Shown here piece after piece: positions 1 to 64,000 of a stretch of 64,000 nucleotides of DNA. A program made the translations under genes and the position numbers. Source of the stretch: Candidatus Latescibacterota bacterium. Its GTDB lineage: Bacteria > Latescibacterota > UBA2968 > UBA8231. The stretch lies in the NCBI GenBank assembly GCA_965248265.1, contig CBDFJF010000001.1:2048001-2112000 (forward strand), read 5' to 3'. Under the pieces are notes generated by a model, which was given only the letters and a program-made list of their open reading frames with translations, was not told the DNA's origin and made no database searches. Position 1 is the first letter of the stretch. Each line of letters starts with the position of its first letter.

Positions 1-2
1 CG

Positions 3-1031
3 GAGGCCGAGTTCTTCGTCTTCGATGACATCCGCTATGACCAGAACGCGAATTCCGGATATTACGTCATCGACTCGGTGGAAGGCGCCTGGAACTCCGG
101 CGCCGAAGAAGATCCGAACCTGGGTTACAAGCCGCCGTACAAGGGGGGCTATTTTCCGGTACCACCGCACGACTCAATGCAGGACCTGCGCTCAGAGATG
201 GTGATGACGATGATCGACAGCGGTATCGAGGTCGAAGTCCATCACCACGAGGTGGGCACCGCTGGGCAGGGCGAAATCGATATCAAGTACTGCCCTTTGG
301 TAGTCTGTGGCGATCGAATGATGAAATACAAATACATCGTCAAGAACACGGCGTTCAAGCATGGCAAGACCGCGACCTTCATGCCCAAACCGCTCTTTGG
401 GGACAACGGCACCGGCATGCACACGCACCAGAGCCTGTGGAAGGGTGGCAAACCACTATTCGCCGGCTCTGGATACGCCGGCATGAGCGACATGGCCATG
501 CACTACATCGGCGGTCTGCTCAAACACGCGAAAGCGATCCTCGCGTTCTCCAACCCGACGACGAATTCATACAAACGGCTGGTCCCCGGGTACGAAGCCC
601 CAGTCAACCTGGCCTACTCACAGCGCAACCGCAGCGCCGCCATCCGCTTGCCCATGTATTCGAGCAGCCCGAAGGCCAAGCGCGTGGAGTTCCGCTGCCC
701 GGACCCGAGCGCCAACATGTACCTGGCTCTATCCGCGATGTTGATGGCAGGCTTGGACGGCATCGAAAACCGTACCGATCCGGGCCAACCATTGGACAAG
801 AACATCTACGACCTGTCGCCCGAGGAGCTGCGCGCGGTGCCGCTGACACCGGCTTCGCTCGAAGAGGCGATGGATGCCTTGGAAGCCGATCATGACTTCC
901 TGCTCAAGGGCGATGTCTTCAGCACGGACCTGGTTGAGGCCTGGATCGACTACAAGCGCACGGAGGAAATCGATGCGCTCAGACTGCGGCCGCATCCATA
1001 CGAGTTCGCACTTTATTACGATATGGTGTAA
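3..1031 (+). CDS. glnA: Glutamine synthetase type I (5' truncated by window edge)
   Basis: Frame open from nt 3 ([12 protein letters not shown]); motifs [45 protein letters not shown]-terminal [12 protein letters not shown]. Confidence 0.97.
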
Positions 1032-1067
1032 GACCGTACAGGTGGTGTAAGACGTCCAACGATCGCG

Positions 1068-1102
1068 AAAAGGGGTGGACCGTCAGAGGTCTGCCCCTTT
1101 TT
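1068..1102 (+). terminator. Intrinsic terminator after glnA
   Basis: Stem AAAAGGGGTGGACC / GGTCTGCCCCTTTT followed by T run, about 36 nt after the stop. Confidence 0.75.
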
Positions 1103-1128
1103 GCGCGTCAAACACGGGAAAGGATTCC

Positions 1129-2058
1129 TTGAGTCACTCCTACCCACCGCAATCCCAAGTGCGCATCGGCACGCGCGGCAGTGAACTGGCACTCGCCCAG
1201 GCTCACCAGGTCCGTGATCAGCTGCTTGACCTCCACGCAGAGGCTGTGAGTGTGGAAGTTGAAATAATCCGTACAGCAGGAGACACCAAGCCGGGGCCAC
1301 TGGCTGAGATTGGCGGCGAAGGAGTCTTCACGGCCGAGCTCGAACGGGCTCTGCTCGACGGCCGTGTTGACGTCGCCGTACACAGCCTCAAGGACCTGCC
1401 GACACAGATTCACCCGGAACTTGCGCTGGTGGCCACGCCTCAACGCGTCGACGTGCGGGATGTTCTGATCGCGTTGAGCGCTACCAGTGTCGAGGGGCTC
1501 CCGGAGAATGCCAGTGTGGGTAGCGGCAGTCTTCGTCGTCAATGTCAACTACTCGCTCTGCGTCCGGACGTCCGCTTCGTCCCCATACGCGGCAACATCG
1601 GAACGCGGATGGCTCAGGTAACTGAAGGAGTTGTTGATGCGGTAATACTGGCGGCGGCCGGACTTCATCGTCTTGGACTCGAAGGGGAAATCAGCTCGTA
1701 TTTCGACACCAGTCAGATGCTGCCCGCTCCAGGGCAGGCTGCCATTGGGCTGGAGATGCGTGACGACAGCCAACTCGTCGCCTATGTCGAGCCGCTCAAC
1801 CATGCTCCGACGCTGGCGAGCGTCACCGCGGAGCGCAGCTTTCTGCAGGCACTCGGGGGCGGATGCCGGGCTCCGATCGCGGCCTGGGGCCGTGTCGTGG
1901 GTGGTGAACTCCACCTCGATGGCCTGGTCGGCTCTGCCGACGGCGCGCAGCTGATCCGGGGCTCGGTGGTCGGCTCACCGGACGAGGGCGAGGCTACTGG
2001 CACTCGGTTGGCCTCTAGGTTGATTGATCAGGGTGCCCAGTCTCTGTTGCCCTCATGA
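1129..2058 (+). CDS. hemC: Hydroxymethylbilane synthase (porphobilinogen deaminase)
   Basis: IGTRGSELALAQA, VHSLKDLP, SLRRQCQL, RGNIGTR, LGGGCRAPI; start placed at TTG 1129 downstream of the terminator (uncertain). Confidence 0.95.
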   Translation: MSHSYPPQSQVRIGTRGSELALAQAHQVRDQLLDLHAEAVSVEVEIIRTAGDTKPGPLAEIGGEGVFTAELERALLDGRVDVAVHSLKDLPTQIHPELALVATPQRVDVRDVLIALSATSVEGLPENASVGSGSLRRQCQLLALRPDVRFVPIRGNIGTRMAQVTEGVVDAVILAAAGLHRLGLEGEISSYFDTSQMLPAPGQAAIGLEMRDDSQLVAYVEPLNHAPTLASVTAERSFLQALGGGCRAPIAAWGRVVGGELHLDGLVGSADGAQLIRGSVVGSPDEGEATGTRLASRLIDQGAQSLLPS

Positions 2059-3605
2059 ACTCGAACTCCCTGCCACACTCAGTCCCGGGGTGCGTCTACT
2101 TCGTCGGCGCCGGTCCCGGCGATCCGGGATTGCTCACCCTGCGCGGGGCCCAGTACCTCGGAGAAGCGGACGTCGTCCTTTACGACGAACTGCTGGACCG
2201 TCGCCTGCTGGATCTCGCCAGTCCCACGGCCGAGAAGATCGGCGTCGGACACCGGGGCGGTGACGGCAGGCGTTCACTCGAACAGATCTTCGATTTGCTG
2301 ATCACACACGCACGGGCTGGCAAGCGGGTCGTGCGCTTGAAGGGCGGAGACCCCTACGTGTTTGGCCGCGGCGGCGAAGAGGCCCTGGCAGTGCGCGATG
2401 CCGGCATCCCCTTCGAGGTGGTGTCCGGAGTATCCGCCGCCAGCGGGGTCCTGGCCTATGCCGGCATCCCGTTGACTCACCGCAATCTCGCAGCGATGGC
2501 CGTACTGGTAACCGGACACGAAGACCCCACCAAGGACTCGCCCAGCGTCAACTGGAAGGATCTGGCCGTCCTCGATGCCACCCTCGTCATTTTCATGGGC
2601 AATCGGCGCCTCATCGATATCGCTGAGGCGCTGATTGCCGGCGGGCGCGATGCCGACACACCGACCGCGGTGATCGAATGGGGCACGTGGCCGAATCAGC
2701 GCACGGTCATGGGCACGCTGCACACGATCGCCGGTGAAGTCGAGGCTCGCAGCGTCCAGTCTCCGGCCTTGATCGTCGTCGGCGAAGTTGTTTCTCTGCG
2801 CGAACAGCTCAGTTGGTTCGAGGCCAAGCCCTTGTTTGGCAAACGGGTGCTGATCACCCGTAGCCGCGAACAGTCGGGATCGCTGCAACTGCTGCTTGAA
2901 TCAGAAGGCGCCGCCGTGACCGGGTTACCCGTCCTGGACATACAGCCCCCCGACGACTGGTCTTCGATCGATCAAACCATCGACAATCTTGCTCGCTTTG
3001 ACTGGATTGTCTTCACCAGTCCCAATAGCGTCGGCTACTTCTTCCTTCGGCTGCAGCACGCCGGTATCGACAGCAGGGCACTGGGAGGAGTCACCGTCGC
3101 ATCGGTCGGGCAGGCGACAGCCGAGGCTCTGCATTCAAGGGGCATCGTGCCGGACCTGATTCCCGAGAAGCAGTCACAGGAAGGTCTGGTTGTCGCCTTC
3201 GAGCAGATCTCAGTGGATGGTGCCACCATTCTGGTTCCGGCCTCCAGCATTGGCCGCACACTGCTGGATGACGCACTGCGCGAGCGCGGGGCACAAGTGA
3301 TCCGCGTCGTCGCCTATCAGAACCGGCCTCCGGAGCCGTCCCAGGTCGAACTGCCCCCGGCGCTCGAACAGGGCGAGATCGACCTGTTCGTGTTCGCCAG
3401 TCCATCCAGTGTGCACAACTTCCACACCGTGGTCGGCGACGCAGCGAAGGCGGAAACTTTTCTTTCGGGAAAGGCCATCGCCTCCATCGGGCCGACGACG
3501 AGCCAAGCCCTGACTGAAATCGGACTGCAAACCACGATCGAGCCGGCTCACAGCAGCGTGCCTGCACTCGTGGCTGCCATCTGCGCCTACTATGAGAATA
3601 AATGA
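2055..3605 (+). CDS. cobA: Uroporphyrinogen-III C-methyltransferase / uroporphyrinogen-III synthase fusion (CobA-HemD)
   Basis: VGAGPGDPGLLTLRG, RLKGGDPYVFGRGGEE, then a HemD domain (VLITRS, FTSPNSV, FASPSSV, SIGPTT); ATGA overlap with hemC. Confidence 0.93.
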   Translation: MNSNSLPHSVPGCVYFVGAGPGDPGLLTLRGAQYLGEADVVLYDELLDRRLLDLASPTAEKIGVGHRGGDGRRSLEQIFDLLITHARAGKRVVRLKGGDPYVFGRGGEEALAVRDAGIPFEVVSGVSAASGVLAYAGIPLTHRNLAAMAVLVTGHEDPTKDSPSVNWKDLAVLDATLVIFMGNRRLIDIAEALIAGGRDADTPTAVIEWGTWPNQRTVMGTLHTIAGEVEARSVQSPALIVVGEVVSLREQLSWFEAKPLFGKRVLITRSREQSGSLQLLLESEGAAVTGLPVLDIQPPDDWSSIDQTIDNLARFDWIVFTSPNSVGYFFLRLQHAGIDSRALGGVTVASVGQATAEALHSRGIVPDLIPEKQSQEGLVVAFEQISVDGATILVPASSIGRTLLDDALRERGAQVIRVVAYQNRPPEPSQVELPPALEQGEIDLFVFASPSSVHNFHTVVGDAAKAETFLSGKAIASIGPTTSQALTEIGLQTTIEPAHSSVPALVAAICAYYENK

Positions 3606-3663
3606 TGGAACGCAACTGGGAGAGTACGCTGATGCTTGTGCGTGAGGTGACCGTGGTATCCCG

Positions 3664-4689
3664 ATGAGCCACCCCCGTTTACTCCCGCCCGGTAAGCTGC
3701 CGCACGATCTGCTCGAGCGCCTGGTGCGTGACTATGCCCATGTCAGCGACCCTCGGCTGCTGGTACCTCCCGGCATCGGCGAAGATGCCGCCGTCATCGA
3801 TTTCGGGGATCGCTGCCTGGTGGCCAAGACCGATCCCATCACCTTCGCCACCGACGCCGTCGGCTGGTATGCCGTTCACGTCAACGCCAACGACATTGCG
3901 GCCATGGGGGCGCAACCCAGGTTTTTCCTGGCCACCATCATGGTGCCCGAGCAGATGGCAACGGCTGAGTTGATCGAGTCGATTTTTGCATCCGTACACG
4001 CTGCCGCCGGGGAGTTGGGGGTAACGGTGTGTGGTGGCCACACCGAAATCACTCATGGCATCGACAGGCCACTGGTCATAGGGCAGATGCTTGGCGAGGT
4101 TGATCGCGACGGCATCGTCCGATCCTCTGGTTTGCTTCCCGGTGATGTCGTTCTGCTGACAAAGGGGTTGGCCATCGAGGCGACGGCCATCATCGCCCGC
4201 GAGAAGAGGACGGAACTTCTGGCGCGTGGCTACGATGACGAAATGCTGCAGCGCTGCGCCGACTATCTGACGGATCCGGGAATCAGCGTCGTCGCCGACG
4301 CCCGGGCGGCACTGGAGGCAGGCGACGTCCACGCCATGCATGACCCTACGGAGGGCGGTGTGGCGACGGGATTGTTCGAGCTTGCCCAGGCCTCCAGGGT
4401 CGGCCTGGCCGTAGATGGGGAGGCCCTGACCCTGTCGACGGAATCGCAACAGCTGTGCCAGGAGTACAACCTGGACCCATTCGGCGTGATATCATCGGGC
4501 GCCCTCCTGATCGGATGTGCGGCGAACTCGGCACCCGCGATTTCGTCGGCTCTCGAGGCTGTCGGCGTGCACTCGGCCTGCGTCGCGCAGGTGATGGATC
4601 CGGCACATGGCCTGCAACTTGTGAAGGACGGAGCGTCTCAACCATTGCCCAGATATCTTGTGGATGAAATCACCAAACTGTTCAGTTGA
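3664..4689 (+). CDS. AIR synthase-related (PurM/HypE/ThiL superfamily) protein
   Basis: GKLP, GIGEDAAVID, DPIT, NANDIAAMGA, GGHTE, HAMHDPTEGG. Confidence 0.85.
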   Translation: MSHPRLLPPGKLPHDLLERLVRDYAHVSDPRLLVPPGIGEDAAVIDFGDRCLVAKTDPITFATDAVGWYAVHVNANDIAAMGAQPRFFLATIMVPEQMATAELIESIFASVHAAAGELGVTVCGGHTEITHGIDRPLVIGQMLGEVDRDGIVRSSGLLPGDVVLLTKGLAIEATAIIAREKRTELLARGYDDEMLQRCADYLTDPGISVVADARAALEAGDVHAMHDPTEGGVATGLFELAQASRVGLAVDGEALTLSTESQQLCQEYNLDPFGVISSGALLIGCAANSAPAISSALEAVGVHSACVAQVMDPAHGLQLVKDGASQPLPRYLVDEITKLFS

Positions 4690-4690
4690 C

Positions 4691-5287
4691 ATGAGGACGG
4701 GGACATTGAGGGCCGTTCTCTTCGATATGGATGGGACCCTGACTCAGCCGCTCATCAACTGGCAGGAGGTGCGTCGTCGGTTGAAGGTGCCTGAGGGAGC
4801 CTCCATCATGGATCACATCGAGGCGCTGAACGTCCATCGCCGCCATCAGGCCGAGAACTTACTCCAACAGATCGAATTCGAGGCCGCTACCGCCGCCGTG
4901 CCCAACGACGGTGTCGTCGAGTTGATTGACCGGCTGCGCGAACACGGTTTGAAGACAGGCCTGGTCACCAACAACCACCGGCGCGCCATGACCCACATCG
5001 TAGAAAAACTCGGCCTGAGGTTTGATCTACTATTGTCACGTGAGGACGGCGTTGCCAAGCCGGCACCCGATCTGTTGATCCTCGCGCTCGAGCGACTCGA
5101 CCTGAGATCGAGTGAGGCTCTGTTCGTCGGTGACGGCCGTTATGATCGAACAGCGGCCGCTGCTGCTGAAGTCAGGTACATCCACCTGGATCACGACCCA
5201 GCGGCCGCACCGAACGGCCCCACCGTTCACAAGTTGGCTCAAGTCTGGCAACTGCTCGAACCGTTGATGTCTGCACCACCTGAATGA
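4691..5287 (+). CDS. HAD-family hydrolase
   Basis: FDMDGTL motif I, KPAPD, VGDGRYD. Confidence 0.88.
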   Translation: MRTGTLRAVLFDMDGTLTQPLINWQEVRRRLKVPEGASIMDHIEALNVHRRHQAENLLQQIEFEAATAAVPNDGVVELIDRLREHGLKTGLVTNNHRRAMTHIVEKLGLRFDLLLSREDGVAKPAPDLLILALERLDLRSSEALFVGDGRYDRTAAAAAEVRYIHLDHDPAAAPNGPTVHKLAQVWQLLEPLMSAPPE

Positions 5288-5336
5288 GATCGCGCCGCCT
5301 TGACTCGTCCGCATTCGAGGACGAACGTAAGACGTT

Positions 5337-6491
5337 ATGCCCTTCCAAAGTACATTCGATTTCCGTTTGCCGGCCCGTCTCATCCACGGTTCCGGATCCA
5401 TTGCACGTCTGCCGGAAGTCGTCGACTCGGACGCCAAACAGCTGATCGTCACGGATCGCGGATTGATCGAAGCCGGAGTCGTGGATCAAGTCACGGCGGT
5501 CCTGGACTCTACGGGCATACCCTATTGTGTCTTCGACGGTGTTGGCGCCAATCCACTTGGCAAGAATGCCCATGCCGGAGCGCGTCAGTACATCAAAGAA
5601 GATTGCCACGGACTGATCGCCGTGGGTGGGGGCAGCCCGATGGATGTCGCCAAAATGGTCGGCATACTGGCGACCAACGGCGGCCGTATCGAGAGCTACC
5701 TCGGAGCTGGCAAGGTACGCGCCGACCTACCCCCATTGGTCTGCGTGCCGACGACCTACGGCACGGCCAGCGAGGTAACCCAGTTCAGTGTTCTGACCAA
5801 TCCGAAAACCAACAACAAGGATCCGATCATCAGCTGGAAAATCGTCCCACAGGTGGGCATCCTCGACGCCGATCTGTCGGTTGCCCTGCCGGCTTCAGTG
5901 GGTGGGCCTACCGGCATGGACGCGCTCACGCACGCGATCGAGTCCTATACCAATCTGCTGTCTACGCCGATCACGGAGGGCATCGCCATTAGCGCCATCG
6001 AGTTGATCGGGGCCAGTATCCGCACCGCCTGTGCCAACGACTACGAGACGGAGGCGACCCAGGACATGCTGATCGCCAGCGCCATGGCCGGTATCGCGTT
6101 CTCACAGACCCGGCTTGGTAACGTGCACGCCATGTCCCATCCGGTGGGGGCGCAGTTCGGTGTCCATCACGGGTTGGCGAATGCCATCCTGCTGCCCCAT
6201 GTGATGGAGTACAACCTGTCTGCTCGCCTCGACAAGTTTGCCTCCGTCGCGCAGGCCCTGGGCGAGGACGTGGACGGTCTGCCCGCCAGCGAGGCCAGTG
6301 AACTGGCCGTCGAGCAGGTGCGGCAACTGAATCATGACCTGGGAATACCCCCTCGCTTGAGAGACGTAGGAGTTCGGGTCAGCGGTATTCCCAAACTCGC
6401 ACGAGCCGCCATGAACAGCGGCAACATCGCCGTCAACCCCCGCAAGACCACGCAGAAGGATATCGAGCAACTCTTCCGGAGCGCTGTCTGA
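5337..6491 (+). CDS. Iron-containing alcohol dehydrogenase
   Basis: GGGSPMDVAK, PTTYGTASEVT, DALTHAIE, HAMSH, HGLANAILLP. Confidence 0.92.
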   Translation: MPFQSTFDFRLPARLIHGSGSIARLPEVVDSDAKQLIVTDRGLIEAGVVDQVTAVLDSTGIPYCVFDGVGANPLGKNAHAGARQYIKEDCHGLIAVGGGSPMDVAKMVGILATNGGRIESYLGAGKVRADLPPLVCVPTTYGTASEVTQFSVLTNPKTNNKDPIISWKIVPQVGILDADLSVALPASVGGPTGMDALTHAIESYTNLLSTPITEGIAISAIELIGASIRTACANDYETEATQDMLIASAMAGIAFSQTRLGNVHAMSHPVGAQFGVHHGLANAILLPHVMEYNLSARLDKFASVAQALGEDVDGLPASEASELAVEQVRQLNHDLGIPPRLRDVGVRVSGIPKLARAAMNSGNIAVNPRKTTQKDIEQLFRSAV

Positions 6492-6555
6492 GCCGCTCTG
6501 AACCTGCTATATTCCGAGACTTCGTTTTCTGCCAGAGCCGATAGGAGAACAACTG

Positions 6556-7812
6556 ATGAGTTTACCGCGAATGATGAAGGTGCGTCAGCATTTCGACGGC
6601 CCAACCCTCAAAGACATCGAAGGGGCCGTACGGGCAGAGGTCGCCAAAATGAACCTGGATAACCGGGTGAAACCGGGCGACAGCGTCGCCATCAGTGTTG
6701 GCAGCAGGGGGGTGGCCAACATCGCCCTGATAACGAAGACGCTGATCGAAGAGCTCAAGGCGGCTGGCACCGAGCCCTTCATCGTTCCGGCCATGGGCAG
6801 TCACGGCGGCGGCACCGCCGAGGGTCAGCGCGCCATCATCGAGGGGTATGGGGTCAGGGAGGAGTACATCGGGGCCCCAATCCGGGCGACGATGGAGGTG
6901 GAAAAGGTCTCGGAGACGGAGGATGGAGTCCCCGTCTACTTCGACAAGTACGCCTTCGAGGCGGACCACGTCGTCGTCATGGGACGGGTCAAGCCGCATA
7001 CATCATTCAATGGGGAAATCGAGAGCGGACTCCACAAGATGATGCTGATCGGCCTCGGCAAGCACAAAGGCGCCGCTCTGTATCACCGGGCCATCGTTCA
7101 CTACAGCTTCGACCGCATCGTGCGATCCGTCGGCCAGCAGGTGATTGACAAGTGTGGTATCCTCTTCGGGCTGGGCATCGTCGAAAATCAGTACGACCGC
7201 ACTGCCCTGATACGAGCGGCATCGCCGGAAGACTTTCTCGAAACTGAGAAGGAAATGCTGATCCTGGCCAAACGCTGGTTACCCAGCATCCCCTTCGACC
7301 GCATCGACTTGTTGATCGTCGACTACATCGGCAAGAATATCAGCGGCTCGGGCATGGATACGAATGTCGTCGGCCGCAAGTACAACGATCATCATGCGAT
7401 CGACAAAGAATTCCCGAAGATCACCCGCATCTTCGTCCGTGATCTGACGGAGGAGACCCACGGCAACGCCTGCGGCATCGGTATCGCCGAGTACACGCAC
7501 AAGCGCATGACTGAAAAAATCGATCACTCCGCCACCGCCATAAACGCGATGACCGGGAACCACCCGTCTGCGGCGGCCATGGCCATCTACTTCGACACCG
7601 ATCGCGAGGTGTTGAATGCAGCCTTGAAAACCGTCGGCCTGGTGGACCCTGAAAACGCCAGAGTCGTCCGCATCACCGATACCTTGCATTTGGAGGAGAT
7701 TCAGGTCTCTGAATCTCTCATGCCAGAGATCGAAAAGCGCGACGACCTCACCGTCACTGAACCACTCGCCGAGATGTCCTTCGACGGCGCCGGAGACCTG
7801 CACCCCCTGTAG
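6556..7812 (+). CDS. Lactate racemase (LarA)-domain / DUF362-like protein
   Basis: VAISVGSRG, PFIVPAMGSHGGGTAEGQ, RVKPHTSF, GLGKHKGA, GKNISGSGMDTNV; RBS AGGAG. Confidence 0.75.
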   Translation: MSLPRMMKVRQHFDGPTLKDIEGAVRAEVAKMNLDNRVKPGDSVAISVGSRGVANIALITKTLIEELKAAGTEPFIVPAMGSHGGGTAEGQRAIIEGYGVREEYIGAPIRATMEVEKVSETEDGVPVYFDKYAFEADHVVVMGRVKPHTSFNGEIESGLHKMMLIGLGKHKGAALYHRAIVHYSFDRIVRSVGQQVIDKCGILFGLGIVENQYDRTALIRAASPEDFLETEKEMLILAKRWLPSIPFDRIDLLIVDYIGKNISGSGMDTNVVGRKYNDHHAIDKEFPKITRIFVRDLTEETHGNACGIGIAEYTHKRMTEKIDHSATAINAMTGNHPSAAAMAIYFDTDREVLNAALKTVGLVDPENARVVRITDTLHLEEIQVSESLMPEIEKRDDLTVTEPLAEMSFDGAGDLHPL

Positions 7813-7890
7813 CCGTCCAGCGACACGTAACGAGGACCCAACCGCTTGCATCATGCTGCTGGTTGACGAAACGACTCGAGACCCCGCACC

Positions 7891-8907
7891 ATGCTGAATC
7901 TCGGTTTCATCGGCTGCGGTGGCATCGCCCGGCATCACGCAGCACGACTGTGCCAACTGCCCAAGTCGGTGCGACTCACCGCCACCGCTGATCCCAACCG
8001 GACGGCCGCGGACGCGCTGGCGCGTGACTTCGGCGGTCATGATGTCTCCGTGTTCACAGACTACCACGATCTGTTGAAATCCGGGAAGGTTGACGCGGTC
8101 CTCGTCTGCACGCCGACCTACCTCCACGCACCACCCGTCATCGCCGCGGCCCGCGCCGGCGTGCACGTGTTCTGCGAGAAGCCGATGGCTCTAAAAATCG
8201 GCGACGCCCATCGCATGGCCGAAGCCTGCGAACGTCACGGAATCCGTCTCACCATCGGCTTTGTCAGACGCTTCGATCCATTCTGGGGCTGCATGCGCAA
8301 GATCGTGGAGTCGGGGGTACTCGGCAGCCCCGTTATCTGGCGTTCGGTTTCCGCCGGACACCAGAGCACGGTGTGGATGCGGGACGCCGACAAAGGGGGC
8401 GGCCCTCTCATGGATGGGGGTGTTCACAACTACGATTTCGCGTTGCAGATGCTCGGTCCGGCGGAGTCGGTGCAGGCCTCATCCGCGCGTTTCGACGCAA
8501 CCAGCGTGGGTGCCGACACGACCAGCGCCATCGTGACCTTCGCAGCTGGCCACCAGCTGCTCATGAACTGGTCCTGGGGCCTGCCGGAAGGCGTCAGTTC
8601 GAGCGGTATCAATGACATCATCGGCCCCGCAGGCGCACTGCCGATTCAGCCTGCAATTCCCGACAATGCCCCCAAGGGGTTCGACCCCAAGCGGCAGGCT
8701 GCCCTCGTCGTCAGCTTGAAAGGAGGCGTACAGCGCGTTCGCACTTACCGCCGGGAGGACATGTTCGCGCAGCAACTCAAACATGTGTGCCGCCACTTCG
8801 CCCGCGACACCCAGCCGCTGGTCACGGCCGCTGACGGCATCAACGCCTTGGAAGTCGCCGTCGCCGTCCTCAAATCGGGCCGGTCCAGACGCACAGTGCG
8901 ACTGTAG
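7891..8907 (+). CDS. Gfo/Idh/MocA family oxidoreductase
   Basis: GCGGIA, HVFCEKP, GGPLMDGGVH. Confidence 0.92.
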   Translation: MLNLGFIGCGGIARHHAARLCQLPKSVRLTATADPNRTAADALARDFGGHDVSVFTDYHDLLKSGKVDAVLVCTPTYLHAPPVIAAARAGVHVFCEKPMALKIGDAHRMAEACERHGIRLTIGFVRRFDPFWGCMRKIVESGVLGSPVIWRSVSAGHQSTVWMRDADKGGGPLMDGGVHNYDFALQMLGPAESVQASSARFDATSVGADTTSAIVTFAAGHQLLMNWSWGLPEGVSSSGINDIIGPAGALPIQPAIPDNAPKGFDPKRQAALVVSLKGGVQRVRTYRREDMFAQQLKHVCRHFARDTQPLVTAADGINALEVAVAVLKSGRSRRTVRL

Positions 8908-9063
8908 CCTTGCTGCGCGAGAGCCTCTTGTCGATCGGCGGGCAGCTTCGTAAGTGACAGTTTTATCTTGATTTGAGACCGATTTGGCCGTACTGTGTTT
9001 GGCTGAATGCGGCTATTTGAGGGTTTTTCTGCGCAGCCTGCTGTCACAAAAGGAGCGTTCGAC

Positions 9064-10302
9064 ATGTTGAAGTGGTCCAGATCACTCATTTGCCTGCAGT
9101 TGGTGGCCCTGCCACTGGTGTCTTCCGGGTACGCCGAGACCGACGACAAGGGAGACATTATGGATTCGCTGCGGCGAAAGACGCCCAGTGGTCAATACAT
9201 CGATCCCGCCAGTTTCTTCAGGTTCCACGGCTACATCAGTCTCAGTTACATGCAGGCGGATGATGACCTGGGACCCGGCGCCAACGGCACGCCCAATATC
9301 CTGGTGAGTGGCCCCGGTCCCAGCGCCCTGACGGGCAAGAACGAAGGTGGTTTCCGCAACGACGCCGCCCTGTTCGTCGGCGGCGAGCCCTTCGAGGGAG
9401 TGGGCGGCATTATGGAAATCCACTTCGTCGGCGACGCGTCTGATCCGGTTATCACGGAAGCCAAAATGACCTGGGACGTGCTCACAGCAGACGATGGCGA
9501 TCTGACGCTGCGCTTCGCCGGAGGCCGTTTCTGGTGGCCCTTCGGCATTCACAACGGTGAGTGGTTCAGCGCCATCAACAATTTCAGCCTGTTGTCACCG
9601 ACGGCCACCGAGATCGTTCCCGCCCACTACAACGAAGTCGGCGTGATGGCCGAGGGCGAACTCAAGGTCAACGAGGGTCTTGGACTCAACTACGTCGCCG
9701 CCATCGGCAATGGCGTGCCGGGGTTTGGACTGATGGACAATGTCCGGGGCACCGGCGCCGACACCAACAGCAACCGCACCATCACCGGACGCGTGGGATT
9801 GCTGCTGCGCAGTGCCGGTGACATTGAAGTCGGTTTGAGCGCTGCCTCGGGCGAGTTGCGCTCGGTTGGCGATGCCACGATGGCCGGGGCGGCCGAAGGT
9901 TACGAGGGCGAGTTCAGCGCCTTCGGACCGGATCTTACGCTGAGCTGGCAGGCCTTGAGCCTGCGGTCCTACTACTACTCCTCGTCTGAGGACCTCAAGG
10001 GCGTTGCAGCCGGTGAGAATGACTCGATCAGCCGCAGCGGCTATACCTTCGAACCAATCTACACCTTGACTTCCGAGCGCGAGCGCCTCAACAGCGTATC
10101 CCTGATGCTACGCTACAGCATGGCCGAGGAGGAAAACCTGCAAGGTCAGACATTAACTCGTAGTCAGCTCGGCATCGGCGTGAAGACCAACATCACCGCC
10201 CAGTTCGTGGGACGCGCAGCCTACATGGTCCAAAGTGAGGACGATGCCCTCGCCGACGTGGACAATAATGCCTTCACGATCAGCTTCACGAACGACTTCT
10301 AA
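9064..10302 (+). CDS. Putative outer-membrane beta-barrel (porin-like) protein
   Basis: Signal peptide (MLKWSRSLICLQLVALPLVSSGYA) after RBS AGGAG, amphipathic beta strands, GRFWWPFG, C-terminal FTISFTNDF ending in Phe. Confidence 0.7.
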   Translation: MLKWSRSLICLQLVALPLVSSGYAETDDKGDIMDSLRRKTPSGQYIDPASFFRFHGYISLSYMQADDDLGPGANGTPNILVSGPGPSALTGKNEGGFRNDAALFVGGEPFEGVGGIMEIHFVGDASDPVITEAKMTWDVLTADDGDLTLRFAGGRFWWPFGIHNGEWFSAINNFSLLSPTATEIVPAHYNEVGVMAEGELKVNEGLGLNYVAAIGNGVPGFGLMDNVRGTGADTNSNRTITGRVGLLLRSAGDIEVGLSAASGELRSVGDATMAGAAEGYEGEFSAFGPDLTLSWQALSLRSYYYSSSEDLKGVAAGENDSISRSGYTFEPIYTLTSERERLNSVSLMLRYSMAEEENLQGQTLTRSQLGIGVKTNITAQFVGRAAYMVQSEDDALADVDNNAFTISFTNDF

Positions 10303-10338
10303 CAAGCCTTCGGGCCTATTCACGGAGGTTTCGAGGCC

Positions 10339-10929
10339 ATGATGAATGACCGACTGTCATTTGGGCTGATGTGGCACCGGCGGGCGCTGGTGTGGGTCGT
10401 CCTGGCGGCTTGTGTAGCGATCGGCGTTGACGCGCAGGAGTCCGTCTCTCCGGCGAGTCAGGCTGAGCTCCTGCTCAAAGCCATGTCGTACGACAAGAAT
10501 CTGCTGAAGCGGTCCGGGGACGGTATCCGGATCGCCGTCGTCCATCGAGATGCCGTCGAGGATGCTACCAAACTCGTAAAGGCATTCGGCGTAGCGGGCA
10601 AGGACAAGGTGTCCGGGCTCGCCGTCAACGTCCGTGCCTTGCCGTTCTCGAACGTCGAAGACCTCTTGAAGCAGGTCGACTCGGGCGGCCTCAACGTCCT
10701 CTACGTCCACGCTTCGACGACGACGGCCCTGTCATCGATACAACAGGTAACCCGGGGCAGGAAGCTGTTGTCCGTGGGCGGCTCGAAGCAACTCGTCGAG
10801 CAGGGCGTCTCGCTCGGTGTGTACATGAAGAAGAACGTCCCCCGCCTGGCTGTGAATCAACGCTCGGCCAAGGTCGAGGGCCTGGATCTCAAACCCGCAA
10901 TCAAACTGATCTCCACAGTAATCAAATAG
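10339..10929 (+). CDS. YfiR/HmsC-like (DUF4154) periplasmic protein
   Basis: Signal peptide; LLLKAMSYDKNL; C-terminal GVSLGV...PRLAVNQRSAKVEGLDL..AIKLISTVI pattern. Confidence 0.72.
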   Translation: MMNDRLSFGLMWHRRALVWVVLAACVAIGVDAQESVSPASQAELLLKAMSYDKNLLKRSGDGIRIAVVHRDAVEDATKLVKAFGVAGKDKVSGLAVNVRALPFSNVEDLLKQVDSGGLNVLYVHASTTTALSSIQQVTRGRKLLSVGGSKQLVEQGVSLGVYMKKNVPRLAVNQRSAKVEGLDLKPAIKLISTVIK

Positions 10930-10997
10930 CAGAATCGAACGCAAACAGCACGATCCGAATGACGCTCGAGTTTCGTTAGCGTCTTTCGAACCAGCAG

Positions 10998-12554
10998 GTG
11001 ACCCTCATGTTGAAGATGGCCTCCATACGCTTCAAAATCATCGCGCCGCTCGCGGTCTTCATTCTGGGTATCGCTGTATTCAATGTCTACTACTTCCCCA
11101 CCAAAGAAGCCAGCATCATCAGCGCCGTTTTCGAAGACCGGCTGCGCCAGGCCGTCGCCACCCTTACCCTGGGCACGAGCATCTCAATCAGCTCGGGGAG
11201 CCTCGAGGGCGCTGAAGCTACCGTGCAGTTGTTGGAGCGTGATGAAAACATCGCCTTCCTCTTCGTCCTGGACCCCGACGGTGCTGAACTCATCAGTCAC
11301 GGCCAACCGGAAGAGGGTAGTGAGATGGAAAACCTGGAGGCCCTGGCGCAGCTACCGCAGTCCGTGTTCGTCGACAGGAAGCCGTACCTGCTGCTGAAGG
11401 AAGAGATCATCTTCGACGACGAGTTGCTTGGCTCCGCGATTGTCGGACTGGACACTAGAGAACGGGAACGGCTTATCCGCGAGAGCATCCTGTTCACGGT
11501 GATCGTCAACGTCATTCTGGCGGCGCTGGGTATAGGTGTCATCGTATGGGTGACCCAGTCCGTGATCCTCGCATCCGTGCGCGAAGCAGTCGATGTCGCG
11601 GAGGCCATCGCCACTGGTGATCTCACCGTCCAGGTAGGCGGCGAGCGCCAGGATGAGATGGGGCAGCTCTCGAATGCCATAAACGTCATGGCCGGTAACC
11701 TCGGATCCCTGATTGGACAAACGCAGCGATCGGGTATCCAGATAACCTCGTCGGTGACTCAGCTGGCGGCTTCGGGTAAGCAGTTGGAGGCGACGGTCAA
11801 CCAACAGGCAGCGGCGACCAATCAGGTAGTAGCCACAGCCAAGGAGATCTCTTCCACTTCACACGAACTTCTATCGACCATGGGTGAAGTCTCATCGATG
11901 GCCGAGGACACAGTGGGATCCGCCGATTCTGGCCGCCAGGGTCTCAACCGTATGGAGTCGACGATGCAGGAGATGGAAGAAGCGACACAATCCATCTCCT
12001 CCAAGCTGGCCGTCATCAATGAGAAGGCCTCGAGCATCAACTCGGTGGTCACGACCATCACCAAAGTCGCGGACCAGACCAATCTCCTGTCCCTCAACGC
12101 GGCCATTGAAGCGGAAAAGGCCGGAGAATACGGCGTCGGTTTCGCCGTGGTCGCGCGGGAAATTCGACGGCTCGCCGATCAGACCGCGGTGGCCACCCTG
12201 GACATCGAGCAAACCGTGAAGGAAATGCGCTCCAGCGTCAGCGCCGGTGTCATGAGCATGGACAAATTCTCGGAGCAGGTTCGGCGCGGCGCTGACGAAA
12301 TTCGCAATGTGGGAACCCAGCTGGCCGGTATCATCGAACAGGTTCATGCCCTGACCCCCCGTTTCGACACAGTTGAGCAGGGCATGGAGGCTCAGTCCCA
12401 GGGAGCGGTTCAAATCAGCGAATCGATGGTCCAACTCAACGACGGGGCGCAGCAGACGGCGACCTCGCTACGCGAGACCAACGAAACGCTCGAGCAACTC
12501 TCGCAGGCCGCCCACGACATGCAGGCAGAAATCGCCCGCTTCAAGCTCACCTGA
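10998..12554 (+). CDS. Methyl-accepting chemotaxis protein, WspA-like signalling domain
   Basis: Two TM segments flanking a periplasmic domain, HAMP (GDLT..DEMGQL), tip [40 protein letters not shown]. Confidence 0.93.
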
Positions 12555-12591
12555 CCGCTGCCACTGACTGCGAAGCCACACGACCCTTCTG

Positions 12592-12843
12592 ATGGACCAT
12601 CTCCCGTCCGCTGATGCTCTCGTCCAGGTCCTCGACCCCCTGATCCGGCAGCGTACAGGGGTCGATTTGGCTGAGATGAACGCGACGATGCTGCGCACGG
12701 CTGTCGCCCAACACATGCAGGACCTGGGCATCGAAGAGTTTTCCGCCTATGGGCAGCTGCTCCACGGCGCAGAAACCCGCGTCGACGAGCTCTCTGAGAG
12801 GCTGGCGGTGATAGAATCCTGGTTCTTTCGCGATGTCGGTCCC
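12592..12843 (+). pseudogene. CheR/WspC methyltransferase N-terminal fragment
   Basis: RQRTGVDL...LAVIESWFFRDVGP is a CheR N-terminus; the SAM-binding domain is absent and the ORF stops at 12912. Confidence 0.75.
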
Positions 12844-13001
12844 TCTACGATCTGCGACCACGAGACCTCAGTGAGCCGCCGGTTACCGTGGGCACGGCGA
12901 CCTCGACGCTGACCCGTAGTTTGTTTCATTGGCACGACAAGGACGTGGCCTTGCTTGACGATGATGCCCTCTTTGCCGGTTTGCGGAGCAGAGTGCTGTG
13001 A
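12843..13001 (+). pseudogene. CheW/WspD C-terminal fragment
   Basis: Second frame reads LYDLRPRDLSEPPVTVGTATSTLTRSLFHWHDKDVALLDDDALFAGLRSRVL*, like a WspD C-terminus; its TGA overlaps the GTG of cheA. Confidence 0.65.
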
Positions 13002-15265
13002 CCGAAGACGGGATGAGTGATTTCTTCGACGATCTAGGGTTGCTGGACTTGTTCAGCACGGAGATGGAATCCCTGTCTGGCGTGCTCAACAATGGCTTGC
13101 TGGCGCTGGAGCGCGACCCCTCCGACAACAGCGGCATCGAGGAGTTGATGCGTGCGGCCCACTCCGCCAAGGGTGCAGCACGGATTGCTCAGTTAGACCC
13201 GATCGTCGAATTGGCGCATGCCATGGAGGACTACTTCGTGGCCGTTCAGGAGGGCAAGGCGCATGTCGCCGCCGAGCATGTCGACGTGTTGCTCGCCGGC
13301 GTCGATGCGATGGAGCAACTATCCAAGGTGGCCACCGATGAGTTCTCGCAGTGGCTGGAGAGCCAGCAAACCGGCATCTCCGCACAGGTTGACAGAGTGC
13401 AGTCGCTGACTTCGAAGGAAGCTGCTCCGGCCGGCCCGCCGCCCCCGGTGCCCGAAGCGCCTCTTGATTCCGATCTTCAACAACTGCCAGCGGCGAGCGC
13501 CAGCGATGCGGCTGAAGGAAAGGAGGCGCGCGATCGCGTCGTCCGTCTCACCTCCGACAGCCTCGACCGTCTGATGTCACTGGCTGGTGAGGTACGTGTC
13601 GACACCTTGTGGCTGCGGCCGTACGCCGACTCGCTGCTGCAACTGAAATCCAGCCAGGCGGGCCTTGCCAACATCCTGGAAAACATTCGCCGTGCAGAGG
13701 GAGAGAACGGTGAGACCTCCAGCGCCGACTTCGATGAGGCCCAACAAAGGATCGAGGACTGCCGCAACATGCTGGCCGAACGCATGGAAACGCTCGAGAC
13801 CTTCGCGCGCCGCACGGCCGACCTGAGCAGCCGCTTGTACCGAGAGGTTATCAACAGCCGCATGCGGCCGTTCTCCGACGGAGGGCAGGGGCTGCTTCGA
13901 CTGGTCCGCGATATGGCCCGTTCGCTGGGCAAGAAGGTGCGACTCGAGACCGTCGGCGAAGACACCGACGTCGATCGCGACATACTAGAAAGGCTTGAAG
14001 CCCCCCTCACCCATCTCGTACGCAACTCCCTCGATCATGGGATCGAACTTCCGGCCGAGCGCGTCGCGGCGGGCAAGCCAGAGGAAGGCGTGATCCGGCT
14101 GGAGGCCAGGCACAGCGCCGGCATGCTATCCATCGTCATTTCCGACGACGGCAAGGGCATCGACCTGACGAAAGTCCGCGCCAAGGTGATCGAACGTGGC
14201 CTGACCGATGAGAGTACAGCCGAAAGCCTGTCCGACACCGAGCTGCTCGAATTTCTGTTCCTGCCGGGCTTCTCCACGGCCACGGAAGTGACGGAAATCT
14301 CCGGCCGCGGCGTTGGCATGGACGTCGTCCAGAGCATGGTTCAGGAGGTGGGTGGCATCATTCACTCGACGACTCAGCTCGGCAGTGGCACTTCGTTCCA
14401 CATGCAGCTCCCCTTGACGCTGTCGGTAACGCGTACCCTGATGATGAAAATCGGCGACGAACCATACGCACTGCCCATCGCCCGTGTCGACCGGACCGTG
14501 GTGCTGCCGCATGACCAGATCGAGTTGGTGGAGGGCAAGGAGTATGTCAGTCATGAAGGCAAGCGGATCGGCCTGGTGTCGGCCAGGCAGATCCTTGAAA
14601 TTGGCGCCGGCCACGAACGTTCTGACGTCCTCCACGTCGTCGTCGTCAGCGACCGCCTCAACACCTACGGTTTGGTCGTCGACGCTTTCCTGGGAGAGCA
14701 TGACCTCGTCGTCAGGCCGCTCGACCCGCGCCTTGGCAAAGTGCAGGATGTGAGCTCGGCCGCCTTCACGGAGGAGGGCGCACCCATCCTCGTGCTCGAT
14801 TCTGACGACCTGGTGCGCTCGATCGATGCGCTCATCAGTGGCGATCGCCTGCGAAAGGTCGTCCAGGTCGACGGCGAGGCTGTCGGTGTCGAACACAAGC
14901 GCGTGCTCGTAGTGGACGATTCCATCACCGTGCGGGAGGTAGAACGAAAGCTCCTCGAAAACCGAGGCTATGAAGTAGATGTGGCCGTCGATGGAGTAGA
15001 CGGTTGGAACGCCGTGCGCCAGAAGACCTACGACCTGATCATCAGCGACGTCGACATGCCGAGAATGACCGGGATCGAATTGGTGCGCCATATCAAGAGA
15101 GACCCGGAGCTAAAATCGGTTCCGGTGATGATCGTGTCCTACAAGGACCGTGAAGAAGACCGTTTGCTGGGACTCGAAGCAGGTGCCAACTACTACCTAA
15201 CCAAGAGCAGCTTTCGCGACGAGACACTCCTCGACGCCGTGCGAGAACTGATAGGCAATGCCTGA
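12998..15265 (+). CDS. Hybrid CheA histidine kinase-receiver (WspE-like)
   Basis: Hpt RAAHSAKGAARI, HLVRNSLDHGIE, DDGKG, GFST..ISGRGVGMDVV, CheW domain, receiver SDVDMP. Confidence 0.93.
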   Translation: MTEDGMSDFFDDLGLLDLFSTEMESLSGVLNNGLLALERDPSDNSGIEELMRAAHSAKGAARIAQLDPIVELAHAMEDYFVAVQEGKAHVAAEHVDVLLAGVDAMEQLSKVATDEFSQWLESQQTGISAQVDRVQSLTSKEAAPAGPPPPVPEAPLDSDLQQLPAASASDAAEGKEARDRVVRLTSDSLDRLMSLAGEVRVDTLWLRPYADSLLQLKSSQAGLANILENIRRAEGENGETSSADFDEAQQRIEDCRNMLAERMETLETFARRTADLSSRLYREVINSRMRPFSDGGQGLLRLVRDMARSLGKKVRLETVGEDTDVDRDILERLEAPLTHLVRNSLDHGIELPAERVAAGKPEEGVIRLEARHSAGMLSIVISDDGKGIDLTKVRAKVIERGLTDESTAESLSDTELLEFLFLPGFSTATEVTEISGRGVGMDVVQSMVQEVGGIIHSTTQLGSGTSFHMQLPLTLSVTRTLMMKIGDEPYALPIARVDRTVVLPHDQIELVEGKEYVSHEGKRIGLVSARQILEIGAGHERSDVLHVVVVSDRLNTYGLVVDAFLGEHDLVVRPLDPRLGKVQDVSSAAFTEEGAPILVLDSDDLVRSIDALISGDRLRKVVQVDGEAVGVEHKRVLVVDDSITVREVERKLLENRGYEVDVAVDGVDGWNAVRQKTYDLIISDVDMPRMTGIELVRHIKRDPELKSVPVMIVSYKDREEDRLLGLEAGANYYLTKSSFRDETLLDAVRELIGNA

Positions 15266-15290
15266 CTGGTGTGAAGGAATAGGCTAGACC

Positions 15291-15671
15291 ATGGTCATAC
15301 GCACAAAGAAGAACGTCCTCATTGTCGACGACTCACCCTTCATTCGCGAAATGGTCGGCAAGATCGTCGAACGCCTGGGACACCTTGTCTCCAAGGCTGG
15401 GGATGGCATCGAGGGCATCGCGGTCGCCAGCAACCAGGAAATCGACGTAATCATCCTCGACGTCCAGATGCCCAAAAAAGACGGGTTGCAGACGCTCAAC
15501 GAGCTGCGCGCCGATCCACGCCACGCTCAAACGCCCATAATCATGCTCACCTCGGTCGGAGATGGCGATATCGTCAAGCGCAGCATCCAGGGGAAGGCGA
15601 CACACTACCTCCTCAAGGACGACCCCCAGGAAATCATGAAGCGGCTCAAAGAAGTCTTCGCTACGCTCTGA
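15291..15671 (+). CDS. Single-domain response regulator (CheY-like)
   Basis: VLIVDD, LDVQMP, IIMLT, YLLK. Confidence 0.9.
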   Translation: MVIRTKKNVLIVDDSPFIREMVGKIVERLGHLVSKAGDGIEGIAVASNQEIDVIILDVQMPKKDGLQTLNELRADPRHAQTPIIMLTSVGDGDIVKRSIQGKATHYLLKDDPQEIMKRLKEVFATL

Positions 15672-15829
15672 TGGACAGCTGAGTTCGCGTCAGTGGACCT
15701 TCCGGATCGAGCCACCGTCGCTCGATCCGGGCAGCGAGATTCCCCTTGCGGGGGTTCGCCCCGCACGCGAAGCTATGTCTCCAACCGCTGACCCCATCCC
15801 CCACTTCCCAATCCTCACATAGACTGCAC

Positions 15830-17071
15830 ATGACAAAGCCCGGCGCCGAGGCCTGGAAGTCGTCGACTCTGGCCAAGACCTACATCGAGGAGGTCCGCAT
15901 GGGCATCCCCCTGGCTGAAGAGCAGATCGATATCATGCTGCGGCTCGTCGCCTCCAAAGACCAGCCGATGTCGAACTTTCTGGACCTTGGCTGCGGCAAC
16001 GGCATCCTCACCTCCGCGCTGCTGGACAGCCATCCGGAGGCACGCGGAGTCCTCGTGGATTTTTCAGCCCCGATGCTGGATGCCGCTCGTACGGCGCTAT
16101 CAGACCACGCAGCGAAGCTCACCTTCGCCGAACTCGACTATGGAGATCCTTCCTGGTCTGAGGCAGTAGCCCGGCACGGGCCGTTCGATGTCGTCGTCTC
16201 CGGGTTCTCCATTCACCATCAGACGGATGTGCGCAAACGCGGACTGTACGCGGAGATCTTCGACCTGCTCGGACCCGACGGTCTGTTCGTAAACATCGAA
16301 CATGTGGCTTCGGTCAACGCCTGGGTGCGCCAGCGTTTCGACGACTACTGCATCGATTCCTTCTACGCAACCCATGTGAAGGGGGGCGGCACGCGTACGC
16401 GGGAGGAAATTGCGGTCGAGTTCTATCACCGTCCGGATAAAGCAGCCAACATTCTCGCTCTGGTCGAGGATCAATGCGCCTGGTTGCGTCAGACCGGCTT
16501 CCAGGATGTCGATTGCTATCTCAAGATCCTCGAGCTGGCCGTTTTCGGCGGACGACGCCCCCCGGTGAGCGCTGACCCGGTGTCCAGTCCAATTGTGCTG
16601 CGACCGATCGCCTCTGAAGACCGCGATTGGATCGTGGAAATGCTGAAGCAGCACTGGAGCGCGACCACCGTCGTCGCCCGCGGCCGCACCTTTCAGGGTG
16701 ACGAGCTGCCTGGGTTCGTCGCCCTCATCAACGACGAGCGCGTAGGATTGGCGACCCACAGTATCGAAGAGGGAGAGTGCGAAATCATCACCCTCAATTC
16801 CTTCCGGCGCGGCCTCGGTATTGGCACCGCGTTGGTAGAGGCAGTGCGCGAGGCTGTCGCTGCCAAGGGCATCAAGCGGCTGTGGGCGGTGACGACGAAC
16901 GATAACACCGGGGCGCTCGCCTTCTACCAGAAGATCGGCTTCAGCATCACGGCCGTGTACCCCGGGGCCTTCGACTCCGCCCGCAAACTGAAACCGGAGT
17001 TGCCCCTCATCGGTTACGACGGCATACCGCTCAATGACGAGATCGAGCTCGAACTGACGCTGACAACGTAG
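15830..17071 (+). CDS. Class I SAM methyltransferase fused to a C-terminal GNAT acetyltransferase
   Basis: FLDLGCGNG, DFSAPML, SGFSIHH; then RRGLGIGTAL, VTTNDNTGALAFYQKIGF. Confidence 0.85.
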   Translation: MTKPGAEAWKSSTLAKTYIEEVRMGIPLAEEQIDIMLRLVASKDQPMSNFLDLGCGNGILTSALLDSHPEARGVLVDFSAPMLDAARTALSDHAAKLTFAELDYGDPSWSEAVARHGPFDVVVSGFSIHHQTDVRKRGLYAEIFDLLGPDGLFVNIEHVASVNAWVRQRFDDYCIDSFYATHVKGGGTRTREEIAVEFYHRPDKAANILALVEDQCAWLRQTGFQDVDCYLKILELAVFGGRRPPVSADPVSSPIVLRPIASEDRDWIVEMLKQHWSATTVVARGRTFQGDELPGFVALINDERVGLATHSIEEGECEIITLNSFRRGLGIGTALVEAVREAVAAKGIKRLWAVTTNDNTGALAFYQKIGFSITAVYPGAFDSARKLKPELPLIGYDGIPLNDEIELELTLTT

Positions 17072-17307
17072 TTCGCAAGCGTTCGCACGGACTCAATCAA
17101 CTCAGGTGTCAGATCTTCATCCGGCACTTCGATCCCGAACTCCGCCTCCACTGCGGCAATGACCTGAAGGGTGGCTATCGAATTCAGACCCAGCCCACCC
17201 TCGAACAGAGCCTCGTCGTCTGCTATCTCATCGGCTGAAAGCTGGAGTTCGAGGGCCTTGATTACACAGCCTTTCACACGTTCGCTCACGCTCTCTTTTT
17301 GTCCCAT
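17014..17307 (-). CDS. Acyl carrier protein
   Basis: Acidic small protein with GLGLNSI (phosphopantetheine Ser), EAEFGIEVPDEDL, SVRTLANYV; RBS GGAGG. Confidence 0.85.
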   Translation of the reverse strand: MGQKESVSERVKGCVIKALELQLSADEIADDEALFEGGLGLNSIATLQVIAAVEAEFGIEVPDEDLTPELIESVRTLANYVVSVSSSSISSLSGMPS

Positions 17308-19244
17308 CTCGCTTCCTCCGATTGTGAATGACCAGTTTTCCGGGCGCGCCCGGAAAATTGGTGTACGATGCGCTCTGTGAGCCGGCGAATCCCGGACTCG
17401 GAGGCTATCGATATTGCTGCGATGGAAAAATGGTCCTCCAGACGCTGTAGGGTTCGTGACATGTCCGTGTCACCTATACGGTGTTCAACCGCCGGCGAAG
17501 CGCCGGCGATCCTGGACTGGTCGCTCAATGCCAGAGCCAACACCGGACACTTACCGATGGCTCCGATCGCTTCAATGGTATCCCGGATGTAGGATTCGGC
17601 ATCAATCGCGTTGACGACGAGGACACAGGCGTCCGGCTTGATGCCCAGCATGAAACTCAACGACGGCAGGGCGAAGGTTTGGGGGTCGTGCAGGTCGAAG
17701 GGGATGGTACCGGACTGGCTCCCGGCTATGATCAGATCTGGCCGTTTGCGCTTGCACAGCTCGCGCATTTTGCCGTCGAGGTACTCGGGATATGAGTCGA
17801 GCGGGAGCTTTACGGTTGATGCGTGTCCGATCGGAAACGCGTAGTCCATGCCGAGCAATTCGGCATGCGGTTCCGTTCCAATCTGGCCGATGCAGTAACC
17901 CCTTTCAGCCAGGATGCGGCGCAAGGCGAGCTGTAGTGTGAGCTTGCCTTGAGAAGAACTCGTCCCGAACACGGCTAGCACGGGCACATCGACTGGCTCA
18001 GTCTGCACGGGGGGTAGCAGCTCTCCCTCCGCGGGTACCTCCGGCGCCATGAACGTCAGACCCTGCTCCCTGGCTGCTCGCAGGTAAGGTTGGTATCGCG
18101 GTGCGGACAGCGTCTGAAAGCTGAAGACATTGAGTTGCCTCTCCAGTGCCCTTGAGAGCCACCGGGCGAGGATATCATCCCCGCGGAGCCGGCCCAGTTC
18201 CCCCGTATATCCAAGGATCAGCGTGTCAGCCTTCTCCATGACGCGGTCGATGTGGCTGACGATGTGGATACCAGACCGGTTGACCCCGAAAGCCTCCCCC
18301 GCGTCCTTGCCGACGTTGCCTCGCAGCGGCAGGTCGACGATACCGACGACCTCGAATTCAAGCAGATCGCTGAAGCGGACGAGGGCGTGCATCTCTTTGG
18401 TGAAGGGATACAGTATGGCTCTGCTGAGCCACTCGTAGTTGCGACCCGGCCGCCCTGATGGATTTTCCAGATCGGCGTGTGAACTCTCGGACGCGCTTCC
18501 CTTGCTGTTTTGGCCCAGCAGGACGCGCACGCCTTGAAGGGAGTGCCCGGGGAAATGCTCCCGAATCAGAGCCACGAATGCACTTACTTTCGGTGCGGCG
18601 AAACTGTTGCCTCCCATCCAGACCTCTTTGCCGCCAGCCCAGCGCAACCGTTGACGACCGCCATTAGCCAGACACTCCGGCACTTCGCCATGCCGATGGA
18701 TGTAATCGAATTTCCCTGGCAGGTCCCGCGAACCGACACTGATGACCGGTTCGAGGCAGGCGGGATAGCTGGCGGTCGATCTGTTTGCCATGGCCGCCAC
18801 CACGATGACATTGGCCTGCATGGCACGCTGGCAGATGTCGAGAAGGTCCCGGCGAAGCGAGGCATCTTCGGTGCCCAGACTGAGGTTGACGACGTCCATG
18901 CCCTCCTCGATCGCCCAGGCAATGGCCGCCACCAGGAGCCTACCATCCGCTCGCATGGACTCGTCTAGAATCCGCACCGAGTACAACTCGACGGCCGGAG
19001 CAATTCTGCGGATGATGCCGGCGCAGGCCGTGCCATGGCCAGCGCGATCGGTGACGGCGACTCCAACTCGCACCCCGCCGCCGGGGCTCAAGGACAGATC
19101 GACACCGCGCACGAATCCCGCCGATTGCTGAGCCAGCGCGTCGATGCCGCTGTCAACGACAGCGACCTTGACCCCTTTCCCGTCGAGTCGATCGAATGGA
19201 ATCTTGTGATCTTTGCCCATGACACCATGAGTCGTGCTCATCAC
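17286..19244 (-). CDS. S8 (subtilase) peptidase fused to a DUF1611-like P-loop domain
   Basis: Catalytic triad VAVVDSG, GHGTACAG, GNSFAAP; C-terminal half YPFTKEMH...VPVLAVFGTSSSQGK...GTEPH...GSQSG. Confidence 0.85.
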   Translation of the reverse strand: MMSTTHGVMGKDHKIPFDRLDGKGVKVAVVDSGIDALAQQSAGFVRGVDLSLSPGGGVRVGVAVTDRAGHGTACAGIIRRIAPAVELYSVRILDESMRADGRLLVAAIAWAIEEGMDVVNLSLGTEDASLRRDLLDICQRAMQANVIVVAAMANRSTASYPACLEPVISVGSRDLPGKFDYIHRHGEVPECLANGGRQRLRWAGGKEVWMGGNSFAAPKVSAFVALIREHFPGHSLQGVRVLLGQNSKGSASESSHADLENPSGRPGRNYEWLSRAILYPFTKEMHALVRFSDLLEFEVVGIVDLPLRGNVGKDAGEAFGVNRSGIHIVSHIDRVMEKADTLILGYTGELGRLRGDDILARWLSRALERQLNVFSFQTLSAPRYQPYLRAAREQGLTFMAPEVPAEGELLPPVQTEPVDVPVLAVFGTSSSQGKLTLQLALRRILAERGYCIGQIGTEPHAELLGMDYAFPIGHASTVKLPLDSYPEYLDGKMRELCKRKRPDLIIAGSQSGTIPFDLHDPQTFALPSLSFMLGIKPDACVLVVNAIDAESYIRDTIEAIGAIGKCPVLALALSDQSRIAGASPAVEHRIGDTDMSRTLQRLEDHFSIAAISIASESGIRRLTERIVHQFSGRARKTGHSQSEEARWDKKRA

Positions 19245-19938
19245 GCGGCCCGACGATGATCGCCCTCAATGGCCGCGATCCTGCGCCGTCGCCAATCCAC
19301 GAGCACTCGCAACAACCCTTTAGGACCAGACCACTCATACACAAACGTGCTTATGCCGCCCCATGAGACGTCGTCATAACCATAGCTGCGCTTCGTCGTC
19401 AGGCCCCGGAGCAAGTCGGTTTCCGCGAAGTAGAAACCCAGATCGGGATGCCGGGCGATCAACGGCAGGTAATTCTCCATCAAGAACGAACTGTCCGGCA
19501 GAGCCCGAAAACCAAAGCGTTTTAGACTGGAATACCCTTGCGGTTGAACACCCAGGTGACGGCCTCAATGCGATCGAATGAACCACTGCACAATACCCGA
19601 ATAACGGGAAGGGCAAGTTGGCGCCAGAAGGTCCCACGTCGCTGAAAGAGGGGTGCGGTTTCAGCCGCCGACATGATGGCGACCCGGCCATCATCTTGTT
19701 TCTCGTCAACCTGCACCGAGGCGATGACGGCACCATCGCACTTGAGAATGAAAGTGCCGACTCGATTGGGGCGGCGTTCCTCCCGCACCAGAGCGCGGGC
19801 CGTAACGGTTTCGGCCTGAGCTGGTTTCGTCCGGTATCCCTGCGAACTCAACGACCAGTGCTCATCGCGCATCCAGTTCAGAAACTGCGCGAACGCTTCG
19901 GCGTTGTCGGGGTTGAGTTTGGCTTTCACGAACGTCAT
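19241..19938 (-). pseudogene. GNAT-family acyltransferase split by a 1-nt frameshift
   Basis: FQRRG motif; ...TWVFNRKGIPV-TA-AAA CGC TTT GGT TTT restores to Y-K-R-F-G-F-R...LMENYLP by adding one base at about 19522; both ends overlap neighbouring genes by 4 nt. Confidence 0.75.
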
Positions 19939-21590
19939 GCCCTGACCCTGACCTCGGCGATCTTGCCCTCCTCCATGGTCACTATGTAGTCGGCGATCTC
20001 CGTCAGTGCCTTGCGGTGGGCGACCATGATCGTCGTGCGCTCACGGCGTACCCGTTGCAGGGCTTGCAGAATTCGCGCTTGCGACTCCACATCAAGCGCG
20101 GAAGTCGGCTCGTCCAGGATGAGGATGGGATGGTCGAATAGGAATACCCGAGCCAGAGCCAGACGTTGCCTCTGGCCGTCCGACAGGCCGGCGCCGCCTT
20201 CGCCCACCAGCGTGTCGTAGCGGTCGGGCAGCGCGCAGATCTGGTCATGGATGCAGGCCACGCGGGTTGCCTCCACCATGTTGGCTTCGGTGACATCTCT
20301 CCCGAACAAGAGGTTGTCTCTAATTGTGCCCTGAAACAGCTGCGTGCCCTGCATGGCGAATCCGATCTGCCGTCGCACGGTGTGCAGTTGCTGTGCCCGT
20401 ATGTCGGCGCCATCGATCGATACCACGCCGGCGTCCGGGTCATAGAAGCGCGGAATCAGCTTGACCAGCGTGCTCTTGCCGGCGCCACTTCGACCGACGA
20501 GGGCTACCATGGCACCGGCCGGGATGGTCAGGTTGATTCGATCCAGTACGCGCTCCGTACCGTAGCTGAAACTGACATCGTGGAAGCATACGTGCCCCTC
20601 GATCCGGCCAAGCGCCGGCAACGAACGGTCATTGCGAATGGCGGGGAGGCGTTCGTAGATCTCGAAGAAGCGATCGGCATGCACCAGGGTGACCTGCAGA
20701 CGTGGCCACAACCCAATCAGGGCCTGCAAAGGCCCGTACAAATAGCCGACGTAGGCGGAGAACGCCATCAGCGTACCCAGCGAGAGATGACCATGCAGCA
20801 CCTGAGTCCAGCCGTACCATCCGTACGCCGCGGTTCCCACTGCCTTGATCACGACCCCCGCAAAGCCGATTGCCGAGCCTATGCAGCTGATGCGCACCCG
20901 CAACCTGGCTACCGAGGCGAAGCGCTCCCGCAGATTGAGGTAGAAGCTTTCTTCGAGGGAGAGCGCTTGAACCGTCCTCATACCCGCCAGGGACTCTATG
21001 GTCTTGGCCGACAGCTCGGCGCTGCCCTCCGCGATATGCCTGGCATACCGGCGCTGATAGCGCCCCGAGACGGCTACCAGCAGCGAATCGAAAGGCAGTA
21101 CCGCGATGCTGATCAGCGCCAGCCTCCAGTTGATATAGATGAGCACGGCGGGAAAAACGGCCAGCTGCAGCAGGTTGATGATCACACTTGAGATCAGCGC
21201 CACGGTGCCCGACACCGAGCTCTGCATGTCCTGGAAGCGCGCCATAATCTCTCCGGTTTCACTCTCGTCGTAAAAACGGAAGTCGAGGCTCTGCAGATGG
21301 CGATACAGACGGGACTGAAAGTCAAAACTCAAGCCGATGCCGATACGCTGCTGAAACAGCCCGGTCGCCGTATTGGTCACACCCAGCACCAGAGAGACGG
21401 CGGCTCCGAGAATCAGCAGGCAGTACAGCAACCCGAAGTCCTGGTGCGGGTAGACATCGTCGATCAACACCTTCGTCAGGTAGGGGCCGGGCAGACTTAT
21501 CACCGCGATCAGAATGGCCGCCAGCAAGGCCTGTAACAGCTGCATCCAATAGGGTCGCAGCAGCGCGAGAATTTTACACACCGACTTCAT
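19935..21590 (-). CDS. ABC exporter, fused permease/ATPase (no C39 peptidase domain)
   Basis: N-terminal TM domain, Walker A GRSGAGKST, signature LSDGQRQR, ILILDEPTSALD. Confidence 0.93.
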   Translation of the reverse strand: MKSVCKILALLRPYWMQLLQALLAAILIAVISLPGPYLTKVLIDDVYPHQDFGLLYCLLILGAAVSLVLGVTNTATGLFQQRIGIGLSFDFQSRLYRHLQSLDFRFYDESETGEIMARFQDMQSSVSGTVALISSVIINLLQLAVFPAVLIYINWRLALISIAVLPFDSLLVAVSGRYQRRYARHIAEGSAELSAKTIESLAGMRTVQALSLEESFYLNLRERFASVARLRVRISCIGSAIGFAGVVIKAVGTAAYGWYGWTQVLHGHLSLGTLMAFSAYVGYLYGPLQALIGLWPRLQVTLVHADRFFEIYERLPAIRNDRSLPALGRIEGHVCFHDVSFSYGTERVLDRINLTIPAGAMVALVGRSGAGKSTLVKLIPRFYDPDAGVVSIDGADIRAQQLHTVRRQIGFAMQGTQLFQGTIRDNLLFGRDVTEANMVEATRVACIHDQICALPDRYDTLVGEGGAGLSDGQRQRLALARVFLFDHPILILDEPTSALDVESQARILQALQRVRRERTTIMVAHRKALTEIADYIVTMEEGKIAEVRVRA

Positions 21591-22753
21591 GCGCTTTTGA
21601 CTCGAAAGCGTATGGCCTCAGTGTCGACCCTCCCCAGCCCTCGCGACGCCGCCCGCCACAGCAATTCGAGAATGCGCCCGCGATCGACGATGATGCGCAC
21701 CGTCGCAGTCATGCCCGCGAAGAATTCATGCGACCGGTCGAAATCATTGATGGTCGTCTGGCGCAGCGCAACTCGAACAGGATAGCCCGCCGGCGTCGGT
21801 TGTACGCCGATGCGGGCGACCTGTCCGTGCAGTATCTCGTATTCCATGTGCGGAAAACCACTTACCTCGATCCGTGCGCTCTGACCGAGTCGTACCCGCG
21901 GGATATCGGTCTCAGCGATGTCCGTCTCAACGACCCAGGACTTAGCCTCGGCCACCTCCACGACGGTTTCCCCCGCTTCGACCCGATCGCCCTGACGCTC
22001 TTCCAGTTTTGCCGTCAGCACCACGCCGTCCAGTGGCGAGAGCAGAAGAGTCTGCTCGATCTTGCGCATGAGACGCTGCCGCTCCTCTTCCCATTTCTCC
22101 AGCTCCCTACCCAGTTCCTCCGGCTCGCGTTCGCGACCCTCATGTGCCGACTGGCGCGTTGCAGCCAGTTTCCAGAGTGCCACTTTGTGCTCGAGCACTC
22201 CCTGCACCCGCTGCACGGGAATCAGATCGTCGACAGGGTTGCGGCGCCACCCAAGTAGGTTGCCGGATACTTCGTCGGCTGCCGAATGCTCCAGGCGCAC
22301 TCTCCTCACTTCGAGAGCCGCCCGCTTGACCTCGATTTGCGCCACCGTCAGTTCTTCACTGGCAATGCGGCGATCACTGTGCAGTCGAGCGCGCAGACGG
22401 TACAGCCGGCTGTTCATGATTGCAATCTCGTCGTCAACCCTTTCCAGCTGGCTTTTCCACTCCCGGTCATCCAGCGATACCAATCGATCGCCGGCGCGCA
22501 CCAGGGCGCCAGAGGGTACATGGACCTCGCTGACGATGCCGGCCACCACCGACTTGACCTTGTGGCGTACGGCGGGCGCCAACACCCCTTCGCCTTTGAC
22601 GCTTATGTCCATATGGAAAAGCCAGGCCAGGATCGCGGCGGACCCGGCGAATACTATGAAGGCACCCAGCAGGATCCACAGGAACGAGCGCGTCAGGGCG
22701 AAGCCGGTATCCGCGAACAGGTCATTGCCGTCATGTTGATCGGGTGTACTCAA
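21587..22753 (-). CDS. HlyD-family membrane fusion protein
   Basis: Single TM, lipoyl-like halves (GIVSEVHV..G..V.AGD.L; SPLDGVV), coiled coil, AGMTATVRI; start TTG 22753 uncertain (ORF open to 22849). Confidence 0.88.
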   Translation of the reverse strand: MSTPDQHDGNDLFADTGFALTRSFLWILLGAFIVFAGSAAILAWLFHMDISVKGEGVLAPAVRHKVKSVVAGIVSEVHVPSGALVRAGDRLVSLDDREWKSQLERVDDEIAIMNSRLYRLRARLHSDRRIASEELTVAQIEVKRAALEVRRVRLEHSAADEVSGNLLGWRRNPVDDLIPVQRVQGVLEHKVALWKLAATRQSAHEGREREPEELGRELEKWEEERQRLMRKIEQTLLLSPLDGVVLTAKLEERQGDRVEAGETVVEVAEAKSWVVETDIAETDIPRVRLGQSARIEVSGFPHMEYEILHGQVARIGVQPTPAGYPVRVALRQTTINDFDRSHEFFAGMTATVRIIVDRGRILELLWRAASRGLGRVDTEAIRFRVKSA

Positions 22754-22923
22754 AGAACTCTCACCGGTGGCTGGAATCGTCCACGGTTCCGATATGTGTA
22801 ACAAACCATGGACGTGGAGGTGGCCTCTTGCAGAGGTAACTCGGGGCAAATGGTGTGCCCGCGTACTACAGTGCCCTCGATCCGGTCGAGAAAACTGGCA
22901 TGAGCGAGAGGCTCACCGGCCAT
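22750..22923 (-). CDS. Possible 57-aa small ORF upstream of hlyD
   Basis: ATG 22923 after purine-rich AAGGGGGCAAGG; its TGA overlaps the proposed hlyD TTG; no recognisable family. Confidence 0.25.
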   Translation of the reverse strand: MAGEPLAHASFLDRIEGTVVRGHTICPELPLQEATSTSMVCYTYRNRGRFQPPVRVL

Positions 22924-23011
22924 CAGACCTTGCCCCCTTCGTTACCTGTTGGATACACGAGTGTGTGCACGACTACATGCCCCGGGCATGCAAAATCCTT
23001 ATGTTCAGGAC

Positions 23012-23419
23012 ATGCCCGATCCCGTGATCATCTACGACGGCGAGTGCCGTTTCTGTCAGTGGAGTGTGCGCCGTATCCGCAAGCTCGACCGGCGCCAGCA
23101 GTTCGAGTACGCCCCGCGCCAGACCGAGGGGATCGACGCACGGTTTCCGGTACTAACAGAGTCCGATTTCAACACCGGTCTTCGTCTGATCGACGGTGAG
23201 GCCGTGCACGTAGGTGCTGATGCCATCTACCAGATCTACCGCCACATCCCGCCCTACAGTTTGATTGCGTGGCTGTATCGCATTCCGCCGTTTACCCAGC
23301 TGGCTCGTCTCGGCTACGGCATCATAGCCCGCAACCGCCACCGCTTCGGTCGCGTTGAGTGCGACACCGACGTCTGCGCCGTCCCGGCGGTGACTGAACC
23401 TGCCCCTTCTGAGGTTTAG
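23012..23419 (+). CDS. DCC1-like thiol-disulfide oxidoreductase (DUF393)
   Basis: IYDGECRFC motif, YGIIARNRHRFG. Confidence 0.88.
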   Translation: MPDPVIIYDGECRFCQWSVRRIRKLDRRQQFEYAPRQTEGIDARFPVLTESDFNTGLRLIDGEAVHVGADAIYQIYRHIPPYSLIAWLYRIPPFTQLARLGYGIIARNRHRFGRVECDTDVCAVPAVTEPAPSEV

Positions 23420-23589
23420 AACTGCCGAGTTGTCAGGTACTTGAACCACCGGTGTGTACCCAACCTCACAAACGCCCCAGAATGACCATGGCTTCCTGTG
23501 TGTGACTGAGCGGTACGGCTTTTGCCCTCTGTGACTCGGCAACTTGGAACTGCACGAGACACGCGGTATATTGGGAGGGATCAGCAAAA

Positions 23590-23904
23590 ATGGCCGAATC
23601 CACCGAACAAACCCCACACCAGTAGCCAGAAGAAATGTACTGGGCCCTGACCCTTCGGACAGATCTTCAGGACATCCGCAATGAGATCCGCGGTTTGCAC
23701 ACACGCATCGACAATAGCAGTGCTGCTGCCAACGCTCGCATTGACGACATGGGTGCTTCGATGAACGCTCGTTTTGACGAGGCAGCAGCGACTACCAACG
23801 CGCGATTCGAGGCCTTGTCTCTCCGTCTGGATTCCCAGTTCCGCTGGATGATTATGGCGATGATCGGGATGACAGGGTTACTCGCCGCGCTCATCAAACT
23901 GTAG
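23590..23904 (+). pseudogene. Small coiled-coil protein with C-terminal TM (DUF1640/CCDC90-like); in-frame TAG at codon 12
   Basis: RBS GGAGG then ATG 23590, in frame with the 23635 ORF but interrupted by TAG 23623-23625; repeated NAR(I/F)D heptads and a hydrophobic tail. Confidence 0.5.
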
Positions 23905-23950
23905 TCCGGCAGCGCTCAGCCCAGAGCGCACCGAGCAATCTGGCCAACCG

Positions 23951-24766
23951 ATGGCTACCCTTCCTTTCTTGCGCACGCGCGAAAACCGGCTACGACTGCT
24001 CGCCGTCCTCACCGTCGCCTTTCTCTCTCTTATCCTTTTCAGAGAGCCGATTCCACAGGATTCGGCCTATCACGATTTCGCCGACCAGCGCGTGCTCGCT
24101 AGCCTGCCGCATGCGCTTAACGTGGTTTCTAACCTGCCGTTGGCGCTTGTCGGCATCTATGGTTTGCTCGTCATCGGCCGACTGGTTCGGCGAGCGGACT
24201 CGACCTCGTTCGCGACAAACTCGGAGTCGATCCCTTACATCCTTCTGTTCCTCGCTCTGTCGTTAACGGGCCTGGGCTCTTCCTACTACCACCTGGCTCC
24301 TGACACACCCCGCTTGTTCTGGGATCGTCTGCCGATGAGCGTCGCCTTCATGGCCTATCTTGGCGCCGCCATCACCGAGCGCATCGACCGCCGCACCGGA
24401 CTCGTGTCTCTGATCCCCCTGGTGGCCTCTGGCATCCTCAGCGTCCTTTACTGGCGCGCCACCGAACTCGCCGGTGCCGGCGACCTGCGCTTTTATATCC
24501 TTGTCCAGGGGTATCCGACGTTGTTCGTGCTGCTGATGGTGCTGTTGCTGCCCTCATCCTATACCCGCGGCCGCATGCTCATCACCGTCACCGCCCTCTA
24601 TATGCTCACCCGTCTCGTCGAAATCTGCGATGCTGCCATATACCACCTCGGTCATCTTGTCAGCGGCCACACCCTCAAACACCTGCTCACCGCCGTCGCC
24701 GTATGGTGGATCATCCGCATGCTGCAGCTGCGGAAAATACACCCGCCCACCTCCTCATCTGGCTGA
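23951..24766 (+). CDS. Ceramidase-like (CREST superfamily) membrane protein
   Basis: YHDFADQR, NVVSNLP, GSSYYHLAP, LFWDRLPM, SGHTLKHL; multiple TM segments. Confidence 0.85.
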   Translation: MATLPFLRTRENRLRLLAVLTVAFLSLILFREPIPQDSAYHDFADQRVLASLPHALNVVSNLPLALVGIYGLLVIGRLVRRADSTSFATNSESIPYILLFLALSLTGLGSSYYHLAPDTPRLFWDRLPMSVAFMAYLGAAITERIDRRTGLVSLIPLVASGILSVLYWRATELAGAGDLRFYILVQGYPTLFVLLMVLLLPSSYTRGRMLITVTALYMLTRLVEICDAAIYHLGHLVSGHTLKHLLTAVAVWWIIRMLQLRKIHPPTSSSG

Positions 24767-24948
24767 ATCTATCGCATATTGCGTCACCCCAGGCCCTGCG
24801 ATATACTAACGGTAACCTTTACGCAAAGGTCACTGTTCCAACACCTTACAGGACCAGGTCCGGTCCCTCGTTACCGGGGAAAATGATCATGCATCACCCA
24901 GTCAAAGTTCACGAGCACCACGTAGAGTCAGCCGTGTTTGGATATCCC

Positions 24949-25040
24949 TTAGAGAAACGCGCAGGCGTTTCTCGGTGTGCCGCTGAGAGCCAACACTAAT
25001 GCCTGATCAACCTATCAGCGGCACCCCTATCAGCGGCACC
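24949..25040. repeat. Dispersed palindromic repeat, copy A (with 15-bp tandem duplication)
   Basis: TTAGAGAAACGC-GCAGGCGTTTCTCGGTGTGCCGCTGAG...CCTATCAGCGGCACC x2; homologous to 30537-30691. Confidence 0.8.
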
Positions 25041-25041
25041 G

Positions 25042-26433
25042 ATGTCTGAATCACCTACCAGCAGCTACGACGCCATCGTCATAGGTACCGGACAAGCCGG
25101 CCCGTCACTGGCTGACCGCTTCGACGACGAAGGGCTCAAGGTAGCCGTCATTGAGCGCAAGCTATTCGGCGGCACCTGCGTCAACGTCGGTTGCGTCCCG
25201 ACCAAGACCCTCGTCGCCAGCGCCCGCGCCGCCCACATGGCACGACGGGCAGCCGATTTCGGCGTCGTCCTCGATGCCCCCGTGCGCGTCGACATGGAGC
25301 AGGTGAAGGCGCGCAAGGATGCCATCGTCGCCCGCTCCAACTCCGGTCTCAGTGGCTGGATGCACGGCCTCGACAACGGCACCGTTTTCGAGGGCCATGG
25401 ACGCTTCGAGGGGCCAAACCTGGTGCGGGTCGGTGATGAGCTGCTCCAGGCCGACAAGATCTTCCTAAACGTCGGCGCCCGCGCCGTCGTACCACCGATC
25501 CCCGGGGTGGATCAGGTTGACTATTTCACCAACTCCACCATCATGGACGTCGACTTTCTGCCAGAGCATCTGGTCATCATCGGCGGCAGCTACATCGCGC
25601 TCGAATTCGCGCAGATGTACCGCCGCTTCGGCAGCCAGGTTTCCGTCATCGAACGGGGCCCGATGCTATTGGCCCGGGAAGACGAAGACATTTCCATCGC
25701 CATCCGCGACATCCTCGAGAAGGAAGGCATTGCCATATACTGCGGCTCTTCCGCTGACTCGATCAGCAAGACTGAGGATGGCCTGGCCGTCGACTTGACC
25801 ACCCCGTCCGGACCGGAGACGGTCTCAGGGTCACACCTGCTGATGGCCGTCGGCCGGCGTCCCAACACGGACGATCTGGGAGCCGAGGCAGCCGGGCTCC
25901 AGCTTGATGAGCACGGCTTCATCACCGTGGATGACCAACTGCGTACTAACGTGCCCGGTATCTGGGCTATCGGCGACTGCAACGGGCTGGCCGCCTTCAC
26001 CCATACCTCGTACAATGAGTTCGAAATCGTCGCCGCCAATCTTTTCGATGACGACCCACGACGGGTCAGCGACCGCATCCCCTGTTACGGCTTGTTCATC
26101 GACCCCCCGTTGGGACGCGTCGGCATGACCGAGACCCAGGTGCGAAACTCGGGGCGCAAAGTCCTCGTCGGCCGGCGTGACATGGCGGATGTGGGACGCG
26201 CCAAGGAGCGCGGTGAGACCGACGGCTTCATCAAGATTCACGTCGATGCAGAGGATGGTCAGATTCTGGGCGCCGCCATCCTCGGCATAAGCGGCGACGA
26301 GGTCGTCCATCAACTACTGGACATCATGTACGCCAGGGCCCCTTACACAGTGATACAGCGAGCGGTGCACATACATCCCACAGTCTCGGAACTGATTCCC
26401 ACCGTGCTGGGTGATCTCAAACCCATGGACTGA
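25042..26433 (+). CDS. FAD-dependent pyridine nucleotide-disulfide oxidoreductase (class I)
   Basis: IGTGQAG, redox disulfide GGTCVNVGCVPTK, IIGGSYIALE, HIHPTVSE. Confidence 0.92.
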   Translation: MSESPTSSYDAIVIGTGQAGPSLADRFDDEGLKVAVIERKLFGGTCVNVGCVPTKTLVASARAAHMARRAADFGVVLDAPVRVDMEQVKARKDAIVARSNSGLSGWMHGLDNGTVFEGHGRFEGPNLVRVGDELLQADKIFLNVGARAVVPPIPGVDQVDYFTNSTIMDVDFLPEHLVIIGGSYIALEFAQMYRRFGSQVSVIERGPMLLAREDEDISIAIRDILEKEGIAIYCGSSADSISKTEDGLAVDLTTPSGPETVSGSHLLMAVGRRPNTDDLGAEAAGLQLDEHGFITVDDQLRTNVPGIWAIGDCNGLAAFTHTSYNEFEIVAANLFDDDPRRVSDRIPCYGLFIDPPLGRVGMTETQVRNSGRKVLVGRRDMADVGRAKERGETDGFIKIHVDAEDGQILGAAILGISGDEVVHQLLDIMYARAPYTVIQRAVHIHPTVSELIPTVLGDLKPMD

Positions 26434-26449
26434 GCGTGGAAACACAGCC

Positions 26450-27157
26450 ATGAACATGAGCGTAACCGACGAGAAGATGTGGCATCTGCATCATTGCCCG
26501 TTGTTCGCCGGCGTCAGCATGAAAGAGATGAAACACCTGGCGGCTATTACCGTCATGTTCAAGCTGGAGCCGCAGGAGCGAATCGTCTACGACTCCGAGC
26601 ACGCCAACGCCATCTGGATGATCAAGGAGGGTCTGTTGACCTTGACTTACGGCGACGCCGAAGGCAAGGACGCCACCGTGATGCTGTTGAGCGCCGGAGA
26701 TCTCTTCGGGGCCATAGGCGAGCAGCAAGATCTGGACTACAGCCAGAACGTCGTGGCCCTCAAGCCGACCGTCCTCTGCCGCATGACCCAACAACAGATG
26801 GAGGCGCTGCTGCACAAGTACCCGGAGATGGGCTACCGCCTCACCAAATTCTCCTGGCGCCGCATCGCGCGGCTGCAACAGCGCCTTGCCGAAATCATGA
26901 CCAAGTCGGTCAAGGTCCGCCTGGCAACCCTGCTGCTGAACCTGTCGGACGAATTTGGGGAGGCGAACGCCGACGGCACGCGCTCGGTCGGCCTCACCGT
27001 CACTCACGACGATCTCGCTCGCCTGGTGGGATCCAGTCGCGAAATGGTCAGCAAGGTCATGGGCAGTTTCCGCGACAATGGTTGGATTCGTTCGTCCCGG
27101 AAGCGGATTGACCTGCTCCAGGTGGATGTGTTGTCGAACACGGTAGCGGCCGGGTGA
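26450..27157 (+). CDS. Crp/Fnr family transcriptional regulator
   Basis: cNMP-like domain (GDLFG) and HTH THDDLARLVGSSREMVSK. Confidence 0.9.
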   Translation: MNMSVTDEKMWHLHHCPLFAGVSMKEMKHLAAITVMFKLEPQERIVYDSEHANAIWMIKEGLLTLTYGDAEGKDATVMLLSAGDLFGAIGEQQDLDYSQNVVALKPTVLCRMTQQQMEALLHKYPEMGYRLTKFSWRRIARLQQRLAEIMTKSVKVRLATLLLNLSDEFGEANADGTRSVGLTVTHDDLARLVGSSREMVSKVMGSFRDNGWIRSSRKRIDLLQVDVLSNTVAAG

Positions 27158-27207
27158 TCGGCGAACCATCCCAGCCCGATCCTCGCTGAAGATGAGCCTG
27201 TTGCCCT

Positions 27208-27960
27208 TTGCTTGAACTCTCCGGTGTATCCAAATCCTTCGGCGACACCGTCGCCCTGACACCAACCGACCTGACCATTGACGAGGGCTCAACCACCGTT
27301 CTGATCGGTCCAAGTGGCTGCGGCAAGTCCACCCTGTTGCGATTGATGATCTACCTGATCGAGCCCGATTCCGGGTCGGTCCGGTTCGAGAATACACAGT
27401 TCACACAGCAAGGGGCCCTGTCGCTGCGTCACCGCATGGGTTACGTCATCCAGGACGGCGGTCTGTTCCCGCACCTAAGTGCGCGCGACAATATCGCCCT
27501 GCTGGCCCGGCATCTGGGGAGGAGGGAAGAGCAGGTCGAACAACGGCTCTTCGAGCTCATCGACCTCACGCATTTTCCCCCGGAAGGCCTCGATCGCTTT
27601 CCAGTCCAGCTTTCAGGCGGTCAGCGCCAACGCGTCAGCCTAATGCGGGCGTTGATGTTGGACCCCCACATCCTGCTGTTGGATGAACCGCTGGGAGCAC
27701 TCGACCCGATCGTGCGCTCGGAGCTGCAGCACGAACTGCGCGAGATCTTCCGCGCCGTCAACAAGACCGTGGTCATGGTCACCCACGACATCGGCGAGGC
27801 CGGTTTCTTCGGGAACCTCATCGTCCTCATGCGCGAGGGCGCCATCGTCCAGCGTGGGTCCCTGCGCGATCTCGTCGACAACCCTGGTGATCCCTTTGTG
27901 ACCCGATTCATCAACGCCCAGCGCACCGCCATTCAGGTACTCGGGGGAGGCGAATCGTGA
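27208..27960 (+). CDS. ABC importer ATP-binding subunit (OpuA/ProV-like)
   Basis: GPSGCGKST, GYVIQDGGLFPH, LSGGQRQR, LLLDEP. Confidence 0.93.
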   Translation: MLELSGVSKSFGDTVALTPTDLTIDEGSTTVLIGPSGCGKSTLLRLMIYLIEPDSGSVRFENTQFTQQGALSLRHRMGYVIQDGGLFPHLSARDNIALLARHLGRREEQVEQRLFELIDLTHFPPEGLDRFPVQLSGGQRQRVSLMRALMLDPHILLLDEPLGALDPIVRSELQHELREIFRAVNKTVVMVTHDIGEAGFFGNLIVLMREGAIVQRGSLRDLVDNPGDPFVTRFINAQRTAIQVLGGGES

Positions 27961-29480
27961 TCACTCCGCTTGCCGCCACTCTCTGCGTGCTCTGGGTATT
28001 CCCGTCCGTCGCAGGAGGCGACGCCGACGCGCCAGCGGGCACGGATGTGCGACCGGTGAGAGTTGGCTCGAAAGCCTTCACTGAGAACGTCATCTTGGGC
28101 GAACTTGTCACCCGCCTGGGTGCTGACGCCGGTGCCGTCACCGAACACAAGCGCGAACTCGGCGGCACCCGCGTGCTGTGGAATGCCCTGCTGCGTGGCG
28201 ATCTCGATGTATATCCGGAATACACCGGCACCATCAGTCAAGAGATTCTCGCTGGTCAGAATGTCGAGGGAGAGACAGCGATCAGAGCGGCTGTCGCCGA
28301 GCACGGCCTGCGCATGAGCGCGCCGCTTGGCTTCAACAACACCTATGCGATCGGCATGCGGGAGCAGGTGGCAGACGAGCTGGGCATCCGCACCATCTCG
28401 GATCTGACTGCACACCCTGAGCTCGTGCTCGGATTCAGCAACGAGTTCATGGACCGCGGCGACGGCTGGCCCAGTCTGCGTGACCGCTACCGGCTGACCC
28501 AGACCGATGTGCGCGGCCTGCAACACGATCTCGCCTACCGCGGCCTCGAATCGGGCGCCATTCACGCAATGGATCTGTACTCTACCGATGCGGAGATCGA
28601 GTACTACGGCTTGCGGGTGCTCGAAGACGATCTGGCTCACTTTCCCGTCTACAACGCCGTTCTTCTCTACCGGATCGACCTCGATGCGCGACAACCCGCC
28701 GTCGTCAAAGCCATACTCCAGCTCGAAAAGCTCATCGATGACAAAACCATGGCGGGCCTCAACGCCCGCGCCAAGCTGGATGGTGTGGCCGAAGCGCAGA
28801 TCGCCGTCGATTTTCTCGCCACGCACCTGCAGATTGAGACCTATTTCGAGAACGTCACCTTCATCGACCGCCTCAGTTTGCGCACTCGCGAACATGCCAC
28901 GCTGGTGTTGATCTCGTTATGCGCAGCCATCTTGATTGCCGTACCGTTAGGTGTGCTTTCCGCCCGGCTGCCGCGACTTGGCCAGGTCATACTCGGAGCC
29001 ACAGGTATCGTGCAGACGATTCCGGCCCTGGCCCTGCTGGTGTTCATGATTCCCGCACTCGGTCTGGGCACACCGCCCGCGATTGCCGCACTCTTCCTCT
29101 ACAGCCTGCTGCCGATCGTCCGCAACACCTACACCGGACTGCACAGCATACCGTTGGAGATCCGAGAATCGGCCGAAGCCCTTGGCCTGCCATCGCGCGT
29201 GCGCCTGCGCCGGGTAGAGATGCCGATGGCGTCCCAGTCTATCCTCGCCGGGATCAAGACCTCCGCCGTCCTCACCGTGGGCTTTGCCACCCTCGCCGCC
29301 TTCATCGGGGCCGGCGGTTACGGCCAGCCGATCATGACCGGAATACGGCTGGATGACACCGCGCTGATTCTTGAAGGCGCCGTCCCGGCCGCGCTCCTGG
29401 CGCTGATCGTGCAGGGTCTGTTCGAACTGTCCGAACGCCTGTTTGTGCCCAGAGGACTGCGGCTCAAACCGGTCGAATAG
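27957..29480 (+). CDS. Fused substrate-binding/permease subunit, betaine-type ABC importer (OpuBC/EgtU-like)
   Basis: VGSKAFTEN, YPEYTGT, GFNNTYAI, FPVYNAV; permease QTIPALAL, EAA loop ESAEALGL, IGAGGYG. Confidence 0.9.
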   Translation: MITPLAATLCVLWVFPSVAGGDADAPAGTDVRPVRVGSKAFTENVILGELVTRLGADAGAVTEHKRELGGTRVLWNALLRGDLDVYPEYTGTISQEILAGQNVEGETAIRAAVAEHGLRMSAPLGFNNTYAIGMREQVADELGIRTISDLTAHPELVLGFSNEFMDRGDGWPSLRDRYRLTQTDVRGLQHDLAYRGLESGAIHAMDLYSTDAEIEYYGLRVLEDDLAHFPVYNAVLLYRIDLDARQPAVVKAILQLEKLIDDKTMAGLNARAKLDGVAEAQIAVDFLATHLQIETYFENVTFIDRLSLRTREHATLVLISLCAAILIAVPLGVLSARLPRLGQVILGATGIVQTIPALALLVFMIPALGLGTPPAIAALFLYSLLPIVRNTYTGLHSIPLEIRESAEALGLPSRVRLRRVEMPMASQSILAGIKTSAVLTVGFATLAAFIGAGGYGQPIMTGIRLDDTALILEGAVPAALLALIVQGLFELSERLFVPRGLRLKPVE

Positions 29481-29491
29481 AAAGGACCATC

Positions 29492-30502
29492 ATCACTCAG
29501 TTCGCCATACAGCCTACCAACCTGGCAGCCGCCATCACCCTGATTGCCTCAGCGCATCGAGAGCAGGACACGGATTTCGCGGAGGATGTCAAAGACGGCC
29601 TGATGTCGACGCCAAAGCACCTGTCGTGTCGGTATTTCTACGACGAGGAAGGCTCTGCCCTGTTCGAAGAGATCTGCGGGCTTCCCGAGTACTACGTCAC
29701 CCGCACGGAGCACGCGATCCTGATTGAGAATGCCGCCGAAATTGCCTCGCTGTTCGAAAACCAGGTAGACCTGATCGAACTCGGCAGCGGCAGTGCATCG
29801 AAAACGCGTTTACTCATGCAGGCGTTGATCGCCCAGCATGGCCCGTTGCGCTTCATCCCCATCGACATATCGAGATTTGCTCTCGAAGAGAGCGCGAAGT
29901 CTCTAGTCGAAGAGTTCGATGGGCTCGAAATTCTCGCCGTCGCCGGCGAATACACCGACGGCCTGGAGTACCTCAAGCAGAGCACCGGCCAACCACGACT
30001 CATCCTCTGGCTCGGCTCCAACATCGGAAACTTCGAGCGCCCGGATGCTGCCGCCTTTTTCCAACGCGTCCAGGACACCATGCAGGAGCATGACCGTTTT
30101 CTCGTCGGCATCGACCTGCGCAAGGACCGCGCCGTGCTCGAGGCCGCTTACGACGACAGTCGCGGCATTACCGCACGCTTTAATAAGAACATTCTCAAAC
30201 GCGTCAATGCCCAACTCGGCGGTCACTTCGACCTCGACCGCTTCCGCCACCTCGCCCTCTACGATGAAGACCTCGGCAGGGTGGAAATGCACCTCGTCGC
30301 AAATTCCTCGCACACCGTTGCCGTCGATGCGTTGGAACTAAAGATCGAATTCGCCGAGGGCGAGACCATTCACACCGAGAACTCCTACAAGTACAGCCAG
30401 CAAGAGATCGAAGAGCTGATTGCCCGATCCTCGTTTCACCTCGAACGCCAGTGGTTCGACGCCGAGCACCGGTTCAGCCTGAATCTATTTGCTCCAGAGT
30501 GA
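29492..30502 (+). CDS. egtD: L-histidine N-alpha-methyltransferase
   Basis: FAEDVKDGL..PKHL...YFYDEEGS.LFEEIC.LPEYY.TRTE, ELGSGSASKT, GSNIGNF, AYDD..G.TA.FN, GETIHTENSYKY; conserved N-terminus lies upstream of the first ATG (29603), so the start is uncertain. Confidence 0.9.
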   Translation: MTQFAIQPTNLAAAITLIASAHREQDTDFAEDVKDGLMSTPKHLSCRYFYDEEGSALFEEICGLPEYYVTRTEHAILIENAAEIASLFENQVDLIELGSGSASKTRLLMQALIAQHGPLRFIPIDISRFALEESAKSLVEEFDGLEILAVAGEYTDGLEYLKQSTGQPRLILWLGSNIGNFERPDAAAFFQRVQDTMQEHDRFLVGIDLRKDRAVLEAAYDDSRGITARFNKNILKRVNAQLGGHFDLDRFRHLALYDEDLGRVEMHLVANSSHTVAVDALELKIEFAEGETIHTENSYKYSQQEIEELIARSSFHLERQWFDAEHRFSLNLFAPE

Positions 30503-30536
30503 TGTCATGACCGCTTTGGCAAGATTCGCCGCGTCA

Positions 30537-30691
30537 CAGGCGTTTCTCGGTGTGGCGCTCAGATTACCATTATCGCCCAATCAGCCTCCCATCGGGACTT
30601 ATCGCCGTTTAGAGAAACGCCAGCCTTCAGGCGTTTCTCGGTGTGGCGCTTAGTGTCACCACCAATGCCCGGTCACCCTATCAGCGCCACC
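30537..30691. repeat. Dispersed palindromic repeat, tandem copies B and C
   Basis: CAGGCGTTTCTCGGTGTGGCGCT at 30537 and 30628; copy B closed by the inverted TTAGAGAAACGCC at 30609-30621. Confidence 0.8.
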
Positions 30692-31798
30692 GCCACCGTA
30701 GTTGGCAGCCTCCTCCGCCCCCCCTGGTTGCTCAAGGCCCGCAATGACTTCGCTGCAAACCGCATTTCTAACCCAGAATTCAAACAGATCGAAAACCGCG
30801 CCGTCGACGAGGCCATCGCCTTGCAGGAGGAAGCTGGCCTTACCGTAATCACCGACGGCGAAATGAGACGCCTCTCTTTCCAGTCACAACTTCCAGAGGC
30901 CGTCGACGGCTTCGGCGAGTTTGCCCTTGGCGCCTTCTTATGGGGAGAATGGCACAGCGAAGGAGTAGGCAGCGAGTCCGTACCTCGACCCGCAGCTCTC
31001 GGCGTCGTCGACAAGCTGAAACGCAAACGTTACCTGTGCACCGAAGAATTCACCTACCTTCGAGCCCACACGCAAACCATACCCAAACTCAGTCTGCCCA
31101 GTCCCAGCCTGTGGGCGAACTTCTGGTCGCCGGAAAAATCCGGTCATGTCTACCCGACCCTCGATAGCTTCCTCGCTGATGTCGCCGATATTCTCAAGGA
31201 CGAAGTGGCTGAGCTCCTCCGGCTCGGCGCTACCTGTATCCAGCTCGATGCACCGCATTATCCGCTGCTGATAGATCCAGGAACCAGAGCCTTCTATGAA
31301 TCGCGCGGCTGGACCCTGGATCGCTGGTTATCGGCCGGCATCGAGCTCGACAACGCCGTCATCGGTGACTTTGTTTCCCAGGCCACATTCGGCATCCATC
31401 TGTGCCGCGGTAACCAGCAGAGCCGCTGGTTGGTCGAGGGCGGTTACGACGACATCGGGCAACGCATCTTCCGCGAAACCAAGGCCCAACAGCTTTTGCT
31501 CGAGTACGACGATGCACGCTCTGGTTCGTTCGAGCCGCTGCGGCATGTCCCAGAAGACAAGACCGTGGTCCTGGGCCTGGTCACGACCAAATCCGGCCAC
31601 CTCGAAGACCCTGCTGTCCTGATAGAGCGCATCCACACGGCCGGCCGATTTTTTCCGTTGGACCAGTTAGCATTGAGCCCACAGTGCGGTTTCGCCAGCT
31701 CTGTCGTCGGCAATTGTCTGACTCCTCAAGAGCAACAGGCCAAACTTCGCATGGTCGTCGAGACGGCGGCGAAGGTCTGGGACGGAGCGACCTCGTGA
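30665..31798 (+). CDS. Cobalamin-independent methionine synthase II family protein (MetE C-terminal-like)
   Basis: VGSLLRP, ITDGEMRR, IQLDAP, Zn ligands HLCRGN, LLEYD, LSPQCGFAS. Confidence 0.9.
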   Translation: MPGHPISATATVVGSLLRPPWLLKARNDFAANRISNPEFKQIENRAVDEAIALQEEAGLTVITDGEMRRLSFQSQLPEAVDGFGEFALGAFLWGEWHSEGVGSESVPRPAALGVVDKLKRKRYLCTEEFTYLRAHTQTIPKLSLPSPSLWANFWSPEKSGHVYPTLDSFLADVADILKDEVAELLRLGATCIQLDAPHYPLLIDPGTRAFYESRGWTLDRWLSAGIELDNAVIGDFVSQATFGIHLCRGNQQSRWLVEGGYDDIGQRIFRETKAQQLLLEYDDARSGSFEPLRHVPEDKTVVLGLVTTKSGHLEDPAVLIERIHTAGRFFPLDQLALSPQCGFASSVVGNCLTPQEQQAKLRMVVETAAKVWDGATS

Positions 31799-32757
31799 AC
31801 ATTCTTGGAATAGACGCCGGCGGCTCCAAAACTCGGGTCGCCTTCGGCTCGAATACCGACCTCGCCGCGGATTCGCTGCGAACGGAGACCTTCGGACCTG
31901 GCAACTTCCGACAAGTCGGCTCATCTGGAATACGCACGCTGGTTCGAGACATCATCTCTCGTTGCCACTTGATGAACCCGTCTGACACACTCGTCGTCGG
32001 TGGTTTTGCCGGCGCGGGGACAGTGGAGAGCCAGGAAGCGATAAGAGATGTTCTGGTAGAGGAAGGTTTCCACATCGACAACGTGCGCTCGATTACCAGT
32101 GATGGCGGCTTGCTGTTGTGGGCTCTCGGCAACGACGGCATCGCCCTTATTGCCGGCACCGGGTCAATCTGCATCGGCCGCCGCAAGGAATCGTCCACAA
32201 CGGACTATGTTGAGGCACGCGCGGGCGGGTACGGCTACCGCCTTGCCTCAGAGGTGGGTGGTTACGGGCTCGGCATCGGCGCCATCGATGCCGCCGTGCG
32301 AATCGAAGATGGCCGGCGGCAGCAGCCAACTGCCCTGTACGAACTGGTTGGGCAGTGTTTCAGATTGACAAATCTGCAACAGATCATCCCCCACCTTTAT
32401 CCGGCTGCCCAAGAGAAGGACGATGTGCGGGAAAAAGTCGCGACGCTGGCGAGCGGCGTGCTGAGAGCGGCCGCAACTGGAGACGGTGTGGCCTTGGAGT
32501 TGGTTGAGAAAGCCGTCGATGAGCTTGCGGATCTCATCCAGGCCGTATTCCACAAATTGGGAGCCCGATCCTCCCATGTCGGCCTGCACGGCGGATTGTT
32601 CACCGATCCGCATGCGCACGACCTGCTACTCGAGCCACTAAAACAGCATGTGGCGATATGCGAACTGCCACTGAAATTCGAGTCGCTGGGCGTGAAACCG
32701 GGCGACAGGGACCCTTTGCTTGAGGCGATGAAATTCGTGTCACCATCATCACCATAG
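31795..32757 (+). CDS. BadF/BadG/BcrA/BcrD ATPase-family (GlcNAc/MurNAc kinase-like) sugar kinase
   Basis: LGIDAGGSKT, IAGTGSICIG, RAGGYGY; GTGA overlap with the upstream gene. Confidence 0.85.
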   Translation: MNILGIDAGGSKTRVAFGSNTDLAADSLRTETFGPGNFRQVGSSGIRTLVRDIISRCHLMNPSDTLVVGGFAGAGTVESQEAIRDVLVEEGFHIDNVRSITSDGGLLLWALGNDGIALIAGTGSICIGRRKESSTTDYVEARAGGYGYRLASEVGGYGLGIGAIDAAVRIEDGRRQQPTALYELVGQCFRLTNLQQIIPHLYPAAQEKDDVREKVATLASGVLRAAATGDGVALELVEKAVDELADLIQAVFHKLGARSSHVGLHGGLFTDPHAHDLLLEPLKQHVAICELPLKFESLGVKPGDRDPLLEAMKFVSPSSP

Positions 32758-32913
32758 CGACTCGATCAGCGAATCGTGCGCTCCAAACATCGTACATGTT
32801 GCAATGACTCCCTGCGCTGCTTGTTCAGGCTCTCGTGCCATCGTAAGATAGCCCAGGCTTTCAAGCATCACAGCAATCTGACTCGAGCTGCTATAAACCA
32901 GGAGTGACTCTGC

Positions 32914-33609
32914 GTGCCATCATTCCCGGGCGTCAAAGCTCTCACCTTCGACCTGTTCGGTACTGTGCTAGACCTCGGCGGCAGTCTTACGCCTCACGTC
33001 GGCTCCTTCCTGAATCAGAAGGGATCATCCATCTCAGCGGATCAATTCTGGCAGCAGTGGCGCGCCCGACAGCGTCTCGAGCAGTTTCAGGATACCATCA
33101 TGGCGCTGGGTCACGGGGGCTACCTGGAGACGGTGCGCAGAGCCTTCGTCTACACTCTTGGCTTGAACCGAATCGAGGCCACGGAGGACGAAGTCACCCA
33201 GTTCCTGGAGTGCTGGCAGCAACTTTCGCCCTTCCCGGATGTCGCAGAGGCCCTTCCTAGATTGCGTGAACACTACCAGCTGATCGCGCTCTCGAACGGC
33301 GATGCCTGGTTTCTGGAGCATCTGGCCGCCAATCGCATTCACTACGACTTCGATCATATCATCTCGGTCGATCTGATCGGCGCCTTCAAACCGCATCCAG
33401 GGGTCTATCGAAGAGCTGCCACCATCGCAAGTCTCGAAATCGGTGAGTGCATGATGGTGTCGACGAATTCCTTCGACGTGGTCGGCGCCAGGGCATGCGG
33501 CATGCGCGGAGCGTGGGTCAATCGCAACCAGCTGCCCTACGAGGATACTCCCTACCGCCCAGATGTAACCGTTGACGACTTCACGCAGTTGGCTCAGGTC
33601 ATCGCCTGA
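32914..33609 (+). CDS. Haloacid dehalogenase type II-like HAD hydrolase
   Basis: FDLFGTVLD, LSNG, FKPHP.VY, FDVVGA. Confidence 0.88.
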   Translation: MPSFPGVKALTFDLFGTVLDLGGSLTPHVGSFLNQKGSSISADQFWQQWRARQRLEQFQDTIMALGHGGYLETVRRAFVYTLGLNRIEATEDEVTQFLECWQQLSPFPDVAEALPRLREHYQLIALSNGDAWFLEHLAANRIHYDFDHIISVDLIGAFKPHPGVYRRAATIASLEIGECMMVSTNSFDVVGARACGMRGAWVNRNQLPYEDTPYRPDVTVDDFTQLAQVIA

Positions 33610-33713
33610 GCGCAACCGGCGGCTTGCTTATATGGCGAGGTGCCATACAATCCGTATTACGATCACGAAACTGAATCCTGCAAGTACCATCCAATCAAGT
33701 TGGAGTCGATGAC

Positions 33714-34631
33714 ATGAACGTAGCAGATACCCGGACAGCCCTGACCGGCAATGCGGTCGCCGTGCCCCCGACGATTTGGCGCAGCGCCGGTGAACTGGAC
33801 CTGGATGCCAACGTCAAGAACGCCGAATTCGCTTTCGGGAATGGGATCTCCGCAGCCGTTTACGCCGGTGGGGTTGGTGAGCACGACCGCTTGTCAGCTG
33901 AGCAGCAGATTGAGTTACTGACTGCCGTGACGCCGGCGATCCGCGCCAAAGCCGGAAACGCCTGCATCGGCACAGGATTGGGCCGCACCTTGGAGCGTGT
34001 TAAAGAGTTGGTTCCGACTCTGGCGGAGTTGGAGATCGCCTACGCCATGATGATGCCGCCTGACACCGACGACATGGATGAACAGGTTGCCTACTACACC
34101 GAGGTCATGGGTCTTCTGACCGAGAACGGCATCGGACCCGTGTTGTATCCCCGGCCCGAGCATCCGATGAAGGCGGACATGGTAGAACGGTTGTTGGACT
34201 TGTGTGAAGTACCCGGTGTGAAACTGGCTAACAACGGCTTGCTGCTGGCCTATGCCGAAATGGTCGAGCGCCTCGGACACGGGCGCACCGCCTGGCTGTG
34301 CGGCACCGCAGGATGGTGGATGCCGGCTTACTGGTCAGTGGGCGCTGCCCGAGGCATGTCAACGGGTATCGGCAACGCCTTTCCTGACATACCCCTCAAT
34401 ATGTTGAAGCAGCTCGACGATGGCAGTTTCGAGCACGACAACACCTACTGGACCATGGTGCGCATCGAACAGATTCGCCTGCGTGAGAAATCCTACGTTG
34501 CCCTGGTCATCAAGCACTTGCAGGAACTGGCGGGCCTGACAGGCGGCATGAACGGGGATGGTTCTGAGTTGCCGGACGACGTCAAGGCCGAAGTAGAGGC
34601 GCTGGCGCGCGGTGCCGGCTGGCTCGGATAG
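33714..34631 (+). CDS. Dihydrodipicolinate synthase (DapA)-family class I aldolase/dehydratase
   Basis: TIM-barrel pattern with GGVGEH..L, PVLY, Schiff-base GVKL; divergent. Confidence 0.7.
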   Translation: MNVADTRTALTGNAVAVPPTIWRSAGELDLDANVKNAEFAFGNGISAAVYAGGVGEHDRLSAEQQIELLTAVTPAIRAKAGNACIGTGLGRTLERVKELVPTLAELEIAYAMMMPPDTDDMDEQVAYYTEVMGLLTENGIGPVLYPRPEHPMKADMVERLLDLCEVPGVKLANNGLLLAYAEMVERLGHGRTAWLCGTAGWWMPAYWSVGAARGMSTGIGNAFPDIPLNMLKQLDDGSFEHDNTYWTMVRIEQIRLREKSYVALVIKHLQELAGLTGGMNGDGSELPDDVKAEVEALARGAGWLG

Positions 34632-34647
34632 CGGCCACTCGCCGCGA

Positions 34648-35439
34648 TTATTCCGGTGCCTCGGGCAACGTCAACCCCAGCACGAACCCACCATCCACAC
34701 GCAGCACTGAGCCCGTAACATAATCGGCATCGTCGCTGGCCAGATAGGCCGCGGCCTTGCCGATGTCTTCGGGAACGCCCATCCGTCCCCAGGGAATTCT
34801 CTTTCCACCCGCTATCAGGTCTTCCTCGGTCGAGTACTTCCGCTCTCCAGGCGTGTCGATCCAACCCGGGTTGATGACGTTGACGTTGACATGCAGACGG
34901 GCTAGTTCCGCTGCCATCGTTCGTCCAAGATGATTGATCGCTGCCTTGGCCATGTTGTAGGCGGCGCTGGTCGGTATCGCCAGCTCGGCGTGCACGGAGC
35001 TGATGATGACGATCTTGCCGCGAGTGCGTCCGCTGATCTCCTGCTTGACCATCTGCTGTGCCGCCATCTGGCAGGTGTGAAACACCCCAAATTGCGCCAC
35101 GTCGGCCGTACGCTGCACATGCTCCCATTCAGCGTCGACGACCAGCTGTCGTTTGGAGGTGGCGGCATTGGCGACGGCGACGTCGAGCCGGCCGAAATGC
35201 TCCACGGTCGCATTCACGAGCCCGGCAACAGCCTCACGATCGCCCACATCAGCCTGCCAGACCATCGCCTTCCTCCCCATCTGGCGAATAGCCTCAGCCA
35301 CTTCCTCTGCCTCGTCCGGATGGGTGCGATAGTTCACGCAGACATCCGCACCCTCTTCGGCCAGGCACAGGGCGATGCCGCGTCCGATACCTCGTGACGC
35401 TCCAGTTATCAGCGCTACTTTGTCAGTGAATCGTTGCAT
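34648..35439 (-). CDS. SDR family oxidoreductase
   Basis: TGASRGIG, ANA, YNMAK, PGWIDT, VDGG. Confidence 0.93.
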   Translation of the reverse strand: MQRFTDKVALITGASRGIGRGIALCLAEEGADVCVNYRTHPDEAEEVAEAIRQMGRKAMVWQADVGDREAVAGLVNATVEHFGRLDVAVANAATSKRQLVVDAEWEHVQRTADVAQFGVFHTCQMAAQQMVKQEISGRTRGKIVIISSVHAELAIPTSAAYNMAKAAINHLGRTMAAELARLHVNVNVINPGWIDTPGERKYSTEEDLIAGGKRIPWGRMGVPEDIGKAAAYLASDDADYVTGSVLRVDGGFVLGLTLPEAPE

Positions 35440-35453
35440 CGTTCGACCGTCTT

Positions 35454-36158
35454 TCAATAAGAGATGTTGGGATACCAGTCCGTGCCGCGACCTTCCGGAG
35501 TCAGATCGAGCAGGTTCCACAGAGGCCATATCAGATCACAGTGACGCGGATTCTGACCCGCGGCGCTACCAGCGAAGAACAATTCGCTGTTGTAAGAATG
35601 GTGGATCTGCCCCTCAGATCGCACGAATACGTTCAGCGATGGATCCTGGTCGCCGTCCGCGTCCTCGGCGTAGTAGTCCTGGTTATAGGTGTTGTTCTCG
35701 GATGAGAGCAGCCGCAGATTGTGCCAGTTGCGCTCGGCCGCCCAAGCTCGAATTCTCGCCAGCGGCGCTCGGGCGACAATGACGAGATTGACTCGCGCTC
35801 GGGCGTGCAGGGCTGTGCCATTCAGGCTGTCCAGCAAGGAGGTGCACATCGGGCATGGTTTGTCGTCCGCACGGGGTCCGTACATGAATCCGTATATGAT
35901 CAGTGCGTCGCTGCTTGGACAGGTAAACAGGTCCGGCAGGCGCACCTCGTTGCTTGTGGTGGAGTCCGTCAGATCCGGCGCTCCCTCTTCGAACACGTAG
36001 TCCTCTTTGAGACGTCCGCCAGGAGGCAAGGTGCGCCGCAATGCCGCGACCTCTTCGATCTGTCTTCTCAGTTCGATCTCCCGGTCCAGCAGCCTGTCAC
36101 GTGCCTCTCGATACTCCGTGCTCTCACCAGGGAATTCCACATCGTGATGTCTGCCCAT
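35454..36158 (-). CDS. DUF899 thioredoxin-like protein
   Basis: FPGES.EYR.AR..LL..E, RRTLPPG, CPMC, LLDLTPEGR. Confidence 0.88.
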   Translation of the reverse strand: MGRHHDVEFPGESTEYREARDRLLDREIELRRQIEEVAALRRTLPPGGRLKEDYVFEEGAPDLTDSTTSNEVRLPDLFTCPSSDALIIYGFMYGPRADDKPCPMCTSLLDSLNGTALHARARVNLVIVARAPLARIRAWAAERNWHNLRLLSSENNTYNQDYYAEDADGDQDPSLNVFVRSEGQIHHSYNSELFFAGSAAGQNPRHCDLIWPLWNLLDLTPEGRGTDWYPNISY

Positions 36159-36199
36159 CGTCGACCTTCCTGAATCTATACTCGGTTTTTTCCGCTATT

Positions 36200-37141
36200 T
36201 CATGCCAGCGCCCTGTCAAAGAACAGGCGCAGCATGCGCTGTCTCTCAGCGGCGACGGCGCAACGGACACGCTGTCCCACTCTGTCGCCTTCATTCGCGT
36301 ACGGTCGTCGGTCAAATACTACCTGGCCGGCAGTAAGATCACCCTCTGTCTCGATATCGATCCAGTACTCTTCGTAGTCGCAGATCGATGCGTCTATCGT
36401 CGTCGCCACCGCCAGTGGATCGTGCAGGTAGAAGACTGCATCTCCGGACATTCTTTCAGCGTTGGCCATACCGACCCGAGTCGCATCCTCGCAGAACAGG
36501 ACAGCAGGTGATGAGTTGGTCTTCCTTTTCTGTTGGATCTCTTCCCGCGACAAATGCGCCATCCGCGTTGCGTCCAGGGGAACCAGACTCAGCCCTGCAC
36601 CGGACCTGATCACTGCCCTGGCGGCGTCAGGATCAACGAAGAAGTTGAACTCGCTGTGTGGAGCCACATTGCCGGGACTCTGCAACGCCCCTCCCATCAC
36701 GACGATCTCGTTGGCACACTGCAGAATACCGGGATCGTCCTGCTCGGCAAGGGCGAGATTGGTCAGGGGCCCCAGTCCGATCACCGTAACCGCACCAGGC
36801 TCTGCCCTTAATGCAAACCTCAGAAAATCGACGGCGTCACCGTGCGCGGAAATGGACGGCGCGGGCAATACGGCTTCGCCGAGGCCGGTCTCACCATGGA
36901 ACGCCTTGGCATGAACGGCATCCCGCCGCAGAGGACGCTCTGCCCCTTCATAGACGGGAATGTCTCCACGTCCGGCGAGCTCCAAAACCTTGAGCGCGTT
37001 TTCGACACCCAAGTTCAACGGCACGTTGCCGTTGACGACAGTGAGCGCCCGCACCTCTAATTCCTCAGAGCGCAGCGCCAATAGAATGGCAAGTGCATCA
37101 TCTACACCGGGATCGACGTCGAGAATGACAGGTTTCGGCAT
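36200..37141 (-). CDS. Inosine/uridine-preferring nucleoside hydrolase
   Basis: DVDPGVDD, GPLTNLA, EFNFFVDPDAA, LHDPLA. Confidence 0.92.
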   Translation of the reverse strand: MPKPVILDVDPGVDDALAILLALRSEELEVRALTVVNGNVPLNLGVENALKVLELAGRGDIPVYEGAERPLRRDAVHAKAFHGETGLGEAVLPAPSISAHGDAVDFLRFALRAEPGAVTVIGLGPLTNLALAEQDDPGILQCANEIVVMGGALQSPGNVAPHSEFNFFVDPDAARAVIRSGAGLSLVPLDATRMAHLSREEIQQKRKTNSSPAVLFCEDATRVGMANAERMSGDAVFYLHDPLAVATTIDASICDYEEYWIDIETEGDLTAGQVVFDRRPYANEGDRVGQRVRCAVAAERQRMLRLFFDRALA

Positions 37142-37254
37142 GGCGGGCGATTCCTGGGCGTTGCCCACGGACGTTAATCGCGATACGTTCCTGATTCAGA
37201 TAGACGGAATAGTAAGACACGGAACCAGCTCGATCTACCGACCCGTTTCTCCAG

Positions 37255-38028
37255 ATGCCCGACCCTGACCCGCAACTCGTCGAACTGCTCCGCAACGCCG
37301 GCGACATCCTCATCTTTACCGGCGCTGGTATCTCCACCGGCAGCGGCATCCCCGACTTCCGCGGCCCACAGGGCGTCTGGAAAACCCGCCAACCCGTCTA
37401 CTATCAGGACTTCATGACCTCGGAAGAAGCCCGCGTCGAGGCCTGGGATTTCAAGCTCGAGAGCTGGGAGTACTTCAGGGACGCGCGACCGACGGCGACC
37501 CACCGTGCCATCGTCGAACTCGAACGCTCGGGTAAGTTGACTATGGTTGTCACCCAGAACATCGATGGACTCCATCAGACAGCCGGCACTTCACGGGACA
37601 AGCTGATCGAGATCCATGGCACCAACTCGGAGATAGAATGCCAGAGTTGTGGCGAACGCTCCGAACCACAAAAGCACTTCACGCAGTTTGCCACGACGCG
37701 CCAGCCACCCGTGTGCCACTGTGGCGGCTACCTAAAGTCCGCGACCATCAGCTTCGGTCAGAACCTGGTTGAGGACGATCTTGAAGCGGCATCGAAAGCT
37801 GCTCAGCAGTCTGATTTGGTTGTAGCGTTGGGTTCCACGCTTGGTGTCTACCCAGCCGCCTCGTTACCTCTGATGGCCGCCGAGCGCGGCGTACCCTACG
37901 TCATCGTCAACCGCGGTGAAACCGAACACGACGGGCGCCGCGGTGTGACCCGTCGCCTTGAAGGTAATGTCGACGAGTTGTTCGCACCGGCCTGCCTGGC
38001 AGCAACCGGAGGATGTGGTTCGATATGA
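37255..38028 (+). CDS. cobB: Sir2-family NAD-dependent protein deacylase
   Basis: GAGISTGSGIPDFRG, TQNIDGLH, HG, Zn ligands CQSC/CHC, LGSTL. Confidence 0.9.
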   Translation: MPDPDPQLVELLRNAGDILIFTGAGISTGSGIPDFRGPQGVWKTRQPVYYQDFMTSEEARVEAWDFKLESWEYFRDARPTATHRAIVELERSGKLTMVVTQNIDGLHQTAGTSRDKLIEIHGTNSEIECQSCGERSEPQKHFTQFATTRQPPVCHCGGYLKSATISFGQNLVEDDLEAASKAAQQSDLVVALGSTLGVYPAASLPLMAAERGVPYVIVNRGETEHDGRRGVTRRLEGNVDELFAPACLAATGGCGSI

Positions 38029-39173
38029 ACGTCCAGGTCAGACAGCTGTCGGCTGCTGATTTCGAGGAAGCGATGGAGATGATGAACCTCGCCTTCTTCG
38101 CAGGCAGTCCGACCCAGTTCCAGCGCCTCGTGCCGAAGCTCTACAGGCCGACCGATGAGCTCATGTCGTGTAACTACGCCGCCATTATCGATGGCAGCAT
38201 CAAAGCCGTCGTCGGCGTGTTCCCGCTGGACTGGCACATCGACCGCTCCCTATTGCGCGTGGCCGGCATTGGTGGTGTCTGTACCCATCCCGACTATCGC
38301 CAGCGCGGCCTGATGAAACTGCTGATGCCCCACTGCATGCATGAGGCACGCATTCAGGGATATCACCTCTCATGGCTCGGGGGACAGCGGCAACGCTATG
38401 CCTATTTCGGTTACGAGACCTGCGGCGTGGGCATCAAATTTAATCTCAATAGGAACAACATCAGGCATAACTTTGAGTCGCCGTCACAGATCCGCTTTGA
38501 AGTCATCCAGGAAGATCACAGCGATCGGCTTCAGCAGGCGTGCGACCTTCACGCCGCCCAGCCCATACATGTGCAACGCCCCGAGGCGGACGTCTACCAT
38601 TATCTGAGCGGTTGGGGTTTGCTCCCCCACGCGGCACTGGAGGCCGGCAAGATGGTCGGCTATCTCGTCGCCGGTTCAGACCCAACGATCAACGAGCTCG
38701 TCGCCCGCGATCACGACACGGCACTGCGGATGGCGCATGCCTGGGTGGAAAACGGCGACGCCGGGAAAGCCCAAATCACGGTGGGACCCCTGGAAGGTGG
38801 GATGCTCTCCTCGTTGGGCGATATCAGCGAGAGCGTGACCATCGGGCACGCCGGCAACTGGCAGGTGTTCGATTGGGTGAGCGTCGTCGATATCCTGCTC
38901 AAAGCCCGGCACTCGAGATCACCCTTGATCGACGGTGTGGTGAGCTTGTCGATTGAGAGCTACGGGGTGCTGGAGGTTGAAGTGGGTGGAGGAGAAGCCG
39001 GTTGCCGCATGATCGAGGGCGTTGCCACCATCCACTGCGATACCCTGCTGGCGCACCGCCTTCTGTTCGGTCCGCTCAGGCCGTCGCAGGTGATGGAACT
39101 TCCGGCCGGAGCGGAGACATTGGACGGCTGGTGTCCCCTGCCCCTGTACATGGCACCGCAAGACCGCGTCTGA
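38025..39173 (+). CDS. Eis-like GNAT acetyltransferase
   Basis: GIGGVCTHPDYRQRGLM, RYAYFGYE, C-terminal SCP2-like region; ATGA overlap with cobB. Confidence 0.82.
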   Translation: MNVQVRQLSAADFEEAMEMMNLAFFAGSPTQFQRLVPKLYRPTDELMSCNYAAIIDGSIKAVVGVFPLDWHIDRSLLRVAGIGGVCTHPDYRQRGLMKLLMPHCMHEARIQGYHLSWLGGQRQRYAYFGYETCGVGIKFNLNRNNIRHNFESPSQIRFEVIQEDHSDRLQQACDLHAAQPIHVQRPEADVYHYLSGWGLLPHAALEAGKMVGYLVAGSDPTINELVARDHDTALRMAHAWVENGDAGKAQITVGPLEGGMLSSLGDISESVTIGHAGNWQVFDWVSVVDILLKARHSRSPLIDGVVSLSIESYGVLEVEVGGGEAGCRMIEGVATIHCDTLLAHRLLFGPLRPSQVMELPAGAETLDGWCPLPLYMAPQDRV

Positions 39174-39198
39174 TCTGGGACACGCTGAGTGCCCGCAC

Positions 39199-40254
39199 TC
39201 ACCCGATTCTCAGCCGCGTCCAGCGGATACCGCACACACCCTCTTCCTCGCACCAGTGGGTGGCCAGAAAGATCTCATCGTCTAGGGGCACGGCTGTCGG
39301 AAATCCAAAGCGGATGAGAGCGATCTGTTCCTGAGAGCTGATTTTGTCTGTCAGCTCGAGCTGGGAGTTGCCGTCGTACATGGTACCCTCGAATTCAACA
39401 TCCCAGCTGGCACCCGCCGCGCACACCAGACACATCTGCACACTTTGCTGTCCGAAACGCTTGTTGTAGAGAACCAGAAAACGATCCTCGCCCAGTCCGA
39501 TCGGCGTCATCGTCTGACCCTGGATGCCCGTGGAGTGCGGACCGTCCCATGACGAACCTCCATCCTCGGAGAAGCTGTAGCGGTTCTTGAGATCAGTATC
39601 AGCGTCGTAGTCCTGTACCCACGCCGTTGCCAGCAGGCGCCCCGGTTGGTACTCGATCACCTTCTGTTCCAGGTAGCCGATTTTCGCGTCCGCGTCCTCG
39701 AAGACCGTGTGCATGGTCGGCCAGGTCGCACCTTGATCCGCCGACTCGTGAAGGACCACCCGCTCACCGTAGCGTCCATTGTGGAAGGTAGCTGCCGGCG
39801 CCAACCAGCGTCCATCCTCCGTGACCACGATCGAATTTGAGATCTCATAGGGACCGGAGATCTGGAATGGAATGACCTGCGGTGCGCCCCAGCTGCGGCC
39901 GCCGTCGGTGGAACGACACAGCACCGGCTCGGATTCATGACGCACGGTTTCTCCGCTGGACCGCTCCCTATGGTCCCGCTGTCCATAGGCGAGGATGGTT
40001 CCCTCCGCGGTGCGACTGAGCCGCAGGCTGTTGGTGACCAGCGGCTCCTCCGTCGGCTCCAGGATCGCTCCCTGGTAAGACCATGTACGGCCGTCGTCGC
40101 CAGATCGAGCGCAGTGAGTGCCACCCGATACGTGAGCCCCACCTCCCATGCTGAAACCACAGACGAGATCGCCGTCATCGAGCCGGACCGTGGTCGGAAA
40201 AGCCGAATCGCTGCGGTCGATATGACCGCTGTCGACTACTTCGATGCTAGGCAT
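39199..40254 (-). CDS. Sialidase/BNR Asp-box beta-propeller protein
   Basis: AFP motif; Asp boxes SGDDGRTW, STDGGRSW, SADQGATW, SEDGGSSW. Confidence 0.85.
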   Translation of the reverse strand: MPSIEVVDSGHIDRSDSAFPTTVRLDDGDLVCGFSMGGGAHVSGGTHCARSGDDGRTWSYQGAILEPTEEPLVTNSLRLSRTAEGTILAYGQRDHRERSSGETVRHESEPVLCRSTDGGRSWGAPQVIPFQISGPYEISNSIVVTEDGRWLAPAATFHNGRYGERVVLHESADQGATWPTMHTVFEDADAKIGYLEQKVIEYQPGRLLATAWVQDYDADTDLKNRYSFSEDGGSSWDGPHSTGIQGQTMTPIGLGEDRFLVLYNKRFGQQSVQMCLVCAAGASWDVEFEGTMYDGNSQLELTDKISSQEQIALIRFGFPTAVPLDDEIFLATHWCEEEGVCGIRWTRLRIG

Positions 40255-40504
40255 TGAGTAATCCTTCTCTCTTGTTTGTATAAGGTCGATCGTCTGTTGA
40301 GCAACAAATGCGTGGTGTATGTTTTGCCCGATAATGGTTGAGAACAATAACGAAGAGCTGCAGCGATCGACAATAGATGACCCATCTCCCGCTCACATTC
40401 CGATTGGCTCGATCTCAAGGTGGACTGGCCCCTTGGGATGCAGGATGTTTATCGCCTTCGTACCGGTTTCCATAACCTCCATTTCACCGCAAACAGCTGA
40501 CACC

Positions 40505-42424
40505 TTGAACTCCACCATCCCCAAGATTGGCCTGCTCACAGGCAGTATCCTGGTAGCCCTGGTCATCGGCGAAACGGCCTTGCGCCTGATAGGGAATGTG
40601 ACGGCTCCCGAGGTTCACGAGGAGGACGCGAAGGCCTTACCGGGTTTAGCGCGCGAGGATGAGCTCACCGAATGGTACCCACGGGAGGGCGTGACCCACC
40701 AGCGAACCGCCCCCGATGGCCGGCCCTTTCAGTTACGCATCAACTCCACTGGCCAGCGAGGGAACGAAGTCGGCGAGCGTGCGCCGGGAGAGCTTCGGGC
40801 ACTCTTTCTCGGCGACTCCTTTACCATGGCGCACTCACTCCCCGAAGAGGACACCTTCGTGGGCCGCGCTGGTACCCTTCTCGGGCAGGAATTGCCGTTC
40901 CCGACCATGTGCATCAATGGCGGCGTAAACGGTTACAGCACGTATCAGGAGTTGGCTTACTACCGATACTTCGGCCGCAAGTTGGAACCCGACGTCGTCG
41001 TCCTCTGCTTCTTCCTCGGAAACGATTTCCGCGACAACATGGTCGGCACCCGGCAGGCACGCTCCGTTAACCCGGTGATACTACCGACCTTCGAGCGTTT
41101 TGTGATGCGTCACCAGGAACCCTTTCTGCGACGGGGTGACGCAGCCCTGCGCGATCCGATCTCGGGAGATCTTGTTCTGCGTCCTGAATCAAAGTTCTTA
41201 GAAGTGGTCGAGCGCAACTCGTTTCTTGCTCGGTTGCTCGGTTCGCGCTACGCCAGCATTGTCGGCAAGTGGACCGGTGACATCGCGCTGCTGGATCGGC
41301 ATTCGCGCTACTACTTCTACGAAATCGGCCTGTTTCAACAACGCTTCGACGGATTGTTTCAGACAGCAATTGAGTTGACCCAGGAGGCAGTTCGACAGCT
41401 CCATCTATCTGTCGCCGAGGATGGCGCTGAACTCTTCGTGGTACTGCTGCCCTCACAGCACCAGGTTGATGAAGATCGCTGGCAGCGCACTTTGGCGGAA
41501 CTGGGCGTGACGGAAGATGATCTCGGGAGTCTCGACAAGCGCCATCCGAATCGCTTGATCACCGAGTTTTGCACTGCTCGCGGCATCCCCGTGCTCGATC
41601 TCCACGAACGCTTCGCCACGGCTCCAGACCCGTCAACGCTTTACACAGCCGCGATCGATGACCGGCATTTCTCCGCCGCCGGACAGGTATTGACCGCCGA
41701 GGTGATGGCGAGTTTTCTGGCACCGAGGCTGAGCGGACCTTTTTATAAAGCCACTCAGTCATTTCGATCGGGGCGACAATCAATGGACCGGAAACGTGTG
41801 GCCGCCGCCGAGCGTAGTCTGATCGAGGCATCGCGATTGCGACCACGGTGGAGCGCTCCCCACGTTGCCCTTGGCGAGCTGTACCATCAATCTGGTGCCT
41901 TGGAGAAAGCAGCCCAGCACTTCAATCAGGCCATCGCCCGCAATCCCGAGTCCTGGCGAGCCCGTGAGGGTTTCGCTGAGGTCTGTGTGGCAGGAGGCGA
42001 TCTGGAGACGGCTCTCCAGGCCTATCTCCAGGCCCTGAAGCTGCGTCCGGCGTGGTGGCCATATCGTCAGAGACTGCAGCAGATTCATCTTCTGCGCGGC
42101 GAGACGGTCGCTGCCGCACAACACCAACGCGCCGTTGAGAGTGCCGTCGCGGCATCCGCGCGTGTGAGACGGTTCTGGTGGTCGGAGCATTACGCCGCCG
42201 CCGCGAGGTTCGTCACTCGGAGCAAATGGCCCGAAGCGGAGCGCGAGTTCATTCGCGCCACCGTGTTTCTACCTGAGGACCCGGTATCGTACTTCAACTT
42301 GGCCAGCCTCTACGAACACTTGTCCAGACCAGACGAAGCAGTAGCCACCTACCAGAAAGCCCTTGAAGTGGCACCGGATTTTACGCCCGCGAGAGAGCGG
42401 CTACGCAGTTTGCGCGCGGAGTAA
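40505..42424 (+). CDS. Membrane-anchored SGNH/GDSL hydrolase-like protein with C-terminal TPR repeats
   Basis: N-terminal TM, LGDSFT, GVNGYSTYQE, GND, DRHF; TPR helices in the last third. Confidence 0.82.
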   Translation: MNSTIPKIGLLTGSILVALVIGETALRLIGNVTAPEVHEEDAKALPGLAREDELTEWYPREGVTHQRTAPDGRPFQLRINSTGQRGNEVGERAPGELRALFLGDSFTMAHSLPEEDTFVGRAGTLLGQELPFPTMCINGGVNGYSTYQELAYYRYFGRKLEPDVVVLCFFLGNDFRDNMVGTRQARSVNPVILPTFERFVMRHQEPFLRRGDAALRDPISGDLVLRPESKFLEVVERNSFLARLLGSRYASIVGKWTGDIALLDRHSRYYFYEIGLFQQRFDGLFQTAIELTQEAVRQLHLSVAEDGAELFVVLLPSQHQVDEDRWQRTLAELGVTEDDLGSLDKRHPNRLITEFCTARGIPVLDLHERFATAPDPSTLYTAAIDDRHFSAAGQVLTAEVMASFLAPRLSGPFYKATQSFRSGRQSMDRKRVAAAERSLIEASRLRPRWSAPHVALGELYHQSGALEKAAQHFNQAIARNPESWRAREGFAEVCVAGGDLETALQAYLQALKLRPAWWPYRQRLQQIHLLRGETVAAAQHQRAVESAVAASARVRRFWWSEHYAAAARFVTRSKWPEAEREFIRATVFLPEDPVSYFNLASLYEHLSRPDEAVATYQKALEVAPDFTPARERLRSLRAE

Positions 42425-42523
42425 CGCTTGGTTTTTTGCCCGGGAGAGAGGATTGGCGTTGCTTTCAATCCACCGAGTCTCAATGACTGGATCAAACTGC
42501 CGATCGCATGACAGGAGCCGAAC

Positions 42524-43088
42524 ATGACCGTCGCTAACACGTTCGAGGAGGGACCAGAAGGCTGGTGTTCTTACGACTACCACGCCAGCATGGTCGCCAA
42601 CACAAACTACTTCGTGCTGACCACCTGGGATGAGCGCGGTGGCGCCGAAAACTCAGGCTGTGTATGGGCGGATCATACCCGTTGGAGCACCGACGCCCCG
42701 GAACGACCGATATCCATTCTGCCGTTGATCCTCTACCGCAATTGGGTAGGGAAACCGTCGATCGATCTTCGCGGTGCTGAGCTTGAGCGATGACCTGAAA
42801 CTGGCCGGCGCCGAGTGCTACTTCTGGGCTCATACCTCGGGCACCCGCTGGCATTGCGGCGGCAGACCAGTGGAGATAACCGACGCCCGCTGGGGAGAAC
42901 CTTCAATCCTGTTGTTGGAGAGCGACGAGTCTGTATGGTACAAGAGCTGGATAAGGGATCCGAAAATTGAGGCGAGCCTGGATGAGGTGCTCGGCAGCAC
43001 TACGAGTTACGGGTTTTCCTTCGTCGGCTTTTCCCAGGAAGTCACCGGCAAGTTGTCCATGAGCAGCTTTGAGATCCGCACTGCCTGA
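42524..43088 (+). pseudogene. Hypothetical protein split by a frameshift
   Basis: ORFs 42524-42793 and 42774-43088 overlap in different frames (…IDLRGAEL / DDLKLAGAECYFW…); RBS AGGAG only at the first. Confidence 0.55.
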
Positions 43089-43127
43089 CAGCGATCCGCT
43101 TTAGCGATCCCGCTTTGGCTATCCCCC

Positions 43128-43980
43128 TCACCTCTCCCAGCGATCCGGATCGATGGCGGGTGCCGCCGTCTTCATGCCCTTGGGTTTGTGCGCCTGTTCC
43201 CACTCCAGTCCCGTCGTGTTCAGGCTCGGGTGCCGCGGCGACGAGTTCGGGATCCCATTCCTCCATCGGTTGGATCGGGCCGGCCCAGGCCGGCCTGTAG
43301 CCGAGCTGAACCAGCGTACGCGACGAGGCCGCTTTGTTGGGATGCGTACCGTGGAACATGTTGATGGGTATGATCACGGCCGTTCCCGCCTTCGGACACA
43401 GCGTGATCTCGCCGGGGTGCCAGTGGTAGCGCACATAAGGGTTGGCCTGAGCGTGAAAGGACAGGTGCGAGCGCGGCACCAGGCGAAAAGGTGCTCGTTC
43501 CGGAACCAGGTCGTCCAGATAGTAGAGGATCCGTAGCAGCCGCGGCGAGCTGCCCTCGTAGCCGAATATGGACGAACCGAACGGTTGACCGTCCGTGTGC
43601 AGGGAGATCGGTGGTGAGCCGGCCAGGGTGCGCGTGAGCAAGCCGTGTGTGAACACGATGTCATCACCGAATAGAACCTTGAGAAAATCGGTGACCTTTG
43701 GATTCCCGATCAATTCAGCCACTTCCTTGCTGTACCACTGCGGCTCCATGTGGTAGGTCTGCGCCTCGCTGTAATCCTTCGTCTGCATCGGCGCGTCGGC
43801 CATCTGCGCCTTGATCCGATCAATCTGTTCAGCGCCGATTACCCCCGGAAGCACGACGTAGCCTTCGACTTCGAGGTGACGAATCTGCTGCCCCAACGAG
43901 AAACAGCTGAAATCCGTCCCATCGATGTTCATGAAATCGATCTCTCCATCCGTTTCTCTATCGATCGTGTTTTCAGTCAT
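43128..43980 (-). pseudogene. Phytanoyl-CoA dioxygenase (PhyH)-family protein with a frameshifted C-terminus
   Basis: HTD and distal HG iron ligands; at about 43225 an alternative frame reads SLNTTGLEWEQAHKPKGMKTAAPAIDPDRWER*, avoiding overlap with the convergent gene. Confidence 0.65.
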
Positions 43981-43998
43981 TCCACAGTACCCCCGTCA

Positions 43999-44130
43999 TT
44001 ACAGAACCGACCGATCCGTCCGCCATGATGACGACGGGCCGCGCCCACGCTGAGGATGGATAGGCTCCCGTCGTCCTCGTTGAGCTCAATGCCCAAACCC
44101 GATTTTGGTCGGCAGCTCAATATACCTCTT
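43999..44130 (-). pseudogene. Remnant of a mandelate racemase/galactonate dehydratase-family C-terminus
   Basis: Three frames give YIELPTK / SGLGIELNED / AYPSSAWARPVVIMADGSVG. Confidence 0.55.
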
Positions 44131-44299
44131 GTTGCCCGAACCCTGAGTCACCGTTATGCTGCCGATGTCGGAGACGAGATCGCTGACGCTGACAGGGTCG
44201 TATTCAGTTGATCTGGCTGTAAGGGACCCCGATTATGCGATTTATTGCAGGAGCGTTCAACTTTCTACACTACACCAGTCCCTTTCCCATCGATTGATC

Positions 44300-45487
44300 A
44301 TGCCTGCTAGTGCATCTTCTCACTCCCCCAACACACATGTTGCCCGTTTCGGTTACGCGGCCATTGCCATCCTGGCCATCGGCCTGGTGGAACTAGCAAC
44401 ATACACTGTTTCAACGATGTTCCTCCTGGAAAGAACCCCCTTCCTCCTCTACGTCCCACCGCACATCGACCACGAACAATGGCAACACTACATACTCGAG
44501 CGTGACCCGGTGCTCGGTTGGCCTTCGAAGGGTGCGCTGGCCTCGGCAGACCATGACCGCTCAGGCTCTCGGCCCGTTCCCGCCTACCCCATACCTGGCG
44601 ACGAATGTGTGACCCTGTACGGCGACTCCTATACCTACGGATCCGAAGTGTCGGACGCGGAAGCCTGGGGCAACGTTCTGGCTCATCTACTTGACTGCCG
44701 CGTAGGAAATTTCGGCGTTGGCGGTTATGGGACTGACCAGTCGCTTCTGCGCTTTATTGGCAACAGCGCCGACACGGCACCCGTATCCATACTGGGGCTG
44801 TTTCCGGTGAACATGATGCGCAACGTCAACCAGTACCGCCATCTGCGCACCGGAGATTCCCCACTCGGCTTCAAACCGCGCTTCGTGGTCGAGGGCGATT
44901 CCCTGCGCTTGATTCCGAAGCCGAATCCAACCTTCGGCGAACTCCTACACCTCCGAGACGATCTCAGCCGACTGCTGCCCCACGAGGCCTTCGAGCCGGG
45001 GACCGCGGTCGGTCCCGTACCGTTCCAGTTTCCCTTCACGTTGACGGTGGCTAAGCTGGTTCTTCACGGCCAGGTAAGGAGTTGGCTGCTCGACAGACCC
45101 AGCTGGATCGATTTTCTCAACAGCGATCATCCGTCTCAGGCGCGACAGGTGACAACGGAGATTTGTCGTCGGTTCGTGGAGGAATGTCGTGCTCGGAACA
45201 AGGAATGCTTCGTGCTGTTGCTGCCCACACCCAACTCCTACGATTACTACAGGGCGACAGGAAGGCCGGTCATGGAGCCGGTGATGGAAGAATTCAGGAA
45301 GTGGGGCATTCCCCATCTCAACCTTACAGCACTGTTTGCCCAGGAATTGGGACGGCGTCCCTTTGCCGAAATCCTGACGAACAATCCCCAGCCCGGCATG
45401 GGACACTTCAACGCCGAGGGTAACGGCATGGTCGCACGATTCGTGTTTGAGCATCTGGTCAACCTCGACCAGCGGATAGGTGGTTGA
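44300..45487 (+). CDS. Membrane-anchored SGNH hydrolase-like protein
   Basis: N-terminal TM, DPVLGW, YGDSYTYG, NFGVGGYGTDQ, GHFN.EGN. Confidence 0.8.
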   Translation: MPASASSHSPNTHVARFGYAAIAILAIGLVELATYTVSTMFLLERTPFLLYVPPHIDHEQWQHYILERDPVLGWPSKGALASADHDRSGSRPVPAYPIPGDECVTLYGDSYTYGSEVSDAEAWGNVLAHLLDCRVGNFGVGGYGTDQSLLRFIGNSADTAPVSILGLFPVNMMRNVNQYRHLRTGDSPLGFKPRFVVEGDSLRLIPKPNPTFGELLHLRDDLSRLLPHEAFEPGTAVGPVPFQFPFTLTVAKLVLHGQVRSWLLDRPSWIDFLNSDHPSQARQVTTEICRRFVEECRARNKECFVLLLPTPNSYDYYRATGRPVMEPVMEEFRKWGIPHLNLTALFAQELGRRPFAEILTNNPQPGMGHFNAEGNGMVARFVFEHLVNLDQRIGG

Positions 45488-45491
45488 TTTG

Positions 45492-47627
45492 ATGAAAGAA
45501 CACCTGCGCGCTATTGCCGCGGAACTGACGCTGAAAGCTGATCAAGTCCGCAACGCGGCCGAACTGCTTGCCGGCGGCGCCACAGTGCCGTTCATCGCCC
45601 GCTACCGCAAGGAAGCGACGGGCAGTTTGGATGAGATCGCCGTTACCGCCATCCAGGATCGGCTCGAGCAACTGGAGCAACTAGACAAGCGCCGCACGGC
45701 CGTACTGAAATCACTCGAAGAGCACGGCCACCTGACTCAGGATCTGGAAGTTACTGTCCGAGATGCCGCTACGCTGTCTGAGTTGGAGGATATCTATCTG
45801 CCGTATCGCCCAAAGCGACGTACCCGGGCCACCATCGCCAGGGGAAAAGGCCTGGAGCCCCTGGCGGAGATCCTTTGGGCGCAAAAGGGGGCCGATCCGA
45901 GCACTAAAGCGGCCGCTTTTGTCGATGTCGCCAAGGGGGTCGATACGGTCGACGCAGCGCTTGCCGGCGCCAGAGACATCATCGCCGAGCGCATCAATGA
46001 GGATCAATCCGTGCGCCGGCGCTTGCGAACTTTTTTCAGCGAGCGCTCTACCATCCGCTCCAAGCTCGTACCGGGTATGGAGGAGAAGGGACAGAAGTTC
46101 AGGGACTACTTCGACTGGGAGGAGCCGCTGGCCAGGGCCCCGTCCCACCGGGTCCTGGCGTTACGGCGTGGCGAGAGCGAGGGCGTCCTCAACCTTCGTA
46201 TCGAGCCCCCGGAAACCGAGGGCTTGGCCGTGCTCGAATCCCGCGTCGTCCGTGGGAGTGGCCCCGACCGGGATCAGGTACGTGAGGCCGCCCGAGACAG
46301 CTACCGCCGTTTGCTGAGCTCGTCACTGGAGACCGAGATGCGTCTGCAATCCAAGCAGGCTGCTGACGAAGAAGCCATCCGTGTCTTCTCCGAGAATGTC
46401 CGCGAGCTGTTGCTGGCAGCGCCTCTCGGGCGAAAGCGAGTCATGGCCATCGATCCCGGGTTCCGCACCGGATGCAAGCTCGTCTGCTTGGATCCACAGG
46501 GTAAGCTGCTCTTTGCGGATACTATCTACCCCGGACAGGGTGAGAGAAAGAACGCGGAGGCGGAGCGCAAACTCGCCGACTTGGTCGGCCGATATGAGAT
46601 CGAGGCGGTCGCCATCGGCAATGGCACTGGAGGGCGCGAGCTCGAAGCCGTCGTGCGCTCCGTTGTTGGCGAGCAGATTGACGTCGTCGTGGTCAACGAA
46701 AGCGGCGCCTCCGTCTACTCCGCCTCGCCAATCGCCAGGGAGGAGTTCCCCGACCACGACCTGACCGTGCGCGGCGCCGTGTCTATCGGCCGTCGACTGA
46801 TGGACCCGTTGGCCGAGCTGGTCAAGATCGATCCGAAGTCAATCGGCGTCGGGCAGTACCAGCATGATGTCGACCAGGCGGCCCTCAAAAGCAGGCTCGA
46901 CGGCGTCGTCACCAGCTGCGTCAATGCCGTGGGAGTGGAACTCAACACGGCCAGCAAACAACTTCTCACCTACGTTTCCGGGCTGGGTCCACAGCTGGCA
47001 CAGAGCATCGTCGACTACCGCGACGAAAACGGTCCCCTCACTTCGCGGCGGCAACTCAAGAAGGTTCCGCGCTTGGGCCCGAAGGCCTTCGAGCAATGTG
47101 CCGGATTTCTGCGCATCCGCGATGCCGTCAATCCACTCGACCGCAGCGGCGTGCACCCTGAGAGCTATGCCGTCGTCGACCAGCTCGCCACCGCGCTCTC
47201 GAGTGACGTCCAGAAACTGATGCGTGACCACGGCAAGTTGGACACCCTCGATCTGCGACAGTTCGTCACCGACCAAATCGGACTCCCGACGCTTACTGAC
47301 ATTCGCGACGAACTCGTGAAACCCGGTCGTGATCCACGCCCGCAGTTCGAAGCCTTTAGTTTCGCCGCGGGCATCGACAAGATCGACGACCTGAAACCGG
47401 GGATGAAACTTCCCGGCATCATCACCAACGTCACCAACTTCGGAGCCTTCGTCGACATCGGAGTCCACCAGGATGGACTCGTCCACATCAGCCAGCTTGC
47501 CGACGGATTCGTCCGCGACCCCAACCACGTGGTCAAGGTCCAGCAACAGGTTACCGTCAGTGTGATGGAGATCGACCTGCCACGCAACCGCATCTCGTTG
47601 TCGCTTCGACAGACCCAGGATGAGTGA
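45492..47627 (+). CDS. tex: Tex family RNA-binding transcriptional accessory protein
   Basis: TVPFIARYRKEATG, IDPGFRTGCK, DPLAELVKIDPKSIGVGQYQHDV, C-terminal S1 domain. Confidence 0.96.
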   Translation: MKEHLRAIAAELTLKADQVRNAAELLAGGATVPFIARYRKEATGSLDEIAVTAIQDRLEQLEQLDKRRTAVLKSLEEHGHLTQDLEVTVRDAATLSELEDIYLPYRPKRRTRATIARGKGLEPLAEILWAQKGADPSTKAAAFVDVAKGVDTVDAALAGARDIIAERINEDQSVRRRLRTFFSERSTIRSKLVPGMEEKGQKFRDYFDWEEPLARAPSHRVLALRRGESEGVLNLRIEPPETEGLAVLESRVVRGSGPDRDQVREAARDSYRRLLSSSLETEMRLQSKQAADEEAIRVFSENVRELLLAAPLGRKRVMAIDPGFRTGCKLVCLDPQGKLLFADTIYPGQGERKNAEAERKLADLVGRYEIEAVAIGNGTGGRELEAVVRSVVGEQIDVVVVNESGASVYSASPIAREEFPDHDLTVRGAVSIGRRLMDPLAELVKIDPKSIGVGQYQHDVDQAALKSRLDGVVTSCVNAVGVELNTASKQLLTYVSGLGPQLAQSIVDYRDENGPLTSRRQLKKVPRLGPKAFEQCAGFLRIRDAVNPLDRSGVHPESYAVVDQLATALSSDVQKLMRDHGKLDTLDLRQFVTDQIGLPTLTDIRDELVKPGRDPRPQFEAFSFAAGIDKIDDLKPGMKLPGIITNVTNFGAFVDIGVHQDGLVHISQLADGFVRDPNHVVKVQQQVTVSVMEIDLPRNRISLSLRQTQDE

Positions 47628-47672
47628 GAAGGGAAGCTTGCTCCGGCAGGAATAGACCTTCATCTTCTCGAT

Positions 47673-49241
47673 GTGAACGACGACAGCCCAAAGCACGAGT
47701 GCGGCCTGGCCGCCCTGTACTGGCTCAACGAGCCGTACAACGGCGGCGCTCAGGATAGTGAGCACGACGAAAACGTAGCTCCCTTGATGTCGCAGATGTT
47801 GTTGGATCTGCAGAATCGTGGCCAACTGGCAACCGGTTTTACCTCCTATCAACCCGACCGCACGACGATCCTCAAGACCTACAAGGATGTCGGTACCGTA
47901 TCGGAGGCGATGCGGCTCTCCCATACCGGCAAGCACGATTCCATCTTGAGCGACCACGCCGGTCACGCGGCCATCGGACATACCCGCTACGCGACCAGCG
48001 GGGAGGAAGACGACGTTCTGTACGCCCAACCCTTCGAACGCCCCCACGGCCGTCTGTGGAAATGGTTCTCATTGGCGTTCAACGGCAACCTCGCCAACTA
48101 TTCGCAGCTGCGGGAACGATTGCTGTCGAAGCGCGGGTATCACTTCACCCTGAACACGGACACTGAGATCATCATGCACACCCTCGCCTACCGCCTGCGA
48201 GGGCAGCGTCGTCCGGATTTGGTCAAGGTGATGGCCGGATTGAACCGGGATTTCGACGGCGCCTTCAACATCGCTTTCGTCGACGCCATGGGACGCATGT
48301 TCCTTTCGCGTGATCCGCGTGGTTTCCGGCCACTGTGCTGGGCGGTGCGCGGACAGCTCTTCGCCGCGGCCAACGAGTCGGTGGCGTTGAGGAACCTCGG
48401 ATTTGACGAAATCAATCACCTCGAGCCCGGACAGATGGCCATCGTCGAAGACGGCCGCCTGCGACTCGAGCGCTTCGCCAAGAAAGAGGAAAAATCCAGG
48501 TGCTTTTTCGAGTGGGTTTACTTCTCGAACGTGGCCAGTGAGATCGACGGCAAGGGGGTCTATCATTCACGCGCGCGTGCTGGTCGCCTTCTCGCCGAGA
48601 TGGAGGATCAGCCAGTGGACGATTCCTGCATCGTCGTCCCCGTGCCGGATACCGCGAAGGCCGCTGCCGACGCCTACGCCTTCAACATGCGCATGCCCTG
48701 CATGGAGGGGGTGATCCGCAACCGCTATGTCGGCCGCACCTTCATTCAGCCGTCCAGCACGAGGGAGAGGAGCGCCCAGAGGAAATACACGACGGTGCGC
48801 TCGTTGTTGAACGGTCAACGGGTCTTCCTCCTGGAGGACTCGATCGTGCGATCGTTGACGCTGAAAACGCTGGTGAAGCAGGTGCGCGACGACGGCGCCA
48901 GTGAGGTTCACGTTCGCGTCGCCTGTCCCCCGATCGTCGGACCATGTTTCTACGGCATCGACATGTCGACGCTGGATGAGCTGTTCGGCACCCGATATGC
49001 GCCAGCTCGCTACAAAGGCGAACCCTCGGCAGAAATGTTGAAGAAAATGGCCCGCGCCCTCGATATCGACAGCCTCAAGTTCTTGCCGGTCTCTTCCCTG
49101 GGACAGGCCATCGACGTCGAACGCGACAGTTTGTGCATGGGATGCGTGACCTCGAAGTACCCGACCCCGTGGGGGAACAAGCTGATCCGCCGGGCCAAGC
49201 AGAATCGCAAGGATGGGGTCAAGGGTCGCACCTATGCATGA
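47673..49241 (+). CDS. purF: Amidophosphoribosyltransferase
   Basis: Propeptide then ECG, QNRGQ, IGHTRYAT, NGNL, CFFEWVYF, NRYVGRTFI, EDSIVR, CFYGIDM, CMGC. Confidence 0.93.
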   Translation: MNDDSPKHECGLAALYWLNEPYNGGAQDSEHDENVAPLMSQMLLDLQNRGQLATGFTSYQPDRTTILKTYKDVGTVSEAMRLSHTGKHDSILSDHAGHAAIGHTRYATSGEEDDVLYAQPFERPHGRLWKWFSLAFNGNLANYSQLRERLLSKRGYHFTLNTDTEIIMHTLAYRLRGQRRPDLVKVMAGLNRDFDGAFNIAFVDAMGRMFLSRDPRGFRPLCWAVRGQLFAAANESVALRNLGFDEINHLEPGQMAIVEDGRLRLERFAKKEEKSRCFFEWVYFSNVASEIDGKGVYHSRARAGRLLAEMEDQPVDDSCIVVPVPDTAKAAADAYAFNMRMPCMEGVIRNRYVGRTFIQPSSTRERSAQRKYTTVRSLLNGQRVFLLEDSIVRSLTLKTLVKQVRDDGASEVHVRVACPPIVGPCFYGIDMSTLDELFGTRYAPARYKGEPSAEMLKKMARALDIDSLKFLPVSSLGQAIDVERDSLCMGCVTSKYPTPWGNKLIRRAKQNRKDGVKGRTYA

Positions 49242-49410
49242 CCCGAAGCAGCAATCAGGGCAGTCGGTCTCCGACCCTGACGACACCAACCCTGTGTGCG
49301 ATCTCGGTGAAAGCGACCATCGGTGTCCGCGCTGCGGCGACGACTTCATCAGCTGGGCCTGCGAGCTGGTGTGCTGGAACTGCGGCCTCAAATTCACCTG
49401 CGATGAGTGA
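49234..49410 (+). CDS. Small zinc-ribbon protein (58 aa)
   Basis: CPRCG...C...CWNCG...C; overlaps both the purF stop and the next start. Confidence 0.6.
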   Translation: MHDPKQQSGQSVSDPDDTNPVCDLGESDHRCPRCGDDFISWACELVCWNCGLKFTCDE

Positions 49411-51076
49411 ACGGCTGACGACGGTAGCATTCGTCTTCCTCGCTCTTCTTACGGCCTGTGCGCCTCATACGATTACACCCACCCCACAACTGAGCACCGA
49501 TGGACCCCAGGCAACCGCTCCCCTGCTCGAGGGAGTGGGACAGGTGTCGATGCCTATCACCGCCCGCTCGGCGCATGCCCAAGTCTATTTCAACCAGGGC
49601 ATGGCCCTACTCTACGGCTACTGGTGGTTCGAGGCACGTCGGTCGTTTGAAGCGGCGGTGGAGTTGGACAGTACCTGCGCCATGTGCCATTGGGGCTTGT
49701 TCCAGTCTCTATCTGAAGGCTCCGGCAAAGCACGCACCGCCTTGGACAACGCCAAGCGTTTCGCGCACCTGGCCAGCGTCAGGGAGCAGCATTTCATCAG
49801 GGCGGACGCCCTGTATGATTCCATCGACACCTTTGCCGAAGCTGATGAGGCCTTCATCAGAGAAATGGAGTCAGCGTTGGAGGCCTTTCCGGATGATCTG
49901 AACGCACGGTTGTTTCTCATTCACTTCCTGATGGAAGACCATGACCCGGATGACCCGGCCGATCCTCGCCGCAATCCGGAGCCGATGCTGCAGCGTCTGA
50001 TGGAACAGCACCCTGACCACCTGGCCGTCCACCACTACTGGATTCATGCCGTCGAAGCTGGCAGCCATCCGGAAGTTGCCTTGGAGAGTGCACGCAGACT
50101 CGCTACCCTGGCACCCAATGCCGGCCACATCGTGCACATGCCCGGCCACGTCTACTACCGCACCGGTGACTACGAGCGCAGCCACGACAACTTCGTGCAT
50201 GCCTTCTCCGTCGATTCCACCTACCAGGCGGACTACAGCATCCCTCCGCACCGCAACTGGAATTTCATCCACAACCTCAACTACCTGGTCGCCAATTGTG
50301 GCGAGGATGGACGTTACTCGGAGGGCTTGCGTTGGACTCGCCACCTCGAACAACTGCCGATCGACCCCGATCGACCCCTCGTGTTCTATCAGGGACGACT
50401 GGCGCGCGCCCGCCTGCAGCTGCGCTACGGAATGTGGGAGCAGGCGGCGAATTCACTTGGAGAATTCGCAGACAATGACACTCTCGCGGGTACCTTCGCC
50501 GAGCATTTCGTTGATGGGACCCTCGCGTACGCCCGCGGAATGGCCGCCCTCGATCGAGCAGACCTGGCCGCTGCTACCACGCAGCGCAAGAAACTCGATG
50601 AAATGGAGTGGATCTTCATGATCGGGCCTGTGGACACGGACGACGGCTTCTACTCTGTGAAACGGCGTAACACCTTGCGTGCCTTTTCCCGCGAGTTGCG
50701 CGGTATGTTGCACGCGTTGAACGGAGAGTTCGACAAGGCGACGAAGGCCCTTCAGGAAGCCGTCGACATAGTCAGCGCCATGAGCTACGCCGAGCCTCCT
50801 GAATTTGCCGGGCTGCCTGCCGAGCGCCTGGGAGAGGCGCGCCTGCTGGCCGGCAACTGGGAGGCTGCGGAATCAGCCTTCCGTCTGTCACTGGAGGCCC
50901 GTCCCGCCAACGGGCATGGGCTGTACGGGTTGGCGAGAGCGCTCGCAGGGCAGGGACTGATGGAGGAAGCCGGGCAGACCTATGCCAGATTCGTGGACAC
51001 CTGGCGACATGGAGATCTTGACCTGCCCCAACTCCAGAACGCCAGGTCCTGGCTGGAGTCGGCGGACGGCGGTTAA
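49403..51076 (+). CDS. TPR-like helical lipoprotein
   Basis: Lipobox LTAC; AQVYFNQG, CAMCHWG, HHYWIHAVE, GHIVHMPGH. Confidence 0.8.
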   Translation: MSERLTTVAFVFLALLTACAPHTITPTPQLSTDGPQATAPLLEGVGQVSMPITARSAHAQVYFNQGMALLYGYWWFEARRSFEAAVELDSTCAMCHWGLFQSLSEGSGKARTALDNAKRFAHLASVREQHFIRADALYDSIDTFAEADEAFIREMESALEAFPDDLNARLFLIHFLMEDHDPDDPADPRRNPEPMLQRLMEQHPDHLAVHHYWIHAVEAGSHPEVALESARRLATLAPNAGHIVHMPGHVYYRTGDYERSHDNFVHAFSVDSTYQADYSIPPHRNWNFIHNLNYLVANCGEDGRYSEGLRWTRHLEQLPIDPDRPLVFYQGRLARARLQLRYGMWEQAANSLGEFADNDTLAGTFAEHFVDGTLAYARGMAALDRADLAAATTQRKKLDEMEWIFMIGPVDTDDGFYSVKRRNTLRAFSRELRGMLHALNGEFDKATKALQEAVDIVSAMSYAEPPEFAGLPAERLGEARLLAGNWEAAESAFRLSLEARPANGHGLYGLARALAGQGLMEEAGQTYARFVDTWRHGDLDLPQLQNARSWLESADGG

Positions 51077-51834
51077 CCACCACACTTACCGCCGCCGCAT
51101 TTACCTCCCCCACACTTGCCACCGCAACCGCCGCAGCCGCCACCACACTTGCCACCGCCACACCCGCCACATCCCCCACAGCCACAACAACCACAACCAC
51201 CCCCAGCAGCGTCAGGGCTGTCGGTCAGGCGTGAGACCAGGTGGATGTCGACATGCGTACCGACTTTCAGGACGAGCATCTCCGGACGCTCGATCCCGTA
51301 GTCGGCCAACGCGACTCTAAAATTTGCTTTCAGGGCAACGATGTTGCCCGGCAGTACGCCTTTCGTGGCTTCACTGCCCTCGATGTAAGTGATCGTCGCC
51401 TTGACGGTCTCCTTGCGGCTGACACCGTGAAGGGTCATTGTGCCTTCGGCCTCCACGTCAACGGACTCACCAGATTTCACCTTTGACTTGGAGGCGCTGG
51501 TGATCTTCTCCAGCTTGAAGGTCGATGTCGGATAGTCATCGGTGTGGAGAAAGTTGTCGCGAAAATGCTCGTCTCGCAGGTCGATTCCGGTGTTGAATGA
51601 CGTGACGTCGACGGTGAATTCCCCGTAACCGTTCCCGTTGACGTTGTTCGGGTCGAATTTGTAGTGCCCGGACACGCCGGCACTGGTCCCGACAATCGTT
51701 TCCAGCGGCGCCGAGATATTGAACGTCACCGTGTTCCCGGGATCGTTCTTGCCGGTCGCGAACTCGGCCGTCAACGCGGGACTGACTGCCAACAGGCCAG
51801 CGGCCAGAGCGACAACAGTGTTGCGTAAGCGCAT
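51073..51834 (-). CDS. Secreted YceI-family protein with a Gly/Cys/Lys-only C-terminal tail
   Basis: Signal peptide; TGIDLRDEHFR..FL.TD.YP, GTMTLHGV, DYGI; tail GGGCGCCGCGGCGGCGGGKCGGGCGGCGGKCGGGKCGGGKCGG. Confidence 0.88.
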   Translation of the reverse strand: MRLRNTVVALAAGLLAVSPALTAEFATGKNDPGNTVTFNISAPLETIVGTSAGVSGHYKFDPNNVNGNGYGEFTVDVTSFNTGIDLRDEHFRDNFLHTDDYPTSTFKLEKITSASKSKVKSGESVDVEAEGTMTLHGVSRKETVKATITYIEGSEATKGVLPGNIVALKANFRVALADYGIERPEMLVLKVGTHVDIHLVSRLTDSPDAAGGGCGCCGCGGCGGCGGGKCGGGCGGCGGKCGGGKCGGGKCGG

Positions 51835-51980
51835 TGGTCTTGCCTTCCGATGAATGTGAGTGGAAATCACAGACGGTCCCGCCTTCGAGACGCCTGTCCC
51901 ATGCATACAATGCGGACCGGATGCCAGATGGTCTGTGAACTTTTCACACCCCTCCCACGATAGGTGTGCGTCGTGGACCG

Positions 51981-52859
51981 TCATGGCAGAGGCTGGAACT
52001 CGACCAGGCGTGACCGAGCCGTCTCAAAGGCGGGCGTTCCGACGTATTGCACTGCGGAGGGCGAAATTGAGTCGATGTGCTCGAAGTGGACGTGGCCGCA
52101 GAAGATGGCGACCAGGTTGGTGGCAGCGGAGATTACCCGTGCGAACTCGATAGTGACGTCGGTGCCCGCCCTCGACGGGTCCCCCGCAGGATCTGCCAAA
52201 AGCAGGGGGGTCTCCCATTTGTCAATCGTGGGTCCGCGCAGAGTCGGCACGCTGATGGGAATATGAGTCAGCAGGACCGTCGGCAGTTCAGCAGCCAGCT
52301 GTTCCGTAGCAAACTCCAGCTGCTCTTCACTGACCTGGTAGATCGAGTTGTCGATGGCCACGAAGCGGATACCACCTATGTCGCGTACCTCATGTGAAGG
52401 CCGGCCCCCGGTGAGCGTATCCAACGACGGCCAGTTCTGTTCCCGCAATCCGGCTACGTTCTCTACTCCTGCAAAAAGCCAGTCGTGGTTGCCTGAGGTG
52501 TACATGAACTCGAGGCCGGTGCTCGTCAGGCCGGCGGTGGCCCGTTCGATGTTGGCTTGCGACGGGAAGTGGATCAGATCTCCGGTGTGAGCCAGCAGAT
52601 CAATCCCCGTCCCCATCGAGGTGGCTCCCGCCATCATCGTGTCGAAGGTCGTCTCCGTGAAGACGCTGTTGCCATCCGCGTCCAGACGGCGCGCGCCGAA
52701 GCGCTCGTGGGCACCGCTGCACGCTTCCACATGGTCGGCATCGCGCTCGTCGATCAGCGCCAGGTGGGTGTCGGTCACATGCAGAAGGCGAACCGTGTCC
52801 GCCAGTCCTTCGACCTTGATCATCGCTGTGTCATCTTTACAGGTGTGGGTGATGCGCAT
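51981..52859 (-). CDS. Calcineurin-like metallophosphoesterase
   Basis: DTH, GD, GNHD, H, GHVH motifs. Confidence 0.88.
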   Translation of the reverse strand: MRITHTCKDDTAMIKVEGLADTVRLLHVTDTHLALIDERDADHVEACSGAHERFGARRLDADGNSVFTETTFDTMMAGATSMGTGIDLLAHTGDLIHFPSQANIERATAGLTSTGLEFMYTSGNHDWLFAGVENVAGLREQNWPSLDTLTGGRPSHEVRDIGGIRFVAIDNSIYQVSEEQLEFATEQLAAELPTVLLTHIPISVPTLRGPTIDKWETPLLLADPAGDPSRAGTDVTIEFARVISAATNLVAIFCGHVHFEHIDSISPSAVQYVGTPAFETARSRLVEFQPLP

Positions 52860-52886
52860 TCGGATTCTCTCCAAGAGTCGCGGCCA

Positions 52887-53993
52887 TCAATGGACAGCCA
52901 GTTCTTTCTTCTCATCATTGTCCGACTCGAATTGACGCCACAAATCTTCCAGATGCGAAGCGGCAGGCAACTCCGGACTGCGAATGATGAGATGCCGTAC
53001 GTGTGTCGTGAACTTGCCGCCAGGTTCGAGGCTGAGTTTACCCGGGTAGAGGACGTAGTCCATTGCCACCCCCTTCATGCCGCACGAAATACCGGCGGTG
53101 TGTTGCCGCTCGGTCAGAATCACGTGCCGCCATCCAGCATCCGTGGCGTGGCCGACCAACAGGGGAAACCGCCATGTCGCGTTGATGACGCCCTCGGTAC
53201 GGGGAAAATGCGGGATGCAGTTGAGCTCGAGAAACGGAGAGCTCGGATCCACAACGAAGGCCTGGAGATGAAAGACAAAAATGTCCAGGAAGTTCACCAG
53301 CCCCCCGGCTTCCGTGTGCCAGAAGAAGCAGCCGTTAAGCCCATTGATCTGGGTGTAATTGGCGAAGAACTGGCTGTACTCCACCATGGTCTCAGTGCCG
53401 ACATTTTCGATGGTGATCAGGCAGTCGTATTGAATGGTGTCCGAAACGACCACGTCGGTGAAATCCCAGAGTTGGCTGGTGCGTACTCCGTCTACCTCGT
53501 ACGCGCTCCAGACCCCCATTCGACCATCGTCGTCGATGCTGCCCGACTCGGCCGGCGTTCGCCGTGGACGCATCTCCAGGCCATGTGGCCGTCCTCGCCA
53601 CATCTGCCACTCCCTGCAGTCCCACGAACAATGGCTGCCGGGGCGTTGACGGGGATCGCCGTCGTATCGGACTTCGTAATCGGAATCGGGGACTGGTCGA
53701 CCCCATCCAGAAACTGACCCGGGTGGCGACAGCAGAGTCGCCGTTCCTGCCTCGTGAGCACCAATCCACTGACGCGGCCCTCGCCGGTAGGTCATGGTGA
53801 GACGCTCGTCCACCGGCTGGAACCACTCCACGCCCGTGTAGGGATGTCCATCCCCGCGTACCGTGATGGCCGCGGCGGCGTCACCGGCCACCGTTCGCAA
53901 CAAGATGTCGTACATCGTCGACTTCTTCTCGTGCGGCCAGAGATCGTCGTCCCCAGTGTATTCCAGAATGCGCTGGCTGAACGTGGAGTTCAT
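52887..53993 (-). CDS. Hypothetical protein
   Basis: 368-aa ORF with RBS AGGTG, fills the gap between genes; no motif recognised. Confidence 0.65.
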   Translation of the reverse strand: MNSTFSQRILEYTGDDDLWPHEKKSTMYDILLRTVAGDAAAAITVRGDGHPYTGVEWFQPVDERLTMTYRRGPRQWIGAHEAGTATLLSPPGSVSGWGRPVPDSDYEVRYDGDPRQRPGSHCSWDCREWQMWRGRPHGLEMRPRRTPAESGSIDDDGRMGVWSAYEVDGVRTSQLWDFTDVVVSDTIQYDCLITIENVGTETMVEYSQFFANYTQINGLNGCFFWHTEAGGLVNFLDIFVFHLQAFVVDPSSPFLELNCIPHFPRTEGVINATWRFPLLVGHATDAGWRHVILTERQHTAGISCGMKGVAMDYVLYPGKLSLEPGGKFTTHVRHLIIRSPELPAASHLEDLWRQFESDNDEKKELAVH

Positions 53994-54056
53994 TTCACCT
54001 CAATTGTTGCCTATCGTTGGTCGCGGAGTGAACAACCTAACCCCGGGAAGCAACCT

Positions 54057-55166
54057 GTGTCACGAATAGTCATCTGCGGTGGTGGCGTCATCGGCGCCTC
54101 GATCGCCTATTTCCTGAGTCTGCGCAATGTCGAAGCGGTCGTGATCGAGCGTACCGGCATCGCCAACGCCGCTTCCGGCAAATCAGGCGGTTTTCTAGCA
54201 CTGGACTGGTGTCATGGTACTCCAGTCGATGCCCTGGCCAGAAGGAGCTTCGCGCTGCATGAGGAGCTGGCCGCCACACTTGCCTCCGAAATGGAGCTGG
54301 AGTGGGGTTACCGGCGGCTGGACACCCTCAGTGTCGCCGCCAGCCAACAACGCGATCTCAGCTCTTTGGCCCGGCTTGAATCACCCAGTTGGGTGGCCCC
54401 GGCCGCTGCCGTGCACTCGCGGATCGGCACCCAGGAGACAACCGCGCAGGTAAACCCCGCGGCCTTCACTCAGAGTCTGATGAAAGCAGCCGAAGCGAAC
54501 GGTTCTCGCCTCGTCATCGGCACGGTGGAAGGAGTAGCACTTACCGATGATGGACGCCGGGTAACCGGGGCCATCGTCGATGGCGACGAAGTAGAGGCAG
54601 ACGCCGTCGTCATCGCTATGGGACCGTGGTCAATTCTCGCTTGCCAGTGGCTGCCGCTGCCAGCCGTGTACGGACTCAAAGGCCACAGCATAGTGTTCCG
54701 CTTCACGCCGAAGGACCCGCATGCGCTCTTCCTCGAGCTGGAGACGGAGGCTGGTGACGTGGAGACGCCCGAAGTGATGCCCCGTACGGATGGCACCACC
54801 TACGTCTGCGGCCTCTCCGCGGAAACCGCGCTGCCCGTAGACCCGGCACAGGTCGTCGAGGAACCCGGAGCCTGCGAACAGTTGCGCGCCATGACCTCGG
54901 CGGTCTGCCCCGAACTGGGTGCATCCGAGGTGCTGGCGGCACAGGCCTGCTATCGCCCGGTGACGGTGGATGGCTTGCCGTTGATTGGGCGCGTTCCGGG
55001 TGTGGATGCAGCCTTCGTCGCCACCGGGCACAGCGTCTGGGGGATGCTGAACGGGCCTGCTACCGGCGAGGCCATGGCGGAGCTCATCGTCGATGGGACA
55101 GCCTCCACCGTGGACATTACCGCTTTTGATCCGGCTAGGCAGCCGGCGTTCTCGCTACCGCAATAG
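54057..55166 (+). CDS. FAD-dependent oxidoreductase (DAO/glycine oxidase family)
   Basis: ICGGGVIG, ASGKSGGF, QACYRP..DGLPLIG, GHSVWG...GPATG. Confidence 0.9.
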   Translation: MSRIVICGGGVIGASIAYFLSLRNVEAVVIERTGIANAASGKSGGFLALDWCHGTPVDALARRSFALHEELAATLASEMELEWGYRRLDTLSVAASQQRDLSSLARLESPSWVAPAAAVHSRIGTQETTAQVNPAAFTQSLMKAAEANGSRLVIGTVEGVALTDDGRRVTGAIVDGDEVEADAVVIAMGPWSILACQWLPLPAVYGLKGHSIVFRFTPKDPHALFLELETEAGDVETPEVMPRTDGTTYVCGLSAETALPVDPAQVVEEPGACEQLRAMTSAVCPELGASEVLAAQACYRPVTVDGLPLIGRVPGVDAAFVATGHSVWGMLNGPATGEAMAELIVDGTASTVDITAFDPARQPAFSLPQ

Positions 55167-56618
55167 CAGCACCTTCTGGACCTGATCCATCCCGCCTGCG
55201 CGCATGCGAATCGAGTAGACACCGCTCGCTGTGGCTTGTCCTGCGCTGTCTTTACCATCCCATCGCACTTGGTAGTAGCCGGCTTGTTGGGTTCCGTGAG
55301 TGAGCACGCGAATCAGCTGCCCCGCCAGGTCGTAGACGGCTATCTCCACCACGGATTTCCGAGAGAGGCTGTAGGGAATTACTGTATCAGGGTTGAATGG
55401 ATTCGGGTAATTCTGACCCAGTTCGAAAGCGACCGGAGTAGCCCCGTACTCCTCGGCGATGGCCGTGGGTGCTACTGGGGCTACTTCGGGACCGACAGCG
55501 TAGTAGACGAGTCCCGTCGACGACGAGCCCGAGTTGTCAATCTCGTAGAACGCGATATGTGGCCTGCCACCGGCCTCCACTTCCAGGGTCACAAACTGAG
55601 CCAGGAACTGATCGTCCTGGATCGGGCCGGTAACGTCCTCTATCTCCCAACTGTCTTCCATCTTGGTGGCGAAACGCAACACCGATCTATCAGCATAGGC
55701 CACGTGGACGTTGTCTCCTTCATCCAGAGCGACGGCGGTAGTTCGACGCGCCCCGATGAAGGCGATCTGAAGGTCGCTGAGATCGTCGACGATATCGAAA
55801 TTCCACTCCTCCCCGTCGTGGAAGGCGTATTTGACTCTGCCGGCCTGCTGCCCGGTGCGGTCCAGGTAGGTGATGTGGGGCCGGTTGGCGCTGTCCAGCG
55901 CTATGGATGGAAATTTGCCGACATCTCCATCGACATCCACTTGCTCGATCTGCCACTCGCCATCGCTCAACACGGCGTAGAACAGATCAGCTCCCGGGCT
56001 AGTGGTGTTGAGACGCGATTCACCATCGTGGTAGACGACATGAAGGCGGCCGTCTTCACTGATCGCCATGGCAACCCCGAATTCGTAGGGAATGCCTCCA
56101 CTGCCGATCTCCTCCACCTGCCAGTTTCCGTCGCGTCGCACCGCCCATTCGATCCCGGACGAGGAGCCAAACTGGGACGGATCGATTGAGACGATGTGCA
56201 CATCTCCGGCTGGATCGACCGCGATCCTGCCATCCCAACCGTCGTGACCTTCATGCACGATGACCTCCAGCGACCAGTCCTCTTGAGAGCCCACGGCGTA
56301 CACGATGTCCTCGTTGTCGTGGTCGTGGTAGGCAATGTGGATCAGGTCGTCATCGTCGATGGTCATGTCCAGGGGTGCATAAAAATAACCTTCGGATATA
56401 GTGTCGATTTCCCAGGTGCCGTCATCATCTCTGAGTCCGTGGAACACGCCTCCCCCGAACGACTCTATCATGTATGCCATATGCGGACGGCCCTGATTGT
56501 CGAGTCTTACTTCGGGCTTCGTCCCCTGCCTGGTGACGAATTCGATCTGCCACCCCTCCTGGCCAAACGCCGCCGTTGCCATCGTGGCTGCGACCAACAA
56601 AACGCTCACTCTCAACAT
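55155..56618 (-). CDS. Secreted beta-propeller protein with a C-terminal FlgD-Ig / Por-sorting-like domain
   Basis: Signal peptide; repeated (A/T)xD..G.PH(I/V).Y blades; FELGQNYPNPFNP...WDGKD..G...ASGVY...KVLLLR. Confidence 0.82.
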   Translation of the reverse strand: MLRVSVLLVAATMATAAFGQEGWQIEFVTRQGTKPEVRLDNQGRPHMAYMIESFGGGVFHGLRDDDGTWEIDTISEGYFYAPLDMTIDDDDLIHIAYHDHDNEDIVYAVGSQEDWSLEVIVHEGHDGWDGRIAVDPAGDVHIVSIDPSQFGSSSGIEWAVRRDGNWQVEEIGSGGIPYEFGVAMAISEDGRLHVVYHDGESRLNTTSPGADLFYAVLSDGEWQIEQVDVDGDVGKFPSIALDSANRPHITYLDRTGQQAGRVKYAFHDGEEWNFDIVDDLSDLQIAFIGARRTTAVALDEGDNVHVAYADRSVLRFATKMEDSWEIEDVTGPIQDDQFLAQFVTLEVEAGGRPHIAFYEIDNSGSSSTGLVYYAVGPEVAPVAPTAIAEEYGATPVAFELGQNYPNPFNPDTVIPYSLSRKSVVEIAVYDLAGQLIRVLTHGTQQAGYYQVRWDGKDSAGQATASGVYSIRMRAGGMDQVQKVLLLR

Positions 56619-56800
56619 GTGGAAAACCCTCGCTGTTTATCAGGGACCTGCACCCCCTGTACTCATTGTTGCACCTTGTTTCAATATACAATAACGCTCC
56701 GTGGACTCGTTCACCGTTAAAGATTCCCTATGCCGCGGGTGCCGCCTTCCCCAACTTTTGACATCGTCTCCAATAGACTGATCTTCCTTTTTTCTTTTCA

Positions 56801-56883
56801 CCCCGCCCATTGGGGGCGATCCAGCCCGTTTGGGGGCGGTCCAGCCCACTCGTTGGGCGGGCCACCTCCTGCGGGAGGCGGCC
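56801..56883. repeat. Tandem array of four ~20-nt GC-rich hairpin units
   Basis: CCCCGCCCATTGGGGGCGAT / CCAGCCCGTTTGGGGGCGGT / CCAGCCCACTCGTTGGGCGGG / CCACCTCCTGCGGGAGGCGG. Confidence 0.6.
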
Positions 56884-56926
56884 CAATCCTGTACGGCGCC
56901 ACCAACCGGTGTATGGAGTCCACTCG

Positions 56927-58093
56927 ATGAAGCCCAGTCAGCAAGCCAAGCTCATGCGGCAATATCCTACTATTGCCGACCTGCGGGATCGAGCACAGAG
57001 AAGACTCCCGCACGTCGCCTGGGAGTACCTCAGCTGCGGCACCGGTGAGGAAGCGGCCCTGTCGCGGAACCTGGACAGCATGAAGGAAGTGACCCTCGTC
57101 CCTCGATTCATGCGAGGGGAGATCCACCCGGAAGTTGGCGTCACATTGTTTGGCCAATCCTATGATGCGCCGTTTGGCGTTGCCCCCGTGGGGTTGTGCG
57201 GTTTGATGTGGCCGAGGGCCGAGAGGATCCTCGCCAGAGCGGCAGCCCGCTACTCGATTCCATTGTGTCTGAGTACGGTTGCCGCCGAAACCCCCGAAAC
57301 GATCGGCCCGCTGGCGGACGGCATGGGCTGGTTTCAACTCTATCCTCCTCGTGGACGGGAGTTGCGCAGTGAACTGTTGAGTCGGGCAAAGGACTCTGGC
57401 TTTACCACGCTGGTGGTCACGGCCGATGTCCCCACCCCGGGCCGGCGTGAGCGAACGATACGGTCCGGATTGAACATGCCACCGCGCATCACACCCAGGT
57501 TCGTTTGGGAAGCCCTGCGTCACCCGGGATGGACAGTTGCCACCCTGAGAGCCGGATTGCCGAGACTGAGAACGATGGAGCCGTACGCGAAATCGGCGAG
57601 CATGCGCGACGTGATACGGTTCGTCGAGACGGAAATGGGTTTCGGCATAACGTGGGATTATCTCGAGCAGGTGCGGGACCAGTGGCAGGGCTCGCTGATT
57701 CTCAAGGGGATTCTGCACCCTGCCGATGCCGAGCGCGCGCTTCAGGCAGGTGTCGACGGTATACAGGTTTCCAACCACGGAGCCCGCCAGCTGGATGCCG
57801 TGCCGGCCGCAATCGATGTGCTGCCGGCGATCGTGCGCCAGGTGGACGGCAAGGCGAGCGTCATCTTTGACAGCGGCGCACGCTCGGGACTCGATATCGC
57901 GAGGGCGCTGGCGCTCGGGGCCGACTTTGTCATGCTCGGACGCGCTTTCGTGTACGGAGTGGCGGCCCTGGGTGCTTGGGGCGCCGACCACGCGGTGGAG
58001 ATTTTGTTGGAAGAGCTGAAGAACAACATGGCGCAACTGGGGTGTGTGACGCTGAAGGACTTGAGGGAGTCAGCGGCCCAGGCAACTCCCTAG
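56927..58093 (+). CDS. FMN-dependent alpha-hydroxy acid dehydrogenase (L-lactate dehydrogenase-like)
   Basis: WFQLY, LKGI, VSNHGARQLD, DSG.RSG.D, GRAF. Confidence 0.92.
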   Translation: MKPSQQAKLMRQYPTIADLRDRAQRRLPHVAWEYLSCGTGEEAALSRNLDSMKEVTLVPRFMRGEIHPEVGVTLFGQSYDAPFGVAPVGLCGLMWPRAERILARAAARYSIPLCLSTVAAETPETIGPLADGMGWFQLYPPRGRELRSELLSRAKDSGFTTLVVTADVPTPGRRERTIRSGLNMPPRITPRFVWEALRHPGWTVATLRAGLPRLRTMEPYAKSASMRDVIRFVETEMGFGITWDYLEQVRDQWQGSLILKGILHPADAERALQAGVDGIQVSNHGARQLDAVPAAIDVLPAIVRQVDGKASVIFDSGARSGLDIARALALGADFVMLGRAFVYGVAALGAWGADHAVEILLEELKNNMAQLGCVTLKDLRESAAQATP

Positions 58094-58100
58094 GAGAGCC

Positions 58101-59198
58101 ATGTCGGAGGCAACCGAGGCACCGCACCCCGTCCCCACACGGGCGAATCCCGATCACGCGATCCGGTTGCTCGCACAGCGGCACGCCAGCACGGAGGGCA
58201 AGCGGGTCTGGGTGGCGGACGAAAACTGGTCCGATTCTGACATCCTCTCCCCAGCCCGGTTCGACGATTCAACCCTGATCGTCACCAACCGCATCGATAT
58301 ATACCGATCACACATTCACCACCACCGGCACGTCGAGTTGAGCGACTTCGCCTTCGAAAAGGCCGTCAGCGGAGAGGTCGACGCGCTCTTCTTCCGGGTA
58401 TCTAAGGAAAAACCGGTTGTCCATCACGTCATCAACACCAGCGCTCGACTGTTGCGTCAGGGAGGCGAGTTGTACCTGACTGGAAACAAGAGTGACGGCA
58501 CCAAAACCTACTTTGACAAGGCGAAGGAGCTGCTGGGAGTTGGAGGTGCTGAGTGGAAGAAGGAAAAACACGGCGCCTATTGCGGACGCCTGACCAAGTC
58601 CTCCTCAGCCGCGACGCCATTGGACTGTGAGGACTACCACGACCTGCGCCCCATTGCGGAACTCGATGATGCCCGTTTCGACAGCAAACCCGGAATCTTC
58701 GGCTGGAACAAGATCGACCGGGGCAGCGCTCTGTTAATCGAACAACTGCCGCGATTCATCCGGGAGTTGGAACGACCACCGGCCACCCTGCTCGATCTGG
58801 GATGCGGCTTCGGGTACCTGGCGGTGATGGCTGGAAAGCAGCTGGAGATACCGGTCACGGCCACCGACAACAACGTCGCTGCCGTGGCCGCCTGTGAGCG
58901 CAACATGAAAATGAACGGTATCGGCGGGAATGTCCTGCTCGATGACTGCGGCGGCGACATCGATTCTCAGTTTGACGCGATCCTGTGCAATCCCCCGTTT
59001 CATCGCGGGTTTTCGACGCAGGGCCAGCTGACCCAGCGCTTCCTACGAAGCTGCCAGCGCCTGCTGGCACCCGGCGGCGCTGCCTTGTTCGTGGTAAATC
59101 AGTTCATCCCGCTGGAAACGATGGCGACGCCACACTTCACTAGCTTAGAGCGGCTCGGCGAGAACGGATCATTCAAACTGGTCAGCTTGAGGCACTGA
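58101..59198 (+). CDS. RsmC-like rRNA methyltransferase
   Basis: PGIFGWNKIDRGS.LL, LDLGCGFG, CNPPFH; two-domain RsmC layout. Confidence 0.75.
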   Translation: MSEATEAPHPVPTRANPDHAIRLLAQRHASTEGKRVWVADENWSDSDILSPARFDDSTLIVTNRIDIYRSHIHHHRHVELSDFAFEKAVSGEVDALFFRVSKEKPVVHHVINTSARLLRQGGELYLTGNKSDGTKTYFDKAKELLGVGGAEWKKEKHGAYCGRLTKSSSAATPLDCEDYHDLRPIAELDDARFDSKPGIFGWNKIDRGSALLIEQLPRFIRELERPPATLLDLGCGFGYLAVMAGKQLEIPVTATDNNVAAVAACERNMKMNGIGGNVLLDDCGGDIDSQFDAILCNPPFHRGFSTQGQLTQRFLRSCQRLLAPGGAALFVVNQFIPLETMATPHFTSLERLGENGSFKLVSLRH

Positions 59199-59248
59199 CG
59201 GCCTCGCGCCTGGCCACTGAAAAGGCCGCCAGACTCCAAGTCCGGCGA

Positions 59249-59812
59249 CTACTGAATTCGCGTCAAATGCATGTCGTGAGCCTGCATCGCTTCGCCTTCC
59301 TGGAACATGGTCCAGCGCTGCGTGATGTTGTCAGCGTCAACGATCGACAGATTCATCGAGTGCATGTGCATGCCCGTGGCAGGATCAAGCATGTTTTCTT
59401 CGGCAAAGGTGAAGCTCATCTTGCCAGGCCCCGATCCATCCAGGTCCATGCGCGGTTGGTTGCCCAGCATGCAATAGTGCGTCATGCTGAGGTTGCCACC
59501 TCGATCGTGATACATGCTGACCATCTCCATCGGAGACCCTGCGTTGAAGGTTTCCTGAATGGCGCTGCCGCCGGCGGTCAGTCGGTACTCGACCCTCATC
59601 GTCATCATCTCCGGCATACCCTCGTGCTTGGCTCCCTCACCCCCCTTGTCCTTCATGGGCATCTCACCCTCCCATACTCCGATCAATTGCTTGAGCTGTT
59701 CGAACTCTGCGGATCCCTTGTAGGGTTCCATTCCCATTTGCGCACTTGCAGGCGCCGCAGTCGCAAACGTGACGCAGAGCAGTACTATGATAGTGGTGAT
59801 GGCTGCTCTCAT
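59249..59812 (-). CDS. Secreted Met/His-rich hypothetical protein
   Basis: Signal peptide; YRLTAGGSA, THYCMLGNQPRM, MHMHSM, HDMH. Confidence 0.75.
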   Translation of the reverse strand: MRAAITTIIVLLCVTFATAAPASAQMGMEPYKGSAEFEQLKQLIGVWEGEMPMKDKGGEGAKHEGMPEMMTMRVEYRLTAGGSAIQETFNAGSPMEMVSMYHDRGGNLSMTHYCMLGNQPRMDLDGSGPGKMSFTFAEENMLDPATGMHMHSMNLSIVDADNITQRWTMFQEGEAMQAHDMHLTRIQ

Positions 59813-59847
59813 AAGAGTCTCTCCTGATGCAGGTTGTGTGGTCACTT

Positions 59848-60300
59848 TCAGTTCGATAAATAGCGGTCCAGGCTGCTGAAGCAGCTGGTCCAACCTTCGT
59901 TGTGGCGTCCGGCGCTCTCTTCCGAGGCCAGTTGCGTGTGCACGAGCTCGATGTCGGTGCCGCTGTCGCTGGAGCTCAACGATATGGTCACCAGGGACTC
60001 GTGCTCGTCCGCCTCATCATCCTCTTCCCAGGACCAGGTGTACTCGATCAACTCCGGTTCGCTGAGCCGCTGGATCACTCCTTTTACCGTGAACAGCTCG
60101 CCGTCTGGGGCGCGAATGGCTATACGGTAATCGCCACCGACCCGTGTGTCCATGTGAACGTTTTCTACGGTGAAACTCTCGTGGCCGAACCATTTGTGCA
60201 GCTCGGCCGCGTTGGTGAACGCCTGGAATACCCTTCCGATGGGGGCCGCGGCGTGATGGGTCAGGGTTAGGGTTGCACCCTCAACCTTCGTTTCCGTCAT
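59848..60300 (-). CDS. SRPBCC/AHSA1 domain protein
   Basis: RVFQAFT...L.KWFG, RVGGDYRI, HNEGW...L. Confidence 0.9.
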   Translation of the reverse strand: MTETKVEGATLTLTHHAAAPIGRVFQAFTNAAELHKWFGHESFTVENVHMDTRVGGDYRIAIRAPDGELFTVKGVIQRLSEPELIEYTWSWEEDDEADEHESLVTISLSSSDSGTDIELVHTQLASEESAGRHNEGWTSCFSSLDRYLSN

Positions 60301-60625
60301 CCTTGTCCTCCTTCAAATGCTTGTCGAGGGCCTCGAAGCGGCTCTGCCAAAACACTTTGTACTTGGCGAGAAACCGTTCGACTGCCTCGACGGGTTCCTG
60401 GTTTAATCGGCATAAGTTGTTGCGGCCGTTGCGTCTTCGCATGATCAATCCGGCTCTCTCGAGCACCTGCAAATGCTTGGATACCGCCGGCTGGGACATG
60501 GCAAAGATGTCGGCCAGGTCCTTCACCGGCACCTCGTCGGGTCCGATCCGCTGCAGAATCGTCCTGCGGGTACCGTCAGACAGGGCCTTGAATATGAGGT
60601 CCAGCTGATCTTGAATCATAACCAT
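60281..60625 (-). CDS. ArsR/SmtB family transcriptional regulator
   Basis: FKALSDGTRR.IL, MSQPAVSKHLQVLERAGL, FWQSRFEAL. Confidence 0.92.
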   Translation of the reverse strand: MVMIQDQLDLIFKALSDGTRRTILQRIGPDEVPVKDLADIFAMSQPAVSKHLQVLERAGLIMRRRNGRNNLCRLNQEPVEAVERFLAKYKVFWQSRFEALDKHLKEDKDDGNEG

Positions 60626-60633
60626 TTGGTTAT
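60618..60633. promoter_or_regulatory. Putative ArsR autoregulatory operator
   Basis: Perfect palindrome ATAACCA-TT-TGGTTAT overlapping the arsR start codon. Confidence 0.7.
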
Positions 60634-60708
60634 ATATTAGCTCGTGAGGAGGACCGATGCAAGGATTTTTTTGCTTCTACCGCGTTTGATTCCCTACCCT
60701 ACTCCAGG

Positions 60709-62844
60709 ATGAATCTTTTCGATCTGTTTGCCAGCCTGGACACCGGCGCCATCACCACCGTGGCAGGCGTCGGCTACAGCGAGGGCATAGAAGCAGCCGA
60801 AGCCGATATCGGCTGGCCCATGGGCGTCGTTAGGCTGCCCGATGGCGATCTCGTCTTCGCCGATATCCGCGGCCACCGCATCTGGCGCATTGATCTTGAG
60901 GGAATCCTCCACACCTTTGCCGGCGACGGCGTGCCAGGCAATTCAGGCGACGGTGGGCCGGCCCTCGACGGTCGCGTCTACACGCCCCACGACTTCTGTC
61001 TGGATTCCGAAGGCAACCTGTTCTTTTCCCAATTGGGTGCCCGCGGGCCCGACGAGGGTCCGAATACCATTAGAAGGATCGACCACCACACAGGTATCCT
61101 CACTACAGTAGTCGGCAATGGCAGGATGGGCCGCGGCGGCGAGGGCCTGCATGCGTTGGAAGCCGAGTTCGACACCACCACCGGGATCGCCGTGGATGAG
61201 GCTGGCAACCTGTTCGTCTGCGGCAAATGGGACAGCAATGTGCGCAAAGTCGATGCCCAGACTGGGATCATGTCCCTTTACGCCGGCCAAACCACGCGTC
61301 ATTACCCCGCGGAACGGGACACCAGTCGACCCTATAGCGGCAGCGCCTATTCCTTCGGCGGTTTCCACGGTGACGGTGGGCCAGCCTCCGAAGCCGCCCT
61401 CTACCATCCTGAACACCTGGCGTTCGATTCCGGGGGAAACCTCTATGTGTGCGACAACGGCAATCACCGTGTCCGGGCCATTGACCGCGACTCAGGCGTC
61501 ATCAACACCGTCTTCGGCGACGGCCAGGCCGCCTCGAGCGGCGATGGTGGCCCGGCAGTCGAGGCCAGCAGCCACGCGCCGGACGCCCTCTTCATTGACG
61601 GCCGCGGCCATCTCTACGTCGGTGAGGCCAGAGGCTGCAAGGTGCGCAAGGTCGATGGACGCACCGGCATGGTCTCGACCCTGGCGGGCACGGGGATCCC
61701 GGGGTTCGGCGAGGAAGGCCTGCCGGGACCCCAGACTCGTTGCAGCGCCGTCGAGTCTGGCATCTGGGTGGACGACGATGGCACCGTCTTCTACAGCGAC
61801 TCCACCGGACACCTTCGCCGTATCGATGCGGACACCGGCATCGTCAACACCGTGGCCGGGGGCACCAGCATCCATGACGGGGGACCAGCGGATCGAGCCT
61901 ACCTCGGCTGCCCCCGAGCGCTCTGCGTCGGTCCCGACGGCCACATCTACTTCTGTGACATGGTCCATGACCGCATCCGCGCCATCGACCCGGACACTGG
62001 CATCATACGGACGATAGCCGGTGATGGCGGACGCGCCTATGGAGGCGATGGCGGCCCGGCGACCTCCGCCTTCCTGCTCAATCCCTACGGTCTGTGTGTG
62101 GACCGCCAGGGCTGCGTCATCATCGCCGACACCCTCAGCAACCGCATCCGACGGGTCGATGATCGGGGCATCATCGAGACCATCGCCGGCACGGGAGTGG
62201 CGTCAGACCAGGGCGACGGTGGACCCGCTCGTAACGCCCCTGTCAACACTCCGCACGCGGTGGCCTGTCATCCCGGCGGCGATCTGTATATGGGGGATGC
62301 ATCTGGCCGCATCCGCGTCATCGACGGATCGGAGCGCATCCGCACGTTGATCGGTATTGGCCGGCAGGGCTGGAGTGGAGACGGCGGACCGGCCACGGAC
62401 GCACGGATTGGCACCCCGTCCTCCATCTGCTTCGATGCGGCCGGCAACCTCTACTTTGCCGATTTGACCCAACACGTCATACGCAGGGTGGATACTCACG
62501 GCATCATCACGACCCTGGCAGGCAGCGGAGAGCAGGGGTTTTCTCCAGACGGCACCCCTGCACGGGAAGCGCGTCTCCATCGGCCGTTCGGCGTAGTCGT
62601 CAGCAACGGCGGCACCGTCTACTTCTCCGATGCGCGCAACAACCGCGTTCGACGGATTGCTGCGGACGGCTCCTTGCAGACTATTGCCGGGGGCGACTAC
62701 GGCGGAGACAGCGGTGACGGAGGGCCGGCCATCCACGCCCGCCTCAACGAGCCCCATGGCTTGTGCCTGTACGGTGACGCCATCCTTCTTATCAGTGACC
62801 ATTACAACAACCGCATCAGGGCCGTGAAGCTCGACGCGGTTTGA
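60709..62844 (+). CDS. NHL-repeat beta-propeller protein (teneurin-like NHL)
   Basis: About 12 repeats of T(I/V)AG.G..G..GDGGPA..A.L..P..(I/L)..D..GNLY..D..N.RIR. Confidence 0.92.
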   Translation: MNLFDLFASLDTGAITTVAGVGYSEGIEAAEADIGWPMGVVRLPDGDLVFADIRGHRIWRIDLEGILHTFAGDGVPGNSGDGGPALDGRVYTPHDFCLDSEGNLFFSQLGARGPDEGPNTIRRIDHHTGILTTVVGNGRMGRGGEGLHALEAEFDTTTGIAVDEAGNLFVCGKWDSNVRKVDAQTGIMSLYAGQTTRHYPAERDTSRPYSGSAYSFGGFHGDGGPASEAALYHPEHLAFDSGGNLYVCDNGNHRVRAIDRDSGVINTVFGDGQAASSGDGGPAVEASSHAPDALFIDGRGHLYVGEARGCKVRKVDGRTGMVSTLAGTGIPGFGEEGLPGPQTRCSAVESGIWVDDDGTVFYSDSTGHLRRIDADTGIVNTVAGGTSIHDGGPADRAYLGCPRALCVGPDGHIYFCDMVHDRIRAIDPDTGIIRTIAGDGGRAYGGDGGPATSAFLLNPYGLCVDRQGCVIIADTLSNRIRRVDDRGIIETIAGTGVASDQGDGGPARNAPVNTPHAVACHPGGDLYMGDASGRIRVIDGSERIRTLIGIGRQGWSGDGGPATDARIGTPSSICFDAAGNLYFADLTQHVIRRVDTHGIITTLAGSGEQGFSPDGTPAREARLHRPFGVVVSNGGTVYFSDARNNRVRRIAADGSLQTIAGGDYGGDSGDGGPAIHARLNEPHGLCLYGDAILLISDHYNNRIRAVKLDAV

Positions 62845-62960
62845 GCATGACTGACCGCCGACTCATGTGTAGGTTATTGAGTACACGCTCAAACGCAGGC
62901 ATTCGGGTAGATGCCTGAGGACTGAACCACGAGCCGGGTGAACCGAACAGGCAACCCACC

Positions 62961-63194
62961 ATGACGATGTTCGTACTGCTGCAGAATGCTGCGCCCACAC
63001 AGCAACGGCTCAAAGCAGCCATCGATGAGTTCAACCGATCGATCAGCACGGAGACGCTGATCGTGTCAGCCGTTGTGCTGCTGATCGCTCTGCTGTGGCT
63101 CTACGCCATGAAACGTGCCTACCAGGCCTGGTTCATGCGCAAGCATGGTTTCCAGGATTCGTATATGCGAAAACGCAAGAAGTTCGACGACTGA
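62961..63194 (+). CDS. Small single-TM membrane protein
   Basis: 77 aa with a hydrophobic segment followed by a basic tail. Confidence 0.55.
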   Translation: MTMFVLLQNAAPTQQRLKAAIDEFNRSISTETLIVSAVVLLIALLWLYAMKRAYQAWFMRKHGFQDSYMRKRKKFDD

Positions 63195-63298
63195 CCCGAC
63201 ATCTCTTGCCATTGCGACGGCGGTCTTTGTTCATTACGCCTGCCCGTCAAGGAACTCACGACCTCCCGGTGTTTGTGCTTGCGTGCGGAACACACTGC

Positions 63299-63335
63299 TG
63301 GCGGCGCACGCCTCCGGATTTGGCGCAAACCGCCA
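63299..63335. promoter_or_regulatory. Putative paired enhancer (UAS) sites for a PspF-like sigma-54 activator
   Basis: TGGCG-N5-CGCCT (63299) and TGGCG-N5-CGCCA (63321), 22 bp apart, 80-115 bp upstream of the -24 box. Confidence 0.5.
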
Positions 63336-63412
63336 TTCGATCAGTCGAAAGGAATGTTGTAACTCGTTTTCCCAGTGAGAGCTTGCGACATTATTATCGA
63401 GTCCTGTCGGGC

Positions 63413-63428
63413 TGGCACATCCCTTGCA
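63413..63428 (+). promoter_or_regulatory. Sigma-54 (-24/-12) promoter of pspA
   Basis: TGGCAC-ATCCC-TTGCA, matching the TGGCAC-N5-TTGCW consensus. Confidence 0.85.
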
Positions 63429-63523
63429 TAACAGGTGGCAGACCCCTGCGTTGCACCACAGATGGTGCGCAGTCGAAATGCCAGGGGTACTGGACGAATC
63501 GAAAAGGTGACGGGAGAGCGAAA

Positions 63524-64000
63524 ATGGCCAAGGGAATGTTTGCTCGCATGGCGGATATCGTGAAGTCAAACATCAACGAGCTGCTTGACCGGGCGGAAGA
63601 ACCGGAAAAGATGATTCGGCAGATGATCCGCGAGATGGAGGACGCCGTGGGCAAGGCCACCGCGTCGGTCGGCACGGCGTTGGCCAACCAGAAACGGCTG
63701 GAGCGTCAGCGGAATGAGAAGCTGACCCAAGTGGCTGAGTGGCGGCGCAAAGCGGAGATCTCCGTTGCGGCGGGTGACGACGATCTGGCTCGGCGAGCAC
63801 TCGAGCGCAAGAGCGGGCTTCAGAAAGCGGCTGATGAACTGGGTCCGGCCGTGGAAGAGAGCAGTCAGATGGCCGAGCAACTCAAGGAGCAGCTACGGGA
63901 ATTGAAAGGAAAGCTGGAGGAGGCGCGTACCCGTCAGGGAACGCTGGTGGCGCGCCATCAGGCGGCCCGGGCGCGGGCTAAACTTGCCCAGAGCATCAAT
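63524..64000 (+). CDS. pspA: PspA/IM30 family protein (runs off the window; missing from the ORF track)
   Basis: MAKGMFARMADIVKSNINELLDRAEEPEKMIRQMIREME...GDDDLARRALERK...LKGKLEEARTRQ; RBS GGAG. Confidence 0.93.
   Translation, partial: MAKGMFARMADIVKSNINELLDRAEEPEKMIRQMIREMEDAVGKATASVGTALANQKRLERQRNEKLTQVAEWRRKAEISVAAGDDDLARRALERKSGLQKAADELGPAVEESSQMAEQLKEQLRELKGKLEEARTRQGTLVARHQAARARAKLAQSIN

Follow-up and report, generated by a model that had tools for sequence, protein, structure and literature searches.

The operon on the minus strand of the window (the whole 64,000-nucleotide stretch of Latescibacterota DNA analysed here) represents, as we consider moderately probable, the core of a leader-guided, bacteriocin-like or RiPP-like system by which small secreted proteins are processed and exported. 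Predicted leader cleavage and export are the well supported parts of this assignment, and we infer that the product would in addition be acylated. The operon belongs to a widespread and unstudied family of systems, and no description of the fused S8-DUF1611/ACP arrangement was found in the openly accessible literature.

Organization of the operon

A preliminary description of this DNA presented five co-oriented and overlapping genes, starting at position 22923. The common strand, four of the reading frames and every overlap (4 nt each at 21587-21590, 19935-19938 and 19241-19244; 22 nt at 17286-17307) are as described, but the GNAT-like gene does not form a single reading frame (Table 1) and the start must be moved. 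At 22923 an ATG in another frame than that of the HlyD gene opens a 57-residue reading frame that ends at 22750, while the HlyD frame itself is closed by a stop at 22913-22915 and has the TTG at 22849 as its first start codon; the true start may lie still further inside. The operon is flanked by genes for chemotaxis, for a methyltransferase-GNAT protein and for a DCC1-like oxidoreductase, and a scan for promoters and terminators gave no signal above shuffled expectation.

Table 1. Genes and domains of the operon, and associated genes elsewhere in the genome.
Feature	Position	Strand	Remarks
HlyD adaptor gene	21587-22849	minus	420 aa
ABC exporter gene	19935-21590	minus	551 aa
GNAT-like acyltransferase gene, disrupted	span 19241-19938	minus	two frames
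S8-DUF1611 fusion gene	17286-19244	minus	652 aa
S8 subtilase domain, cytoplasmic	aa 22-247, nt 18504-19181	minus	Peptidase_S8 2.4e-26
DUF1611-like two-domain region	aa 275-652, nt 17289-18422	minus	DUF1611 6e-07
ACP gene	17014-17307	minus	97 aa
Candidate substrate gene, CPBP gene and ABC-2 pair	G000:C2:1646152-1649537		
BtrH_N-like gene, own genome	C2:2614705-2615883		no Pfam match at E<=0.001

The fusion protein and its carrier protein

The N-terminal part of the fusion belongs to peptidase family S8, as is evident from its PF00082 score (93.2 bits, cut-off 21.8) and an Asp-His-Ser triad, and it matches subtilisins in the PDB at 4e-39. The triad residues D31, H70 and S214 are invariant in all 42 aligned fusions, as is the P-loop G427-T436 of the C-terminal part; judged by sequence, the S8 domain possesses the intact active site expected of a leader peptidase. 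Membership of the remaining polypeptide in DUF1611 follows from its C-terminal P-loop domain (PF07755; 29.5 bits, cut-off 25) together with matches to the two-domain fold; the DUF1611 N-domain (PF17396) scores 19.6 bits, under its cut-off of 22.6. The predicted model of this region (pLDDT 80.4) has 2obn, 7xrj and 2g0t as its top Foldseek matches (E about 1e-13), and 2g0t is also matched by sequence (2.4e-4). Several homologues carry flags for an in-frame TGA; selenocysteine was considered for these and rejected, since in L004, the single example followed up, the TGA proved to be the natural stop at the end of the protein.

The small protein encoded downstream is an acyl carrier protein (PP-binding 3.9e-11; 43.5 bits, cut-off 20.8), the predicted phosphopantetheine-site serine of which, Ser43, is shared by all 14 homologues aligned. 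Several ACP models match it, and the general ones outscore TIGR04069.

Conservation and spread of the system

Synteny was assessed in 16 fetched loci carrying 18 copies of the fusion. The ACP gene lies directly downstream of the fusion in 16 copies and within 5 kb in all 18, a full-length ABC gene is located at most 4 kb upstream in 13 of the 18, and an HlyD gene of the window type was found in 6 loci. Conservation is centred on the protease-ACP pair, whereas ABC and HlyD genes are more variable. Fusion and ACP genes are also adjacent in MAGs of KSB1 and Gemmatimonadetes (L027, L028), as are ABC and fusion genes in L029-L034 and L038-L041. The earlier proposal that these genes form one coupled unit is thus borne out by the adjacency of fusion and ACP genes and by the frequent presence of ABC and HlyD genes upstream.

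Homologues of the fusion number 483 proteins at E<=0.001, the best 120 of which all combine S8 and DUF1611 domains. A match at E<=1e-100 is present in 25 of 41 relatives, and full-length fusions at that threshold occur in 42 of the 76 genomes of the same family. No close relative of the window protein was found in the species-representative genomes, where the best match shares 47% identity, and the family-wide genome search returned none above 49%; a protein search yielded relatives at 91% (P0001), 71% (P0002) and 67% identity (P0004).

Leader-bearing reading frames in related loci

Reading frames of 70-150 residues that share an N-terminal leader of about 22 residues, M..L.K.....Y.....V.AY, were identified in 11 of the 16 loci, as a rule behind the ABC gene and frequently ahead of a gene for a CPBP protease. 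A leader-bearing family exists alongside the fusion and ACP genes. M, K and Y do not vary in the leader alignments (A1 and A7), V and A hardly do, and one locus (L024) holds three precursor paralogues in tandem. The pattern occurs in 13 reading frames within 452 kb of related loci, as compared with 2 of the 140,885 six-frame reading frames of the window's own genome. No such frame was found in five loci of the set (L011, L012, L015, L017 and L026), nor in L027-L035 by HMM, a variant in L030 being recognised by eye only. The window, operon and flanks alike, contains none. The preliminary reading, for which conserved synteny and a precursor in homologous loci were decisive, is left standing by both results. 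The putative substrates of 70-150 residues are larger than typical RiPPs.

The same loci allow one to weigh whether the fusion and ACP instead build or modify a small molecule of non-ribosomal origin bound to the ACP, for example an acyl-amino acid or a lipid, which ABC and HlyD would export, with the leader-bearing frames being unrelated neighbours or encoding immunity or regulatory peptides. The invariant ACP serine agrees with such a role, as do the PCP-condensation proteins encoded after the ACP in L020-L023, the match of the ABC protein to the lipid exporter MsbA, which ranks first among its NCBIfam models (346.6 bits, under the cut-off of 602), and the fact that the only DUF1611 match in the PDB named by function is an N-acetyltransferase of a free amino acid (PMC12363236). 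However, a protease domain with intact triad is fused to DUF1611 in 42 of 42 cases, which is sensible only with a peptide substrate; the leader recurs in most of the loci, and in tandem in one; adenylation, ketosynthase and other chain-building genes are missing among the 72 neighbouring reading frames scanned; and in Firmicutes the counterparts occur in clusters of bacteriocin type. We hence regard a small-molecule product as improbable.

A candidate substrate in the same genome

For the leader-guided system that we favour, a candidate substrate gene is found on contig 2 of the same genome. Being one of the two pattern matches, it immediately precedes the sole homologue of that CPBP family in the genome (E 4.5e-20), carries an AAGGAG box 9 nt ahead of its GTG start, and possesses 14 homologues (71-95% identity) in which the leader residues are invariant. 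A contig of 4,134,791 bases is given as the source both of a homologue of the candidate (P0191) and of a fusion with 71% identity (P0002). Profile-profile comparison (hhalign) places the candidate leader in register with those of its relatives (P 5e-4) at a probability of only 31%. The first leader HMM gave no match at E<3 in this genome, a leader HMM built without the candidate scores it at 4.7 bits (E 260, rank 97 of 140,885), and a full-length HMM at 6.4 bits. Since these scores are weak, the assignment rests on genomic context, on the hhalign result and on the pattern, which was written after the candidate had been seen. Complex prediction for the fusion and this candidate gave a score of 0.07 (mark 0.32), which is counted neither for nor against the pairing, and the ESM Atlas gave no usable match for the candidate. 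The contig-2 gene likely encodes the substrate of the window operon, a pairing suggested by the features above. With a BtrH_N-like gene also outside the window's contig and about ten TolC-type genes in the genome, these locations fit the earlier suggestion that the cluster, if not partial, works in trans.

Accessory genes

A BtrH_N/DUF4872 protein (9.4e-12) is encoded after the ACP in L012, and a weak BtrH_N family is present in 9 more copies. A BtrH-like domain at the start of the 900-residue PCP-condensation proteins was also considered and rejected, as their N-terminal part shows no similarity to the BtrH_N-like family (BLASTP E 2.9). The closest match in architecture to the window is L016, the flanks of which hold precursor, TPR, CPBP and BtrH_N-like genes.

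Radical SAM genes were found neither in the window nor among the 72 neighbouring reading frames, and the latter likewise contain no AMP-ligase and no PPTase; PKS, FAS and ligase genes are absent from both window and scanned neighbours. The rest of the genome, in which the preliminary description recommended a search for radical SAM genes, yielded no orthologue of TIGR04068: the best match attains 76.3 bits (cut-off 500), a generic level also reached in 12 of 14 control genomes.

The disrupted GNAT-like gene

The 698-nt span of the GNAT-like gene is interrupted by a 1-nt deletion and a stop codon. Its first frame encodes 138 residues (19522-19938) and ends in a TAA at 19522-19524, while the second is readable from 19564 to 19241 and includes an 80-residue reading frame (19241-19483). 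Both halves are joined in a single frame of 241 residues in the homologues at L016:8116-8841 and L014:10753-11478, and in a relative about 95.5% identical (contigs X5, from another study) an extra base behind 19519 together with substitutions restores a single frame. Contigs from the runs that are the probable source (X1, X3) do not differ from the window, and the break is therefore real in this genome. Since the fragment itself matches the Pfam GNAT model only at E 0.084, its identity rests on intact homologues: the family comprises 69, many of which match PF00583, and the predicted model of an intact member (pLDDT 87.6) exhibits a GNAT fold that matches PaiA, SpeG and RimL (TM 0.6-0.69). The acyltransferase fold is therefore present in the intact homologue and the reading frame required for it is lost in the window. 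Fourteen of the 16 related loci lack the gene, which accordingly does not belong to the core of the system. Broken here and present in only two loci, it lends no support to the preliminary argument for acylation.

The same lesion raises the question of whether the family works as described while the window copy is a decaying remnant without product, which has lost its precursor, CPBP and BtrH_N-like genes and, by mutation, the GNAT-like gene. The frameshift and stop in the source contigs, set against the intact gene of the roughly 95% identical relative, and the absence from the window of the genes found around the L016 operon (precursor, TPR, CPBP, BtrH_N-like) argue for such decay, and transposases in L011, L013, L014 and L025 indicate that related loci are unstable. 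On the other hand, the other four reading frames are full length and retain every invariant catalytic residue, the start/stop overlaps are preserved, candidate substrate, CPBP and BtrH_N-like genes are intact elsewhere in the genome, and the GNAT-like gene, missing from most loci, is no core part. Decay of the whole operon thus appears unlikely to us.

Export machinery

The ABC exporter comprises one transmembrane and one ATPase domain (ABC_membrane 1.3e-33, ABC_tran 1.5e-31) and is 50-55% identical to the ABC proteins of L016, L018 and L020-L023. Its alignment to TIGR01846, the model for HlyB, covers positions 137-671, and that to TIGR01193, for bacteriocin ABC proteins, positions 143-688, so that the N-terminal C39 peptidase domain is absent. 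The adaptor gene matches HlyD_3 (1.3e-15) and HlyD_D23 (8.3e-13) as well as TIGR01843 type_I_hlyD (3.8e-35; 121.7 bits, under the cut-off of 208.65), and its homologues (32-35% identity) are located upstream of the ABC gene in L016, L017, L018, L022 and L023. The outer-membrane channel could be supplied from elsewhere in the genome, which yields 21 OEP-repeat matches and about ten TolC-type genes, none of them within the window.

ABC and HlyD genes in the operon and TolC-type genes outside it are also the parts of ordinary type I secretion, in which case a large repeat-type protein would be exported and protease and ACP would be unrelated passengers. However, no gene for a large repeat protein, or for any type I substrate with a C-terminal signal or repeats, was found beside the operon, the curated type I secretion models match ABC and HlyD only under their cut-offs, and it is the protease-ACP pair that is conserved while ABC and HlyD vary. 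Such secretion is very improbable.

Proposed mechanism

In the leader-guided system proposed here, a ribosomal precursor of about 70-150 residues would bear the conserved leader, which the cytoplasmic S8 domain would remove. Subtilisins prefer large hydrophobic P1 residues, and cleavage would for this reason probably occur after the invariant Tyr. The fused DUF1611 domain and a dedicated holo-ACP might then perform an acyl-transfer step, with DUF1611 either loading the ACP or transferring what the ACP carries to a substrate amine, and GNAT-like, BtrH_N-like or condensation-domain proteins might serve as variable helpers in this transfer. The peptidase-less ABC protein, HlyD and a TolC-type channel encoded elsewhere would export the product, and the CPBP proteases and ABC-2 or YknW-type transporters of related loci resemble self-protection. 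In this genome the system would be dispersed and reduced, its GNAT-like gene inactivated and its likely substrate gene located on contig 2.

It is tempting to speculate further that one bifunctional enzyme removes the 22-residue leader and that an ACP-bound group then acylates the new N-terminus, yielding a large and undescribed class of ribosomally made small proteins in Latescibacterota-like bacteria, KSB1, Gemmatimonadota and related uncultured diderms; we consider this possible rather than probable.

Implications

If the proposed system exists, hundreds of clusters in poorly known phyla, many of the genomes carrying several copies, would encode a common route for secreted peptides or small proteins with a leader family of its own and a carrier-protein-dependent step, outside the textbook bacteriocin and RiPP pathways. 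DUF1611 would gain a role in protein maturation, its first protein-directed function, and the gut Firmicute genes annotated only as 'peptide maturation system' (TIGR04066/04069) would be accounted for. If acylation takes place as well, lipidated or otherwise capped secreted toxins would leave the cell via a peptidase-less ABC/HlyD pump. The leader motif is a practical handle for product mining, and this genome, with its split system and one dead accessory gene, provides a natural experiment on the dispensability of its parts.

Comparison with known systems

The closest counterparts are found in Firmicutes, where DUF1611-like, ACP-like, S8 protease and ABC exporter genes are separate and accompanied by radical SAM, and where TIGR04066/TIGR04069 'peptide maturation' genes of predicted function adjoin a subtilase and an ABC transporter (PMC4573289, PMC10731318). 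The link drawn to these genes in the preliminary description is real but lies below curated cut-offs: TIGR04066 matches residues 275-560 only of the fusion (83.8 bits, cut-off 200; 1.1e-23) and TIGR04069 matches the ACP at 18.2 bits (cut-off 70; 0.0026), and there is no adjacent TIGR04068 radical SAM gene. Both systems combine the same four types of parts. In the window, however, protease and DUF1611 form one polypeptide, radical SAM is missing, an HlyD adaptor is added as for diderm export, and the leader family differs, with cores that are mostly not Cys-rich.

For the S8 domain the best-scoring curated model is QhpE (NF049966; 2.8e-34, 118.4 bits, under the cut-off of 165). In the maturation of quinohemoprotein amine dehydrogenase, QhpE is a cytoplasmic subtilisin-like leader peptidase paired with the ABC exporter QhpF. 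Both proteases are thus cytoplasmic subtilases beside an ABC exporter, whereas the window has no QhpC, QhpD (radical SAM) or dehydrogenase genes and its DUF1611 fusion and ACP lack a counterpart there.

Goadvionins are lipopeptide RiPPs that depend on an ACP or acyl donor. Selidamides are of the same type (PMC8784127). They resemble the operon in that genes for a ribosomal peptide and its exporter are accompanied by those for a carrier protein and an acyltransferase of the GNAT type. In contrast, the GNAT-like gene is broken here and rare in the family, a functional GNAT with fatty-acyl or polyketide supply beside a precursor is not found, as fatty-acid and polyketide genes are missing, and the universal partner of the ACP is the DUF1611 domain, which those systems lack; acylation would here be a presumed step.

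DgcN (PDB 7xrj) is a DUF1611 N-acetyltransferase of D-glutamate catabolism that acts on a free amino acid (PMC12363236). It shares the two-domain fold with the window protein (Foldseek E 7.9e-13, TM 0.58-0.65) at only 17% identity. DgcN is free-standing, however, without protease or ACP, and no DgcN model is among the NCBIfam matches of the fusion.

Finally, the exporters of double-glycine bacteriocins (TIGR01193, which matches the window ABC protein at 8.5e-92, and TIGR01000) likewise represent leader-dependent export of small proteins by a pair of ABC transporter and adaptor. They differ in that the window ABC protein is devoid of the C39 domain and the leader family of the Gly-Gly motif, a separate cytoplasmic S8 protease being here the likely leader peptidase.

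Operon architecture

The gene overlaps claimed in the preliminary description match the ORF coordinates in the window exactly. In NCBIfam searches, alignment of the ABC exporter to the models for HlyB and for bacteriocin ABC transporters begins only around model position 137-143, and it is thus devoid of a C39 peptidase domain. The fusion protein comprises a Peptidase_S8 domain (residues 22-247) joined to a DUF1611-like region (Pfam/NCBIfam), which matches TIGR04066 over residues 275-560 at 1.1e-23 and under the cut-off. The start previously assigned to the HlyD gene, ATG 22923, turned out to be out of the HlyD frame, which starts at TTG 22849 or later; this ATG opens a 57-aa ORF that overlaps the 5' end of the HlyD frame and is preceded, ~8 nt upstream, by a GAAGGGGG box. 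Neither a Pfam match nor the leader motif (see below) was found for this ORF.

The operon is flanked by chemotaxis genes, by a methyltransferase-GNAT gene convergent with the acyl carrier protein (ACP) gene, and by a divergent DCC1-like oxidoreductase gene. These genes, including the adjoining chemotaxis cluster (MCP, CheA-type hybrid kinase with CheW and receiver domains, single-domain response regulator), are unrelated to the peptide operon. The methyltransferase-GNAT gene shares 58 nt with the 3' end of the ACP gene (17014-17071), and past its conserved domain the ACP has a Ser-rich tail, of which its homologues are devoid.

Genes of the operon and adjoining features in the window
Feature	Positions	Strand	Product	Basis
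57-aa ORF	22750-22923	-	57 aa	
HlyD-family adaptor	21587-22849	-	420 aa	Pfam/NCBIfam
ABC exporter, half-size	19935-21590	-	551 aa	Pfam/NCBIfam
GNAT-like gene, frame A	19522-19938	-	138 aa	ORF
GNAT-like gene, C-terminal half, other frame	19241-19483	-	80 aa	ORF
S8-DUF1611 fusion	17286-19244	-	652 aa	Pfam/NCBIfam
ACP	17014-17307	-	97 aa	Pfam/NCBIfam
Methyltransferase-GNAT gene	15746-17071	+		
Chemotaxis cluster	10998-15671	+		

Conservation and synteny

At least 483 relatives of the fusion were detected at E ≤ 0.001 among 8000 candidates scored, and the best 120 of these 483 all contain both S8 and DUF1611. At E ≤ 1e-100, 25 of 41 sampled relatives encode the fusion, as do 42 of the 76 genomes from the same family (12 of 18 genera); multiple copies per genome are frequent, and identity to the window protein exceeds 49% in none of them. 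Where records carrying the fusion family are named, they are MAGs of Latescibacterota, KSB1 and Gemmatimonadetes. The subtilase triad (D31, H70, S214) and the P-loop G427-T436 are invariant in 42 aligned fusions, as is Ser43 in 14 ACPs.

Comparison of the window proteins by tblastn with 16 related loci (L011-L026; 18 fusion copies) bears out the proposal that the five genes constitute a syntenic unit for the fusion-ACP pair and the upstream ABC gene: ACP is located directly 3' of 16 of the 18 fusion copies and no more than 5 kb from any of them, and a full-length ABC gene lies within 4 kb upstream of 13 copies, with ABC fragments or an IS-interrupted ABC copy in three more. A window-type HlyD was found in 6 of the 16 loci, and the GNAT-like gene in only two (L014, L016). 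In further loci, the fusion adjoins ACP (L027, L028) or ABC (L029-L034, L038-L041); ACP is located 8.5 kb upstream of the fusion in L030, was not found in the 3.3 kb fetched upstream in L031, and would, given a similar arrangement, lie beyond the fetched DNA in L029 and L032.

Candidate precursors

A check of the homologous loci for a common short precursor, suggested in the preliminary description, revealed ORFs of 70-150 aa sharing the N-terminal stretch M..L.K.....Y.....V.AY in 11 of the 16 loci, mostly just 3' of the ABC gene and often ahead of a CPBP gene. Their cores are highly divergent (Gly/Ala-rich hydrophobic, β-rich, or Cys-bearing), and the ORFs match no Pfam or NCBIfam model. The residue pattern, which fits 8 of the first 10 leaders, is matched by 13 ORFs in 452 kb of related loci. 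Three tandem paralogous leader-bearing ORFs (71-75 aa; hydrophobic Cys-containing cores) are present at L024:2610-3607, an arrangement typical of multi-precursor peptide loci.

The window contains no leader-bearing ORF, and the pattern has two matches among 140,885 six-frame ORFs of the window's own genome. One of these two, the candidate precursor on that genome's other contig, C2 (G000:C2:1649193-1649537), is located directly upstream of the genome's sole CPBP-family homologue (E 4.5e-20), with genes for an ABC ATPase and an ABC-2 permease after it. In favour of a real gene of the leader family, the candidate (i) has a GTG start with an AAGGAG box 9 nt before, (ii) has 14 database homologues (114-153 aa, 71-95% identity) with invariant leader residues, and (iii) aligns leader-to-leader in register with the relatives' precursors in profile-profile comparison (P 5e-4, probability 31%). 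Against this, it reaches 4.7 and 6.4 bits (rank 97 genome-wide) with HMMs built in its absence, and the pattern was written after the candidate had been seen. On balance, it is probably a member of the leader family. By eye, the candidate (L036:9193-9537 in the fetched contig 2 region) seems lower in G+C than the window's measured ~60%, which would fit a recent acquisition. The same genome encodes a BtrH_N-like family homologue (C2:2614705-2615883; E 1.4e-42), alone amid betaine-synthesis genes, and about ten TolC-type genes.

Recurrent neighbours

Recurrent neighbours in the related loci are CPBP/Rce1-like intramembrane proteases, TPR proteins, a 340-aa family with weak BtrH_N similarity directly after ACP (in L012, a clear BtrH_N/DUF4872 protein, 9.4e-12; in L020-L023, its place is taken by 900-aa PCP- and condensation-domain proteins), YknW/Yip1 membrane proteins with HlyD and ABC-2 pumps, redoxin, MauE/DoxX and rhodanese genes, glycosyltransferases, AraC-type response regulators and transposases. 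Neither radical SAM nor AMP-ligase genes were found among 72 neighbour ORFs scanned.

In four loci (L013 and L015, GT28; L026, GT2; L030, GT1), the BtrH_N-like gene has a glycosyltransferase gene as its immediate neighbour, which hints at glycosylation of some of the products. The Latescibacterota locus L030 (1188-8206) has a divergent order (ACP, rhodanese, MauE/DoxX, GT1 glycosyltransferase, BtrH_N-like gene, short ORF, ABC, fusion), its short ORF (within 5529-5726) exhibiting a leader-like N-terminus ending in EF rather than AY and a CCCC run at the C-terminus. Judging by IS transposases inside or between system genes (L025:3013-6059, splitting the ABC gene; L011:6262-7578; L013:12490-13845), these loci are prone to rearrangement.

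The GNAT-like gene

First described as a single ORF, the GNAT-like gene proved to be split: frame A stops at TAA 19522-19524 and the C-terminal half runs on in another frame. In the homologues of L016 and L014, both halves form a single 241-aa frame. Public-run contigs were compared with window positions 19000-20200. Those from probable source runs (X1, X3) show no difference from the window, and those of a relative recovered in another study (X5; ~95.5% identity, with 54 differences and one gap in 1198 bases) have an extra base behind 19519 which, along with substitutions, yields one open frame reading like the homologues. Hence, disruption of the gene is genuine in the window genome, and a near relative retains an intact copy.

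In the predicted model of an intact homologue (pLDDT 87.6), the first ~175 residues match the GNAT enzymes PaiA, SpeG and RimL, and a ~65-residue β-rich tail has no structural match. L014:11506-18135 contains three tandem modules of TPR protein, CPBP protease and GNAT-like gene, with a Mutator-family transposase between modules; two of these GNAT-like genes are fragments of only 62-64 aa.

Proposed function

The predicted model of the DUF1611-like region (pLDDT 80.4) best matches the DUF1611 structures 2obn and 2g0t, together with 7xrj ('N-acetyltransferase DgcN'), with E ~1e-13 and TM 0.58-0.72; by sequence, 2g0t is matched at 2.4e-4. Domain identity, invariant residues, synteny and the leader family suggest that, most likely, the cytoplasmic S8 domain would cleave the leader off the precursor and the product would be exported through ABC/HlyD/TolC. 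The invariant DUF1611-ACP pairing, N-acetyl transfer as the one known DUF1611 activity, and the variable acyltransferase-type neighbours point to a putative acyl-transfer step that would involve the DUF1611 domain and ACP. The window copy most likely represents a reduced, dispersed version of the system whose GNAT-like gene is inactivated.

Comparison with known systems

No description of a fused S8-DUF1611 system was found in the openly accessible literature searched. The nearest described system is a Firmicute set of TIGR04066, TIGR04069, subtilase and ABC genes with the radical SAM gene TIGR04068, presented at annotation level only in two papers (PMC4573289, PMC10731318). The window genes, however, score under the curated cut-offs, and the operon, in contrast to the Firmicute set as portrayed there, is devoid of a radical SAM gene; no TIGR04068 orthologue was found in the window's own genome (best 76 bits versus a cut-off of 500). 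For both reasons, failed cut-offs and missing radical SAM, membership in the TIGR04066 and TIGR04069 families was considered and rejected. The operon probably acts as a diderm variant of the Firmicute set in which protease and DUF1611 are fused and no radical SAM takes part.
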